Both the position numbers and the translations under genes were made by a program. The notes below the pieces were generated by a model. The model ran no database searches. It was given only the letters and a program-made list of their open reading frames with translations, and was not told the origin of the DNA. 10,141 nt of DNA, taken from IMG/VR virus record IMGVR_UViG_2693429748_000016; one strand, given 5' to 3'. The stretch comes from a virus (lineage: Duplodnaviria; Heunggongvirae; Uroviricota; Caudoviricetes). Shown one piece after another: positions 1 to 10,141 of this stretch; positions within the stretch are counted from its first letter, which is position 1, and the number at the start of each line of letters is the position of its first letter.

Positions 1-1
1 A

Positions 2-220
2 AGTCATCGGGCATTATCTGAACATAAAACACTACCAATAAGTTGGAGTCATTACCAAACGGTTGAAATGTATGCCGCTACTTACGGGTCCTGTAATCCT
101 CTGAATAAACCAGAGGGAAAAGATGATTTCGACAAAATTTACCGCTTCTTGGAGGACCGCTATATCAAAAGCTTAGAGGACGCAGGGATCAAATCCCCAG
201 TGAAGTCACCATTGTCCTGA
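2..220 (+). CDS. 3' end of an unidentified protein-coding gene (partial, continues beyond window start)
   Basis: Frame 2 is open from position 2 to TGA at 218-220 (72 codons without a stop). All three minus-strand frames across 1-188 contain stops. No motif recognised. Overlaps the 3' end of the convergent minus-strand gene by about 30 bp. Confidence 0.3.
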   Translation, partial: SHRALSEHKTLPISWSHYQTVEMYAATYGSCNPLNKPEGKDDFDKIYRFLEDRYIKSLEDAGIKSPVKSPLS

Positions 221-554
221 GAACTTGCAGAACGTCATGATCATAACTTCCATCCAAACCGCGACGGCGAATTGCTTCTCGTATTACCGGAAGCAGTTCG
301 CTGGAAATCTCGGTGCATATTTCACCTGATAATACGCTTGGCTCAAGTGAGAATATTGGTGAACTTACGGTCTTGGTCTCGACAGTTTCAGAGTCAGTGC
401 CAACATTATAAAGCTCAACGAAAGCGGTCTTGATTTTCCGGGCCAGATCTTTTGCTGGCTCGCTTGCAATATCTTTCCCGATTTCTCGCAGCACAGAATG
501 CAATGTATGAGCTGCTGTTTTCTGTACATCAGACGGTAAATCTTTAAATTCCAT
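189..554 (-). CDS. hypothetical protein (about 121 aa), acidic, helix-rich appearance
   Basis: ORF track 189..566 (-). The internal ATG at 554 is preceded by GAGG with a 6-nt spacer, so 554 is the preferred start; the ATG at 566 overlaps the stop of the upstream ORF (ATGA) and is the alternative. No recognisable family. Confidence 0.5.
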   Translation of the reverse strand: MEFKDLPSDVQKTAAHTLHSVLREIGKDIASEPAKDLARKIKTAFVELYNVGTDSETVETKTVSSPIFSLEPSVLSGEICTEISSELLPVIREAIRRRGLDGSYDHDVLQVLRTMVTSLGI

Positions 555-565
555 CGTCAGCCTCA

Positions 566-772
566 TCAGTCAGTGTTTCTGGCTAACCAGCAACGCGCGC
601 CAGATTCGGTTTTAAACGTTTTGCTTTTGGTATACGTCATGGCGGTAAACGTTCCATCCTGGTTAGGGAACACGCCGCACACCAGAGATTCGTTGTTGCC
701 AAGATCGATAGTATCCATGCTGACCTCATTTCCCCTTAACGCCGGGGTGGCGGAACAAAAAACCTGCTGCAT
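566..772 (-). CDS. hypothetical small protein (68 aa)
   Basis: ORF track 566..772 (-). Stop overlaps the downstream start candidate (ATGA arrangement), consistent with a leftward operon leaving the immunity region. Weak RBS. An overlapping plus-strand ORF (573..785) is the alternative reading. Confidence 0.35.
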   Translation of the reverse strand: MQQVFCSATPALRGNEVSMDTIDLGNNESLVCGVFPNQDGTFTAMTYTKSKTFKTESGARCWLARNTD

Positions 773-899
773 AGTTAAAGATTGAACCCTGCCGTCATGT
801 TCTTACGCCTCGGGCTGGCTACTTAACCCCTGACCACTGTCTGGTAACTCGAAGTATTGCCCTGCATTCTGTGGGGCGGGGTGGGTTGACGCCTGAAAC

Positions 900-941
900 A
901 ATAGCATCATTATTTTTTTTGATGTAAATAGCATCGCTATT
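900..941. promoter_or_regulatory. pair of operator-like palindromes (OL-like) downstream of the repressor/TA operon
   Basis: ATAGCATCATTAT at 901-913 and the perfect-armed palindrome AATAGC-ATC-GCTATT at 927-941 (arms ATAGC/GCTAT, 3-bp spacer). Centres are about 27 bp apart. The same 13-bp motif family recurs at 2039-2076. Confidence 0.4.
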
Positions 942-956
942 GTTTTTTGTTGGGGC

Positions 957-981
957 AAGAAAAAACCACCCTAAGGTGGTT
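957..981 (-). terminator. intrinsic terminator for the leftward repressor-antitoxin-toxin operon
   Basis: 7-bp stem AACCACC/GGTGGTT (964-970 and 975-981) with loop CTAA. On the minus-strand transcript the hairpin is followed by UUUUUCUUG (complement of the A-run at 957-963). Lies 17 bp beyond the parE stop at 998. Confidence 0.45.
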
Positions 982-997
982 CTGTCGGCGGGAATAA

Positions 998-1288
998 TTA
1001 ACTGTTTTTGCCTGGATACTGTCTTCGAGAATGCACAATATTTACTACTTCTATGCTTGATGCTGTTACTCGGTAAAGGATGATGTAGTTAGGATGAGTT
1101 ACAATTTCACGAAGACCAAGAACTCGCTCGCTTGGAGGATACAGGTAAGGATGCTCTGTGAGCGGCAAAACGGATGTTTCAATTCGAATTTTCATTCTGC
1201 GTGCTGCCGCGGGATTTTCTTTAGCTATGTAGGCTACGATCTGGCGCAAATCATCACGAGCAGATGGTAGCCATAAAACGGGTAACAT
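998..1288 (-). CDS. parE: ParE-family type II toxin (RelE/ParE superfamily), 96 aa
   Basis: Size and sequence are typical of ParE toxins (N-terminal MLPVLWLPSARDDL, C-terminal PNYIILYRV...VVNIVHSRRQYP). Start overlaps the stop of the upstream antitoxin gene (ATGA at 1288). From memory it resembles ParE2 of the E. coli paaR2-paaA2-parE2 module; not verified by alignment. Confidence 0.85.
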   Translation of the reverse strand: MLPVLWLPSARDDLRQIVAYIAKENPAAARRMKIRIETSVLPLTEHPYLYPPSERVLGLREIVTHPNYIILYRVTASSIEVVNIVHSRRQYPGKNS

Positions 1289-1482
1289 TATTCACCTCTG
1301 TGAGTTGCAGCAGCAATTTGGGCAATAATTTGTTCCATTTCCGCCATTACCTCATCATGCGGAATCGCCGGGCGGGGATCCGCGAGGCTTGCTGCTACTT
1401 TGGCCCGCAGCCATTCGTTGTAACTATTTTCTTGCTCAACTGTCTCAAATTCTGAAACCATTGGGGAAAGGACTGTACTCAT
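1288..1482 (-). CDS. paaA: small antitoxin, PaaA-like (64 aa), partner of ParE
   Basis: 64-aa acidic protein immediately upstream of and overlapping parE. GGAG lies 10 nt upstream of the ATG at 1482. Motif SPMVSEFETVEQENSYNEWLRAKVAASLADPRPAIPHDEV matches my recollection of PaaA2-type antitoxins. Gene context (regulator-antitoxin-ParE) supports the call. Confidence 0.75.
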   Translation of the reverse strand: MSTVLSPMVSEFETVEQENSYNEWLRAKVAASLADPRPAIPHDEVMAEMEQIIAQIAAATHRGE

Positions 1483-1501
1483 TTTACATATCTCCTCTGA
1501 T

Positions 1502-2002
1502 TTAGGCGCGACGGCCTTTTTGTGCAGCTAACCACCGCGCAACCGTACGATCCATTGATTCTTTTTTATCTTTCATCTCCTGAAGCATGTGTTCTTGATC
1601 TTCTTTCGGAAAAGCTCTGAACGTATGGATTAAATCTCGTTCCATCGGCTCTACGGCAAACGGTAGTTCATCCTCTGTTTGTTCTGTGTCTGCTGGTAAT
1701 GCGACTATGTTATCTTGCTGTGGTTCTCGACAATACATCCTTGCAATTTGCAGCAAATCTACCATGTCTGGCCTGATTGACTCAGGGGGAACTTTCAGTA
1801 AGCCAGCAAACTTTAGAACAGCCTCAAGGTTTAGTGGGGTTTGACCATTTAGGTAGTGACTTACCGCCCCTTGTGTTGAAAACCCCATAATTTCCGCCGC
1901 ACGTTCCTGAGTCAATCCCAACTGAGATTTCTTTGCCATCCAGATTTCTTTCAGTCTTCTGGCGGCGTTGAGGTCGGTGTCTGACAATGATTTTCTTTTC
2001 AT
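1502..2002 (-). CDS. CI-like HTH (XRE-family) repressor, PaaR-like; likely prophage immunity repressor
   Basis: ORF track 1502..2032 begins at a GTG; the first ATG (MKRKSLSDTDL..., at 2002) is the more plausible start. N-terminal HTH segment LTQERAAEIMGFSTQGAVSHYLNG. Transcribed divergently from the Cro-like gene across an operator-bearing intergenic region. First gene of the repressor-paaA-parE operon. No Ser/Lys S24 peptidase motif recognised in the C-terminal half. Confidence 0.75.
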   Translation of the reverse strand: MKRKSLSDTDLNAARRLKEIWMAKKSQLGLTQERAAEIMGFSTQGAVSHYLNGQTPLNLEAVLKFAGLLKVPPESIRPDMVDLLQIARMYCREPQQDNIVALPADTEQTEDELPFAVEPMERDLIHTFRAFPKEDQEHMLQEMKDKKESMDRTVARWLAAQKGRRA

Positions 2003-2037
2003 ACATCCAATTCTAATAAGATTGCTAATCACTTTGA

Positions 2038-2079
2038 AATAGCATCACTATTTACTTTTAAAAATAACAGTGCTATTAA
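2038..2079. promoter_or_regulatory. OR-like operator pair overlapping a candidate rightward early promoter
   Basis: AATAGCATCACTATT at 2038-2052 and ATAACAGTGCTAT at 2064-2076, same motif family as 901-941, centres about 25 bp apart. Candidate promoter TTTACT (2051-2056), 17-nt spacer, TATTAA (2074-2079), which would start transcription just upstream of the Cro-like gene. Confidence 0.45.
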
Positions 2080-2113
2080 TTATGCATTGGTAACACATCA
2101 CATAGGGCGGATT

Positions 2114-2377
2114 ATGAATCTTGGAGAATATTTGCATCATTTTCATATAACCCAGAGTTCATTTGCTGAGATTGTTGGCGCATCCCAAGGGATGGTCAGC
2201 CACGTTATAACGGGGCGTGCAAAACTTACAGGAGAAAAAATATTACGTTGGTGTGAAGCAACGGGATGGGTGGTGACCCCACATGAGATTGACAGTAAAA
2301 CCTACCCCAACCCAACTGACGGCTTGCCTGCTGAGTTTCAGGCTAACACACAACCATCGGCGGGGGTTGATTCATGA
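2114..2377 (+). CDS. Cro/YdaS-like HTH DNA-binding protein (87 aa from ATG 2114; 96 aa if started at 2087)
   Basis: HTH-like segment QSSFAEIVGASQGMVSHVITGRAKLTGEKILRW. First gene of the rightward operon, divergent from the repressor. Stop overlaps the next gene's start (ATGA at 2374-2377). Start choice between 2087 and 2114 is unresolved. Confidence 0.65.
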   Translation: MNLGEYLHHFHITQSSFAEIVGASQGMVSHVITGRAKLTGEKILRWCEATGWVVTPHEIDSKTYPNPTDGLPAEFQANTQPSAGVDS

Positions 2378-2799
2378 AAATCAAGCATGAACACATCCGC
2401 ATGGCGATGAAAGCCTGGGCGCATCCGGACGGTGAAAAAGTTCCGGCAGCTGAAATAACCAGGGTTTATTTCGAACTGGGAATGACGTTTCCGGTTCTGC
2501 ATAACGACAGCAAGCACAACACGCTTTATCTCAACACCCAAAAGATTTTCCGTTGGCTGGATAAAGACACCCCTGACGCTGTTGAAAAAATTCAGGCGTT
2601 GTTACCTGCGATCGAAAGGGCAATGCCACCTCCGCTGGTGGCTCGAATGCGCAGCCACAGTTCAGCTTATTTTCGGGAACTGGTGGAGACGCATGAACGA
2701 CTGGTGAGAGACGCTGATGATTTTGTCGCAGTGGCAATCGCCGGTTTCAATCAGATGAACCGTGGTGGCCCGGCAGGAAATGCTGTGGCAGTACATTGA
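2374..2799 (+). CDS. YdaT-like protein (141 aa), second gene of the rightward early operon
   Basis: Begins MKIKHEHIRMAMKAW. Position and size match the second gene of Rac-type ydaS-ydaT pairs. Family assignment is from gene order and recollection, not alignment. Confidence 0.6.
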   Translation: MKIKHEHIRMAMKAWAHPDGEKVPAAEITRVYFELGMTFPVLHNDSKHNTLYLNTQKIFRWLDKDTPDAVEKIQALLPAIERAMPPPLVARMRSHSSAYFRELVETHERLVRDADDFVAVAIAGFNQMNRGGPAGNAVAVH

Positions 2800-2870
2800 C
2801 TGACAATAGCCATATCGAATCGCTCCCGGCAACTCGTGAGTAAAAAGATTCGGTATCAGAAGAGGTGAGT

Positions 2871-3935
2871 ATGGCTAACGCCTGGCTCAGATTATGGCAT
2901 GACATGCCAAATGACCCTAAGTGGCGAACAATTGCCAGGGTGTCAGGGCAGCCAATTGCAACAGTGATGGCAGTGTATATCCACCTCCTGGTGAGCGCGT
3001 CACGAAATGTCACGCGAGGTCACATTGATGTCACGACAGAAGATTTGGCAAGTGCGCTCGACGTGACAGAAGAGGTAATTGATTCAATTTTGCAGACGAT
3101 GCAGGGGCGGGTACTTGATGGTGATTTAATCACTGGATGGGAAAAACGCCAGGTGCTTAAAGAGGACAACGGCAATATTTCGCAAACCGCAAAATCTCCT
3201 GCAGAGCGCAAGAGGGCGCAGCGAGAGAGGGAAAGAAAGCGGGAACAAAATGGCGATTGTCACGGCGCGTCACGAAATGTCACGCACATGTCACGACGAG
3301 TCACGACAGATACAGATAAAGATACAGATAAAGAAGATCAAAACACTATGGTCCATGGCGTAAAAAACGCCACGAACCAGGCAGGGGATGTTCAGACCGT
3401 CAATCCTGGTCAGCCAGCAGGCTCGACACCGGAAGCCGATTCAGCGTATGCGCTGAAAGCCGATTCGGGCGCTGTGCAGCAGGTGATGACCGCAAGGCCG
3501 GAGCAATCACTCCAACTGCAGCAGCCTGAAGCCGATTCCGCCATTCAGCGGGAAGCCGATCGGGTAGCCCCGGAAAACACCGGGCAGCCTGTGGGACGAG
3601 TGGATTATCCGGATGTGTTCGAACAGGTCTGGCGGGAATACCCGTTGCGTGCCGGGGCAAACCCGAAGAAATCCGCATTCAGTGCCTGGAAGGCCAGATT
3701 GCGCGAGGGGGTGCCACCAGAGACCATGCTGGATGGTGTGAGGCGTTACGCGAGATACCTGGCGGCGACCGGGAAAGCGGGAACGGAATTTGTTCAGCGA
3801 GCGACGACGTTTTTTGGGCCGGACCGGAATTTTGAAAACCCCTGGTTGCTCCCGGTAAGCGGCACGAACAACCAGCGTTGTGTGAATCATATTTCTGAAC
3901 CGGATACCGAAATTCCGCCGGGATTCAGGGGGTGA
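2871..3935 (+). CDS. phage replication initiator / replisome organiser (O-like, YdaU-like), about 354 aa
   Basis: ATG at 2871 with GAGG 5 nt upstream (ORF track begins at GTG 2865). C-terminal region (YPDVFEQVWREYPLRAGANPKKSAFSAWKARL...FENPW) resembles the conserved C-terminal domain of phage replication proteins. Lies immediately upstream of a DnaC-like loader. Carries internal iteron arrays. Confidence 0.85.
   Translation: MANAWLRLWHDMPNDPKWRTIARVSGQPIATVMAVYIHLLVSASRNVTRGHIDVTTEDLASALDVTEEVIDSILQTMQGRVLDGDLITGWEKRQVLKEDNGNISQTAKSPAERKRAQRERERKREQNGDCHGASRNVTHMSRRVTTDTDKDTDKEDQNTMVHGVKNATNQAGDVQTVNPGQPAGSTPEADSAYALKADSGAVQQVMTARPEQSLQLQQPEADSAIQREADRVAPENTGQPVGRVDYPDVFEQVWREYPLRAGANPKKSAFSAWKARLREGVPPETMLDGVRRYARYLAATGKAGTEFVQRATTFFGPDRNFENPWLLPVSGTNNQRCVNHISEPDTEIPPGFRG
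2995..3040. repeat. iteron block 1 (putative origin element) inside the replication gene
   Basis: TCACG copies at 3000, 3010 and 3031 (roughly 10-11 bp phasing). The 21-mer GCGCGTCACGAAATGTCACGC (2995-3015) recurs exactly at 3265-3285. Confidence 0.55.
3259..3334. repeat. iteron block 2 plus tandem 12-mer (putative origin core) inside the replication gene
   Basis: TCACG copies at 3260, 3270, 3280, 3291 and 3301 (spacing 10, 10, 11, 10 bp), followed by TACAGATAAAGA x2 (3311-3334) and an A-rich stretch. Resembles the lambda arrangement of an origin embedded in the O gene. Confidence 0.55.
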
Positions 3936-3941
3936 TGTGGC

Positions 3942-4688
3942 ATGAAAAACATTGCGGCAGCCGGGGTTCTTGAACGTATTCACAGACTTGCACCACAGGG
4001 GGCGGTTCCACCGTACCGGACGGTGGAGGAGTGGCGGGAATGGCAACTTGCTGAAGGACGAAAACGCAGCGAGGAGATTAACCGCCAGAATCGCCAGTTG
4101 CGGGTGGAAAAAATCCTGAATCGTTCGGGCATCCAGCCTCTGCACAGCAAATGCTCGTTTGCGAATTATCAGGTGCAGAACGACGGGCAAAAATACGCGC
4201 TGAGCCAGGCCAAATCCATAGCTGACGAACTGATGACCGGGTGCACGAATTTTGTGTTCAGCGGTAAAACCGGCACCGGGAAAAATCACCTTGCAGCGGC
4301 GATGGGTAACCGGCTGATGGCGAAGGGGCGCAGCGTGATTATCGTCACCGAGTCTGATGTCATGAGCGTGTTGCATGACAGCTACGACAACGGCAAATCC
4401 GGTGAAAAATTTTTACAGGAGCTTTGCGGGGTTGATTTGCTGGTCCTGGATGAAATAGGCATTCAGCGGGAGACGAAAAACGAGCAGGTGGTATTGCACC
4501 AGATAATTGATCGCCGGACAGCATCACTGTGCAGTGTCGGGATGTTAACAAACCTGAATCATGCCGCAATGAGCACGCTTCTTGGTGAGAGGATTATGGA
4601 CCGCATGACCATGAACGGTTGTCGGTGGGTGACGTTTAACTGGGATAGCTGGCGTTCAAATGTCAGCTTTCCGGGAGTTGTGAAGTAA
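3942..4688 (+). CDS. DnaC-like replicative helicase loader (AAA+ ATPase), 248 aa
   Basis: Walker A GKTGTGKNHLAAAMG, Walker B LLVLDEIG, and C-terminal LLGERIMDRM...WVTFNWDSWR closely paralleling E. coli DnaC. Starts 7 nt after the replication gene stop. Confidence 0.92.
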   Translation: MKNIAAAGVLERIHRLAPQGAVPPYRTVEEWREWQLAEGRKRSEEINRQNRQLRVEKILNRSGIQPLHSKCSFANYQVQNDGQKYALSQAKSIADELMTGCTNFVFSGKTGTGKNHLAAAMGNRLMAKGRSVIIVTESDVMSVLHDSYDNGKSGEKFLQELCGVDLLVLDEIGIQRETKNEQVVLHQIIDRRTASLCSVGMLTNLNHAAMSTLLGERIMDRMTMNGCRWVTFNWDSWRSNVSFPGVVK

Positions 4689-4706
4689 TTTTTGTTGGAG
4701 GATGTT

Positions 4707-5435
4707 TTAATGGAAACTGTATTTGACGCACTGAAAGCACTGAAAAGAGCCTCTTCACATGTGGTGGCGTCCCGCCTTGGAATCAGCCGTGAAGATGCGG
4801 TCAACGAACTGTGGAAACTGAAGCGCCGTGGTGAAGCGGATAACAAGGGTTCGATGTGGTGGCTGATTCAGGCTGGTGAAAGTGAACCAGTGTCACCGGT
4901 ACCGAAAGTGACAGCGCAAATGCTGACTGAGGCGATTGAACAACATGGCCCACAAACGGCGGATGAGCTGGCACTGATGTTCGGGATTACCTCCCGCCGG
5001 GCGAATTCATCGCTGGCCATGGCAATCAGCAAAGGGCGTCTGATTCGCGTGAATCAGGGCGGTAAATTTCGGTACTGCATACCGGGCGCTGATTTACCGG
5101 CAGAGCCGAAAGCCGCATCCATAGCGGAAACGGATGGTAAAGTCTTTCCTCAGCCAGCAGGTGTTGCGTTACCGGTACAGGAAGCTGCAACACAGGAAGA
5201 AATTAAAACAGAAACTGTGGCGGACATTGTGCAGTCGTTGCCATCGTTCACCGAAACGCAAGCGGATGACCTGGTTTTACCATCGCTGCATATGGCAAAC
5301 CGCGAACTGCGTCGGGCGAAAAGTCATGTCCAGAAGTGGGAGCGTGTCTGCGCCGCGTTGCGGGAGCTGAACAAGCACCGGGATATTGTTCGACAGATTG
5401 TCGATTCCTCCGGTCGTATTGTGTCGGAAAAGTGA
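4707..5435 (+). CDS. hypothetical phage protein (about 243 aa)
   Basis: ORF track 4692..5435 begins at a TTG; the ATG at 4707 has GGAGGA 6 nt upstream. Follows the DnaC-like gene in the same operon. No catalytic motif recognised. Confidence 0.6.
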
Positions 5436-5450
5436 TTGCCGGGGGCGCTT

Positions 5451-5816
5451 ATGGCAAAAGTATTTACACAGGAAGAGCGGGAAAAAATTAAGGGGCAGGT
5501 TGTTGAACTCGTACGCCAGAGTGGGCGCGAGACGTTACGACAACTGGAAGCTAAAACCGGGGCGACAAGATATTTAATAAGCGTTCTCGCCAGAGAGCTG
5601 GTTGCCAGTGGGGATGTATACAACTCTGGCTACGGGTTATTCCCGTCTGAACAGGCTCGTAAGGACTGGCAAAACGCCCGCAAAAAACTCTCGAGGGCAA
5701 AGCTGAAGAAACCATCTGTGGTTGATCCGGACCTTATCTGGTCATTACCAGACGGAGAAATACGCCGCTACGAAGTACCGGCTTTCTATCAGGGTGATTT
5801 TCAGGAACCGTTCTGA
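5451..5816 (+). CDS. hypothetical phage protein (about 121 aa); 3' end fused to an IS-derived segment
   Basis: ATG at 5451 (ORF track begins at TTG 5436). A diverged second copy of most of this gene lies at 5930-6319. The last codons (..QEPF stop) fall within the sequence attributed to the IS remnant. Confidence 0.55.
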   Translation: MAKVFTQEEREKIKGQVVELVRQSGRETLRQLEAKTGATRYLISVLARELVASGDVYNSGYGLFPSEQARKDWQNARKKLSRAKLKKPSVVDPDLIWSLPDGEIRRYEVPAFYQGDFQEPF

Positions 5817-5929
5817 CAGCTTCGGCTTTGAACTCTTTAGAGTAACGTTGGGTTTTTCTGCTCATTATTAGCTCCTTCTGATGCCATTCTATTTCAGGAA
5901 GGAGTGTCCGTTAAACTCAGGCTACCTCA
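5806..5929 (-). mobile_element. remnant of an IS3-family insertion sequence (left end plus first ~20 codons of orfA), IS600-like
   Basis: The minus strand reads TGAGGTAGCC... from 5929 (typical IS3-family terminus), then AAGGAGCTAATA-ATG and MSRKTQRYSKEFKAEAVRTV (ATG at 5865). I recall this as the IS600-type OrfA N-terminus; unverified. The element breaks off after about 20 codons. Confidence 0.5.
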
Positions 5930-6319
5930 AAAATTAAAGGGCAGGTTGTTGAACTTGTACGTCTGAGCGGTCGCGAGACGTTGCGGCAACTGGAAGCCAA
6001 GACAGGTGCGACAAGATATCTGATGAGTGTTCTCGCCAGAGAGCTGGTTGCCAGTGGCGATGTATACAACTCTGGTTACGGGTTATTCCCGTCTGAACAG
6101 GCGCGTAAGGACTGGCAAAACGCCCGCAAAAAACTCTCAAGGGCAAATCTGAAGAAACCATCTGTGGTTGATCCTGACCTTATCTGGTCATTACCAGACG
6201 GAGAAATACGCCGCTACGACAGGCGTCAAAACATAATCTGTAGCGAGTGCCGGAAGAGTGAAGTTATGCAGCGTGTACCGGCTTTCTATCAGGGTGATTT
6301 TCAGGAGGCGGTACTGTGA
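5930..6319 (+). pseudogene. N-terminally truncated, diverged second copy of the 5451..5816 gene
   Basis: 5930-6230 aligns with 5483-5790 at roughly 93% identity by eye. Homology begins exactly at the IS terminus, so the copy lacks about the first 10 codons and its start. ORF track 5981..6319 starts at an internal ATG. Carries an extra 56-bp segment near the 3' end relative to copy A. Confidence 0.5.
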
Positions 6320-6440
6320 GTGAAATTAGCTATCAAATAATCTGTCGCGAGTGCCGGAAGAGCGAAGCTATGCAGCGTGTACTGGCTTTCTATCAGGGTA
6401 ATTTTCAGGAGGCGATACTGTGAATGAAATTAGCTATCAG
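6233..6440. repeat. 104-bp tandem direct repeat (2 units, about 92% identical)
   Basis: Unit 1 is 6233-6336 and unit 2 is 6337-6440, with 8 mismatches out of 104. Each unit contains the gene 3' end (..CxECRKSExMQRVxAFYQGxFQEAxL), a TGA stop, and an abutting start codon (GTG in unit 1, ATG in unit 2). Confidence 0.75.
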
Positions 6441-6837
6441 GCTTCAATTACCGCTGGCATTCGCATCAAAGGAGAGGAGCATGGAAATAAAACCAGAAGA
6501 TGAGTTAAGCAATATTGTTTTATTTCCGGTAAAAGAGGATAACCCTCGTAATCAGGTTAATTTTCTTTATGAGCCATCGGAAAGACCATATTGCCATCAC
6601 GCTTCTGTCCGGGTTGACGAAAAAGAGCGTCAGGTCCGCTGTAAAATTTGCGGTGCAGTTGTGGAGCCATTTGACTGGATGCTCTCTGTGGCGAAAAGAG
6701 AAACCAGACTGGCAGATGATGTAAGGCTCTTGCGCCAGGAGGAGCGGGAAAGGCGAAAAAATATAGAAAAGCTAATCCAGATTGAGCGTAATGCGAAAGC
6801 GCGGATACGCAGGGTGACAAAATATAGCCCCGAATAA
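6424..6837 (+). CDS. hypothetical protein with Cys/His cluster (zinc-ribbon-like) and basic coiled-coil tail
   Basis: ORF track 6424..6837. ATG 6424 directly abuts the TGA of the preceding repeat unit (TGAATG); the alternative ATG at 6481 has AGGAG 6 nt upstream. Contains CHH...CKIC and a C-terminal charged, heptad-like segment. Confidence 0.55.
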   Translation: MKLAIRLQLPLAFASKERSMEIKPEDELSNIVLFPVKEDNPRNQVNFLYEPSERPYCHHASVRVDEKERQVRCKICGAVVEPFDWMLSVAKRETRLADDVRLLRQEERERRKNIEKLIQIERNAKARIRRVTKYSPE

Positions 6838-7051
6838 TCAAGGTTATTTCTGGAAGTCAAGTCGTGAGTGATGAGGACTAACAAATACGGTGAACTCGAT
6901 AAAGAGATTCAGGACGAACTGGAGGCCAGGAATGATTGACAAATCACCAAGTGAGTTCAGCTACAAAGATTTATTGTCATAACGGGTTATGAGATCGACT
7001 TGGTGCGTGATATTCTTCGGGCCAGTTTGCTATGCGCCACCATGAGATGTT

Positions 7052-8884
7052 ATGGCCCGCATGTTTGATACATTAGGATTTTACATTATGAATGTGCAAC
7101 ATTTTGATTTTTTTACAGATAATGAGTTTTCTAATCTGGAAAGATATCAAACTTGTAAAGCCATGGCCAAAGGTTATGCGGGCAATTACAAAACCGGGCA
7201 GTCAAGGTTGATGCATGCCCGCTCATACTGCTTCAGCATCGTAGCTGCATATTGGGATACCCTTGCAAAAAAGCAAAAAAGCAGCATTAAAATGAGGGCA
7301 GTACCGCACACTGTTTACATAGAAGACATTCCATGTGATGCACGCGAGCTCGCTGAACGAACAGGTGAGCTTATTGCTCAATTTCCGGCGGAGGACGCTG
7401 GATATCTGATTGGGTCAATTTATACGGTAATGCTGCCATCCGCTTACCGTTCGGAATTGGGGGCTTACTATACCCCCCCACCTTTGGTAGCGCGTCTCTT
7501 GGACCTGGCTGAAAAGTCTGGTGTTGATTTTTCTCATGCATCGGTTATTGATCCTGCGTGTGGTGGCGGTGCATTTTTGGCACCAGTAGCCATTCGAATG
7601 TTAAAAAAAGACAAGGGGTCTTCCCCTGAATGGATGTTGAGGAGAATCAGTCGTCGTTTAAAGGGGATAGAAATCGATCCATTTGCGGCTTGGATGAGTT
7701 TGGTATTGCTCGAATCTGTACTAATGCCACTATGTGTAAAGGTAAAACGTAGATTGCCTGAAGATACAATTATTGTTGCTGATGCGCTTCAGCAAGATAA
7801 ATTTTCTGGTTATGATCTTGTGGTAGGGAATCCGCCTTACGGACGTGTCACTCTCGATATTAAAACGAGAGAAAAATATTCTCGTTCGTTATTTGGTCAT
7901 GCAAATCTATATGGATTGTTCACCGACTTAGCTGTTCGCATGGTTAAAGAGAAAACAGGAGTTATTGCATTTCTTACGCCAACTTCTTTTCTTGGTGGGC
8001 AGTATTTCACCGCGCTGCGAACCCTTTTGACCGAAAAAACTACTCCGTATGCCCTTGATTTCGTCACTGACAGGGATGGGGTCTTTGACGATGTTCTCCA
8101 GGAAACAATGTTGACAGCATTCAAGGCGGGAGAACATAAAGTTCGGGCCCAGGTATCCTCACTTGTCCCTAAGGGGTTGAACAAAGCAAAAATTGAGAAA
8201 ATAGGTAATGTTGATATAGAAAAAGGTGGAGCAACGTGGCTTTTGCCACGCGTTAAAGATGATGCCTGTTTTCTTAATGTATTAAAACAGATGTCTACGC
8301 GTTTAGCTGATCTGGGATACTCAGTCTCTACAGGTCAGTTAGTCTGGAATCGATTTAAGTCGCAGTTGCGTACGACGAAAGGAAAAAATAGCTACCCATT
8401 AGTCTGGGCGGAATCAATAACTTCAGCTGGTTTTCGTTTTAGTGCAGACAGAAAAAATCATGTTCCCTATATCGATATAACCCCACAACAGGGTTTCCTT
8501 GTGACAAAATCTGAATGTGTGCTTGTTCAGCGGACAACATCGAAGGAACAGGACAGAAGGATTTTAGCGGCAATTTTACCTCAGGGATTTATAGATGAAA
8601 CTGGTGGCGTAGTAGTTGAAAACCATATTAATATTGTATATTCAAACGGATTGTTCTCTGCGGTTCGCCCTGATGTTATTGATATGCTACTTAATTCGCA
8701 TGTTGTCGATCGGGCGTTCAGGTGTATAAGCGGAAGTGTTGCTGTTTCGGCCTATGAATTGAATTCAATCCCGTTGCCTTCTCTGGAGCAGGTGATGGAG
8801 ATTCAATCGTTAATTGATGCTGGCGTCCACAGACGGATTATTGAGAGAACTATCGCTGGTTTCTATGGAGTGATGATTGCATGA
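7052..8884 (+). CDS. gamma-class N6-adenine DNA methyltransferase (Eco57I/TaqI-like), 610 aa
   Basis: Motifs in gamma-class order: YYTPPPLV (about 7466-7489), SAM-binding VIDPACGGGAFL (about 7544-7579), catalytic VVGNPPYG (about 7819-7842), with a long C-terminal region consistent with a target-recognition domain. Alternative starts at 7061 and 7088. Visibly lower GC than the phage replication genes. Confidence 0.88.
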   Translation: MARMFDTLGFYIMNVQHFDFFTDNEFSNLERYQTCKAMAKGYAGNYKTGQSRLMHARSYCFSIVAAYWDTLAKKQKSSIKMRAVPHTVYIEDIPCDARELAERTGELIAQFPAEDAGYLIGSIYTVMLPSAYRSELGAYYTPPPLVARLLDLAEKSGVDFSHASVIDPACGGGAFLAPVAIRMLKKDKGSSPEWMLRRISRRLKGIEIDPFAAWMSLVLLESVLMPLCVKVKRRLPEDTIIVADALQQDKFSGYDLVVGNPPYGRVTLDIKTREKYSRSLFGHANLYGLFTDLAVRMVKEKTGVIAFLTPTSFLGGQYFTALRTLLTEKTTPYALDFVTDRDGVFDDVLQETMLTAFKAGEHKVRAQVSSLVPKGLNKAKIEKIGNVDIEKGGATWLLPRVKDDACFLNVLKQMSTRLADLGYSVSTGQLVWNRFKSQLRTTKGKNSYPLVWAESITSAGFRFSADRKNHVPYIDITPQQGFLVTKSECVLVQRTTSKEQDRRILAAILPQGFIDETGGVVVENHINIVYSNGLFSAVRPDVIDMLLNSHVVDRAFRCISGSVAVSAYELNSIPLPSLEQVMEIQSLIDAGVHRRIIERTIAGFYGVMIA

Positions 8885-9963
8885 ATCTGCCTGTTGTTCC
8901 CCCATTGAATGTTATCCGGGAAAGATTACAATTAATTTTCCCTGAAGGGACTGAGAATCGTGGATATTTAATTCGGGAAATAGCTGCAAAAACAATTTTT
9001 GTCATGTTTTATGCTGGTGCGGTTGAGGGGCTGGGGCGATGGATAAGGCCCAGCCAGGTTGTAAGTATGGGAGATTCGCAGGCTGCTCTTACTGATGATG
9101 CGTCCAGAGAAAGCTGGGTAAAGATGACTTTCTCTAAACAAAAGATAAGGCCTGCTGATGCATGGTATGCGGAAAATACGCGTGAGCCAATACGTGATGA
9201 AACTATAAAAAATGGCCTAATACCTTGCAATGCAATTGTTGAGCGTAAAGGTATACCCACCACATCCTCTCGTCCTCGTTACAGTTTGAATCGCTCTTTT
9301 GCAGCACTCTTTGATGCCGGGCTTGAAGGAGATTCGCTGCTGAGTGCAATAAGTTCCTGGCAAGAAAATCATTTGAACAAAGCCGCTCTTGCTAGGTTGC
9401 GTTTATTGAAATCAGGGGCAGTGATTGCTGCTGATGCCGTAGTCGTCACTTTCCCAAATGGAGAGAAGAGAACTTTAGCTCCGGGCCCGTCAAGTACAAT
9501 AGCTAAGGCCGTCATCGAAGTTTTTGCTCCTAATTTTCTTAAGAATCCAACTGTGCTCTGGTTGTCTGAATCCGGGAATAAAGTTGTTGCTCAGGATGAT
9601 GTATTGGCAAAAGCATTGGGGCTGAATATTGATGCCTCAAAAGCACTTCCAGATATTATTTTGATTGATTTGGGAGAGGACCGAACGGGTTCGGACATGC
9701 TTGTAGTTTTCACTGAAGTAGTTGCGACAGATGGGCCTATAAACAGGGAACGAAAAGTTACTCTCACTCATTTGGCTATTGACGCTGGGTTCAGCGAGAA
9801 AAATCTTGCATTCCTTACGGCATTTATGGACAGAAGTGCTCTGCCTTTTAAAAAGGCAATACCAGAATTGGCGTGGGGATCTTATGCATGGTTTGCTTCT
9901 GAACCGGAGCACTTAATTGATCTTCGGGATGGTTATCCGGTAAAGATCAGCCAGAGAAAATGA
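8881..9963 (+). CDS. putative type II restriction endonuclease (possibly BsuBI/PstI family), 360 aa
   Basis: Start overlaps the methyltransferase stop (ATGA at 8881-8884), with GGAG upstream. Same AT-rich composition. Size and M-then-R gene order match BsuBI-type systems as I remember them. No nuclease motif confidently identified by eye. Confidence 0.6.
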   Translation: MNLPVVPPLNVIRERLQLIFPEGTENRGYLIREIAAKTIFVMFYAGAVEGLGRWIRPSQVVSMGDSQAALTDDASRESWVKMTFSKQKIRPADAWYAENTREPIRDETIKNGLIPCNAIVERKGIPTTSSRPRYSLNRSFAALFDAGLEGDSLLSAISSWQENHLNKAALARLRLLKSGAVIAADAVVVTFPNGEKRTLAPGPSSTIAKAVIEVFAPNFLKNPTVLWLSESGNKVVAQDDVLAKALGLNIDASKALPDIILIDLGEDRTGSDMLVVFTEVVATDGPINRERKVTLTHLAIDAGFSEKNLAFLTAFMDRSALPFKKAIPELAWGSYAWFASEPEHLIDLRDGYPVKISQRK

Positions 9964-10003
9964 CCAAAGTTTGATATCCGCCACGCCCTGAAGGATGGGG
10001 GTT

Positions 10004-10138
10004 TTACGGTGCACTGGATAAAAAATCGGTTTCATAGATTTGCCCACCGTGGTATACGCCTGCGATAAAAACTTTATTGTCATCAACGGCAAAAGCAATA
10101 ATTGTTCTGTGGCGGGGTGATGCTGCCAACTTACTGAT
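10004..10138 (-). pseudogene. possible remnant of a RelE/ParE-like toxin gene (C-terminal fragment only)
   Basis: Minus-strand frame reads ..RTIIAFAVDDNKVFIAGVYHGGQIYE.. ending at TAA (10004-10006), a pattern reminiscent of RelE/ParE C-termini. The frame is closed by an in-frame TAA at 10139-10141 and has no ATG, so it is either a fragment, a frameshifted gene, or chance. Confidence 0.2.
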
Positions 10139-10141
10139 TTA

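Follow-up and report, generated by a model that had tools for sequence, protein, structure and literature searches.

Described three-component systems

The paaR2-paaA2-parE2 operon is carried by the cryptic prophage CP-933P/Sp12 of Escherichia coli O157:H7 and also by Escherichia phage Evi. The counterparts of CI, Cro and CII in CP-933P are PaaR2, YdaS and YdaT, respectively; this locus also has a PL/OL region, and its expression is bistable (PMC8630535). PaaR2 down-regulates its own operon, and leaderless translation was shown for paaR2, as is known for lambda cI (PMC8630535). The YdaT operator, TTGATTN6AATCAA, was defined by footprinting at the ydaS/ydaT junction (PMC9986795). The paaA2-parE2 genes are transcribed in both states of the switch, and no activity of ParE2 was seen in either of them (Jurenas 2021; PMC8630535). 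PaaA2 neutralises its cognate ParE only and is degraded by ClpXP and ClpAP (PMC8630535); ParE2 is toxic, yet reportedly neither binds GyrA59 nor inhibits gyrase (PMC10886550). The locus stabilises a mini-F plasmid, and post-segregational killing and plasmid stabilisation are its only demonstrated phenotypes (PMC8630535). That a lambda-like immunity switch can contain a toxin-antitoxin pair and control it is therefore already in the literature, and the coupling of immunity control to addiction has been published for this operon (Hallez 2010; Jurenas 2021, PMC8630535). A second operon, paaR1-paaA1-parE1, lies in CP-933M/Sp4 of the same serotype (Sakai ECs_1069, ECs_1068 and ECs_1067).

Gene content of the locus

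The window, i.e. the whole 10,141-bp stretch analyzed, is a prophage remnant of Shigella sonnei. Its leftward part (Table 1) was interpreted, with a probability of about 0.8, as an immunity switch from a lambdoid prophage resembling Rac/Qin, with PaaA-ParE as cargo in the repressor operon. As in paaR2-paaA2-parE2, the immunity region contains a leftward operon of three genes that faces ydaS-ydaT; all three open reading frames of the original prediction (998-1288, 1288-1482 and 1502-2002) were present on the minus strand. That prediction had described overlapping stop and start codons, which holds for paaA/parE, where one base is shared (TAATG at 1288), and not for paaR/paaA, which are 19 nt apart. 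As in the three-component arrangement (Hallez 2010), a co-oriented HTH regulator gene is upstream of paaA; the 19-nt gap contains GGAG and no terminator.

Table 1. Features of the immunity region and of the window boundaries (operators are predicted, promoters are inferred)
Feature	Positions	Strand	Evidence or description
IS1 copy end, presumed; left boundary of remnant	1..56		98% match to other IS1 copies in S. sonnei loci
ydfA-like DUF1391 gene	566..772	-	Pfam DUF1391 3.3e-28; first gene of presumed PL operon
G-rich 21-mer TCTGTGGGGCGGGGTGGGTTG	868..888		Flanks OL; nearly invariant over three immunity types
PL-like promoter	898..928	-	-35 TTTACA 928..923, 19-nt spacer, -10 TATTGT 903..898
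OL1 AATAGCATCATTATT	900..914		1 mismatch to AATAG-N5-CTATT; overlaps PL -10
OL2 AATAGCATCGCTATT	927..941		0 mismatches; overlaps PL -35
Terminator-like hairpin and U-run	957..983	-	9-bp stem, -15.1 kcal/mol, z = -2.7; 3' of parE, before OL
parE, ParE1-type toxin gene, 96 aa	998..1288	-	Pfam PF05016, PDB ParE2, dN/dS
paaA, antitoxin gene, 64 aa	1288..1482	-	Pfam PF21217, PDB PaaA2
paaR, immunity repressor, 166 aa	1502..2002	-	HTH_3, lambda CI N-terminal match, PaaR2 C-terminal match
Repressor domains (residues)			Lambda-CI-type N-terminal 1-91; disordered linker 94-112; PaaR-type helical C-terminal 119-165
PRM-like promoter	2010..2038	-	-35 TTCAAA 2038..2033, 17-nt spacer, -10 TAGAAT 2015..2010
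OR3 (weak) AATAAGATTGCTAAT	2015..2029		2 mismatches; within PRM
OR2 AATAGCATCACTATT	2038..2052		0 mismatches; overlaps PR -35
PR-like promoter	2051..2079	+	-35 TTTACT 2051-2056, 17-nt spacer, -10 TATTAA 2074-2079
OR1 AATAACAGTGCTATT	2063..2077		1 mismatch; overlaps PR -10
ydaS, Cro-like regulator, 87 aa	2114..2377	+	PHROG 35, HTH_3
YdaT operator OM TTGATTCATGAAAATCAA	2367..2384		Exact TTGATTN6AATCAA; ydaS/ydaT junction
ydaT, CII-like regulator, 141 aa	2374..2799	+	Pfam YdaT_toxin, PHROG 163
Second IS1 copy end, presumed; right boundary of remnant	10116..10141		GGTGATGCTGCCAACTTACTGATTTA

The parE product matched Pfam ParE_toxin over its full length (residues 4-91, 64.1 bits, cut-off 23, E = 1.8e-17) and the solved ParE2 structure 5cw7_B (PDB; E = 6.7e-37, 67% identity over 92 aa), so the proposed similarity of 998-1288 to ParE/RelE toxins is significant. 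The paaA product matched Pfam PaaA2 (81.9 bits, cut-off 27, E = 3e-23) and the PaaA2 structure 3zbe (PDB; E = 1.4e-23). By Pfam, PF21217 was the sole match in its 64 residues and no DNA-binding domain was found, a likeness to CP-933P. The closest toxin and antitoxin were those of paaR1-paaA1-parE1 (83% identity to ECs_1067 and 78% to ECs_1068), whereas ParE and PaaA were each only 67% identical to the CP-933P proteins. The O157 paaR1 comparison used Sakai Sp4 genes read directly; loci L003-L006, considered for this role, belong to other E. coli strains. Type 1 and type 2 pairs differed in the C-terminal third of PaaA and in ParE residues 8-40, a sequence divergence consistent with pair specificity. 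Against diverged homologues, dN/dS was 0.05-0.09 for paaR, paaA and parE (0.05-0.06 for parE), which identifies them as constrained coding genes; as dS was saturated in several comparisons, this signal reflects long-term history and not necessarily function in S. sonnei.

In the right arm, YdaS matched PHROG 35 'transcriptional repressor' (8e-17) and scored just under the cut-off for Pfam HTH_3 (20.8 bits, E = 4e-4); a Cro-like gene does face the repressor operon, as had been proposed. YdaT matched Pfam YdaT_toxin (PF06254; 36.9 bits, cut-off 21, 5.1e-9) and PHROG 163 'CII-like transcriptional activator' (3e-40). Its identity to the YdaT proteins from Sp4 and phage Evi was 81-87% (87% for CP-933P/Evi), and the TTGATTN6AATCAA operator is identical, at the same junction. 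In the left arm, the position of the ydfA-like gene matches Sakai Sp4 and E. coli relatives. The YdaS/YdaT-type right arm and ydfA/dicB-type left arm also resemble those of Rac in E. coli K-12 (RacR-YdaS-YdaT); Rac is not known to carry a PaaA-ParE pair downstream of racR. Rfam and tRNA scans of the whole window returned nothing.

A chimeric repressor

The repressor matched Pfam HTH_3 (35.8 bits, cut-off 23), and its N-terminal domain matched that of lambda CI by phmmer (1lmb, E = 2.9e-9, alignment beginning at residue 2), with 39% identity to lambda CI residues 3-90. The predicted structure (pLDDT 83-94 across residues 11-90) was aligned with 1rio, 1lmb and 3kz3 using Foldseek (E about 1e-5, TM 0.81-0.93, 35-40% identity, rmsd 1.1-2.1 Å). 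The recognition-helix segment TQGAVSHY was invariant among 17 relatives. The HTH repressor originally called at 1502-2002 was thereby confirmed by sequence and by predicted fold.

The C-terminal domain, predicted as two helices, is homologous to that of PaaR2, an octameric protein; the last 44 residues were 52% identical (E = 5e-15) and were the only part that aligned with PaaR2. In contrast, the DNA-binding domain had no BLASTP match to that of PaaR2, PaaR1 is a 133-aa protein with a different XRE-type HTH, and overall identity to PaaR1/PaaR2 was 31-43% in global alignments. The repressor is a chimera of a lambda-CI-type N-terminal domain and a PaaR-type C-terminus. No S24/LexA-like peptidase domain was found by Pfam, a likeness to CP-933P and a difference from lambda CI, and RecA-mediated induction would therefore not be expected. 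Given this and the two-helix, PaaR2-like C-terminus, the protein is not a full CI-family member; its resemblance to CI lies in predicted DNA binding and in locus position. Scanning the C-terminal-domain alignment over species-representative genomes recovered only 4 loci, and exhaustive phmmer searches recovered 11 cluster representatives, including two (P0210 and P0212) that look like low-complexity artefacts; as judged by these searches, the domain has a narrow distribution.

The ATG at 2002 was preferred as the start for two reasons: its product can be aligned with lambda CI from residue 2 onwards, and the extension from a GTG at 2032 (176 aa) is out of frame, or its GTG not a start codon, in relatives L012 and L015. 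The extension only appears conserved because OR3 and the PRM -10 fall in that DNA. A truncated repressor in some S. sonnei (the 145-aa call in L007) was rejected as a gene-caller artefact; the DNA there differs by one base in OR2.

Predicted operators, promoters and terminator

Across the 10,141-bp window, no more than four sites (900, 927, 2038 and 2063) matched AATAG-N5-CTATT with at most one mismatch, against a mean of 0.25 and a maximum of 3 in 300 dinucleotide shuffles. A separate 15-mer count gave 3 matches against 0.31 expected, and none of 200 shuffles reached 3. Palindromes of one motif family on both sides of the operon, as first suspected, are thus real, if slightly wider than described (900-914, 927-941, 2038-2052 and 2063-2077). 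The predicted operators occupy the positions of OR and OL in lambda and overlap PR-, PRM- and PL-like hexamers. There are three OR sites, as in lambda, 23-25 bp apart (2015, 2038 and 2063), whereas only two OL sites were found. The centre of OR2 is about -43 from the presumed PRM start, as is also the case in lambda. CP-933P likewise has a PL, clustered operators at both OR and OL, and a leaderless-type start codon directly after the -10.

Among related loci, L001, L012, L015, L017 and L019 have operator pairs to either side of the repressor operon, and L024 has sites to either side. The paired OL sites were at the same position in L012, L015, L017 and L019, with a single site after the repressor gene in L024; the OR3 position was a conserved ATTAG-N5-CTATT in L015, L017, L019 and L024, and L012 carries OR2 as the reverse complement. 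AATAG-N5-CTATT flanked every related locus whose repressor shares this N-terminal domain, and was absent from the immunity regions of L002, L003 and L011, which are of the PaaR1/PaaR2 type, and from those of L021-L023. By these sequence comparisons, the motif tracks the repressor DNA-binding domain, and not the toxin-antitoxin cargo, across independent loci. In CP-933P the operators are instead GTTTAGTAA-type repeats, and identity in the YdaS HTH region is 30%. As the N-terminal domain, the operators and the YdaS HTH all differ from CP-933P, a different immunity specificity would be expected. Since the DNA-binding domain is unlike that of the tested PaaR2, we infer regulation from architecture only.

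The hexamers of PR, PL and PRM are modest (the -10s match 4/6), and a promoter scan was at chance overall (3 found, PRM among them, against 2.9 expected). Promoter-like sites at 886-913 (+) and 1915-1887 (-) occurred at chance frequency and were discarded. The PR layout is conserved among relatives, that of PL is alike in related loci, with TTGACA-like -35 hexamers, and that of PRM is kept, with 6-7 nt from the -10 to the ATG. With 7 nt between them here, the repressor mRNA is probably leaderless. A T-run in the PL spacer differs in length between strains, and with 19 nt in place of the 17 nt of an E. coli relative, PL may be weak in this strain. The terminator hairpin is kept in L012 with a different loop. 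The G-rich 21-mer is possibly a module-exchange boundary.

Mosaicism and the cargo slot

DNA homology to Sp4 spans ydfA, parE, paaA and the final ~42 paaR codons (575-1629), and resumes from the end of ydaS into ydaT. For PaaR1-type loci it covers 575-1629 and then continues from 2303 on, and for loci sharing the repressor N-terminal domain it covers about 1744-2399. Relative to Sp4, a 670-bp core (repressor N-terminal domain, OR and ydaS HTH) and a ~55-bp OL cassette are replaced; the HTH part of YdaS is swapped together with the repressor N-terminal domain, and the OL cassette is swapped between conserved flanks across three immunity types. Six related loci share the arrangement of a multipartite OR with a distal OL. 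In E. coli FDAARGOS_944 the same module, 99% identical, is inside a prophage that appears complete, and relatives of 243-255 aa have lambda-CI-type and XRE-type DNA-binding domains in tandem. A megablast search against phage genomes gave short flanking matches only; in phage Evi, tblastn found ParE2, where the gene is unannotated.

Gene order and orientation are those of lambda (OL/PL - rexB - rexA - cI - PRM/OR/PR - cro - cII), with cargo between the cI equivalent and OL followed by a terminator. The cargo here is PaaA-ParE and not RexAB; it lies where rexAB lies in lambda, as predicted. This position invites the reading that paaA-parE serves mainly to defend against phages, by abortive infection or exclusion (compare rexAB), rather than for addiction or stabilisation, and related slots do hold other pairs with PADLOC matches: in related immunity regions, a HigB-like toxin with an HTH protein (PD-Lambda-2 A/B, 1e-14), and in another relative, a HipA_2 and DUF3037 pair (PDC-M66 A/B, 1e-13 to 5e-19). 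However, ParE, PaaA and the repressor matched 0 families of the PADLOC-DB 2.0 models, and killing and stabilisation are all that the paralogue has demonstrated (PMC8630535); a primarily defensive role was considered unlikely. Defence and addiction roles are not mutually exclusive.

The remnant in Shigella sonnei

The window is bounded by sequences that we take to be an IS1 terminal sequence (1..56) and an IS1 inverted repeat (10116..10141), and in L007 an IS1 transposase gene adjoins the right boundary. No integrase, lysis or structural genes were found in the ~10-kb remnant, which has ParE-PaaA near one end and a PstI/BsuBI-type restriction-modification system at the other. 'Maintaining lysogeny', as originally proposed for the repressor, consequently fits intact relatives such as that in FDAARGOS_944 and not this host; in S. 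sonnei there is no viable phage left for the circuit to control. An open reading frame at 10004-10115 (-), considered as a RelE/ParE C-terminal fragment, had no Pfam or PDB support.

The module was intact in the S. sonnei assemblies sampled, and the exact ParE protein was found in >1000 contigs. It could be an inert relic, intact because the clone is young, with no current regulatory or addictive function. This would fit the stripped, IS1-bounded remnant and the variation between strains of one OR2 base and the PL spacer T-run, as relaxed constraint predicts, and the S. sonnei copies, at 99.8-99.9% identity, are uninformative on selection. Nevertheless, all five regulatory and toxin-antitoxin reading frames are intact, exact proteins recur in >1000 contigs, the block and the adjacent restriction-modification system survive despite heavy IS gene inactivation in S. 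sonnei, and the paralogous locus is addictive (PMC8630535). An inert module was judged somewhat less probable still than a mainly defensive one.

Proposed circuit

In the preferred reading of an immunity switch with PaaA-ParE cargo, repressor dimers would bind the 15-17-bp AATAG-N5-CTATT operators at three OR (2015, 2038 and 2063) and two OL (900 and 927) positions. OR1/OR2 would cover the -10/-35 of PR (ydaS, ydaT and replication genes) and OL1/OL2 those of PL (ydfA and beyond). OR2 would abut the PRM -35, as in lambda, with OR3 inside PRM, and these positions suggest that the repressor represses its own operon. From PRM, a probably leaderless paaR-paaA-parE transcript would end at the hairpin before OL. 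YdaS would be the Cro counterpart and YdaT that of CII, with its own exact operator at 2367-2384, and by analogy with CP-933P the switch would be bistable. PaaA, without a DNA-binding domain, would only sequester ParE; if the locus were lost, labile PaaA would decay and ParE would kill or arrest the cell, so that post-segregational killing may make the immunity region addictive.

That paaA-parE is instead an autonomous, conventionally autoregulated type II module served by a promoter of its own, outside the control of the upstream HTH protein, which would be only the phage repressor, is improbable: a promoter-like site inside paaR (TTGACT-17-AATTAT, 1915..1887, minus strand) and transcription of paaA2-parE2 in both switch states of CP-933P (PMC8630535) favor it, but that site is at chance frequency, PaaA (64 aa, with PF21217 as its sole Pfam match) has no DNA-binding domain, the 19-nt paaR-paaA gap has no terminator, and PaaR2 down-regulates the whole of its operon (PMC8630535).

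Significance

What is new here is a heteroimmune variant in which the DNA-binding domain of the repressor and the operators are different. Its comparative value lies in PaaA-ParE cargo and a PaaR C-terminus joined to a genuine lambda-CI DNA-binding domain whose operator set is clear. The locus provides a second, easily testable immunity specificity, and a natural domain swap for the role of the PaaR C-terminus (oligomerisation or looping). In related prophages this slot is filled by other pairs, of toxins or of defence candidates, and in S. sonnei the module is intact inside a minimal prophage remnant.

A joint proposal is offered tentatively, at well below even odds. The C-terminal domain of PaaR may act as a transferable unit for oligomerisation, carrying lambda-CI-type, XRE-type or tandem DNA-binding domains, and OR/OL cassettes may be exchanged alongside the DNA-binding domain to give new immunities, the C-terminus never being parted from its toxin-antitoxin cargo. 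Toxin or defence cargo may have a general hotspot in the slot that separates the repressor gene from OL. The 10-kb block left by IS1 erosion in S. sonnei may persist through two candidate addiction modules, ParE-PaaA and the restriction-modification system.

Repressor, antitoxin and toxin genes

Identities of the three products in the minus-strand operon were assessed with Pfam and PDB searches (see table). The original prediction of a ParE toxin, an antitoxin and an HTH repressor was borne out, with matches in both databases for ParE and PaaA and an HTH_3 match for the repressor; PaaA showed no domain besides PF21217 in the Pfam search. Overlapping stop and start codons, also predicted, were present at the paaA/parE junction (TAATG), but paaR and paaA are separated by 19 nt, containing GGAG. 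ParE was 83% identical to ECs_1067 and PaaA 78% identical to ECs_1068 (read directly from Sp4 of O157:H7 Sakai, the counterpart of CP-933M), and each was 67% identical to its counterpart ParE2 or PaaA2 (phage Evi genes, read directly). By these identities, the pair is of the ParE1/PaaA1 type. Estimates of dN/dS for parE, paaA and paaR against diverged homologues were 0.05-0.09, with dS near saturation.

Features of the immunity region and its flanks, with supporting evidence
Feature	Position	Strand	Evidence
IS1 end, left boundary	1-56		
PL-like promoter, TTTACA-19-TATTGT	-35 overlaps OL2, -10 overlaps OL1		Hexamers read from sequence
Terminator-like hairpin and U-run, 3' of parE	957-983		-15.1 kcal/mol, z = -2.7
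parE toxin	998-1288	minus	Pfam 64.1 bits (cut-off 23); PDB ParE2 E = 6.7e-37
paaA antitoxin	1288-1482	minus	PF21217 81.9 bits (cut-off 27); PDB PaaA2 E = 1.4e-23
HTH repressor (paaR)	1502-2002	minus	HTH_3 35.8 bits
PRM-like promoter, TTCAAA-17-TAGAAT	-35 2038..2033, -10 2015..2010	minus	Promoter scan
PR-like promoter, TTTACT-17-TATTAA	-35 overlaps OR2, -10 overlaps OR1		Hexamers read from sequence
YdaT operator, TTGATTN6AATCAA, ydaS/ydaT junction	2367-2384		Exact match to footprinted motif
N6-adenine methylase, 610 aa	7052-8884	plus	PADLOC MTase_II 1.8e-300
BsuBI/PstI-family endonuclease, 360 aa	8881-9963	plus	PADLOC REase_II 2.8e-128
IS1 end, right boundary	10116-10141		

The repressor is a chimera of a lambda-CI-type N-terminal domain and a PaaR C-terminus. 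Residues 2-81 aligned with lambda CI residues 3-81 (E = 2.9e-9), and the AlphaFold2 model (pLDDT 83-94 across residues 11-90) matched structures of the N-terminal domain of lambda CI (1rio, 1lmb and 3kz3; 37-40% identity, TM-score 0.81-0.93, rmsd 1.1-2.0 Å). Disorder was predicted for the linker (residues 94-112), and the C-terminal domain (residues 119-165) was modeled as two helices. The last 44 residues were 52% identical to the PaaR2 C-terminus (E = 5e-15), and no BLASTP match was obtained between the two N-terminal domains. No S24/LexA-like cleavage domain was identified in the repressor by Pfam search; by analogy with PaaR2, it should not be RecA-responsive.

This C-terminal domain has a narrow distribution: 1.84 billion cluster representatives, searched exhaustively, yielded 11 matches, and species-representative genomes yielded four loci when scanned. 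Relatives of the repressor had an XRE-type HTH only (PaaR1-like, 132-135 aa), the lambda-type domain only (154-166 aa), or both DNA-binding domains in tandem (240-255 aa). In the tandem relatives (P0077-P0082; Citrobacter braakii locus L024, 2895-3647), lambda-CI-type and PaaR1-type XRE domains are followed by the PaaR C-terminal domain, an arrangement from which the 166-aa and 132-aa forms seem to derive, each keeping a single DNA-binding domain. The recognition-helix stretch TQGAVSHY was invariant across 17 relatives.

Candidate operators, promoters and terminator

Operator-like palindromes of one motif family had been noted on both sides of the operon. Within one mismatch, AATAG-N5-CTATT occurred at exactly four sites in the window, 900 and 927 (OL1, OL2) and 2038 and 2063 (OR2, OR1), whereas 300 shuffled sequences averaged 0.25 sites and never exceeded 3; position 2015 has a fifth, poorer match (OR3). 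The motif was present in every compared locus with this N-terminal domain (L001 and L012, E. coli; L015, metagenome contig; L017, Salmonella diarizonae; L019, Logan run assembly; L024), in all six both directly 5' of the repressor gene and shortly past the operon end. No site was found in the immunity regions of PaaR1- or PaaR2-type loci (L003, Sakai Sp4, phage Evi, Klebsiella, Rahnella and Pectobacterium). Read as its reverse complement, OR2 of L012 is identical to the window OR2, as two-fold symmetric recognition predicts. The palindromes are most plausibly operators of the repressor's DNA-binding domain, the comparative evidence being the strongest argument. At position 2043, within OR2, L007 and L010 of S. 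sonnei differ from the window by a C/T polymorphism, the sole difference found in 800-2900.

A generic promoter scan of the window was at chance level overall. The PRM -10 lies 7 nt from the repressor ATG (6-7 nt in relatives), leaving no room for a leader, the same leaderless layout as lambda cI and paaR2 (5'-RACE-mapped). OR2 abuts the PRM -35, with its centre near -43, and OR3 lies inside PRM. The hairpin after parE was also kept in L012, and the YdaT operator occupies the same place in CP-933P (PMC9986795). A T-run between OL1 and OL2 (913-920) varied in length among strains, being T8 (window, L007, L010), T7 (L008), T9 (L009) or, in the intact prophage of E. coli (L001), T6, which gives PL spacers of 19, 18, 20 and 17 nt, respectively.

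Immunity exchange and relation to known systems

DNA homology to PaaR1-type loci covered 575-1629 (ydfA, parE, paaA and the repressor C-terminal domain) and restarted at 2303 (end of ydaS, all of ydaT), and homology to tandem-HTH loci covered ~1744-2399 (repressor N-terminal domain, OR and ydaS). The OL cassette (~55 bp) was exchanged too, between conserved flanks; within one flank, the 21-mer TCTGTGGGGCGGGGTGGGTTG (868-888) was nearly invariant across three immunity types, the adjoining ~55 bp being type-specific, and may mark a recombination boundary or act as an RNA element in the PL transcript. This mosaic is classic lambdoid immunity-module exchange, and one breakpoint lies between the repressor's two domains.

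Three-component paaR-paaA-parE systems were defined in O157:H7 by Hallez et al. (2010). In CP-933P, paaR2-paaA2-parE2 lies in the immunity region, with PaaR2 CI-like, YdaS Cro-like and YdaT CII-like; the locus has OR and OL/PL, paaR2 is leaderless, and the locus is bistable (Jurenas et al., 2021, PMC8630535). ParE2 was reported neither to bind GyrA59 nor to inhibit gyrase (PMC10886550). The deposited genome of phage Evi (L002, LR597642) carries paaR2-paaA2-parE2 at 3416-4276, with the parE2 ORF unannotated. Coupling of the immunity switch to toxin-antitoxin addiction, as originally proposed, was supported, with the CP-933P work of Jurenas et al. as precedent. A toxin-antitoxin pair in the immunity switch is thus already published, and the distinctive feature of this locus is the lambda-CI-type domain with its operators on a PaaR C-terminus. 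As the repressor differs from PaaR2 in its DNA-binding domain and operator set, the locus would be a heteroimmune member of the paaR-paaA-parE family.

For the pair itself, addiction or stabilization is, by homology, the best-supported role. The paaR2-paaA2-parE2 locus stabilized a mini-F plasmid to the same degree as ccdAB, and the pair was proposed to guard the immunity region against replacement through recombination (PMC8630535). An abortive-infection role for ParE-PaaA is conceivable, as cargo between the repressor gene and OL differs among related immunity regions (L015 3287-4860, L017 3112-3839, L019 3269-3457) and includes PADLOC candidates, HipA_2 with DUF3037 in one locus (PDC-M66 A/B) and a HigB-like toxin with an HTH protein in another (PD-Lambda-2 A/B); a third locus has no cargo. 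However, ParE, PaaA and the repressor had no PADLOC match.

The IS1-bounded remnant in Shigella sonnei

The window derives from a Shigella sonnei chromosome: four S. sonnei assemblies match it at 99.8-99.9% identity except for a 563-bp insertion (5774-6336), and the region's five proteins exactly matched S. sonnei proteins on >1000 contigs. The insertion holds a second, partial DUF977 gene copy (92-93% identical) and a 135-bp fragment (5795-5929) that corresponds to a stretch within an IS3-family (rve-domain) transposase gene of L008; the window DUF977 gene is broken into two ORFs (126 and 112 aa). In S. sonnei genomes the block is flanked by IS1 copies and then ordinary chromosomal genes: one neighbour is a mannitol-dehydrogenase gene, and some assemblies have genes of the DmsC and chloride-channel families at the opposite end. 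Because of the two IS1 ends and these flanking genes, the 'prophage' is a ~10-kb remnant, in which no integrase, lysis or structural genes were found. A RelE/ParE C-terminus resemblance of a short minus-strand ORF cut by IS1 (10004-10115, ...TIIAFAVDDNKVFIAGVYHGGQIYETDF...) was dropped, as it had no Pfam or PDB match.

In E. coli FDAARGOS_944, the immunity module (99% identical) lies within an apparently complete lambdoid prophage (integrase, dicB, ydfABC, immunity module, replication genes, Q, lysis genes). Of 5426 complete E. coli genomes, only 2 carried the module at ≥99% identity; 72 had a single match spanning at least 80% of the query, and those besides these two were ~80% identical among the matches listed. 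The remnant also carries an intact type II restriction-modification pair, with ORFs overlapping by 4 nt. In S. sonnei, the genes of the remnant are all that the circuit could control, and two modules in it are potentially addictive, ParE-PaaA and the restriction-modification pair.

Follow-up and report, generated by a model that had tools for sequence, protein, structure and literature searches.

Two pairs of a 13-bp dyad, ATAGC-N3-GCTAT, lie 1.1 kb apart on either side of a repressor gene cassette in the window, that is, the whole 10,141-nt stretch of DNA analyzed here (IMG/VR virus record IMGVR_UViG_2693429748_000016, Caudoviricetes). This arrangement raises the question of whether the dyads are operators of a lambdoid immunity switch, as an earlier note on this DNA had proposed by analogy with OL and OR of lambda, or whether they are terminators, operators of the neighbouring toxin-antitoxin genes, decayed relics or chance repeats. 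On the evidence given below, it is highly probable that they represent OL1 and OL2 together with OR1, OR2 and OR3, which would be bound by a CI-like repressor and very likely also by a Cro-like protein.

The dyads and the cassette between them

Inspection of the sequence located the four dyads at the coordinates given in the earlier note, nt 901–913 (ATAGCATCATTAT), 928–940 (ATAGCATCGCTAT), 2039–2051 (ATAGCATCACTAT), and 2064–2076 (ATAACAGTGCTAT), with the centre spacings it had reported, 27 bp in the left pair and 25 bp in the right. The dyad, described there as shared by all four sites, has perfect arms at nt 928–940, the sole perfect palindrome among them, whereas 901–913 carries 2 mismatches, both in the right arm, and the two right-hand dyads carry 1 each. 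The 13-bp dyad is thus present but shorter than the full site, since all four can be extended to 15 bp, AATAGC-N3-GCTATT, or to 17 bp counting the flanking A/T. The right-hand pair was also real but incomplete, a weak third site at nt 2015–2029 having been overlooked. The sites, none of which was assigned a strand, are as follows.

nt 900–914: OL1, AATAGCATCATTATT, 2 mismatches to AATAGC-N3-GCTATT; overlaps the candidate PL -10; equivalent site in 8 loci
nt 927–941: OL2, AATAGCATCGCTATT, perfect dyad; its final 2 nt also begin the candidate PL -35 hexamer
nt 2015–2029: OR3, AATAAGATTGCTAAT, weak, 3 mismatches; within the candidate PRM spacer, touching the PRM -10
nt 2038–2052: OR2, AATAGCATCACTATT, 1 mismatch; 2-nt overlap with the candidate PR -35; abuts the PRM -35
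nt 2063–2077: OR1, AATAACAGTGCTATT, 1 mismatch; overlaps the candidate PR -10

The centre of OR3 is 23 bp from that of OR2, which in turn is 25 bp from that of OR1. On the left, no third site was found near nt 870–890 or 945–965 at up to 3 mismatches.

That such sites should arise by chance similarity in AT-rich intergenic DNA might be suggested by the 13-bp pattern alone, which at up to 2 mismatches was not significantly enriched (6 found versus 3.2 expected; at least 6 in 22 of 200 shuffles). However, the 15-bp motif occurred 3 times at up to 1 mismatch (0.024 expected) and 5 times at up to 2 mismatches (0.38 expected), and two adjacent pairs at 20–30 bp spacing appeared in none of 3000 first-order Markov simulations, all of which figures are optimistic because the consensus was derived after the sites had been seen. 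An unbiased repeat search of nt 700–2200 returned the four dyad copies as the top direct-repeat family. Together with the positional conservation across four genera and the lack of the dyad in heteroimmune controls (see below), these results leave chance with a practically negligible probability. A further motif match at nt 6358–6372 (AAGAGCGAAGCTATG), in which the invariant T3 is broken and which lies inside a tandem duplication, was taken as fortuitous.

The genes around the dyads are arranged as follows.

nt 566–772, minus strand: ydfA-like gene (DUF1391), first gene of the predicted leftward PL operon
nt 998–1288, minus strand: ParE-family toxin gene, cargo (PF05016, E = 1.8e-17)
nt 1288–1482, minus strand: PaaA2-family antitoxin gene, cargo (PF21217, E = 3e-23)
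nt 1502–2002, minus strand: CI-like repressor, 166 aa, with a lambda-CI-type N-terminal helix-turn-helix (HTH) and a PaaR2-type C-terminal domain
nt 2114–2377, plus strand: Cro-like HTH protein, 87 aa (HTH_3), found alongside this type of repressor N-terminal domain and operator
nt 2374–2799, plus strand: YdaT, to the right of the cro-like gene

The repressor and cro-like genes, whose products both contain an HTH_3 domain, form a divergent pair with ATG codons at nt 2002 (minus strand) and 2114 (plus strand). The repressor, paaA and parE genes are contiguous or overlapping (1502/1482 and 1288/1288) and are followed by a single terminator after parE. Downstream of ydaT, the plus strand carries O-like and DnaC-like replication genes. 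At the end of the cro-like gene, nt 2367–2384 form a perfect YdaT OM site, TTGATT-N6-AATCAA; YdaT itself shares 87% identity with its counterpart in phage Evi, which carries PaaR2, while the Cro-like protein showed no detectable similarity to CP-933P-type YdaS. An Rfam scan of nt 1–3000 (E ≤ 1) placed no RNA family over the dyads; the sole match in that interval was antisense, within paaA/parE, and sub-threshold (17 bits versus a gathering score of 40).

The repressor start was set at the ATG at nt 2002, because homologues all begin at the methionine of MKRKSLS; the GTG start at nt 2032 of the 176-aa ORF returned by the ORF finder was rejected on the same ground. The predicted protein matched Pfam HTH_3 (E = 8e-9), and its residues 2–81 aligned with the lambda CI N-terminal domain (PDB 1lmb; E = 2.9e-9, phmmer), the basic N-terminal arm included. 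Acidic residues of the repressor align with E34 and D38 of lambda CI, which form its positive-control patch. The N-terminal 95 residues define the repressor family, with a nearly invariant recognition helix (...TQGAVSHYLNG...). At the other end, residues 123–166 (44 aligned residues) are 52% identical to the C-terminus of PaaR2, and a Pfam search found no Peptidase_S24 domain in the 166-aa protein. Identity with PaaR1 or PaaR2 of E. coli O157:H7 was rejected, as matches in O157:H7 genomes are confined to the repressor C-terminus and the toxin-antitoxin genes; true PaaR2, that of phage Evi, was likewise rejected as the same protein, the alignment being limited to the last 44 residues. No sequenced phage was found with a repressor more than 60% identical.

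A 99%-identical copy in E. coli belongs to a complete lambdoid prophage that lies beside a tRNA-Ser gene and carries int, exo, dicB, ydfABC and a Q-like antiterminator. In more than 1300 E. coli genomes nt 850–888 is found at 99% identity or above; homology then ends just outside OL1, to resume on the right at nt ~2368. These breaks delimit an immunity-specific cassette of nt ~889–2367, and its contents as predicted here (OL, terminator, cargo, repressor, OR, cro) are the structure of a classical lambdoid imm region. Of 5426 complete E. coli genomes, 72 carried a match covering 80% or more of the module and 70 a variant with 78% repressor identity; beyond E. coli, this immunity type is found in Shigella, Citrobacter, Salmonella and Providencia.

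Conservation in relatives and replacement in heteroimmune controls

Eight non-redundant loci with repressor N-terminal domains ~50–100% identical were compared. The loci examined comprised E. coli variants L008–L012 (75–78% repressor identity), Citrobacter braakii L001 and Salmonella diarizonae L013, L014; further ones were Providencia L003–L005 and the metagenomic contigs L015 and L016, which encode 244-aa versions of the repressor. A scan of genome contigs yielded 7 loci, 5 of them usable; L002 (Uliginosibacterium) was set aside for its single site and unclear architecture, and L006 and L007 as unrelated HTH proteins.

Conservation at equivalent positions in related prophages, on which the earlier note had staked its proposal, was found for both the OR and the OL pair in all eight loci. 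Dyad matches with up to 2 mismatches were almost confined to two places per locus, the repressor/cro intergenic region and a pair beyond the repressor operon. The layout at OR was the same in every locus, namely OR1, 10 bp, OR2, 8 bp, OR3, ~14 bp and the repressor ATG, with OR3 in relatives reading ATTAG(C/T)AA..(C/A)TATT. The OL pair comes after the cargo wherever the cargo ends, at 0.9–3.0 kb from OR. Spacers and flanks differ among the eight loci; the dyads are kept. Over 64 strong half-sites, A1, T3 and A4 were invariant (64 each), A2 was found in 55, G5 in 44 and C6 in 53, and the central triplet was free, a pattern of constant half-sites around a free centre that would be expected of a dimeric HTH protein reading two half-sites. 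Since part of the conservation among the close E. coli relatives reflects shared ancestry, the argument from conservation rests mainly on Citrobacter, Salmonella and Providencia, and on four controls that have the same ydfA leader and YdaT but other repressors.

L019: LexA-type repressor, same flanks
L020: 139-aa repressor, same flanks
L021: 132-aa PaaR-like repressor, homologous PaaA2-ParE genes
L017: phage Evi, true PaaR2 (MQKKE...), homologous PaaA2-ParE genes

The AATAGC dyad was absent from all four; at OL as well as at OR, each carries a different dyad of its own, L017 having ACTAAAC/GTTTAGT repeats. Every locus with this N-terminal domain and Cro type has the AATAGC dyad, which is replaced where the repressor differs, and by this comparison it is the DNA-binding module, rather than the flanks or the cargo, that the dyad tracks.

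These data also bear on a possible role in toxin-antitoxin control. Classical type II antitoxins bind palindromes in their own promoters, and this general knowledge, together with the presence of dyads on both sides of the toxin-antitoxin operon, might suggest autoregulatory operators of the PaaA2-ParE complex instead of sites for the CI-like repressor. However, for the PaaA2 of the window the sole match is to the short PF21217 model. Relatives differ in the cargo between repressor and OL (PaaA2-ParE, HigB-HigA, or HipA-like plus DUF3037), the dyads persisting with HigB-HigA or HipA-like cargo, and they are absent in L017 and L021 despite homologous PaaA2-ParE genes. As the dyads ignore cargo identity, autoregulation by the toxin-antitoxin complex was rejected as highly improbable.

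The dyads persist not only across cargo but also across repressors with different C-terminal parts, and thus the operators follow the N-terminal domain and not the back-end. The same N-terminal domain, Cro and operators are found with an S24 back-end in Providencia prophages and in the Stx2a phage Lyz12581Vzw, and also with a second, different HTH plus a PaaR2-type tail in repressors of 240–244 aa. In Providencia and the Stx2a phage the recognition helix has Q where that of the window has H (...VSQ... versus ...VSH...), the H is likewise missing from Cro (replaced by Q in Providencia and by G in the Stx2a phage), and ATTAGC half-sites are commoner in the operators. Covariation of recognition helix and operator was set aside as a specific claim, as ATTAGC occurs in OR3 of H-type loci too.

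Candidate promoters under the dyads and the leftward terminator

The candidate promoter elements and the terminator are located as follows.

nt 898–903, minus strand: PL -10, TATTGT; spacer to the -35 of 19 nt in the window
nt 923–928, minus strand: putative PL -35, TTTACA, read off the sequence; TTGACA, TTGACT or TTGACC at the same register in relatives
nt 955–984, minus strand: intrinsic terminator of the repressor-paaA-parE operon, a 9-bp stem plus U-run (-15.1 kcal/mol, z -3.2)
nt 2010–2015, minus strand: PRM -10, TAGAAT, 7 nt before the repressor ATG; from the consensus scan
nt 2033–2038, minus strand: PRM -35, TTCAAA, abutting OR2; from the consensus scan
nt 2051–2056, plus strand: PR -35, TTTACT, in fixed register in 8 loci; TTGACT in Salmonella L013
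nt 2074–2079, plus strand: PR -10, TATTAA, register conserved in 8 loci

The promoter that the earlier note had placed over the right pair, TTTACT (nt 2051–2056), a 17-nt spacer and TATTAA (nt 2074–2079), is present as described, and both its register and its 17-nt spacer are kept in all eight loci. Across loci the PR -35, which has 2 nt in common with OR2, reads TT(T/G)AC(T/A), with TTTACA in Citrobacter and TTGACT in Salmonella, and the -10, which has 4 nt in common with OR1, is TATTAA or TAATAT. In the window, PR and PL escaped a consensus promoter scan, and the -10 hexamers of both match at only 4 of 6 positions; the scan did call PRM as TTCAAA-17-TAGAAT at nt 2038–2010. The PRM -10 is TAGAAT, TAAAAT or TAAACT and lies 6–7 nt before the conserved repressor ATG in all eight loci, a distance that leaves no room for a Shine-Dalgarno sequence and from which a leaderless repressor mRNA is predicted. 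The centre of OR2 is ~42–43 bp upstream of the putative PRM start.

At the left pair, the PL -35 is TTGACA in Citrobacter and Providencia, and the -10 is TATTGT or TAATAT across loci. The spacer is 19 nt in the window versus 16–18 nt in all 7 relatives; this spacer and the 27-bp distance between OL1 and OL2 are due to the T-run at nt 913–920, which is T8 instead of the T6 of two close copies in E. coli (99% identity over nt 700–2400 for one, 98% over nt 850–1000 for the other). Judged from the spacer, PL in the window copy may be weakened or dead. It is conceivable on these grounds that the right cluster is functional whereas the left pair is decayed or architectural, PL being inactive and OL at most an anchor for looping. 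The T8 run with its effects on both spacings, the 2 mismatches in OL1 and other signs of decay in the prophage (an IS fragment and a duplicated and disrupted DUF977 gene) would fit this view. On the other hand, the half-site cores of OL1 and OL2 retain A1, T3 and A4, the extra T residues could stem from a sequencing error in the homopolymer, and promoters with 19-nt spacers can keep some activity. We regard decay of the left pair as unlikely, yet worth keeping in mind, and retain the reading of both clusters as operators. More speculatively, homopolymer slippage in the T6/T8 run of the PL spacer may serve to adjust early-left (kil/dicB) expression or to switch it.

The earlier note had also allowed for terminator function of the left pair, which sits next to T-runs. 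A transcription terminator or RNA hairpin instead of a protein-binding operator would agree with the plus strand of nt 927–941, which can form a 6-bp hairpin followed by GTTTTTT, and with nt 895–950 being more stable than shuffled sequences when folded on either strand (-13.3 and -11.0 kcal/mol, z ~-3.1 and -3.8), a result that is trivial because two palindromes are present. However, the stems have no more than 2 G-C pairs, the terminator scan passed them over, no plus-strand gene ends upstream of the left pair, and in the leftward direction a U-run follows neither site. The T-runs correspond in relatives to an A-rich PL spacer of variable sequence; in the window they are that spacer and an upstream tract, read on the opposite strand. 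Moreover, the same dyad occurs at OR, where a terminator is unexpected. A strong leftward terminator already exists at nt ~955–984; its hairpin (nt 962–983), with a U-run reaching nt ~955, separates parE from the left dyad pair, is kept in L008, L009 and L011, and has a counterpart in L003, where a different hairpin plus T-run occupies the same place. Termination is explained by this hairpin and not by the dyads, for which a terminator role was rejected as very improbable. With positional conservation, promoter register and heteroimmune controls all in agreement, the OL/OR-like arrangement around the repressor cassette that had been proposed is well supported as a prediction.

Predicted switch and comparison with known systems

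In the switch proposed here, dimers of the 166-aa repressor would recognise AATAGC half-sites of the 15–17-bp dyads through the lambda-CI-type HTH. Occupation of OR1 and OR2 would cover the -10 and -35 of PR and turn off the cro-like gene, ydaT and the replication genes, while repressor at OR2, abutting the PRM -35, would be positioned for activation of PRM. With its predicted start at or next to the repressor ATG, PRM would give a leaderless mRNA for the repressor-paaA-parE operon, and OR3, by its position inside PRM and its conservation, would mediate negative autoregulation at high repressor level. On the left, OL2 and OL1 would cover the -35 and -10 of PL, which is predicted to drive ydfA and downstream kil/dicB-type genes. 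These sites are most likely bound by the Cro-like protein too, in the reverse order of preference. Higher-order oligomerisation probably depends on the PaaR2-like C-terminal domain and would allow adjacent dimers to bind cooperatively and OL and OR to loop over 1.1 kb; both oligomerisation and looping are extrapolated from PaaR2 via the 44 aligned residues.

Much of this organization is shared with lambda. The operator half-site of lambda is of the TATCAC type. Both systems have a divergent repressor/cro pair around a tripartite OR with sites ~23–25 bp apart, OR1 and OR2 over PR, OR2 abutting the PRM -35 and OR3 inside PRM, a repressor mRNA that is leaderless from PRM (predicted from sequence in the window), and a second operator cluster over PL, past a cargo operon in the position of rexAB. 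The N-terminal domains of the repressors are homologous, and the sites are 17 bp when the flanking A/T are included. The window differs in its AATAGC half-site, in having two OL sites where lambda has three, and in a repressor without the S24/LexA-like autocleavage domain, which has a ~45-aa PaaR2-type C-terminus instead. In addition, the role of CII is filled by YdaT, and an N/nut system is not evident in the window.

A second model is CP-933P (Sp12) of E. coli O157:H7, whose PaaR2-PaaA2-ParE2 module with YdaS and YdaT has been described by Jurenas et al. 2021 (PMC8630535) and Prolic-Kalinsek et al. 2023 (PMC9986795). In that system, where the logic of OR, OL and PL was worked out by experiment, PaaR2 and YdaS were shown on OR by EMSA and DNase footprints, PR, PRM and PL reporters were repressed, paaR2 mRNA was leaderless, as for lambda cI, and PaaR2 formed octamers in solution (PMC8630535). 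The position described for the YdaT site in the CP-933P type (PMC9986795) matches nt 2367–2384 in the window. Common to both are the leftward repressor-paaA-parE genes, the rightward cro-like gene and ydaT, a ydfA-type PL leader, YdaT with its TTGATT-N6-AATCAA OM site, and the repressor C-terminus (52% identity). However, the DNA-binding domain of PaaR2 is unrelated in sequence to that of the window repressor, YdaS is unlike the Cro-like protein, and the operators are GTTTAGTAA-type repeats versus AATAGC-N3-GCTATT in the window. With DNA-binding domain, Cro and operators all differing, the two would be heteroimmune.

The Stx2a phage Lyz12581Vzw (Oslovirus) has a repressor N-terminal domain of the same family (52% over residues 2–90) and a Cro of the same family, and shares with the Providencia prophages OR operators of the A(A/T)TAGC-N3-GCTA(A/T)T type. 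These phages differ in their cargo and in a Peptidase_S24 C-terminal domain, on account of which their repressors are presumably SOS-inducible. The Rac prophage of E. coli K-12 (RacR-YdaS-YdaT) resembles the window in its YdaT-family CII analogue, its ydfA/ydaF-type early-left operon and its divergent repressor/cro-like pair. RacR was not among the homologues of the window repressor at E ≤ 1e-5, and for the Rac type only ~95 bp of the cro-like region aligns, at 77%, to phage Rac-SA53.

Within the searched literature, no paper was found for the exact operator strings, nor for this specific repressor, Cro and operator sequence. By its predicted components, the window carries a heteroimmune lambdoid immunity type not found described, with an architecture and logic already known. 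As a possible but rather doubtful extension, the operators, N-terminal domain and Cro may constitute a portable module that has been placed on three back-ends; in the window the non-cleavable tail would then yield an SOS-independent, bistable switch, with OL-OR looping on a fold unrelated to that of lambda CI.

The concept of such a switch is itself not new. What the analysis adds is a putative operator, AATAGC-N3-GCTATT, and boundaries of ~889–2367 for this immunity type, and a natural chimera, in which a PaaR2-type tail is joined to a lambda-type DNA-binding domain and which extends the paradigm of CP-933P and lambda. The slot between repressor and OL holds interchangeable toxin-antitoxin cargo, under predicted PRM control. 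In practice, these definitions may serve to predict superinfection immunity groups and prophages that would cross-repress one another.

The probable left operator region and its leader

566-772, minus strand: ydfA-like DUF1391 gene
about 773-888: leader running from the predicted transcription start of the leftward promoter PL to ydfA
900-914 and 927-941: OL1 and OL2, the inferred left operator dyads over PL
913-920: homopolymer separating OL1 from OL2

The leader was conserved among prophages of differing immunity type. About 1300 complete E. coli genomes matched its promoter-proximal part (850-888) at no less than 99% identity; four heteroimmune prophages were alignable over the entire leader. 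The homology ended sharply at 888, adjoining OL1. An Rfam scan returned no family match for the leader.

The homopolymer was T8 in the window, whereas T6 was found at this place both in E. coli RMDEC465 (99% identity to the window over 700-2400) and in FDAARGOS_944 (98% identity over 850-1000). With T8, the spacer of the predicted PL is 19 nt instead of 17. The T8 could be either a genuine attenuating or slippage allele or an error of sequencing.

Outside the two dyads, the DNA bordering the left pair on its two sides was mutually inverted as well (895-946, GAAACAATAGC ... GCTATTGTTTT), and therefore the whole OL region constitutes a single large imperfect palindrome; a long hairpin fold was obtained for it on both strands. 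This OL-wide palindrome probably arises incidentally from the PL -10 element (TATTGT) and the upstream A-tract.

A YdaT site at the cro-like/ydaT junction

2114-2377, plus strand: cro-like gene
2374-2799, plus strand: ydaT
2367-2384: perfect copy, TTGATTCATGAAAATCAA, of the published YdaT high-affinity site TTGATT-N6-AATCAA

The site covers the stop codon of the cro-like gene together with the start codon of ydaT. At the equivalent position CP-933P, an E. coli O157:H7 prophage, has OM and a PRE-like promoter (PMC9986795), and the YdaT of the window shared 87% identity with the CP-933P-type protein.

Restriction-modification genes and signs of decay

The prophage in the window also encodes a type II restriction-modification pair (7052-9963), consisting of an Eco57I/N6_Mtase-type methyltransferase of 610 aa and a BsuBI/PstI-family endonuclease of 360 aa, the gene of which overlaps the methyltransferase gene. 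Signs of prophage decay were observed at 5483-6439:

5483-5773 and 5929-6219: direct duplication of 291 bp (92% identity), by which a DUF977 gene was broken into two partial copies
5734-5865, minus strand: short N-terminal fragment of an IS3-type transposase
6233-6439: tandem duplication of 103 bp

Double-HTH repressors and exchangeable cargo

Double-HTH repressors (proteins P0013-P0023)
L015, metagenomic contig: 3501-4235
L016, metagenomic contig
L001, Citrobacter braakii: 4001-4723

These repressors, of 240-255 aa, carry two unlike HTH domains in tandem, the first being the lambda-type N-terminal domain as in the window repressor (1502-2002, minus strand) and the second that of the 132-aa PaaR-like proteins, followed by a PaaR2-type tail shared with the window repressor. 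AATAGC dyads were present at both OR and OL of these loci.

In the window and nine loci (L008-L016), the slot downstream of the repressor gene and before OL holds exchangeable cargo that varies by host:

Cargo of the repressor-OL slot
E. coli: PaaA2-ParE
Salmonella diarizonae: HigB-HigA
metagenomic contigs: HipA_2-like kinase and DUF3037

Downstream of cI in an Stx2a phage lie genes for a methyltransferase and a BsuBI-type endonuclease.

Follow-up and report, generated by a model that had tools for sequence, protein, structure and literature searches.

A probable CP-933P-type early operon with its own operators and candidate origin in a cryptic prophage remnant

We analysed a stretch of 10,141 nucleotides of viral DNA (the window). 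With high confidence, its part from 2114 to 4688 is the rightward early (PR) operon of a lambdoid cryptic prophage remnant of the CP-933P/Qin type. It is a region of a known kind, that is, the ordinary early operon of a decayed lambda-like prophage. Judging from the sequence, the operon appears to code for a Cro-type repressor, the CII-like activator YdaT, an initiator with its own candidate origin and a DnaC-type helicase loader. Opposite to it, the ORF map shows a leftward repressor-PaaA2-ParE operon. The rightward genes, and the two that follow them, are:

2114-2377, + strand: Cro-type HTH repressor, 87 aa (phrog_35 transcriptional repressor, E 8e-17)
2374-2799, + strand: YdaT, 141 aa, by homology a CII-equivalent tetrameric transcription activator (Pfam YdaT_toxin; phrog_163)
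2871-3935, + strand: replication initiator / replisome organiser, 354 aa, with a predicted winged-helix N-terminal domain, disordered linker, helical C-terminal domain and DnaT-type tail
3942-4688, + strand: DnaC-type AAA+ helicase loader, 248 aa, YdaV orthologue (NCBIfam PRK12377)
4692-5435, + strand: DUF1627 gene (Pfam DUF1627, E 4e-93)
5436/5451-5816, + strand: DUF977 / Ren-like protein (Pfam DUF977, E 2e-18; phrog_142 Ren-like)

The ORF table, homologues and profiles confirm the four same-strand genes that the first-pass annotation had placed here. While the ORF table offers upstream starts for the first gene (TTG 2087, 96 aa) and for the initiator (GTG 2865, 356 aa), 87, 141, 354 and 248 aa are the public gene calls in 6 genomes with the same DNA. 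ATG 2114 is supported by 14 of 14 full-length homologues of the first protein, in which the corresponding MNL/MKL is the start, and ATG 2871 by the PHROG profile match of the initiator, which begins at its Met. Because each of the four has strong homologue or profile support, we regard chance ORFs as excluded. The junctions had been described as overlapping, which is true of the first only (ATGA, 2374-2377, shared with ydaT); a gap of 71 nt (2800-2870) separates ydaT from the initiator gene and one of 6 nt (3936-3941) separates the latter from the loader gene. Downstream, the order of the DUF1627 and DUF977/Ren-like genes is repeated in Sp12 and E. coli O145.

The leftward operon has the composition of a three-component PaaR2-PaaA2-ParE2 module, with repressor, antitoxin and toxin in this order from 2002 to 998 on the - strand:

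1502-2002, - strand: immunity repressor, 166 aa from ATG 2002 (as in public gene calls), with a lambda-CI-like HTH N-terminal domain
1288-1482, - strand: PaaA2-type antitoxin, 64 aa (Pfam PaaA2, E 3e-23; NCBIfam TA_RelB_antitoxin, 94 bits)
998-1288, - strand: ParE-family toxin, 96 aa (Pfam ParE_toxin, E 1.8e-17)
960-985, - strand: terminator-like hairpin and U-run at the end of the operon (RNA fold)

By BLASTP, the antitoxin is 75% identical to PaaA2 of Sp12 (ECs_2280) and the toxin 67% identical to ParE2 of CP-933P/Sp12 (ECs_2281). In a PDB search the lambda CI N-terminal domain matches residues 11-91 of the 176-aa repressor ORF (E 2.5e-9), and this alignment begins at the Met of ATG 2002. 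The C-terminal 44 aa are 52% identical to the C-terminal domain of PaaR2, and NCBIfam DicA matches the C-terminal part. HTH families were the only matches of the repressor in the Pfam search; an S24 peptidase domain is absent, and therefore the protein is not expected to be SOS-cleavable. Pairwise comparison with RacR, its supposed equivalent, gave nothing (best BLASTP E-value 31). In the fold of 945-1000 on the - strand (-15.1 kcal/mol, z = -3.16), a stem of 9 bp precedes UUUUUU; the hairpin is not in the list of the consensus terminator scan.

Three copies of a 16-bp operator lie between the divergent genes and two more past parE, and two promoter candidates are found among the first set:

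2014-2077, unstranded: right operator set (OR-like), with exact consensus at 2062-2077 and 2038-2053 and a weak site (3 mismatches) at 2014-2029
900-942, unstranded: left operator pair (OL-like) just past the parE terminator, AATAGCATCATTATTT at 900-915 and AATAGCATCGCTATTG at 927-942
2010-2038, - strand: PRM-like promoter candidate TTCAAA-17-TAGAAT (promoter scan, 9/12 matches)
2051-2079, + strand: PR-like promoter candidate TTTACT-17-TGcTATTAA with extended -10, inferred by eye (8/12, which is under the threshold of the promoter scan)

The OR-like sites at 2014, 2038 and 2062 are spaced by 24 bp from start to start and overlap both the PR and the PRM candidate. Allowing at most one mismatch, we found four matches to the operator pattern AATAGCAYNNYTATTT in the window (0.01 expected), all in the two clusters, and two of these four agree with each other at 15 of 16 positions. 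CP-933P, too, has a second operator set past parE2 (PMC8630535). Thus, the locus has the layout of a lambda-type switch, that is, repeated operators over divergent promoter candidates and a distant second set. At OR and OL, the repressor (166 aa) would compete with the Cro-type protein (87 aa) for the sites, and operators that lie over divergent promoters would make this a bistable immunity switch. The A of ATG 2002 is 8 nt past the -10 hexamer of the PRM candidate; this spacing, together with the leaderless transcripts of paaR2 and cI (PMC8630535), suggests that the repressor mRNA is probably leaderless as well.

The first gene of the rightward operon is positioned like cro, divergent from the repressor gene and 5' of ydaT (ORF map). 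Homologues of its product form 27 clusters, one of which, 100% identical, is named from Shigella sonnei. The first-pass annotation had equated it with YdaS, and this could not be upheld. PF15943 (YdaS; curated threshold 30 bits) does not match it even at E<=10, whereas the YdaS proteins of K-12 and CP-933P score 107.7 and 46.5 bits; BLASTP at E<=100 aligns it to neither of them. HTH_3 reaches 20.8 bits, which is under the cut-off of 23. Using hhalign with a 15-sequence family alignment, which is shallow (Neff 1.9), we found CP-933P YdaS with a probability of 92% (E 7e-7, 75 columns) and K-12 YdaS weakly, with 45% and in the HTH only. Since the profile reaches the former remotely and the latter weakly, the product would be Cro/YdaS-like at the superfamily level only, and it appears to belong to a small enterobacterial family outside Pfam YdaS.

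For the second gene, on the other hand, the proposed equivalence to YdaT stands. The protein scores 36.9 bits against PF06254 YdaT_toxin (cut-off 21; E 5e-9) and matches the phrog_163 CII-like activator with E 3e-40; the solved structures 3c4r (E 4e-79) and 8bt1 (E 3e-70) match it over residues 1-141. It is 77% identical to Sp12 YdaT and 33% to Rac YdaT (E 3e-16). R60/W61 align with R57/W58 of Rac YdaT, the Arg-Trp pair of the recognition helix, which mutation has shown to be required for DNA binding (PMC11879457). A matching site is found at the start of the gene:

2367-2384, unstranded: YdaT box TTGATTCATGAAAATCAA, across the cro stop and the ydaT start, an exact match to the published TTGATT-N6-AATCAA

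This match is the only one in the window (0.07 expected). The window, Sp12, Rac and phage Tritos all have the same 23-nt core of the box, with unrelated left flanks; the box is also the left edge of a conserved mosaic module. The YdaT proteins of CP-933P and Rac bind it experimentally (PMC9986795, PMC11879457), and both have been shown to form tetramers, to bind DNA and to activate a leftward promoter (PMC9986795, PMC8630535, PMC11879457). By analogy, tetrameric YdaT would bind the box on its own start codon and turn on the leftward promoter, which would give more repressor.

It was also proposed that 2114-2799 is a toxic YdaS/YdaT pair of the Rac type and that the repressor is essential as a silencer of these toxins, besides the ParE module. 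We consider this improbable, even though the homology of YdaT to Rac YdaT is genuine, the DNA box is the same (PMC11879457) and the family is still called 'toxin YdaT' in Pfam and PGAP. Rac YdaS and YdaT are reported to be toxic on expression (PMC5700377, PMC5700373, PMC11879457), Rac YdaT kills E. coli even without Rac, partly by binding upstream of host rcsA (PMC11879457), and RacR is reported to be essential through repression of ydaS/ydaT (PMC5700373, PMC5700377). However, only one of the two products of 2114-2799 resembles the respective family, as the first gene is outside YdaS, and the YdaT of CP-933P, which is far closer, is not toxic (PMC8630535). In CP-933P, YdaS and YdaT were shown to be Cro/CII-type regulators, a paaR2 stop mutant is viable on a plasmid, most cells are in the ydaST-on state, and the authors concluded that YdaS/YdaT is not a toxin-antitoxin system (PMC8630535); the literature on relatives also opposes such a relationship (PMC8630535, PMC5917428). 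ParE2 is controlled and neutralised by PaaA2, not by the repressor, and its activity showed no difference across the transcriptional states of the locus (PMC8630535). The two genes would at most be a putative toxin pair, and a 'doubly essential' repressor would be an inference.

Within the early operon of the CP-933P type, the initiator gene contains two repeat arrays and a conserved end:

2999-3067, unstranded: iteron cluster 1, GTCACG at 2999, 3009 and 3030, GTCACA at 3020 and an inverted copy at 3062-3067
3259-3351, unstranded: iteron cluster 2, GTCACG five times (3259, 3269, 3279, 3290, 3300), then AGATACAGATAA twice in tandem, ~70% A+T
3876-3935, + strand: C-terminal tail of the initiator, QRCVNHISEPDTEIPPGFRG, common to Sp12 O (100%), Rac YdaU and host DnaT

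The initiator gene contains every one of the 9 copies of GTCACG in the 10-kb window (3.1 expected; 9 reached in 1 of 200 shuffles), and they form two arrays phased by ~10 bp (repeat families D1 and D5). The second is adjoined by an A+T-rich stretch (3306-3351, about 70% A+T), as in intragenic origins, and the arrays are conserved in relatives, the first of them in phage Tritos and E. coli O145; Sp12 O and ydaU have intragenic repeat arrays of different sequence. Cluster 2 and the A+T-rich stretch, which lie in the linker-coding part, are the likely origin. The predicted winged-helix domain of the initiator would bind the phased iterons in its own gene and the protein would open the adjoining stretch; its C-terminal domain and tail would pass the site to the helicase-loading machinery, and the 248-aa loader would place host DnaB. 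The equation of the initiator with YdaU did not hold, as their similarity is confined to the last 19 residues and DUF1376 (PF07120), for which YdaU scores 92 bits, has no match in the initiator at E<=10.

A prophage remnant of ~10 kb that is flanked by IS1, probably in Shigella sonnei, matches the window at 99.9% identity. In public genomes it lies between IS1 copies and host genes and is devoid of integrase and structural genes. The 10-kb stump also keeps the ParE module and a restriction-modification system. This setting raises the possibility that the repressor matters mainly because derepression fires a trapped origin: since integrase, excision and lysis genes are missing, initiator and loader would over-initiate in situ. 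'Replicative killing' is known for excision-defective lambda prophages. We consider this possible but less likely than not. Initiator, intragenic iterons and loader are all intact and the same initiator module is present in sequenced temperate phages, but the initiator is split in some genomes (L009) without obvious consequence. The experiments on CP-933P left out O/P and are neutral in this respect.

Alternatively, the region could be a silent fossil, its genes intact through recent clonality of the host lineage and its switch and replication functions dead. The prophage is truncated and IS-ridden, and repressor and initiator have variant calls in some genomes. For the identical YdaT protein the collection lists 6106 blocks, and the six loci that we read have 99.8-99.9% identity to the window in their aligned parts, which fits clonal spread. 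On the other hand, all six ORFs that make up the switch and replication module are of full length, the operators (including the two OR/OL sites that are nearly alike), YdaT box and iterons are intact, and the CP-933P counterpart, which is cryptic too, is a demonstrably active switch (PMC8630535). Therefore, we find this rather unlikely.

Among the characterised systems, CP-933P/Sp12 of E. coli O157:H7 (paaR2-paaA2-parE2 facing ydaS-ydaT-O-P; PMC8630535, PMC9986795) is the closest and a better reference than Rac. The two agree in gene order on both strands and have the same YdaT box in the same place, at the end of cro and start of ydaT; identities are 75% for PaaA2, 67% for ParE2, 77% for YdaT and 87% for the loader. 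The repressors share the C-terminal 44 aa (52%) and the absence of an S24 domain, the last 20 aa of the initiators are 100% identical, and DUF1627 and DUF977 genes follow. In contrast, the N-terminal domain of the repressor is lambda-CI-like here and PaaR2-like there, the Cro-like protein has no pairwise similarity to CP-933P YdaS and, unlike it, is outside PF15943, the operator is AATAGCAYNNYTATTT rather than a palindrome based on GTTTAGTAA, and the initiator bodies differ, as do the iterons (GTCACG at ~10 bp here, TCAACnGTTGA at 15 bp there). Given these differences, the region would be hetero-immune and hetero-origin relative to CP-933P, and likewise to Rac. The YdaT-plus-box module and the loader appear to be conserved, whereas the N-terminal domain of the repressor, Cro, operators, initiator body and iterons appear to have been swapped in.

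With Rac of E. coli K-12 (racR-ydaS-ydaT-ydaU-ydaV), the Rac-like arrangement proposed in the first-pass annotation is borne out by gene order, YdaT (33%), YdaV (80%), a nearly identical YdaT box (ATGATTCATGAAAATCAA; PMC11879457) and the IPPGFRG of the initiator tail. It fails for RacR, YdaS and the DUF1376 body of YdaU, which are unrelated by pairwise comparison. Furthermore, a PaaA2-ParE module is missing beside the Rac repressor, ydaS and ydaT are 22 nt apart in Rac and overlap here, and YdaT toxicity and rcsA control are known from Rac YdaT (PMC11879457), a different branch.

Lambda (cI / cro-cII-O-P) shares the divergent PR/PRM candidates, three operators and a second left set, the probably leaderless repressor mRNA, the repressor N-terminal domain, a CII-type activator in second place, and a candidate origin, composed of iterons and an A+T-rich stretch, within the initiator gene, with a helicase-loading protein after it. 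The RecA-cleavable C-terminal domain is absent here, however; YdaT is a POU-like tetramer on an inverted repeat, whereas the CII fold reads direct repeats (PMC9986795); lambda P is replaced by a loader that is a DnaC-type AAA+ ATPase; and a toxin-antitoxin pair is co-transcribed with the repressor in place of rexAB. The temperate phages Tritos, Evi, vB_EcoS-640R1 and relatives have ~95% nucleotide identity to window 2362-3933, which runs from the YdaT box to the end of the initiator, both iteron arrays included, but carry different CI and Cro genes. We inspected one of the phage records, that of Tritos: neither a DnaC-type loader nor DUF1627 follows there, and the DUF977/Ren-like gene comes directly after the initiator.

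The DnaC-like call for the last gene is secure: PRK12377 scores 499 bits (cut-off 389), and the protein is 80% identical to K-12 YdaV over 248 aa, 87% to the Sp12 loader and 48% to DnaC, with Pfam matches to IstB_IS21 and Bac_DnaA. As the DnaC equivalog model gives 296 bits, under its cut-off of 357, the loader is a DnaC paralogue and not DnaC itself.

The 20 residues of the initiator tail, R-x-VN-x2-S-x-PD-x2-IPPGFRG, correspond to positions 156-179 of NCBIfam DnaT, and the gene of host DnaT, a restart protein, is likewise directly 5' of dnaC. In a scan of viral contigs we found the tail in combination with no fewer than 7 N-terminal domains that are unrelated to each other and no fewer than 5 types of C-terminal domain. 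Roughly half of the tailed genes have a DnaC-like gene 2-6 nt downstream; the rest have no phage loader, which would imply that they use host DnaC. Potentially, the tail could serve as a portable peptide by which initiators dock to the DnaB/DnaC helicase-loading machinery, although we regard this as speculative; it may instead bind PriA or PriB, or serve another role.

The annotation of the locus is thus corrected to an immunity and replication module of the CP-933P type rather than a copy of Rac, in which the label 'toxin YdaT' stands for a CII-like regulator with its operator present in the sequence. A 10-kb prophage stump, probably of Shigella sonnei, would retain a complete switch and a candidate origin. 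The locus is a natural hetero-immune partner for the CP-933P switch, with the same YdaT, box, toxin-antitoxin pair and loader and with the rest different, and this combination is handy for testing what sets immunity and origin specificity. Only one lead has wider reach, namely the presence of a DnaT-type tail on many initiators that are unrelated to each other. How the PriA-PriB-DnaT preprimosome recruits DnaB/DnaC was stated as open in 2026 (PMC13377028); if the docking-peptide reading is true, it bears on this question, and lambdoid initiators and DnaT would recruit the helicase loader in the same way.

The early region had been described as a Rac-like operon, after the order racR-ydaS-ydaT-ydaU-ydaV of the K-12 prophage. 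The four consecutive forward ORFs to which the description refers are indeed present in the ORF table, and the repressor gene faces them:

998-1288, reverse strand: ParE toxin
1288-1482, reverse strand: PaaA2-type antitoxin
1502-2002, reverse strand: repressor, facing the early genes
2087/2114-2377, forward strand: Cro-like ORF, 96 aa from TTG, 87 aa from ATG
2374-2799, forward strand: YdaT, 141 aa
2865/2871-3935, forward strand: initiator, 356 aa from GTG, 354 aa from ATG
3942-4688, forward strand: DnaC-type loader, 248 aa

Gene calls in public genomes that carry this DNA give 87, 141, 354 and 248 aa. Every one of the 14 homologues of full length begins with MNL or MKL, which sets the start of the Cro-like protein at ATG 2114; the PHROG profile of the initiator begins at the Met of ATG 2871. 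Overlapping junctions had been noted, but only the first is an overlap (ATGA, 2374-2377), the other two being gaps of 71 and 6 nt.

We compared five window proteins with the K-12 Rac region by pairwise BLASTP. The loader is 80% identical to YdaV across 248 aa (NCBIfam PRK12377, 499 bits, cut-off 389), and YdaT is 33% identical to Rac YdaT over its full length (E 3e-16; Pfam YdaT_toxin, 36.9 bits, cut-off 21). On the other hand, the repressor showed no similarity to RacR (E 31), the Cro-like protein gave no alignment with K-12 YdaS at E<=100, and the similarity of the initiator to YdaU is confined to the last 19 residues. The Cro-like protein did not match the PF15943 (YdaS) profile, nor the initiator the DUF1376 profile, even at E<=10; K-12 YdaS and YdaU score 107.7 and 92 bits with their own families. 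BLASTP and Pfam agree: the synteny with Rac is real, but no more than two of the five proteins are Rac homologues. The Rac-like label is thus appropriate for gene order, YdaT and YdaV, and not for the repressor, the Cro-like protein or the body of the initiator.

A closer relative is CP-933P (Sp12), a prophage of E. coli O157:H7 whose immunity region has been dissected by experiment (PMC8630535, PMC9986795). Its PaaA2, ParE2, YdaT and loader are 75%, 67%, 77% and 87% identical to the window proteins, while its repressor matches only in the C-terminal 44 residues (52%) and its initiator O only in the last 20 (100%). A PDB search with the window YdaT returned the two YdaT structures that have been solved, 3c4r (E 4e-79) and 8bt1 (E 3e-70), and the N-terminal domain of the repressor resembles that of lambda CI (E 2.5e-9) in an alignment that begins at the Met of ATG 2002. 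For the Cro-like protein (phrog_35, E 8e-17) BLASTP finds nothing in CP-933P YdaS. Its family, 27 clusters that are all enterobacterial, gave a profile that is remotely similar to CP-933P YdaS (hhalign, probability 92%, E 7e-7) and weakly to K-12 YdaS (probability 45%). It is thus an HTH protein of the XRE family and of Cro type; its position makes it an analogue of Cro, and its kinship with YdaS is distant at best.

In E. coli O145:H28 RM12761 (L002, ~5090-5450) the Cro-like gene is unannotated in the RefSeq genome. In the alignment a G-run is longer by one base (…ACGGGGGGGGAAAG… vs …AC-AGGAGAAAAAA…), which suggests that cro is frameshifted in this prophage.

The published YdaT operator, 5'-TTGATT-N6-AATCAA-3', has one exact match in the window (2367-2384; 0.07 expected), which straddles the stop codon of cro and the start of ydaT; CP-933P carries the operator at the corresponding place (PMC9986795). 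The Rac YdaT-box ATGATTCATGAAAATCAA is nearly identical, and its mutation abolishes the YdaT-dependent activation of a leftward racR promoter (PMC11879457). The Arg-Trp pair R57/W58 of Rac YdaT (PMC11879457) aligns with R60/W61 of the window protein. In a four-way alignment of the window, Sp12, Rac and the temperate phage Tritos, 23 bases of the box region are invariant and the sequence immediately to the left is unrelated in all four, so the box doubles as the mosaic edge of a YdaT module that is conserved. The CP-933P box has flanking weak YdaT sites. A search of the window for extra half-sites with 3 mismatches allowed gave 9 matches vs 8.2 expected, none near the box, and we therefore make no claim on flanking half-sites. 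Homologues of the Cro-like protein (alignment A3) end in …VDS or …V(I/N)HENQA; the latter ending is the box (ATT CAT GAA AAT CAA GCA TGA, window 2365-2384) in another frame, so the box is conserved 3' of many family members. The box likewise sets the N-terminus of YdaT, MKIKHEH.

A second kind of site is the 16-bp pseudo-palindrome AATAGCAYNNYTATTT, with four matches in the window at <=1 mismatch (0.01 expected). These matches, together with other features around the divergent genes, are:

2038-2053 and, on the opposite strand, 2062-2077: candidate operators between the divergent genes
900-915 and 927-942: candidate operators beyond parE
2038-2010, reverse strand: PRM-like promoter TTCAAA-17-TAGAAT from the consensus scan, ending 8 nt before ATG 2002
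2051-2079: PR-like promoter TTTACT-17-TGcTATTAA, read by eye, under the scan threshold
directly after parE, reverse strand: hairpin and U-run, -15.1 kcal/mol, z = -3.2
within 189-772, reverse strand: 68-aa gene, phrog_751 (DUF1391 in public gene calls)
within 189-772, reverse strand: 125-aa gene, phrog_33007

A weaker third candidate operator at 2014-2029 makes the spacing an even 24 bp. The consensus promoter scan of 700-3000 gave 3 sites vs 3.6 expected, of which the PRM-like site alone is usable. Since this site lies 8 nt from ATG 2002, a codon with no visible Shine-Dalgarno sequence ahead of it, our analysis suggests a leaderless repressor mRNA; leaderless transcripts have been demonstrated for paaR2 and lambda cI (PMC8630535). 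PL was not assigned because its spacer is 19 nt when modelled on PR, and the promoter search of 700-3000 did not locate a YdaT-dependent leftward promoter. When the entire window was scanned against Rfam, no family reached the gathering score. The two leftward genes beyond the OL-like operators (189-772) have the position that the PL operon occupies in lambda.

For the initiator the PHROG search gives phrog_3729, a 'replication initiation protein' family (E 3e-250), and relatives of the protein carry the name 'phage replisome organizer'. All nine GTCACG copies of the 10-kb window lie inside its gene (3.1 expected; 9 reached in 1 of 200 shuffles), and the gene ends in a peptide shared with host DnaT:

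2999-3035: iteron cluster 1, with an inverted copy at 3062-3067
3259, 3269, 3279, 3290 and 3300: iteron cluster 2, five GTCACG copies
3876-3935: tail …VNHISEPDTEIPPGFRG, the C-terminal 20 residues; also at the 3' end of K-12 dnaT (L004, 1479-1538)

On the 3' side of cluster 2, AGATACAGATAA occurs twice, and 3306-3351 has ~70% A+T (counted). Both arrays are also found in E. coli O145 and in Tritos. The O gene of Sp12, which is unrelated, carries a different array, TCAACnGTTGA phased at 15 bp, and Rac ydaU has weaker AAGCAGATGTTCAA repeats. Such intragenic iterons co-varying with the initiator body are the lambdoid origin pattern. In Sp12 (L003, 47390-47479) six 15-bp-phased TCAACnGTTGA-type repeats form a candidate origin of Sp12/CP-933P.

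The tail, R-x-VN-x2-S-x-PD-x2-IPPGFRG, shows no variation among the window initiator, Sp12 O, YdaU and host DnaT, and each of the four is encoded directly upstream of DnaC or a DnaC-like gene. A whole-chain AF2 model of the initiator (mean pLDDT 55) is too low in confidence for reading linker or tail. At least 118 proteins in IMG/VR viral contigs end in IPPGFRG-stop; among the matches listed they combine, in shuffled fashion, at least 7 unrelated N-terminal and at least 5 C-terminal domain clusters. Among these listed matches, 56 of the 115 tail genes having a downstream ORF are followed at 2-6 nt by a DnaC-like gene, and the remaining ones, about half, are without a phage loader. The tail may act as a peptide on which the helicase-loading machinery docks. 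In one C-domain cluster the domain is a genuine C-terminal domain of DnaT (phmmer, 1e-20 to 1e-30), and relatives of this kind already bear the NCBI name 'DnaT-like ssDNA-binding domain-containing protein'. We reject an apparent likeness between the C-terminal domain of window-type initiators and the whole DnaT C-terminal domain (hhalign, tail removed, E 4.5e-12), since the value was inflated by an alignment that mixed C-domain clusters, one of them of genuine DnaT type. Taken by itself, the cluster to which the window initiator belongs gave E 0.03 against the DnaT C-terminal domain, and E 0.0014 with a probability of 17% against the DnaT-like cluster profile, neither of which is significant. 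The tail is the sole part securely shared between this initiator type and DnaT. A literature search for a DnaT-YdaU link found nothing relevant; a 2026 structural paper calls the recruitment of DnaB/DnaC by DnaT and the preprimosome still unknown, and term searches in its text did not turn up the tail (PMC13377028).

Between 2114 and 4688, chromosomal loci match the window at 99.9% identity. In public genomes carrying the window DNA (L006-L011) the element is a ~10-kb prophage stump flanked by IS1 copies and bounded by a gene for mannitol dehydrogenase and by ynfEFGH-type DMSO reductase/dmsD/clcB genes; it lacks integrase, lysis and structural genes. The host is probably Shigella sonnei, because the Cro-like protein is 100% identical to one named from this species; in complete genomes of E. 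coli no full-length match exceeds 89%. The phages Tritos, Evi and vB_EcoS-640R1 are ~95% identical to window 2362-3933, and in Tritos, the one phage record inspected, a DUF977/Ren-like gene directly follows the initiator, without a phage loader.

Several smaller observations concern the same DNA. In the collection, 6106 blocks list exactly this YdaT protein. The initiator is split in L009 (194 + 123 aa), and the repressor gene calls are shorter in L006 and L011 (145 and 161 aa). Compared with the otherwise 99.9%-identical L006-L011, the window has an extra 563 bp (5774-6336), made of a 135-bp IS3-family fragment and a second partial copy of the DUF977 gene region (5929-6335 vs 5483-5773, 93% identical), which arose by local rearrangement or else is an assembly variant. 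At 7052-9963 the gene of an Eco57I-type N6-adenine methyltransferase (610 aa) overlaps that of a BsuBI/PstI-type restriction endonuclease (360 aa), a predicted restriction-modification pair in the stump that would be a second addiction-type module besides ParE.

The first-pass annotation had further proposed that toxicity of the derepressed gene pair would make the repressor doubly essential alongside the ParE module. In Rac, YdaS and YdaT are reported to be toxic on expression and RacR to be essential (PMC5700373, PMC5700377), and YdaT killing acts via host targets including rcsA (PMC11879457). In CP-933P, YdaT is not toxic, growth is slowed only by prolonged overexpression of PaaR2 or YdaS, a paaR2 stop mutant is viable, the majority of cells are in the ydaST-on state, and no difference in ParE2 activity is seen from one transcriptional state to the other (PMC8630535). 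Since the window YdaT is nearer to the non-toxic CP-933P protein (77% identity, vs 33% to the Rac protein) and the first gene is no YdaS, our analysis does not support the proposal. The repressor may be important by another candidate route, the in-situ firing of the trapped putative origin; a literature search on transposon essentiality of the Shigella repressor found nothing relevant.

The locus is best read as a bistable switch of the lambda type, linked to a replication module of the O/P type. Seen directly in the DNA are the identities of the genes, the YdaT box, the repeated operators, the iterons and the mosaic structure. By analogy with the homologues, which suggest DNA binding, activation and bistability, the repressor and Cro would compete on shared operators, giving a bistable switch, and YdaT would be a CII-like activator of repressor synthesis. 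Position alone suggests the Cro role of the 87-aa protein, the function of the origin inside the initiator gene, and the coupling of initiator and loader in the module to which the switch would be tied. Among lambdoid early regions the locus belongs to the known CP-933P/Rac/Qin class, in which it is a hetero-immune and hetero-origin member. Its kind is ordinary, and published work explains it well.

Follow-up and report, generated by a model that had tools for sequence, protein, structure and literature searches.

Why does the gene for a phage replication initiator carry, within its own coding sequence, two clusters of the same hexamer set one helical turn apart? A sequence-only reading of the 10,141-bp stretch of phage DNA analysed here (the window) had proposed that these repeats form an iteron-type origin with an adjacent unwinding element. 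Our comparative data support this proposal: synonymous constraint is confined to the hexamers, the layout persists in homologues that use other hexamers, the arrays are associated with the initiator's N-terminal domain (N-domain), they have no counterpart elsewhere in a complete phage genome, and the second array is followed by the duplex of lowest stability in the gene. The locus combines the hallmarks of an iteron origin, namely phased direct repeats, an adjacent A+T-rich tract of low stability and a linked initiator gene. Judged from sequence, we consider it likely that a lambdoid prophage replicates from this locus, its origin lying within the gene of its own initiator and working by the mechanism proposed below. 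The features concerned are, in order along the window:

2871 to 3935, plus strand: initiator gene, 354 aa, PHROG 3729 'replication initiation protein'
2999 to 3035, plus strand: iteron array A, three copies of GTCACG and one of GTCACA, coding for aa 43-56
3062 to 3067, minus strand: single inverted GTCACG, 27 bp after array A
3259 to 3305, plus strand: iteron array B, five copies of GTCACG, coding for linker aa 130-145
3306 to 3348, no strand assigned: A-rich, purine-rich (AGATAM)n tract, 58% A and 72% A+T
3349 to 3379, no strand assigned: imperfect palindrome TGGTCCATGGCGT-AAAAA-ACGCCACGAACCA
3942 to 4688, plus strand: DnaC-like helicase-loader gene (NCBIfam PRK12377, 499 bits; Pfam IstB_IS21 and Bac_DnaA; PHROG 50)

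The exact 21-mer GCGCGTCACGAAATGTCACGC that had been reported to occur twice is indeed present in the window sequence at both 2995-3015 and 3265-3285, and it belongs to two arrays on the same strand, 224 bp apart, which are accompanied by one inverted copy. On the plus strand GTCACG starts at 2999, 3009, 3030, 3259, 3269, 3279, 3290 and 3300, and a one-mismatch copy, GTCACA, starts at 3020 in phase with the other copies of array A. The earlier count of three and five copies is thus right for array B, whereas array A has four sites, three exact and one degenerate. The spacings, 10/11/10 bp in array A and 10/10/11/10 bp in array B, place one copy on every helical turn, and the copies occupy all three reading frames of the initiator gene. 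Counting both strands, the window contains nine copies of GTCACG, every one of them within 2999-3305. In 1000 dinucleotide-preserving shuffles of the whole window, the maximum GTCACG/CGTGAC cluster within 310 bp was 4, against the 9 observed, and the longest chain of 10/11-bp steps for any hexamer was 3, against 5; chance is excluded as the source of the clustering and phasing. The functional status of the inverted copy is uncertain: it is found at the same offset (+191) in loci L001 and L016, and is absent in L021.

Downstream of array B lies the A-rich tract, which we propose as the predicted DNA unwinding element. The perfect 12-bp tandem described at this place (TACAGATAAAGA twice, 3311-3334) is exact, though it is part of an (AGATAM)n run at 3308-3334. 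No 40-mer of the gene forms a less stable duplex than the one at 3309-3349 (z=2.7), the length of the tract differs by 6-bp steps among near-identical E. coli relatives, and a purine tract follows array B in every iteron type, for example AGATAAAGA..., AGAGAAGAG... and GAGGAGAGG.... It can also be observed that the tract is only moderately A+T-rich (72%), and that within the window the 40-mer ranks third in low stability, not first.

The imperfect palindrome next to the tract folds as DNA with -8.7 kcal/mol on the plus strand (z -2.8) and -10.9 kcal/mol on the minus strand (z -4.6). In 49 loci taken together, 25 perfect hairpins of at least 6 bp lie 0-100 nt past the last iteron, versus about 4 per 50-nt bin elsewhere. 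Shuffling the whole 90-nt region is biased by the purine tract, and we therefore replaced this test by a best-window comparison with matched controls, where the best-window z for the hairpins was -3.1 versus -1.7 (p ~6e-6), while raw hairpin stability differs little from one of the two controls. The palindrome recurs in PhiR5_2, there with a compensatory replacement of T:A by A:T, and no other phage in the collection yielded a more distant variant of it. We regard the palindrome as a probable part of the origin element, which means that the origin probably extends further than first proposed, as far as 3349-3379.

Could the palindrome instead be an intrinsic terminator for leftward, antisense transcription, and no part of the origin at all? 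A consensus scan does find it terminator-like on the minus strand, with a T-rich stretch after it, and on that strand it forms an unbroken 13-pair stem with G-T pairs that folds better than the plus strand. The T run is, however, short and offset from the stem, and the sole minus-strand promoter-like match in 1900-4000 that could feed such a terminator is not located downstream of the palindrome; promoter and terminator counts in this interval are at chance level, the hairpin at 3349-3379 being the only notable item of the scan. In addition, hairpins at the same position recur beside origin-like tracts in families with unrelated N-domains. We hold the terminator explanation to be unlikely, and continue to treat the palindrome as a probable element of the origin.

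The initiator matches PHROG 3729 over its full length (E=3e-250, residues 1-354 against profile positions 1-356 of 356). The NCBI name for the family is 'phage replisome organizer', and in E. coli genomes the protein is annotated either in this way or as 'hypothetical protein', without an origin feature. The label 'O-like' given to it in the sequence-only reading fits its role, but does not extend to its family: the lambda O family (Pfam Phage_rep_O) gave no match even at E<=10, and Pfam as a whole gave none above threshold. The sub-threshold alignment to Phage_rep_org_N (PF09681; 12.8 bits, E=0.12, gathering threshold 23.3 bits) covers profile positions 1-118 of 121, and a distant kinship to this family is possible on that basis. 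Homology to SPP1 G38P was considered and rejected (hhalign probability 0.1%, no detectable similarity). The last 24 aa weakly match the C-terminus of DnaT (NF002770, 18 bits versus a cut-off of 201), and the DnaT ssDNA-binding domain PF17948 is found on some N-domain homologues with other C-termini, not on the initiator of the window.

In an AlphaFold2 model built on 58 homologues, aa 1-95 form a confidently folded N-domain of winged-helix-like topology, with helices at 2-11, 16-25, 29-45, 56-63 and 67-77 and a hairpin at 78-86; the block-mean pLDDT is 88-97 across aa 11-90, except for 76 at aa 41-50. The model continues with a basic helix (aa 110-128), a disordered linker (~aa 135-222), a helical C-terminal domain (aa 222-315) and a disordered tail ending in IPPGFRG. 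A Foldseek search against the PDB gave nothing significant, its weak list consisting mostly of winged-helix regulators (E ~0.2-2), and a sequence search against solved structures gave no match to the initiator. Which surface would contact DNA is not obvious, because aa 67-77, the putative recognition helix, are acidic. The repeat blocks encode the peptides SASRNVTRGHIDVTTED (aa 42-58) and GASRNVTHMSRRVTTDTD (aa 132-149), and the duplication of peptide segments that had been pointed out is therefore real. Their assignment to an interdomain linker agrees with the model for array B (aa 130-145, predicted to be disordered), but array A (aa 43-56) falls in the folded N-domain, where its codons specify the end of helix 29-45 and the loop that follows.

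On its upstream side the initiator gene is accompanied by a divergent repressor-like gene, by a Cro-like HTH gene and by a YdaT/CII-like gene; its downstream neighbours include the DnaC-like loader (3942-4688) and a DUF1627 gene. By this gene content the neighbourhood is a lambdoid early-right operon, and the DnaC-like protein is presumably the partner that brings host DnaB to the opened origin. Rfam at gathering thresholds gave zero matches anywhere in the window. No DnaA boxes are present within or beside the arrays, and their count in the window is what chance predicts; we take the missing DnaA box as neutral for the origin reading.

We propose that each GTCACG hexamer is bound by the winged-helix-like N-domain of the initiator. 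Since the copies recur every 10-11 bp, the bound monomers would be aligned on one face of the helix and could build an oligomeric complex on array B (3259-3305), the predicted core initiator-binding array, with array A (2999-3035), probably an auxiliary or control array, helping or regulating this complex. Aided by negative supercoiling and by transcription running rightward across the gene, the complex would melt the A-rich tract at 3306-3348, whereupon the C-terminal domain and the IPPGFRG tail would recruit the DnaC-like loader carrying host DnaB to the bubble; the palindrome at 3349-3379 would mark the far edge of the element. Binding of the N-domain to the hexamers, unwinding at the tract and helicase loading are steps that we infer, and sequence-specific binding of the initiator to the repeats is suggested indirectly, by the covariation of hexamer and protein among homologues. 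Literature searches of incomplete coverage returned no description of the origin of the present initiator family, of GTCACG iterons or of oriJ, and the literature searched contained no binding, unwinding or autonomous-replication assay for this family.

It might be argued that the arrays are regulatory sites, whether autoregulatory operators, roadblocks or a handcuffing copy control similar to P1 incA, and that the true origin lies elsewhere. Array A would fit an accessory or control role, as it lies in the coding region 224 bp upstream of array B and is missing from some distant homologues that retain array B, and initiator-bound arrays within a transcribed gene would plausibly hinder transcription. 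Array B, on the other hand, always stands directly before the low-stability purine/A-rich tract, which is the classic pairing of iterons with an unwinding element, and in the complete 46-kb genome of the isolated phage Tritos the two arrays are the only GTCACG clusters, leaving no other that could be the real origin. Regulatory and origin roles are moreover not mutually exclusive. We find it improbable that the arrays serve regulation and the origin is to be sought elsewhere, and we return to the origin reading in what follows.

The initiator is present at full length in 1647 of 5426 complete E. coli genomes (about 30%). In seven isolated E. coli phages the DNA of its gene is 96.5-97.4% identical, and the initiator proteins of Tritos and vB_EcoS-640R1 are ~96% identical to the protein of the window; tblastn with the N-domain as query found 26 matching phage records, with no well-studied model phage among them. 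A scan with one genome per species yielded 63 N-domain loci of 36-100% identity. Absence of the repeats from homologous genes, together with binding of the initiator elsewhere, had been named as grounds for giving up the origin reading; phased arrays, defined as three or more pairs of one hexamer at strictly 10/11-bp distance among the gene's first 620 nt, were found in 42 of these 63 loci, against 0 of 57 and 0 of 60 flanking control regions. About a third of the homologous loci have no clear array inside the gene, and a cyanophage homologue of 190 aa has none, so the array rule is not universal.

In the closer homologues GTCACG is found at matching offsets, about +128 and +388, and array A at +128 is present also in Pseudomonas, Aeromonas, Bordetella and other homologues. 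More distant homologues carry GTAACG, GAACGC/CGAACG, GCAACG or TAACGCA instead, with the two-block layout retained. Nearly all array-bearing homologues have array B, with 1-5 exact copies per locus, usually 3-4, and in some loci the array reaches ~7 phased copies. A few loci have array B without array A, and for this reason we take array B and the purine tract as the core and array A as accessory. The distances from array A to array B across loci form a 10-bp ladder. Helical phasing between the two arrays was discounted despite this ladder, because counting exact copies alone moves the measured distance in steps of a full repeat unit, and because the loci share common descent.

The comparison also bears on which protein the arrays belong to. 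Outside the E. coli clade, all 26 loci of the GTCACG type, L065 among them with array B only, encode the initiator N-domain, while the repressor, the Cro-like and YdaT-like proteins, the initiator C-domain, the DnaC-like protein and DUF1627 are each present in 1-2. The downstream partner is a DnaB/Toprim fusion in Pseudomonas phage phita81A and dnaB in Ralstonia phage Hennie, and Tritos has no loader gene. Conversely, PhiR5_2 and the E. coli loci L152 and L153 have only the C-terminal half of the initiator in common with it (from ~aa 156), and they lack GTCACG. On this comparative evidence the arrays travel with the initiator N-domain, whatever the C-domain or helicase partner, and an N-domain moving together with its iterons is a modular pattern known from lambdoid O genes.

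One may still ask if a different protein binds the arrays, which would then serve some other DNA transaction, for example partition (as a centromere), packaging, or the action of a host factor or a CII/YdaT-like regulator. Plasmid centromeres can likewise contain short direct repeats in helical phase, and the initiator is, on sequence evidence, a candidate for the array-binding protein. No neighbour gene co-occurs with the arrays except for the initiator N-domain, however, and the window is without partition genes; the hexamer also varies between hosts while the layout stays constant, which disfavours a conserved host factor. We consider a different binding protein very unlikely, and the initiator N-domain remains the predicted ligand of the repeats.

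Selection at the DNA level was assessed on a codon alignment of 24 homologues of the GTCACG type, which come from different genera and are 58-100% identical at the amino-acid level. Within the hexamers, the mean entropy of four-fold degenerate third positions is 0.20 bit (10 sites), compared to 1.71 bit (21 sites) at the four-fold sites of other conserved codons, a comparison class that is nearly saturated (Mann-Whitney p=5.7e-6). The synonymous sites in the hexamers are frozen in both arrays A and B, while third positions in the spacers are mostly free: those of R45 and R49 vary, and that of R142 is partly conserved (0.83). This comparison of homologues demonstrates purifying selection on the arrays at the DNA level. 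Since the synonymous hexamer sites are frozen and the spacer sites mostly free, a purely protein-level explanation is ruled out, and the constraint on the hexamers accounts for the retention of SRNVT even in the disordered linker. The notion that the repeats merely follow a protein-selected duplicated peptide SRNVT, or that they arose by chance or by a recent duplication and do nothing as DNA, is hardly credible. Although the 21-mer duplication does yield duplicated peptides, and S44, V47 and T48 are invariant across homologues with R45 and N46 mostly conserved, it is effectively refuted by the synonymous-site test (frozen four-fold positions in the hexamers, with most of those in spacers and other conserved codons free) and by the different hexamers that other homologues carry at the same place. 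The frame analysis (copies in all three reading frames) likewise rejects the peptide explanation, and the location of one conserved peptide in a disordered linker also speaks against it.

A similar layout is found with unrelated N-domains. The one encoded by L152, L153 and PhiR5_2 differs from that of the window and gave no match in Pfam. In L152 and L153, AAGGGGCTT repeats form two blocks, one in the coding sequence of the N-domain and one in that of the linker, and are followed by a CAAGAACAGG purine tract and the same palindrome; PhiR5_2 has GGGGCTT repeats in its N-domain coding sequence, a purine tract and the palindrome, and no clear second repeat block in its linker. A comparison with the origins of Rac-like prophages had been recommended. 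K-12 Rac YdaU aligns with the initiator in BLASTP over the last 19 aa only (13/19 identical, ending in IPPGFRG); its N-domain is unrelated and matches DUF1376, which the initiator of the window does not. The YdaU gene carries GATGTTCAA repeats, then AATAAAGATACAGATAAAGATC and a C7/G5 run, and the fold of its hairpin is not significant. Kinship to Rac YdaU and oriJ over the DNA-binding domain was thus rejected, the homology being limited to the tail and the repeats being others.

Iterons, purine tract and hairpin stand in this order in three non-homologous N-domain families (the AAGGGGCTT type, YdaU/DUF1376 and the present one), two of which have an array also inside the coding sequence of the DNA-binding domain. 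A broader idea is that the binding site and the determinant of specificity may share nucleotides, in that array A would code for the loop that reads the hexamer. Of the N-domain, which is otherwise conserved, the segment of aa 43-56 varies most systematically between iteron types: SRNVTRGH.DVT goes with GTCACG, NATERGRTQ with GAACGC, and TATQGNADATRGN with GCAACG. If this were true, one stretch of DNA would both encode a recognition element and be recognised by it, and site and specificity would co-evolve directly. We regard this idea as speculative and improbable.

The location of the origin provides a precise target for studying the replication of these E. coli prophages after induction, among them prophages of pathogenic strains, in which phage-borne genes are more strongly expressed as a result of replication. 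A further product is a search rule for origins in this family, namely a hexamer every 10-11 bp at ~+130 and at +340 to +450, followed by a purine tract. The natural iteron variants (GTCACG, GTAACG, GAACGC, GCAACG) offer a means of dissecting the way in which a small winged-helix-like domain reads 6 bp. The element is very common in E. coli and unannotated, and it extends a well-known design rather than changing it.

How does this element compare to known systems? The plasmids P1 (incC/incA) and R6K also have a winged-helix initiator acting on helically phased direct repeats, and in these a separate second array can pair with the origin array for control. Plasmid iterons are 17-22 bp long and lie outside the rep coding sequence, unlike the 6-bp iterons inside the initiator gene described here; control exerted by array A would be an analogy with these plasmids.

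In staphylococcal pathogenicity islands (SaPIs), winged-helix domains bind hexanucleotide iterons around an A+T-rich region (PMC9371898). The present element resembles them in combining a winged-helix domain, here a predicted one, with short penta- or hexanucleotide iterons (6-12 copies in SaPIs) in two sets (PMC9371898). The SaPI origin is, however, downstream of rep and not inside it; its iterons stand on either side of the A+T-rich region and point opposite ways, and the Rep protein acts as the helicase. Arrays A and B, by comparison, share one orientation and both precede the tract, and the helicase is proposed to be recruited. Phage SPP1 is closer in one respect, as its gp38 binds oriL inside gene 38 (PMC6316719). 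The SPP1 protein binds direct repeats in its own gene, beside an A+T-rich unwinding element, and then enlists a loader-helicase pair (PMC6316719), and the same is predicted for the present initiator. A second origin, oriR, is found in SPP1, but the Tritos genome lacks a further cluster of GTCACG.

The closest parallels are with the lambdoid phages themselves. Lambda O as well as gene 18 of P22 and of phage L carry iterons inside the gene (PMC8022706, PMC7466680), the P22 and phage L gene 18 origins having been inferred, with six 11-bp repeats in phage L (PMC8022706). The short repeat period of one helical turn is shared with gene 18 of phage L and P22 (PMC8022706); phage L has a single array of a different repeat (TGTCCAACGGA), and is not among the 26 phage records matched by the N-domain. 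In lambda the origin lies inside the initiator gene O (PMC7466680, PMC3349717), and like the lambda and Stx-phage ori, the present element is inside an initiator gene in a pR-type early operon (PMC7466680, PMC3349717). As in lambda, the initiator-binding repeats, predicted ones in our case, are followed by an A+T-rich tract with a purine-rich strand on their right, the repeats code for a portion of the linker that joins a DNA-binding domain at the N-terminus to a partner-binding domain at the C-terminus, and N-domain and iterons are exchanged together among mosaic phages. The match to lambda drawn in the sequence-only reading consequently holds for the placement of iterons within the initiator gene; it does not hold for their form. 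Lambda has four iterons of 18-19 bp, each an inverted repeat, in one block, while here 6-bp direct repeats, one per helical turn, form two blocks 224 bp apart, one of them within the coding sequence of the N-domain, and a DnaC-like loader takes the place of lambda P. We thus suggest that this is very probably a familiar in-gene origin design, found in an initiator family whose origin is not yet described in the literature searched, and that it is distinctive in its 6-bp iterons set once per turn, in its two arrays, one of which lies in the codons of the DNA-binding domain, and in a purine tract that is followed by a hairpin.

Directly 3' of the A-rich (AGATAM)n tract, the proposed unwinding element, there is an imperfect 13-bp palindrome (3349-3379). 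Its minus strand folds better (-10.9 kcal/mol, z -4.6) and has the appearance of a terminator. Diverse homologues likewise have a hairpin here, and the palindrome of PhiR5_2 carries a compensatory change relative to that of the window. The adjoining tract is variable in length; in the comparison with L068-L147, most near-identical E. coli relatives carry one extra AGATAA unit relative to the window tract (3306-3334), a 6-bp, 2-aa indel. In some loci from other genera the tract is greatly expanded; examples are L047, with (AGATAA)n, and L067, with (CAGAAG)n.

The palindrome is also present in a second type of initiator, which has its C-terminal half in common with that of the window and a different N-domain, for which there was no Pfam match in any of the three loci:

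L152 (E. coli), 561-600 and 821-945: two blocks of AAGGGGCTT repeats, together with a CAAGAACAGG purine tract and the palindrome of the window
L153 (E. coli), 571-610 and 831-950: as in L152, two blocks of AAGGGGCTT repeats, the CAAGAACAGG purine tract and the palindrome
L004 (PhiR5_2), 2183-2214 and 2463-2550: N-domain-coding repeats, tract and palindrome; no clear second block

The recombination junction between this type and the window initiator falls at about aa 156, which is the boundary between tract and palindrome.

A cyanophage homologue of the N-domain (L154, Microcystis phage Mwe-JY25, 784-1356; 190 aa, 35% identity) comes without the linker, and its gene contains no phased hexamer array; it is a boundary case for the rule that arrays lie inside the gene. 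On the minus strand of the window, the iterons of array B themselves make up a weak sigma-70-like match (GTGACA-16-GACAAT, 3256-3283), and the count of promoter-like matches around it equals that expected by chance. Very many database copies of the initiator protein (clusters P0001-P0037, with up to 1121 members each) are labelled 'partial', and the gene occurs as many as 4 times per genome; it may therefore often be located at contig breaks in draft assemblies.

Farther downstream, two successive ORFs (5436-5816 and 5981-6319) are each assigned by profile match to phrog_142, the family of Ren-like exclusion proteins. The match of one spans positions 1-77 of the profile, that of the other 30-115, so that either a single split gene or two genes in tandem could be present. 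They are followed by a restriction-modification system within the prophage early region, a cargo gene pair that also holds several of the least stable (A+T-rich) stretches of the window:

7052-8884: N6-adenine methyltransferase, Eco57I/MmeI type
8881-9963: BsuBI/PstI-family restriction endonuclease, overlapping the methyltransferase gene

The initiator ends in a tail of 19 aa, RCVNHISEPDTEIPPGFRG (3876-3932), which is similar to the C-terminus of host DnaT (NF002770) and is shared with K-12 Rac YdaU (13/19 identical), the rest of YdaU being unrelated. Since a DnaC-like gene comes next downstream in both the window and K-12 Rac, we suggest that the tail may be a loader-docking motif. The isolated phage Tritos (L150, 32105-33638) has the same arrays and a 96%-identical initiator, and carries a DUF977 gene in place of the DnaC-like loader, which it lacks; the initiator is therefore presumably able to work with host DnaC.

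Inside ydaU of K-12 Rac (L151, 3472-3650), GATGTTCAA-type repeats are followed by AATAAAGATACAGATAAAGATC and then by a C7...C7 G5 run, whose hairpin is not statistically significant. This region, a candidate oriJ (the Rac origin), has the order seen in the window: iterons, A-rich tract, G/C run.

Follow-up and report, generated by a model that had tools for sequence, protein, structure and literature searches.

In a defective prophage of the Shigella sonnei type, the gene for a DUF977 protein is present as a cluster of partial copies with a remnant of the insertion sequence IS600 between them. The analyzed DNA, a stretch of 10,141 nucleotides ("the window"), contains a copy A and a copy B of this gene in tandem, followed by a third fragment. 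Clearly foreign DNA amounts to 436 bp and consists of the IS600 stub together with 313 nt from a different DUF977 allele. With moderate confidence, this arrangement is interpreted as the result of a microhomology-mediated switch into an IS600-disrupted paralogue, which was resolved by homologous recombination in a decaying prophage gene. The parts of the locus are listed below. Gene positions are counted with the ATG as 1, "resident" indicates the allele of the S. sonnei prophage itself, L006 is a single-copy S. sonnei locus used as the reference, and L003 is a locus from an ATCC 25922-type prophage.

4710 to 5435, plus strand: DUF1627 gene, directly upstream of copy A (Pfam PF07789, E = 5.9e-93), protein identical to the Shigella sonnei one
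5451 to 5816, plus strand: DUF977 copy A, an open 121-aa ORF; resident allele with 55 nt lost internally and a C terminus (..QEPF*) from antisense IS600
5451 to 5773, plus strand: body of copy A, gene nt 1 to 323 of the resident S. sonnei allele, part of a block from 1 to 5773 with 99.93% identity to L006
5774: joint J0, a lone A matching neither side; gene nt 324 to 378 (55 nt) are missing
5775 to 5806, plus strand: tail of copy A, 32 nt, gene nt 379 to 410, resident type
5795 to 5806: microhomology at joint J1, TGATTTTCAGGA, identical at 11 of 12 positions to the complement of IS600 nt 124 to 135
5807 to 5929, minus strand: IS600 stub, IS600 nt 1 to 123, 100% identical to annotated IS600
5930 to 6242, plus strand: foreign part of copy B, gene nt 34 to 346 of an ATCC 25922-type DUF977 allele, 312 of 313 nt identical to L003
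6243 to 6335, plus strand: resident part of copy B, gene nt 347 to 423 (stop codon at 6317 to 6319) plus 16 nt past the stop
6336: joint J3, a second lone A matching neither side
6337 to 6423, plus strand: third partial copy, gene nt 337 to 423, with five SNPs of a third allele; the sixth, at 6424, is the first base of the next ORF
6424 to 6837, plus strand: next gene of the operon, intact, for a zinc-ribbon-like protein with a length of 137 aa, or of 118 aa with the start at 6481

The window is a stretch of an S. sonnei-type genome in which a defective Rac-like prophage is represented by its replication region, with IS1 ends on both sides. Positions 1 to 56 and about 10116 to 10141 are IS1 termini, the former matching also the far IS1 copy in L006. 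Because both ends of the window are located inside IS1 termini, it is almost certainly a whole short-read contig. An exact-protein look-up found the DUF1627 protein of the window in 5,498 blocks of assemblies under the name of Shigella sonnei, one matching record being CP000038, of S. sonnei strain Ss046, and the exact replisome-organizer protein was likewise named S. sonnei. The S. sonnei loci that were read have the same gene order as the window, with IS1 flanking both sides, and a 118-aa gene followed by the methyltransferase and BsuBI-PstI restriction pair is present 3' of the DUF977 gene. A comparison with related genomes had been proposed in the first-pass annotation of this DNA; at this site, between DUF1627 and the 118-aa gene, these S. 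sonnei loci carry a single, intact copy of the DUF977 gene, which encodes 140 aa, or 146 aa according to the gene call of one draft.

The module of the relatives consists of the genes for a replisome organizer and a DnaC-like ATPase, usually DUF1627, and then DUF977, so that two orders occur, ATPase-DUF977 and ATPase-DUF1627-DUF977. Some related prophages without DUF1627 have the DUF977 gene directly 3' of the gene for the DnaC-like ATPase (L004, positions 4718 to 5140, and L005, positions 5942 to 6364), and both orders circulate with the same downstream restriction-modification genes. Phage records label the DUF977 gene "LygF"; a literature search for a function of DUF977 or LygF found nothing. 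The prophage remnant in the window also carries an intact type II restriction-modification pair at 7052 to 9963, composed of a 610-aa N6_Mtase/Eco57I-type methyltransferase, identical as a protein to the S. sonnei one (3,929 assembly blocks), and a 360-aa BsuBI/PstI-family endonuclease. On the minus strand at 998 to 1482, genes for a 96-aa toxin of the ParE family and a 64-aa antitoxin of the PaaA2 type adjoin the prophage repressor region and are called as in the matching S. sonnei loci.

L006 is of the single-copy type present in thousands of S. sonnei assemblies and was compared base by base with the window, which is longer by 550 bp. Four blocks resulted.

Window 1 to 5773: L006 5292 to 11064, 4 mismatches
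Window 5775 to 5806: L006 11120 to 11151, exact
Window 5929 to 6335: L006 10774 to 11180, 27 mismatches, all between 5938 and 6242
Window 6337 to 10141: L006 11078 to 14882, 7 mismatches

Six of the 7 mismatches in the last block are at 6363 to 6424, and the right flank from 6425 to 10141 (3,717 nt) contains the remaining one; both flanks are about 99.9% identical to L006. In gene positions, the order of the segments is resident 1 to 323, the orphan A at 5774, resident 379 to 410, IS600 nt 123 to 1, foreign 34 to 346, resident 347 to 439, the orphan A at 6336, third allele 337 to 424, and common downstream sequence.

The remnant on the minus strand had been assigned to the IS3 family in the first-pass annotation, and it could be identified as IS600. 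Window positions 5929 down to 5805 are nt 1 to 125 of the annotated "IS3-like element IS600" with no mismatch (E = 1e-63). Because nt 124 and 125 are common to the IS and the gene, only nt 1 to 123 (5807 to 5929) are unambiguously IS sequence. A megablast search with a 146-nt stub query found IS600 elements in 3,061 of the 5,426 complete E. coli genomes (98.6% identity, same E value), and the only differences from one annotated IS600 copy (L001) were at one chance-matching flank base and at IS nt 126. As had been noticed, the left inverted repeat is present with the terminus TGAGGTAGCC at 5929 to 5920, which begins 5'-TG as in the IS3 family, together with a ribosome-binding site (AGGAG) 7 nt before the orfA ATG at 5865. 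The orfA remnant comprises codons 1 to 20, reads MSRKTQRYSKEFKAEAVRTV, and then continues into antisense DUF977 sequence; the resulting 43-aa chimeric orfA' ORF from 5865 to 5734 gave a weak HTH_Tnp_1 match (19.8 bits vs a cutoff of 24.1). The right inverted repeat is absent together with its flank, where the second copy of a target duplication would be expected, since the IS600 match stops at nt 123 to 135 with gene sequence beyond, no inverted repeats were found within 5200 to 6700, and neither the orfA-orfB frameshift site nor the DDE transposase is contained in the stub. A stub lacking the right end, the frameshift site, and the DDE transposase is therefore unable to transpose.

Copy A is fused with its 3' end to the broken-off stub and has its native C terminus replaced (..QEPF vs ..QEAVL in copy B), as had also been described; its final codons, ccg ttc tga, are antisense IS600. 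The body of copy A differs from L006 at one position, 5750, and the base of the window at this position is also that of other S. sonnei genomes. The 55 nt missing at J0 include nt 324 to 346 of the resident gene (CAGACATCAGAACATAATCTGTC), and the net loss is 54 nt, so that the reading frame is kept. The tail of 32 nt is identical to 6275 to 6306 (repeat family D3). Copy A matched the DUF977 profile of Pfam (PF06163) with 67.4 bits (E = 1.8e-18, cutoff 22.1) over profile positions 1 to 99 of 134. Joint J0 was present in no complete E. coli genome searched, and the exact copy A protein was absent from a collection of 15 billion proteins. Copy A may still be produced, albeit 18 residues short and with a changed C terminus.

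Copy B is a chimera of foreign and resident alleles. Its homology to the DUF977 gene starts exactly at the IS terminus, as the first-pass annotation had stated, with codon 12 at 5930 immediately at the IS end (joint J2). This part has no start codon; the first in-frame start is a TTG at 5981 without an obvious ribosome-binding site. Compared with the resident allele (L006 and L016), copy B has 27 mismatches in the first 313 nt (8.6%) and none in the following 93 nt, and compared with the foreign allele (L003), the numbers are 1 mismatch in 313 nt and then 14 in 93 nt. This places a homologous crossover from the foreign to the resident allele between 6242 and 6259 (gene nt 347 to 363), in a tract of about 92% homology. 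The C-terminal end of the protein, ..QEAVL*, is reached at 6319. Copy B matched the DUF977 profile over positions 13 to 134 with 85.3 bits, again at a cutoff of 22.1. The whole of copy B was absent from the 5,426 E. coli genomes, the best match having 97.0% nt identity, and its protein was absent among 5.8 billion protein clusters, with a best match of 94% aa identity.

The foreign allele as such is present in many E. coli. In E. coli M16807 and such strains, the allele of the type of the copy B 5' part (L003, positions 1852 to 2274) carries a pseudogene annotation and is interrupted by a stop codon, TAA vs CAA in copy B, at the position of window 6227. DUF977 alleles are mosaics themselves. 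The S. sonnei draft L024 (CXCS01000143.1) contains other DUF977 alleles, which are paralogous to the resident one and possible templates. A second S. sonnei allele of 141 aa (L024, positions 4001 to 4426, compared with L016, positions 4950 to 5372) equals the resident allele up to about nt 238, then diverges, and has different downstream genes, which is a natural mosaic breakpoint inside a DUF977 gene. At positions 2340 to 3142 of the same scaffold, N runs, a DUF977 fragment, ATPase fragments, DUF1627, and the second DUF977 allele are strung together, showing that paralogous prophage modules confuse draft assemblies in S. sonnei.

Copies A and B differ at 22 of 290 aligned nt, which is 7.6% and agrees with the divergence of about 7% that had been taken as an argument against a recent simple duplication. 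A local tandem duplication of the resident gene, with a subsequent insertion of IS600, an internal deletion in the IS, and divergence of the copies, would account for the tandem arrangement and for the reappearance of the resident-type sequence 5775 to 5806 at 6275 to 6306. However, copy B agrees in its first 313 nt with the foreign allele at 312 positions and is 8.6% off the resident one, between flanks that are 99.9% conserved. A match to a foreign allele within conserved flanks means that divergence in place cannot explain copy B. Moreover, resident nt 327 to 346 are lacking in copy A, and copy B deviates from them at four sites, so that the two-copy form cannot have given rise to the single-copy allele of S. 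sonnei; such a derivation was also considered by itself and rejected for this reason. A tandem duplication is thus regarded as very improbable.

The first-pass annotation had favored a joining of two related prophage segments. In this case, the partners, either two prophages or one prophage and a phage entering by infection, would have recombined once, out of register, at the microhomology, and the DUF977 gene of the phage contributing the right arm would have carried IS600. The 7.6% divergence of the copies, the microhomology at J1, and the mosaic nature of lambdoid and Rac-like phages, with the occurrence of both module orders, are in agreement with such a joining. On the right side of the scar, however, the same resident prophage continues, with a single mismatch in 3,717 nt from 6425, copy B reverts to the resident allele at 6243, and carriers of the foreign allele such as L003 have different downstream genes. 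To account for this, the two-arm model would require one more homologous exchange, after which it no longer differs from a patch. Since both flanks belong to one resident prophage, with 4 and 1 mismatches to L006, the foreign DNA is a patch within this prophage and not a join of two prophage arms, and this part of the earlier interpretation did not hold; a two-arm origin is considered improbable.

Downstream of copy B, a tract of 88 nt (gene nt 337 to 424) is of a third allele type, and window 6337 to 6480 is identical to the allele in L022. This third fragment is a pseudogene piece, which forms with 6233 to 6335 a 104-bp tandem repeat of 93% identity (repeat family D2). The protein encoded by the following gene gave a weak Zn_Ribbon_TF match of 21 bits, below the cutoff, and the annotated start of this gene varies among genomes between 118 and 137 aa, set by a G/A polymorphism at 6424.

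A repeat at the 3' end of a gene might be part of a functional arrangement, either a diversity-generating repeat pair or, with respect to the stub, an antisense regulator acting against copy A from an IS600 promoter. The 104-bp repeat is in the appropriate place, and the stub contains promoter-like hexamers at 5914 to 5886 and a ribosome-binding site, which are directed into copy A. Against this, the number of promoter-like sites was no higher than the chance expectation, no reverse transcriptase is encoded by the ORFs of the window or by the called genes of the matching locus, and the repeat differences (a/c, t/c, c/t, g/a) are known allele SNPs that are not adenine specific. In the collections searched, the structure is also unique to this sequence and not conserved. 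A diversity-generating retroelement was ruled out on account of the missing reverse transcriptase and the ordinary allele SNPs, and a functional arrangement of either kind is extremely improbable. The locus has no sign of a function and appears to be an ordinary recombination scar in a decaying genome region.

Evaluation of the four joints needs to consider that the window may be in part or as a whole an artefact of draft assembly. The contigs 1 to 5773, 5775 to 6335, and 6337 to 10141 would then have been scaffolded, with a single base as placeholder at each join. Neither the 55-nt loss nor the 104-bp repeat would be real, and in the extreme case, the 561-nt middle piece would originate from another prophage of the genome. 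Both window ends are located in IS1 termini as expected of a short-read contig, J0 and J3 each consist of one orphan base, an A in both cases, without microhomology, and the start of the last piece, 6337, coincides exactly with the point from which the alleles are again identical. In addition, the S. sonnei draft L024 has N runs and mixed paralogues in the same module, and thousands of S. sonnei assemblies contain one copy. On the other hand, there is no N in the window, and the 32-nt tail of copy A and the 93-nt end of copy B are of the resident type, from which the other alleles examined, including two in L024, differ in these regions. Resident-type sequence at both ends of the middle piece indicates that it belongs at this locus. 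Joints J1 and J2 are located within one uninterrupted stretch of 561 nt, and the 9 plus 2 nt shared there should be too few for a misjoin in a k-mer graph. By reasoning, no single de Bruijn k-mer size should fit the three contig ends, for which overlaps of 32, 26, and none would be needed. An artefact is considered unlikely; it would concern mainly J0 and J3, which could be untemplated 1-nt additions or one-base scaffold placeholders. The IS stub between two DUF977 sequences holds in both cases, because J1 and J2 are in one piece with resident-type ends.

Joint J1 is the one with microhomology. The short homology that had been suspected around GAAAATCA is indeed present: 5795 to 5806 is the stretch listed above with 11 of 12 matches, the letters TGATTTTCA-GA are common to the 3' end of the gene and IS600, and the single mismatch at 5804 is of the gene type. 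The IS breaks at nt 123, inside orfA of IS600, and this indicates that J1 was not made by the transposase. A transposase-mediated adjacent deletion was rejected since the IS is broken internally and not at its end, and one-ended transposition was rejected since the IS end is internal to the patch. The earlier proposal of an IS-associated deletion or recombination is accordingly correct in a loose sense, in that the IS supplied the microhomology, and incorrect with respect to an involvement of the transposase. Joints J0 (5774) and J3 (6336) have no microhomology and contain the orphan bases instead, and a homologous anchor is present on the other side of the inserted tract in the form of the switch at 6242 to 6259. 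The earlier observation as a whole is confirmed, and the earlier interpretation is partly supported; the internal 55-nt loss with its extra A and the third partial copy behind the lone A at 6336 are additions to what had been noticed.

From these features of the scar, we infer a microhomology-mediated switch that may have proceeded as follows. The donor would have been an ATCC 25922-type DUF977 allele in a paralogous prophage gene, with IS600 already inserted in codon 12. A DNA end, for instance, of a broken replication fork or a repair intermediate, would have been located at nt 410 of the resident gene and would have paired via the 11 of 12 matching positions of TGATTTTCA-GA with nt 135 to 124 of the IS600 in the donor. 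Synthesis would then have run along IS600 from nt 123 to nt 1 and onward into the donor gene, starting there at codon 12. After about 313 nt, the new strand would have returned to the resident gene by homologous pairing at nt 347 to 363. Such an event would have duplicated most of the gene, left an immobile IS stub behind, and altered the last residues of copy A. The 55-nt loss at 5774 and the 104-bp repeat at 6336 may go back to additional switches during this event or, alternatively, to joins in the draft assembly. If J0 and J3 are assembly joins, the structure is simpler, with resident 1 to 410, the stub, foreign 34 to 346, and resident 347 onward, and in this case, one microhomology joint plus one homologous crossover would suffice.

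The donor may have been present in the same genome. Five IS, among them IS600, have expanded in all Shigella, and for each of the five, the greatest recent activity was seen in S. sonnei (PMC7373316). Together with the paralogous DUF977 alleles of S. sonnei in L024, this expansion makes an intragenomic donor plausible. The same scar would be expected if an incoming phage or transduced DNA had been integrated by homology-facilitated illegitimate recombination. The order of events may also have been different, since sequential independent events would give the same sequence, and a single event would need up to four switches. If all four joints are real and have a common origin, a single nascent strand would have hopped between the resident gene, the IS600-disrupted paralogue, and a third paralogue. 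The strand would have changed its template as many as five times, once at a microhomology, twice with insertion of 1 nt, and once or twice through homology. Such a history of the locus is considered unlikely; if true, it would provide a natural case of serial template switching in a bacterium, among prophage copies residing together.

The joints and the putative donor were also searched for elsewhere. No place covering 80% of a query that spans the IS joints J1 and J2 was found in the 5,426 complete E. coli genomes, and a candidate that looked like an extension of a joint (H56) was rejected because it was IS600 beside lysis genes. Exact 26- and 28-mers of J2 (GGCTACCTCAAAAATTAAAGGGCAGG) and J1 (GGTGATTTTCAGGAACCGTTCTGACAGC) had zero matches in species-representative genomes and in viral and metagenome contigs. 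A donor with a full IS600 at codon 12 of the foreign allele was likewise not found in the complete E. coli genomes, the species-representative genomes, or the viral and metagenome contigs, which were the collections searched by DNA. On the protein level, the alleles retrieved by a homology search with copy B had at most 94% identity, and an IS-disrupted donor was not among them. The exact-protein look-up had no record of copy A with either start, of copy B with two starts, of the chimeric orfA' ORF, or of an antisense ORF crossing J2; the assembly from which the window comes is therefore not contained in that collection, and a carrier of J2 did not emerge.

For annotation, the region from 5451 to 6423 is best treated not as several genes but as a single DUF977 locus that has decayed and contains a remnant of IS600. 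The locus illustrates how IS debris and paralogous prophage genes yield clusters of pseudogenes in Shigella, and it may be used as a worked example of how a joint at a microhomology and a homologous crossover can occur together. The structure, if real, could serve as a strain-specific marker. No new system is revealed; events of this kind are well known, and the present case matters little beyond annotation.

Comparison with known systems places the stub, the scar, and the prophage into familiar categories. A full IS600 has a length of about 1.26 kb. The stub shares with this member of the IS3 family the left inverted repeat, the ribosome-binding site, the orfA start, and the identity of the first 123 to 125 nt; it differs in that only about 10% of the element is left and in that the break is internal and not made by the transposase. 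The scar as such resembles the products of microhomology-mediated break-induced replication or template switching (Hastings et al. 2009) and of homology-facilitated illegitimate recombination (de Vries and Wackernagel 2002). The likeness is in the imperfect joint with 11 of 12 matches, the resolution of the other side in a long homologous tract, the ectopic insert with a local duplication, and perhaps the 1-nt insertions at further joints. A difference is that the mechanism is here deduced from the scar alone. Furthermore, homology-facilitated integration usually deletes recipient DNA, whereas a duplication is present here. The Rac-like and lambdoid prophage mosaics have the same replication module, decayed genes, and mosaic DUF977 alleles, and the Rac prophage of E. 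coli K-12 carries the ydaW pseudogene at the corresponding position of this module. In those mosaics, whole modules are swapped, whereas in the window, the joint is located inside a gene and partial tandem copies of two or three alleles have been brought together.

Follow-up and report, generated by a model that had tools for sequence, protein, structure and literature searches.

The prophage window and its relatives

The window (the whole stretch of DNA analysed here, 10,141 nucleotides long) is the early-right region of a decaying Rac-like lambdoid prophage. This prophage is almost base for base that of relatives probably from Shigella sonnei; the species of the twin chromosomes is the probable one judging by their protein names. 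The genes and gene pairs in the window are as follows:

998-1482, minus strand: ParE/PaaA2 toxin-antitoxin pair, adjoining the prophage repressor
1502-2032, minus strand: HTH repressor
2087-2377: Cro-like HTH protein
2374-2799: YdaT
2865-3935: replisome organiser with iteron-like repeats
3942-4688: DnaC/IstB-like ATPase
4692-5435: DUF1627 protein
5451-6319: two DUF977 (LygF) copies
6481-6837, plus strand: small zinc-ribbon-like protein, 118 aa
7052-8884: N6-methyltransferase (N6_Mtase, Eco57I type), 610 aa
8881-9963: BsuBI/PstI-family endonuclease, 360 aa

Within the replisome-organiser gene, iteron-like GTCACG repeats (period 10) and ACAGAT repeats at 2999-3037 and 3258-3334 probably constitute the prophage replication origin. 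The restriction-modification pair (7052-9963) is shared at 99.7-99.8% with the probable S. sonnei relatives and with E. coli FDAARGOS_943; in some relatives (L092, L094) the methyltransferase is broken into two shorter ORFs. IS1 adjoins the restriction-modification genes in the nearest relatives. Instead of the toxin-antitoxin pair beside the repressor, L086-L089 and E. coli FDAARGOS_943 (L003/L099) have ParE/ParD 3' of the endonuclease. No Rfam family matches the window at gathering scores. In the literature LygF/DUF977 appears as a gene name in genome announcements for Salmonella and once, in passing, as a domain; no functional data were found.

The related loci used for comparison number 98 and comprise 80 LygF-encoding loci from IMG/VR, three annotated loci and 15 nearest relatives; relatives were drawn from 24 of 621 and 24 of 2,191 index blocks, a small part of the contigs on which the zinc-ribbon protein is encoded. 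The twins have the same gene order as the window, with one intact 140-aa lygF (DUF977), the zinc-ribbon gene directly after it and then the restriction-modification pair. Positions 1931-5773 of the window equal positions 1-3843 of L094 with 0 mismatches, and positions 6337-10141 differ from L097 (3857-7661) at six sites only (6363, 6368, 6383, 6400, 6415 and 6424). Across L085 and L090-L098 the flanks are 99.8-100% identical. An unscarred twin of near 100% identity allows each base of the rearranged segment to be traced to its source allele.

More distant relatives show how variable the 3' boundary of lygF is. Phage vB_EcoS-813R8 (L002) and E. coli FDAARGOS_943 (L003) carry one 140-aa lygF ending ...FQEAVL-TGA, followed by the zinc-ribbon gene, whose annotated start is the counterpart of ATG 6481. 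Many lygF alleles diverge just 3' of the stop codon, at AATTTTCAGGAGG. This is also the right edge of a 0.9-kb block of four small genes that lies between lygF and the zinc-ribbon gene in E. coli M16807 (L001, positions 3049-3471 and 3480-4360), where lygF is a pseudogene with an internal TAA; ATCC 25922 and ST131 strains have the L001 arrangement too.

The tandem repeat and the patchwork it belongs to

Tandem Repeats Finder reports a repeat at 6233-6439 with a period of 104, 2.0 copies, 93% matches and a score of 365, and a second repeat search returned the same pair of units. Direct comparison of the units (6233-6336 and 6337-6440) gives 96/104 identical bases, in agreement with the roughly 92% identity proposed in an earlier, sequence-only reading of this DNA. 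The eight mismatches (unit 1/unit 2) are at 6242/6346 (A/C), 6259/6363 (T/C), 6264/6368 (T/C), 6279/6383 (C/T), 6296/6400 (G/A), 6311/6415 (G/A), 6320/6424 (G/A) and 6336/6440 (A/G). As the repeat is both long and close, a chance origin is ruled out. It spans the 3' end of lygF and the 17-20 bases 3' of the lygF stop codon, and each unit contains, as the same reading had described, a CxxC-bearing DUF977/LygF tail, a TGA, an abutting GTG (6320) or ATG (6424) and then AAATTAGCTATCA. The stretch actually duplicated, lygF nt 337-439, measures 103 nt; a filler A at 6336 completes the unit.

The repeat is the right-hand part of a larger rearrangement. Compared with the twins, the window has lost 13 bp of lygF (nt 324-336) and has in their place a 563-bp patchwork (5774-6336). 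This begins with 32 nt of lygF, followed by 135 nt from an inverted IS600 end, then by lygF of a second allele truncated at its 5' end, and lastly by unit 1. With the alleles labelled R (resident, L094), X (ATCC 25922/L001 type) and Y (FDAARGOS_943/L003 type), the order of segments in the left part is R nt 1-323, A, R nt 379-410, IS600 inverted from nt 135 to 1, and X from nt 34 to about 350; the right part continues with R from about nt 360 to 439, A, R nt 337-362, Y from nt 363 to an end between 424 and 515, and R onwards. The individual features and joints (J1 to J7) are:

5451-5816, plus strand: lygF (DUF977) copy A, resident allele nt 1-323 and 379-410
5773/5775: J1, non-homologous joint of resident lygF nt 323, filler A (5774) and nt 379; string ATACGCCGCTACGAAGTACCGG
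5795-5806: J2, 11/12-nt microhomology between IS600 and lygF nt 399-410, GATTTTCA[G/A]GA; string GGTGATTTTCAGGAACCGTTC
5795-5929, minus strand: left-end remnant of IS600 (IS3 family), 135 nt, from the terminal inverted repeat to about codon 20 of orfA
5929/5930: J3, genuine IS600 terminus ...GGCTACCTCA abutting lygF nt 33/34; string GGCTACCTCAAAAATTAAAGGG
5930-6319, plus strand: lygF copy B, first 11 codons gone, X allele through 6242 and R from 6259
6233-6336, plus strand: repeat unit 1, the tail of copy B, with TGA 6317-6319 and GTG 6320
6243-6258: J4, X-to-R switch within 16 nt common to both alleles
6316-6423, plus strand: 35-aa ORF VSEISYQIICRECRKSEAMQRVLAFYQGNFQEAIL, from GTG 6316, overlapping the TGA
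6335/6337: J5, head-to-tail junction of lygF nt 439, filler A and nt 337; string AAATTAGCTATCAAATAATCTGT
6337-6440, plus strand: repeat unit 2, now intergenic, resident sequence with a third-allele patch
6363-6424, plus strand: Y-allele patch (FDAARGOS_943 type), at least 62 bp and at most 155 bp (6361-6515)
Bounding 6363-6424: J6 and J7, the edges of the 62-155 bp Y-type patch

Copy A is 100% identical to L077 and L094 over 5451-5773. It has lost 55 nt (lygF nt 324-378, the CxxC codons included) and gained one A, for a net loss of 54 nt. The sequence-only reading had 56 bp of the repeat unit missing from this copy; the deletion is real, with the size corrected to 55 nt, of which 42 lie inside the unit. 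After lygF nt 410 the copy is cut, IS600 sequence replaces its 3' end and the protein ends ...FQEPF*. Copy B is 99.7% identical to L001 over 5929-6232; it has the X base at 27/27 X-specific sites as far as 6242, and from 6259 on all R-specific sites are of the R type. Its start codon and first 11 codons were lost to the IS600 end, and it has no ATG, GTG or TTG before TTG 5981 and no Shine-Dalgarno sequence. Both copies match Pfam DUF977 (PF06163; gathering cut-off 22.1), copy A over profile positions 1-99 of 134 (E = 1.8e-18, 67.4 bits) and copy B over positions 11-134 (E = 2.5e-24, 86.3 bits); the intact LygF of L002, also above the cut-off, scores 102.3 bits. We infer that lygF has been left as two defective copies.

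The extra short ORF noted in the sequence-only reading exists, with a different start: GTG 6320 opens only six codons (VKLAIK*), and the 35-aa frame begins at GTG 6316. It matches DUF977 positions 107-134 and is the LygF tail over again, a C-terminal relic recreated by unit 2 and probably no gene. None of the products specific to the rearrangement (copy A taken as 121 aa or as 126 aa, copy B as 112 aa or as 98 aa, and the 35-aa ORF) has a record in an index of 153 billion genes.

The IS600 remnant is 98.6% identical over 141 nt to many annotated IS600 copies. Its terminus and the orfA N terminus (translation MSRKTQRYSKEFKAEAVRTVPEN) are recognizable in a base-by-base alignment to L084; no transposase is left. 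The only promoter-like site, on the minus strand of the IS600 end (5914-5886), points antisense into copy A and is a match to the consensus alone. No terminator or promoter is created by the repeat, the counts in the window being at shuffle level.

The joints fall into distinct types. J3 is a transposition joint in the donor copy, with the authentic IS600 terminus set against an A-run (lygF nt 32-37). J5 has no microhomology beyond an A. At both J1 and J5 an extra A is present that neither parent sequence supplies, and in no allele of the 98 loci is there an A at lygF nt 336, 378 or 440. The one-A filler common to the two joints hints at a single mechanism, perhaps a single event. Taken together, the patchwork has illegitimate joints at J1 and J5, a joint with microhomology at J2 and, at several further points, homeologous switches, and it draws on three lygF alleles and an IS600-disrupted copy.

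The same dissection accounts for the differences between the units. Unit 1 agrees with the resident allele of L075-L077 at 102/103 positions. The Y patch carries six of the eight differences, among them the change from GTG to ATG at 6424, and L003 matches the window perfectly over 6361-6515. Of the other two, one is the filler base at 6336 and one is position 6242, where the X-type sites of copy B end. Each of the seven internal differences already exists as a polymorphism among single-unit alleles. Among the 98 loci there is no single natural allele equal to unit 2; the closest differ at three sites (window 6337-6470).

Origin of the repeat and competing explanations

One unit is present in 98/98 related loci. 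Complete E. coli genomes covering 6150-6520 number 911, and all 40 matches listed span 266-267 bp in two pieces, which corresponds to one unit. Queried with 81 nt centred on J5, 5,426 E. coli genomes gave no match in a single piece, and exact matches to the 23-mer at this joint were absent from GTDB species representatives, IMG/VR and JGI metagenomes. The J1 string was not found in IMG/VR, nor the J2 string in IMG/VR or E. coli genomes. For the J3 string, which would mark the putative donor with IS600 at lygF nt 33/34, there were no matches in IMG/VR, JGI metagenomes or GTDB representatives and no single-piece match in E. coli genomes; with Shigella genomes outside these searches, this negative for the donor is a weak one. 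The unit does not behave as a contingency repeat of variable copy number, being single in all 98 loci and in all listed E. coli matches. It shows instead what is expected of an illegitimate-recombination scar: a new junction poor in homology, single-copy relatives with the same flanks and no recurrence across lineages.

We therefore read the 104-bp repeat as a non-functional rearrangement scar, apparently private to this sequence, with a probability of about 0.8; given the share of contigs sampled, rare sister isolates may carry it too. A recombination scar was one of two possibilities raised in the sequence-only reading, and it is the one borne out by the single unit in every one of the 98 loci and every listed E. 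coli match; that reading had also named uniformly single-unit relatives as the mark of a neutral one-off scar, and this is the state of all 98 loci. Nothing found here suggests a regulatory role for the repeat.

The scar is put together as follows. The inverted 135 nt and nt 34 to about 350 belong to a second lygF allele, presumably one with IS600 inserted at nt 33/34. The resident gene's own nt 379-410 are joined after nt 323 through an untemplated A. Resident-type sequence from about nt 360 to 439 follows the X allele through the homeologous switch at J4, and after a second untemplated A the resident gene resumes at nt 337; this re-start yields the head-to-tail repeat of nt 337-439. J4, J6 and J7 are all homeologous switches within short identical stretches between diverged lygF alleles. 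The donors, we infer, were other lambdoid prophage remnants in the same genome. It is the alleles they carry that set the units apart, and not the ageing of an old duplication.

The patchwork may have been built in several steps or in one serial template-switching event. That the whole 563-bp patchwork and the unit-2 patch arose in one replication-repair event, with a strand jumping among three paralogous prophage lygF copies, we regard as unlikely, though worth stating. In such an event the two jumps on the same template would each add an untemplated A, and the four between paralogues would be guided by homology. Classical NHEJ is not known from E. coli and Shigella, so two untemplated-A joints are no textbook outcome, a point against the scar reading.

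Rearrangements elsewhere involve the same genes. Chimeric proteins encoded on other E. coli/Shigella contigs include zinc-ribbon-LygF fusions in the opposite order (P0040, P0063) and a DUF1627-zinc-ribbon fusion (P0037). These are other private rearrangements among the same neighbouring genes; scars recur here, each as a singleton. A recombination hotspot in lygF nt 323-440 was considered and found to be without support, as the chimeric proteins elsewhere break at other positions.

Of the explanations that compete with a scar, a chimeric contig assembled from three paralogous lygF copies and IS600 of one genome survives best, and we consider it improbable. The window is about as long as the short draft-assembly contigs that usually carry this prophage (most index blocks are 5-10 kb), the switches at J4, J6 and J7 resemble assembler path errors between 92%-identical paralogues, and the arrangement is found nowhere else. 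However, the strings at J1, J2, J3 and J5 are new, with no more than 12 nt of homology; mis-threading of an assembly graph through shared k-mers cannot yield them, and they must be present in real reads. The structure is also coherent, with an intact IS terminus, an in-frame deletion in copy A and exactly collinear flanks.

An in-place tandem duplication by replication slippage that drifted to 92% identity by point mutation would explain the head-to-tail geometry, and seven of the eight differences are indeed transitions. Its probability is nevertheless very small. Six of the eight differences fall within 62 bp, and the next 3.7 kb are identical to L097; 7% drift in the unit against 0% in the flanks is not credible. 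Those six reproduce the L003 allele exactly and one more the L001 allele, all seven being standing polymorphisms, and the duplication occurs in no relative examined. Given the identity of the 3.7 kb to the right of the patch, the 7-8% divergence between units is an imported allele difference and not a measure of age.

We give equally little credence to a functional decoy, a duplicated stop/start junction that would tune translational coupling to the zinc-ribbon gene, as the sequence-only reading had suggested, or the expression of that gene. In its favour, GTG or ATG abuts the TGA in each unit, AGGAGG lies 11 nt upstream, and ATG 6424 is in frame with the downstream gene. The AGGAGG, however, consists of the codons for ...QEA... 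of LygF, and the arrangement is unique to this sequence. Nine homologues (51-92% identity), from E. coli, Klebsiella, Kluyvera, Salmonella, Yokenella, Serratia and Erwinia, were aligned to the 137-aa ORF that opens at 6424, and all start at M20, which is ATG 6481, 57 nt past 6424 and preceded by its own AAGGAG 6 nt upstream. Distant matches cover about 81-86% of the 137-aa query, and in Stx phages and one IMG/VR locus similarity to the gene begins only at about 6452, downstream of 6424. Unit 2 does run on in frame into the ORF at 6424-6837, as had been noted, with 6424-6480 as an upstream extension only. Since copy B has no start codon, upstream translation to couple to is unlikely, and ribosomes are unlikely to reach TGA 6317. 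The zinc-ribbon gene keeps its own ribosome-binding site and start and is probably unaffected; the extra 104 nt of 5' leader could conceivably affect it.

The protein itself is small and zinc-ribbon-like, and it is conserved in prophages throughout the Enterobacterales. Its homologues share four invariant residues, C57, H59, C73 and C76, and an equally invariant C-terminal motif, NIEKLIQIERNAKARIR; its match to the TFIIB zinc ribbon is weak and sub-threshold. It is called at 118 aa or 137 aa depending on the annotation (118 aa in L001-L003), and annotators should treat the 137-aa call as an over-extension.

Lastly, a diversity-generating retroelement with a TR/VR pair acting on the LygF C terminus would likewise place two units of about 100 nt with scattered substitutions at and just downstream of a gene's 3' end, but it is ruled out: none of the ORFs in the 10-kb window encodes a reverse transcriptase, the substitutions are mixed, run in both directions and are not limited to the adenines of one copy, the differences are inherited allele differences, and no Rfam match was obtained.

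Comparison with known systems

As a non-functional scar, the locus adds to the cases in which recombination between paralogous copies has scrambled the prophage remnants of IS-rich enterobacterial genomes, and it has little wider biological import. Parts of it resemble several known systems, from each of which it also departs.

At coupled gene junctions of the TGATG or ATGA type a stop codon is followed immediately by a possible start, with a purine-rich stretch upstream, and both units share this appearance. Unlike at such junctions, the downstream gene has its conserved start elsewhere than at the candidate codon, and the upstream frame has lost its own start.

IS-driven decay of prophages occurs in Shigella, and IS600 is an abundant IS3-family element. 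The window fits this pattern in that an IS600 end with an authentic terminus lies in lygF, the rest of the element having been deleted via an 11/12-nt microhomology. It differs in that J5 does not touch the IS; IS activity accounts for the donor copy and J2, not for the 104-bp duplication.

Replication-based serial template switching (FoSTeS/MMBIR) has been described mainly in eukaryotes. The similarity here lies in segments of 32, 135, about 320, about 78 and about 26 nt and a patch of 62-155 nt joined in series from paralogous templates, with microhomology or 1-nt fillers at the joints; the difference is that several separate steps fit the scar equally well. Were a single event responsible, the locus would be a bacterial counterpart of the complex rearrangements attributed to MMBIR/FoSTeS, caught unselected.

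A further parallel is offered by the mosaic joints that homeologous and illegitimate recombination forms in lambdoid phages and prophages (Martinsohn et al. 2008, PMC2327257; De Paepe et al. 2014, PMC3945230), in which, as here (at 8-12% divergence), alleles of the same gene are exchanged between different lambdoid prophages. Experiments in these studies showed that diverged sequences recombine efficiently in lambdoid phages, also with defective prophages. In both cases the switches fall in short identical stretches (16 nt at J4) and cluster at the end of a gene. Typical lambdoid mosaics are clean replacements that leave genes intact, whereas here the exchange is out of register, with partial duplicates, an IS fragment and two broken copies; and unlike the mosaics that typically survive, this one is an unpolished joint in a single sequence. 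Divergence between tandem units can evidently be imported by recombination and not only accumulated by mutation, so the percent identity of a repeat is a poor clock in mosaic phage DNA.

Follow-up and report, generated by a model that had tools for sequence, protein, structure and literature searches.

A probable BsuBI/PstI/SdaI-family restriction-modification operon carried as accessory cargo by a lambda-like prophage

Introduction

PstI and BsuBI, which cut CTGCA^G, are the founders of the Pfam families PF06616/PF17728, and the related enzyme SdaI recognizes the 8-bp site CCTGCAGG (CCTGCA^GG). Within Escherichia coli the closest described system is EcoGIII, found in Stx2a prophages (E. coli O104:H4 and O145:H28 RM13514), which methylates CTGCAG genome-wide from its prophage and has an active endonuclease (PMC3893438). 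The hotspot between gpA and the portal gene of P2 has been described as a site of defence cargo (Rousset et al. 2022, PMC9122126).

Here we describe a methyltransferase gene (M) and an endonuclease gene (R) found in a 10,141-nt stretch of viral DNA, hereafter the window. Very probably, the pair makes up a type II restriction-modification (R-M) operon of orthodox design from the BsuBI/PstI/SdaI family, which is self-contained, seems to be intact and is carried as cargo by a lambda-like prophage. The cassette has already been annotated as an R-M system in public genomes, where the RefSeq entry for an E. coli copy with 99.9% identity lists the two genes as encoding a methyltransferase and an endonuclease of the BsuBI/PstI family.

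Results

Two open reading frames lie on the same (+) strand, at 7052-8884 (610 aa) and 8881-9963 (360 aa), and the sequence GGAG at 8867-8870 serves as a ribosome-binding site for the second. The M and R genes are separate, adjacent and intact, as in an orthodox type II operon whose genes form one transcription unit; they share a strand and an ATGA overlap, and the M-R pairing was kept in every homologous locus that we inspected. Four of these loci (L086, L089, L092 and L094) likewise have the 4-bp overlap, as does the L005 pair, which is of the EcoGIII type, while in the Klebsiella copy (L096) the genes do not overlap and one base separates them. The first-pass annotation had read the locus as an N6-adenine methyltransferase gene overlapping that of a 360-aa endonuclease; the reading frames, motifs and overlap were all present in the sequence, and the type II identity is borne out concordantly by Pfam, PADLOC and the RefSeq annotation. 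The 6838-7087 region was examined for genes of a controller (C) protein or of an HTH regulator, and no such ORF was found in it.

Table 1. Features of the R-M cassette and its surroundings, in window coordinates.
Feature	Coordinates	Strand	Basis
Left junction of the variable slot	6849..6974	.	Homology to cassette-less prophages ends
Upstream leader travelling with the cassette	6975..7087	+	Near-100% identity across copies, flanks unlike
Gamma-class N6-adenine DNA methyltransferase gene (M), 598 aa	7088..8884	+	Pfam, PADLOC, motifs, homologue length, start context
ATGA overlap of the R start codon and M stop codon	8881..8884	+	Visible in the nucleotide sequence
Type II restriction endonuclease gene (R), 360 aa, BsuBI/PstI/SdaI family	8881..9963	+	Pfam, PADLOC, phmmer, alignment, fold
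RelE/ParE-family toxin gene, 3' end	10004..10138	-	Neighbouring slot cargo, outside the R-M cassette

The longest reading frame for M begins at 7052. Since most M homologues are 598 aa long, and since the sequence TAGGAT (7074-7079) and ATG 7088 are conserved over six genomic contexts while ATG 7052 is not, the true start is most likely ATG 7088, which would yield a protein of 598 aa. Numbered on the 610-aa frame, the motifs YYTPP, DPACGGGAFL and NPPYG lie at residues 139, 167 and 260; this X-I-IV order followed by a C-terminal target-recognition domain is the arrangement that defines the gamma class. Pfam matched Eco57I (1.7e-13) and N6_Mtase (2.1e-09), the PADLOC model MTase_II PDLC03338 covered the full length of the protein (E 1.8e-300), and the best sequence match in the PDB was M.TaqI, across the NPPY region. 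Pfam returned no match in the N-terminal 120 aa of M or in its C-terminal 274 aa, although the latter region nonetheless aligns with that of the EcoGIII-type methyltransferase. In NCBIfam there was no model for R, and the matches for M were all below threshold. Comparison with hundreds of homologues shows that both genes have their full length.

The R protein combines an N-terminal winged-helix DNA-binding domain with a C-terminal nuclease domain of a PD-(D/E)XK variant. Pfam assigned residues 10-172 to BsuBI_PstI_RE_N (E 1.2e-30, 106.6 bits against a cutoff of 27) and residues 188-349 to BsuBI_PstI_RE (E 9.3e-45), and PADLOC matched REase_II (E 2.8e-128); like that of MTase_II, this match is well outside what chance would give. 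When R was compared with the PDB, SdaI (2ixs) was the sole sequence match by phmmer (E 1.8e-16) and, by Foldseek with a structure model of moderate confidence (pLDDT 69.4; global TM-score to SdaI 0.37-0.41), 2ixs_A was the sole match at E <= 0.001 (7.9e-14, probability 1.00). The BsuBI/PstI assignment had been proposed as a guess from size and gene order; it proved correct as to family, because both Pfam domains lie far over threshold, the catalytic PD...E residues of the family are present and SdaI is the only structural match.

Residues P257, D258, E279 and K234 of R are invariant in 31 relatives, including a biochemically active EcoGIII-type enzyme. The canonical lysine is missing from R, which reads 'EVVA' where SdaI has 'EAVK'. 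We rejected this as a sign of an inactive nuclease because the active EcoGIII-type enzyme lacks the lysine too and because members of the SdaI subfamily are known for its absence or relocation (PMC2441816). A dead or attenuated R, which would leave M as a de facto orphan epigenetic modifier, is in our judgement very improbable: all family-invariant residues are intact in a full-length protein, R is 99.3-99.9% identical across the E. coli copies and the coupled M-R architecture is kept. What speaks for such a loss of function is that R genes of related systems in phages do decay, as with the frameshifted BsuBI-like R of ArgO145, and that frameshifts occur in other genes of one prophage carrying the cassette (see below).

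Next, we studied the sequence upstream of M. From about position 6975 onwards the leader is ~100% identical between the window and the Kluyvera and C. sedlakii copies, in which the flanks differ, so that about 110 nt upstream move with the M-R genes between unrelated mobile elements. The leader contains the palindrome ATAACGGGTTAT at 6979-6990, a promoter-like extended -10 element (TGaTATTCT, 7008-7016) and the Shine-Dalgarno sequence TAGGAT mentioned above. Moreover, ATTCTT (7012-7017), TAGGAT and ATGA (7088-7091) were invariant in six of six contexts, among them a P2-like prophage and a Klebsiella island. A strict sigma-70 consensus scan called no promoter upstream of M, and the proposed -10 element fits 4 of 6 positions, with no good -35 box. 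We infer a promoter function for the extended -10 element; that the upstream element is conserved even where there is no lambdoid early transcript, as in a P2-like prophage and an island outside any phage, argues for an autonomous promoter.

We propose that the cassette would be transcribed from this weak promoter of its own, and would in this way be expressed in the lysogen, and that read-through from the phage early-right promoter may add to its transcription after induction. Alternatively, the cassette could be silent in the lysogen and transcribed from the early-right promoter only after induction or infection, serving the phage in that its progeny would carry methylated DNA while the DNA of the host or of rivals would be cut. 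Its position downstream of the cro/replication operon and on the same strand would suit such a role, as would the outcome of the consensus scan and the fact that the Stx2a-phage system adjoins the repressor gene cI, a place that would favour expression in the lysogen. However, we regard this alternative as unlikely, given the conservation of the upstream element where no lambdoid early transcript exists and the observation that lysogens as a rule express the R-M cassettes in their prophage hotspots (PMC9122126).

We then compared the surroundings of the cassette with related prophages. The host element is a lambda-like (Rac/lambdoid) prophage and the cassette is accessory cargo in it, filling a variable slot with replication genes on one side and the DUF968/RusA/Q genes on the other. 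In window coordinates, homology detected by blastn ends at 6822 for L002 and at 6848 for L003, just past the stop codon of the ORF at 6424-6837, and the slot of these two prophages holds DUF551, hokD and HTH+ImmA genes before DUF968. The segment that follows (6849..6974) is common to the E. coli copy L001 and in part to that of Kluyvera, and is absent from C. sedlakii. On the other side, the R stop codon is the point beyond which the Kluyvera and Citrobacter copies no longer match, and the neighbours of the cassette differ among L086, L089 and L092. The translation of the minus-strand gene downstream of R ends in ...IIAFAVDDNKVFIAGVYHGGQIYETDFLSSAP and a stop codon; its L001 counterpart bears the annotation RelE/ParE toxin and is followed by a ParD antitoxin. 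Over related lambdoid prophages the slot cargo comprises hokD, DUF551, HTH+ImmA, ParDE, DinI and RecA-like genes, so the slot is bounded by conserved phage genes and contains unrelated genes in related phages, as is characteristic of accessory cargo. The placement of the cassette between replication and late-regulation genes, suggested earlier from the window, is seen in the near-identical prophage of E. coli FDAARGOS_943, and its relatives swap the content of the slot. Other genes of the FDAARGOS_943 prophage are frameshifted. The papers that we read contained no description of the lambdoid slot (after DUF977/ead and before DUF968/RusA/Q) as a defence hotspot.

The cassette was present in 2 of the 5426 complete E. 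coli genomes. Copies with 81-89% identity occupy the same slot in lambdoid prophages of Kluyvera and Citrobacter, between different flanks; a Serratia marcescens copy with 75% identity belongs to a P2-like prophage, where it occupies the gpA-portal hotspot, and a Klebsiella island holds one with 72% identity. When GC content was computed across the window, the cassette (about 6975-9963) had 43.6% against 53.6% in the replication genes (2865-5435), and the GC3 of the M-R pair was 0.36-0.37, compared with 0.53-0.62 there. GC is low (45.9%) in the leftmost 2.9 kb of the window as well. The greater AT-richness claimed for the pair relative to the replication genes is thus confirmed, but the two 60-nt lines first quoted for it overstate the contrast: their values are right (25.0% at 7081 and 66.7% at 3541), yet they are the exact minimum and maximum over all 60-nt lines of the window (mean 47.4%, sd 7.5%). 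Horizontal acquisition, which had been suggested from composition, is supported because GC and GC3 are lower and because the same cassette occurs in different prophage backbones and islands.

Finally, we considered the target site, which is probably CTGCAG or a close TGCA-containing relative, judging from protein similarity. The motif YAxN(T/S)RExxRxx(T/S) in the DNA-binding domain of R is common to the EcoGIII-type R (CTGCAG) and to SdaI (CCTGCAGG), and M aligns with the EcoGIII-type methyltransferase over the entire C-terminal target-recognition region. CTGCAG specificity is nevertheless unproven, because R and M are each just 26% identical to the proven CTGCAG pair EcoGIII; with an identity of only about 26% to any enzyme of proven specificity, the target may differ. 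In a palindrome-avoidance scan of 1.3 Mb around 80 homologues, which had no matched control and is therefore a weak test, the CTGCAG ratio was 0.91 (rank 42 of 64 palindromes). In the same scan, CTCGAG and others were generally depleted. Our literature search yielded no motif assigned to the 598/360-aa subfamily and returned only PstI-sized or fused systems, namely Psa1 M.Psy9853I (whose pair spans 2.4 kb), the fusion system YenI, and EcoGIII; searching by RefSeq protein accession found nothing.

The chance that the cassette is a working R-M system of this family with a recognition other than CTGCAG, either another TGCA-centred palindrome or an unrelated sequence proper to the 598/360-aa subfamily, seems to us appreciable, if somewhat below even. 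It is favoured by the low identity to the EcoGIII pair, by the greater length of the proteins relative to the PstI type (about 40 aa for R and about 110 aa for M), by the separation that PADLOC makes between this subfamily and its 317-aa and 324-aa REase models, by the undepleted CTGCAG near homologues and by the literature lacking an assigned motif. On the other hand, SdaI is about as far removed from the PstI-type enzymes, yet has the CTGCAG core in common with them, the putative recognition segment is among the best-conserved stretches across all three groups, and the target-recognition region of M can be aligned over its full length with that of the EcoGIII type. More tentatively still, the 598/360-aa proteins may represent a branch of the PstI family with an uncharacterised recognition, a lineage that would be specialised for prophage defence hotspots, with its own conserved promoter and leader, and would move as a ~3-kb unit among lambdoid prophages, P2-like prophages and islands of the Enterobacteriaceae.

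Discussion

Taking the cassette as a complete R-M operon, we propose that M would be made first and that R would be translated by coupling to it. The substrate of M would be a short palindrome, methylated at its adenine in both strands, and R would cut unmethylated copies of the same site in incoming DNA. The lysogen would thereby be protected from other phages, and cells losing the prophage would be penalised; protection from superinfection and addiction are both reasonable inferences from the known behaviour of type II R-M systems.

A restriction system brought in by a prophage changes the range of phages and plasmids open to the host and rewrites the host methylome, and strains with the present cassette may be refractory to transformation or to phage therapy. 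After EcoGIII, to which it is distantly related, the cassette gives E. coli prophages a second system of the PstI family, and different temperate phages reuse the same 3-kb unit in their accessory slots. A new specificity would make it a further enzyme for the toolbox; failing that, this is a routine annotation.

Compared with the founders PstI and BsuBI, the locus is alike in that both Pfam domains of R lie well above their gathering thresholds and the partner is a gamma-class m6A methyltransferase, but it falls under its own PADLOC models (PDLC03589 and PDLC03338, as opposed to PDLC03420 and PDLC03227). With SdaI, R shares the two-domain layout of a winged helix and a PD-(D/E)XK variant with a relocated catalytic lysine (PMC2441816), although the identity is about 21% over the structural alignment and the N-terminal region of R is longer. 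The hotspot of P2 (PMC9122126) resembles the lambdoid slot in that the Serratia copy of the cassette sits exactly there, and the lambdoid slot likewise holds differing cargo among related phages.

EcoGIII is also a two-gene system borne by E. coli prophages, with the same protein families, m6A methylation and M preceding R with a 4-bp overlap. Identity of the cassette with this Stx2a-phage system was ruled out, as a megablast search of 50,697 phage records gave no match to the cassette and the proteins share 26% identity. The two systems differ moreover in protein length (489/317 aa in EcoGIII against 598/360 aa here) and in location, since EcoGIII lies directly downstream of cI in the immunity region whereas the present cassette follows the replication genes and is rare among complete E. 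coli genomes.

Properties of the gene pair

The methyltransferase (M) and endonuclease (R) genes, as read from the sequence, share an ATGA at their junction (8881-8884), with a GGAG located ten bases upstream of the R start. The overlap, the 360-aa second protein and the M motifs were all found as the first-pass annotation had claimed; these motifs, YYTPP at residue 139, DPACGGGAFL at 167 and NPPYG at 260 (610-aa numbering), follow the X-I-IV order of gamma-class N6-adenine methyltransferases. Since nearly all M homologues have 598 aa and only TAGGAT (7074-7079) and the ATG at 7088 are conserved near the start in six unrelated genomic contexts, the true start is most likely 7088 and not 7052, as initially proposed. 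The reported GC contrast with the replication genes is real and the two lines quoted for it are exact (25.0% at 7081, 66.7% at 3541), but these are the minimum and maximum among all 60-nt lines of the window and exaggerate it: region-wide, the M-R pair has 43.6% GC (GC3 0.36-0.37) and the replication genes (2865-5435) 53.6% (GC3 0.53-0.62), with 45.9% GC in the left 2.9 kb.

Coordinates of the cassette genes and neighboring features
Feature	Position	Strand	Description
M ORF, longest form	7052-8884	same as R	610 aa
R ORF	8881-9963	same as M	360 aa
Leader element ATTCTT	7012-7017		
Palindrome	6979-6990		ATAAC-GG-GTTAT
Small ORF	6932-6982		16 codons
103-nt repeat	6233-6335 / 6337-6439		93% identical, head-to-tail
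291-nt repeat	5483-5773 / 5929-6219		92% identical, direct
HTH protein	1502-2032	-	176 aa
PaaA2-type antitoxin	1288-1482	-	Pfam PaaA2, 3e-23
ParE toxin	998-1288	-	1.8e-17
RelE/ParE-family toxin	10004-10141	-	C-terminal part

M matched Pfam Eco57I and N6_Mtase and, over its full length, the PADLOC type II methyltransferase model (E 1.8e-300); its best solved relative is M.TaqI. R matched both Pfam domains that define BsuBI/PstI enzymes (N-terminal HTH domain, E 1.2e-30; nuclease domain, E 9.3e-45) and the PADLOC type II endonuclease model (E 2.8e-128). SdaI (2ixs, E 1.8e-16) is the one PDB entry related to R by sequence and also the only significant fold match (E 7.9e-14) of an AlphaFold model built with 31 relatives as input and of moderate confidence (pLDDT 69). 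Thus, the family assignment, first offered as a guess, was correct.

In an alignment of R, 30 relatives and one EcoGIII-type enzyme (from an Stx2a phage), residues P257, D258, E279, K234, G285 and P286 were invariant. R lacks the canonical PD-(D/E)XK lysine, but so does the active EcoGIII-type enzyme, and migration of this lysine in the SdaI subfamily was reported by Orlowski and Bujnicki (PMC2441816); judged from its sequence, R therefore looks intact. In phage ArgO145 the R gene of an EcoGIII-type pair is annotated as frameshifted, an example of R decay in a prophage-borne member of the family, and a dead endonuclease in the window would make M an orphan methylase. Given that the family-invariant residues are present, we consider this very improbable.

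Prophage context and distribution

The cassette is present in 2 of 5426 complete E. coli genomes (99.3-99.9% identity), where RefSeq already labels it, correctly, as a methyltransferase and a BsuBI/PstI family endonuclease. In E. coli FDAARGOS_943 it lies inside a lambdoid prophage integrated beside potC, preceded by genes for the replisome organiser, a DnaC-like ATPase, DUF977 and one small hypothetical protein and followed by a ParDE pair, DUF968, RusA, Q antiterminator, tRNAs and lysis genes. The window agrees with this layout (HTH repressor and cro-like genes, YdaT, replication initiator, IstB/DnaC-like ATPase, DUF1627, DUF977). Homology to related cassette-free prophages ends at 6822 and 6848, right past the stop codon of ORF 6424-6837, and in them DUF551, hokD and HTH+ImmA genes fill the same slot.

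Copies with 81-89% protein identity occupy this slot in three further hosts, in each case in a lambdoid prophage (Kluyvera huaxiensis, Citrobacter sedlakii and the host of L092), with DinI as neighbor in some and RecA-like and LexA-like genes in others. In a P2-like prophage of Serratia marcescens, a 75% copy is flanked by gpA on one side and the portal gene on the other, the interval defined as the P2 defence hotspot by Rousset et al. (PMC9122126). A 72% copy in Klebsiella adjoins IS3 transposase and ScoMcrA-like HNH genes on an integrase-linked island. Members at 47-68% were found in Burkholderia, Sphingomonas, Erythrobacter, Caulobacter and others, and similar BsuBI/PstI pairs have been reported from SGI1-related islands (PMC9035990). 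In junction alignments, homology starts ~110 nt upstream of the ATG at 7088 (~6975 against C. sedlakii, ~6930 against Kluyvera) and stops at the R stop codon. The recurrence of this ~3-kb unit in accessory slots of different temperate phages is mildly new.

The 291-nt repeat duplicates most of a gene for DUF977 (Ren-like, phrog_142), so that two ORFs result (5436-5816 and 5981-6319). The 103-nt repeat lies 3' of it, and its joint (6336/6337), where a 99.7%-identical block common to the window and the FDAARGOS_943 prophage starts, has the look of a scar left by recombination of two prophage lineages.

A three-gene minus-strand operon (998-2032) adjoins the divergent cro-like gene; we take it to resemble the paaR-paaA-parE three-component toxin-antitoxin systems of E. 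coli O157 prophages, and its HTH protein may also act as prophage repressor. A second toxin gene, of the RelE/ParE family, lies directly 3' of R, so the accessory slot has two addiction-type modules side by side. As its identity to the FDAARGOS_943 copy ends at 10115 and an in-frame stop is found at 10139-10141, this toxin may be a different allele or truncated, with only its C-terminal part within the window.

Leader and expression

The leader element, the Shine-Dalgarno sequence and the M start codon are invariant in six of six contexts. In the window the element takes the extended −10-like form TGaTATTCT, which suggests a weak autonomous promoter; with it, the lysogen could express the cassette without dependence on the phage programme. 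A strict consensus promoter scan did not call this element, as would be expected if the cassette were expressed during lytic growth only, but its invariance across the six contexts makes such a restriction unlikely.

Approximately 20 nt upstream of the −10-like element lies a perfect 5+5 palindrome, which the Kluyvera copy shares with the window, with ATATC as left arm (one substitution) in the C. sedlakii and L092 copies and absent in those of Serratia and Klebsiella. The palindrome may serve as an operator, but a gene for a matching regulator was not evident. The 16-codon ORF of the junction region (MIDKSPSEFSYKDLLS and a stop), preceded by a good ribosome-binding site (GGAGG, 6921-6925), is conserved in part in Kluyvera and could encode a leader peptide or be what is left of a gene that was displaced.

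Proposed mode of action

The M-then-R order, the intact catalytic motifs of both proteins and the cassette-borne leader are directly established, and the ATGA overlap is kept in most relatives. By analogy with type II systems, M would modify adenine on both strands of a short palindrome and R would bind via its winged helix and cleave unmodified sites, while the M-first order and translational coupling would stop R from outrunning M. The lysogen would then restrict incoming phage and plasmid DNA, and prophage loss would expose unmodified sites, leading to post-segregational killing.

Target specificity and comparison with EcoGIII

PstI-family systems on E. coli prophages are already documented. 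EcoGIII of Stx2a phages, the characterised one of the BsuBI/PstI family, methylates CTGCAG, and its R is active (PMC3893438). The segment YAxN(T/S)RExxRxx(T/S) in the R DNA-binding domain is among those best conserved with respect to the EcoGIII-type enzyme and SdaI, and M can be aligned with its EcoGIII-type counterpart across the entire C-terminal region, so we favor, with some reserve, CTGCAG or a site containing it as the predicted target. This is weakened by the large overall distance, by a literature search that found no motif assigned to this subfamily, and by an uncontrolled palindrome-avoidance test in which CTGCAG was not depleted in 1.3 Mb flanking 80 homologues. On these grounds a different target, which would bear on the specificity claim only, is a serious contender, but the shared DNA-binding segment and the M alignment leave it the less probable option.

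What is mildly new, besides a target that is only predicted, is that the pair belongs to a separate subfamily of longer proteins, one that sequenced phage collections lack: among 50,697 phage genome records no endonuclease was closer to R than 27.9% identity, and PADLOC and PHROGs keep the window proteins apart from PstI-sized families. In the Stx2a phages L005 and L004 the EcoGIII-type pair lies directly 3' of cI. Such a pair, taken from an Stx2a phage, encodes a 489-aa M and a 317-aa R with a 4-bp overlap, and shares only 26% identity with the window proteins in both M and R.
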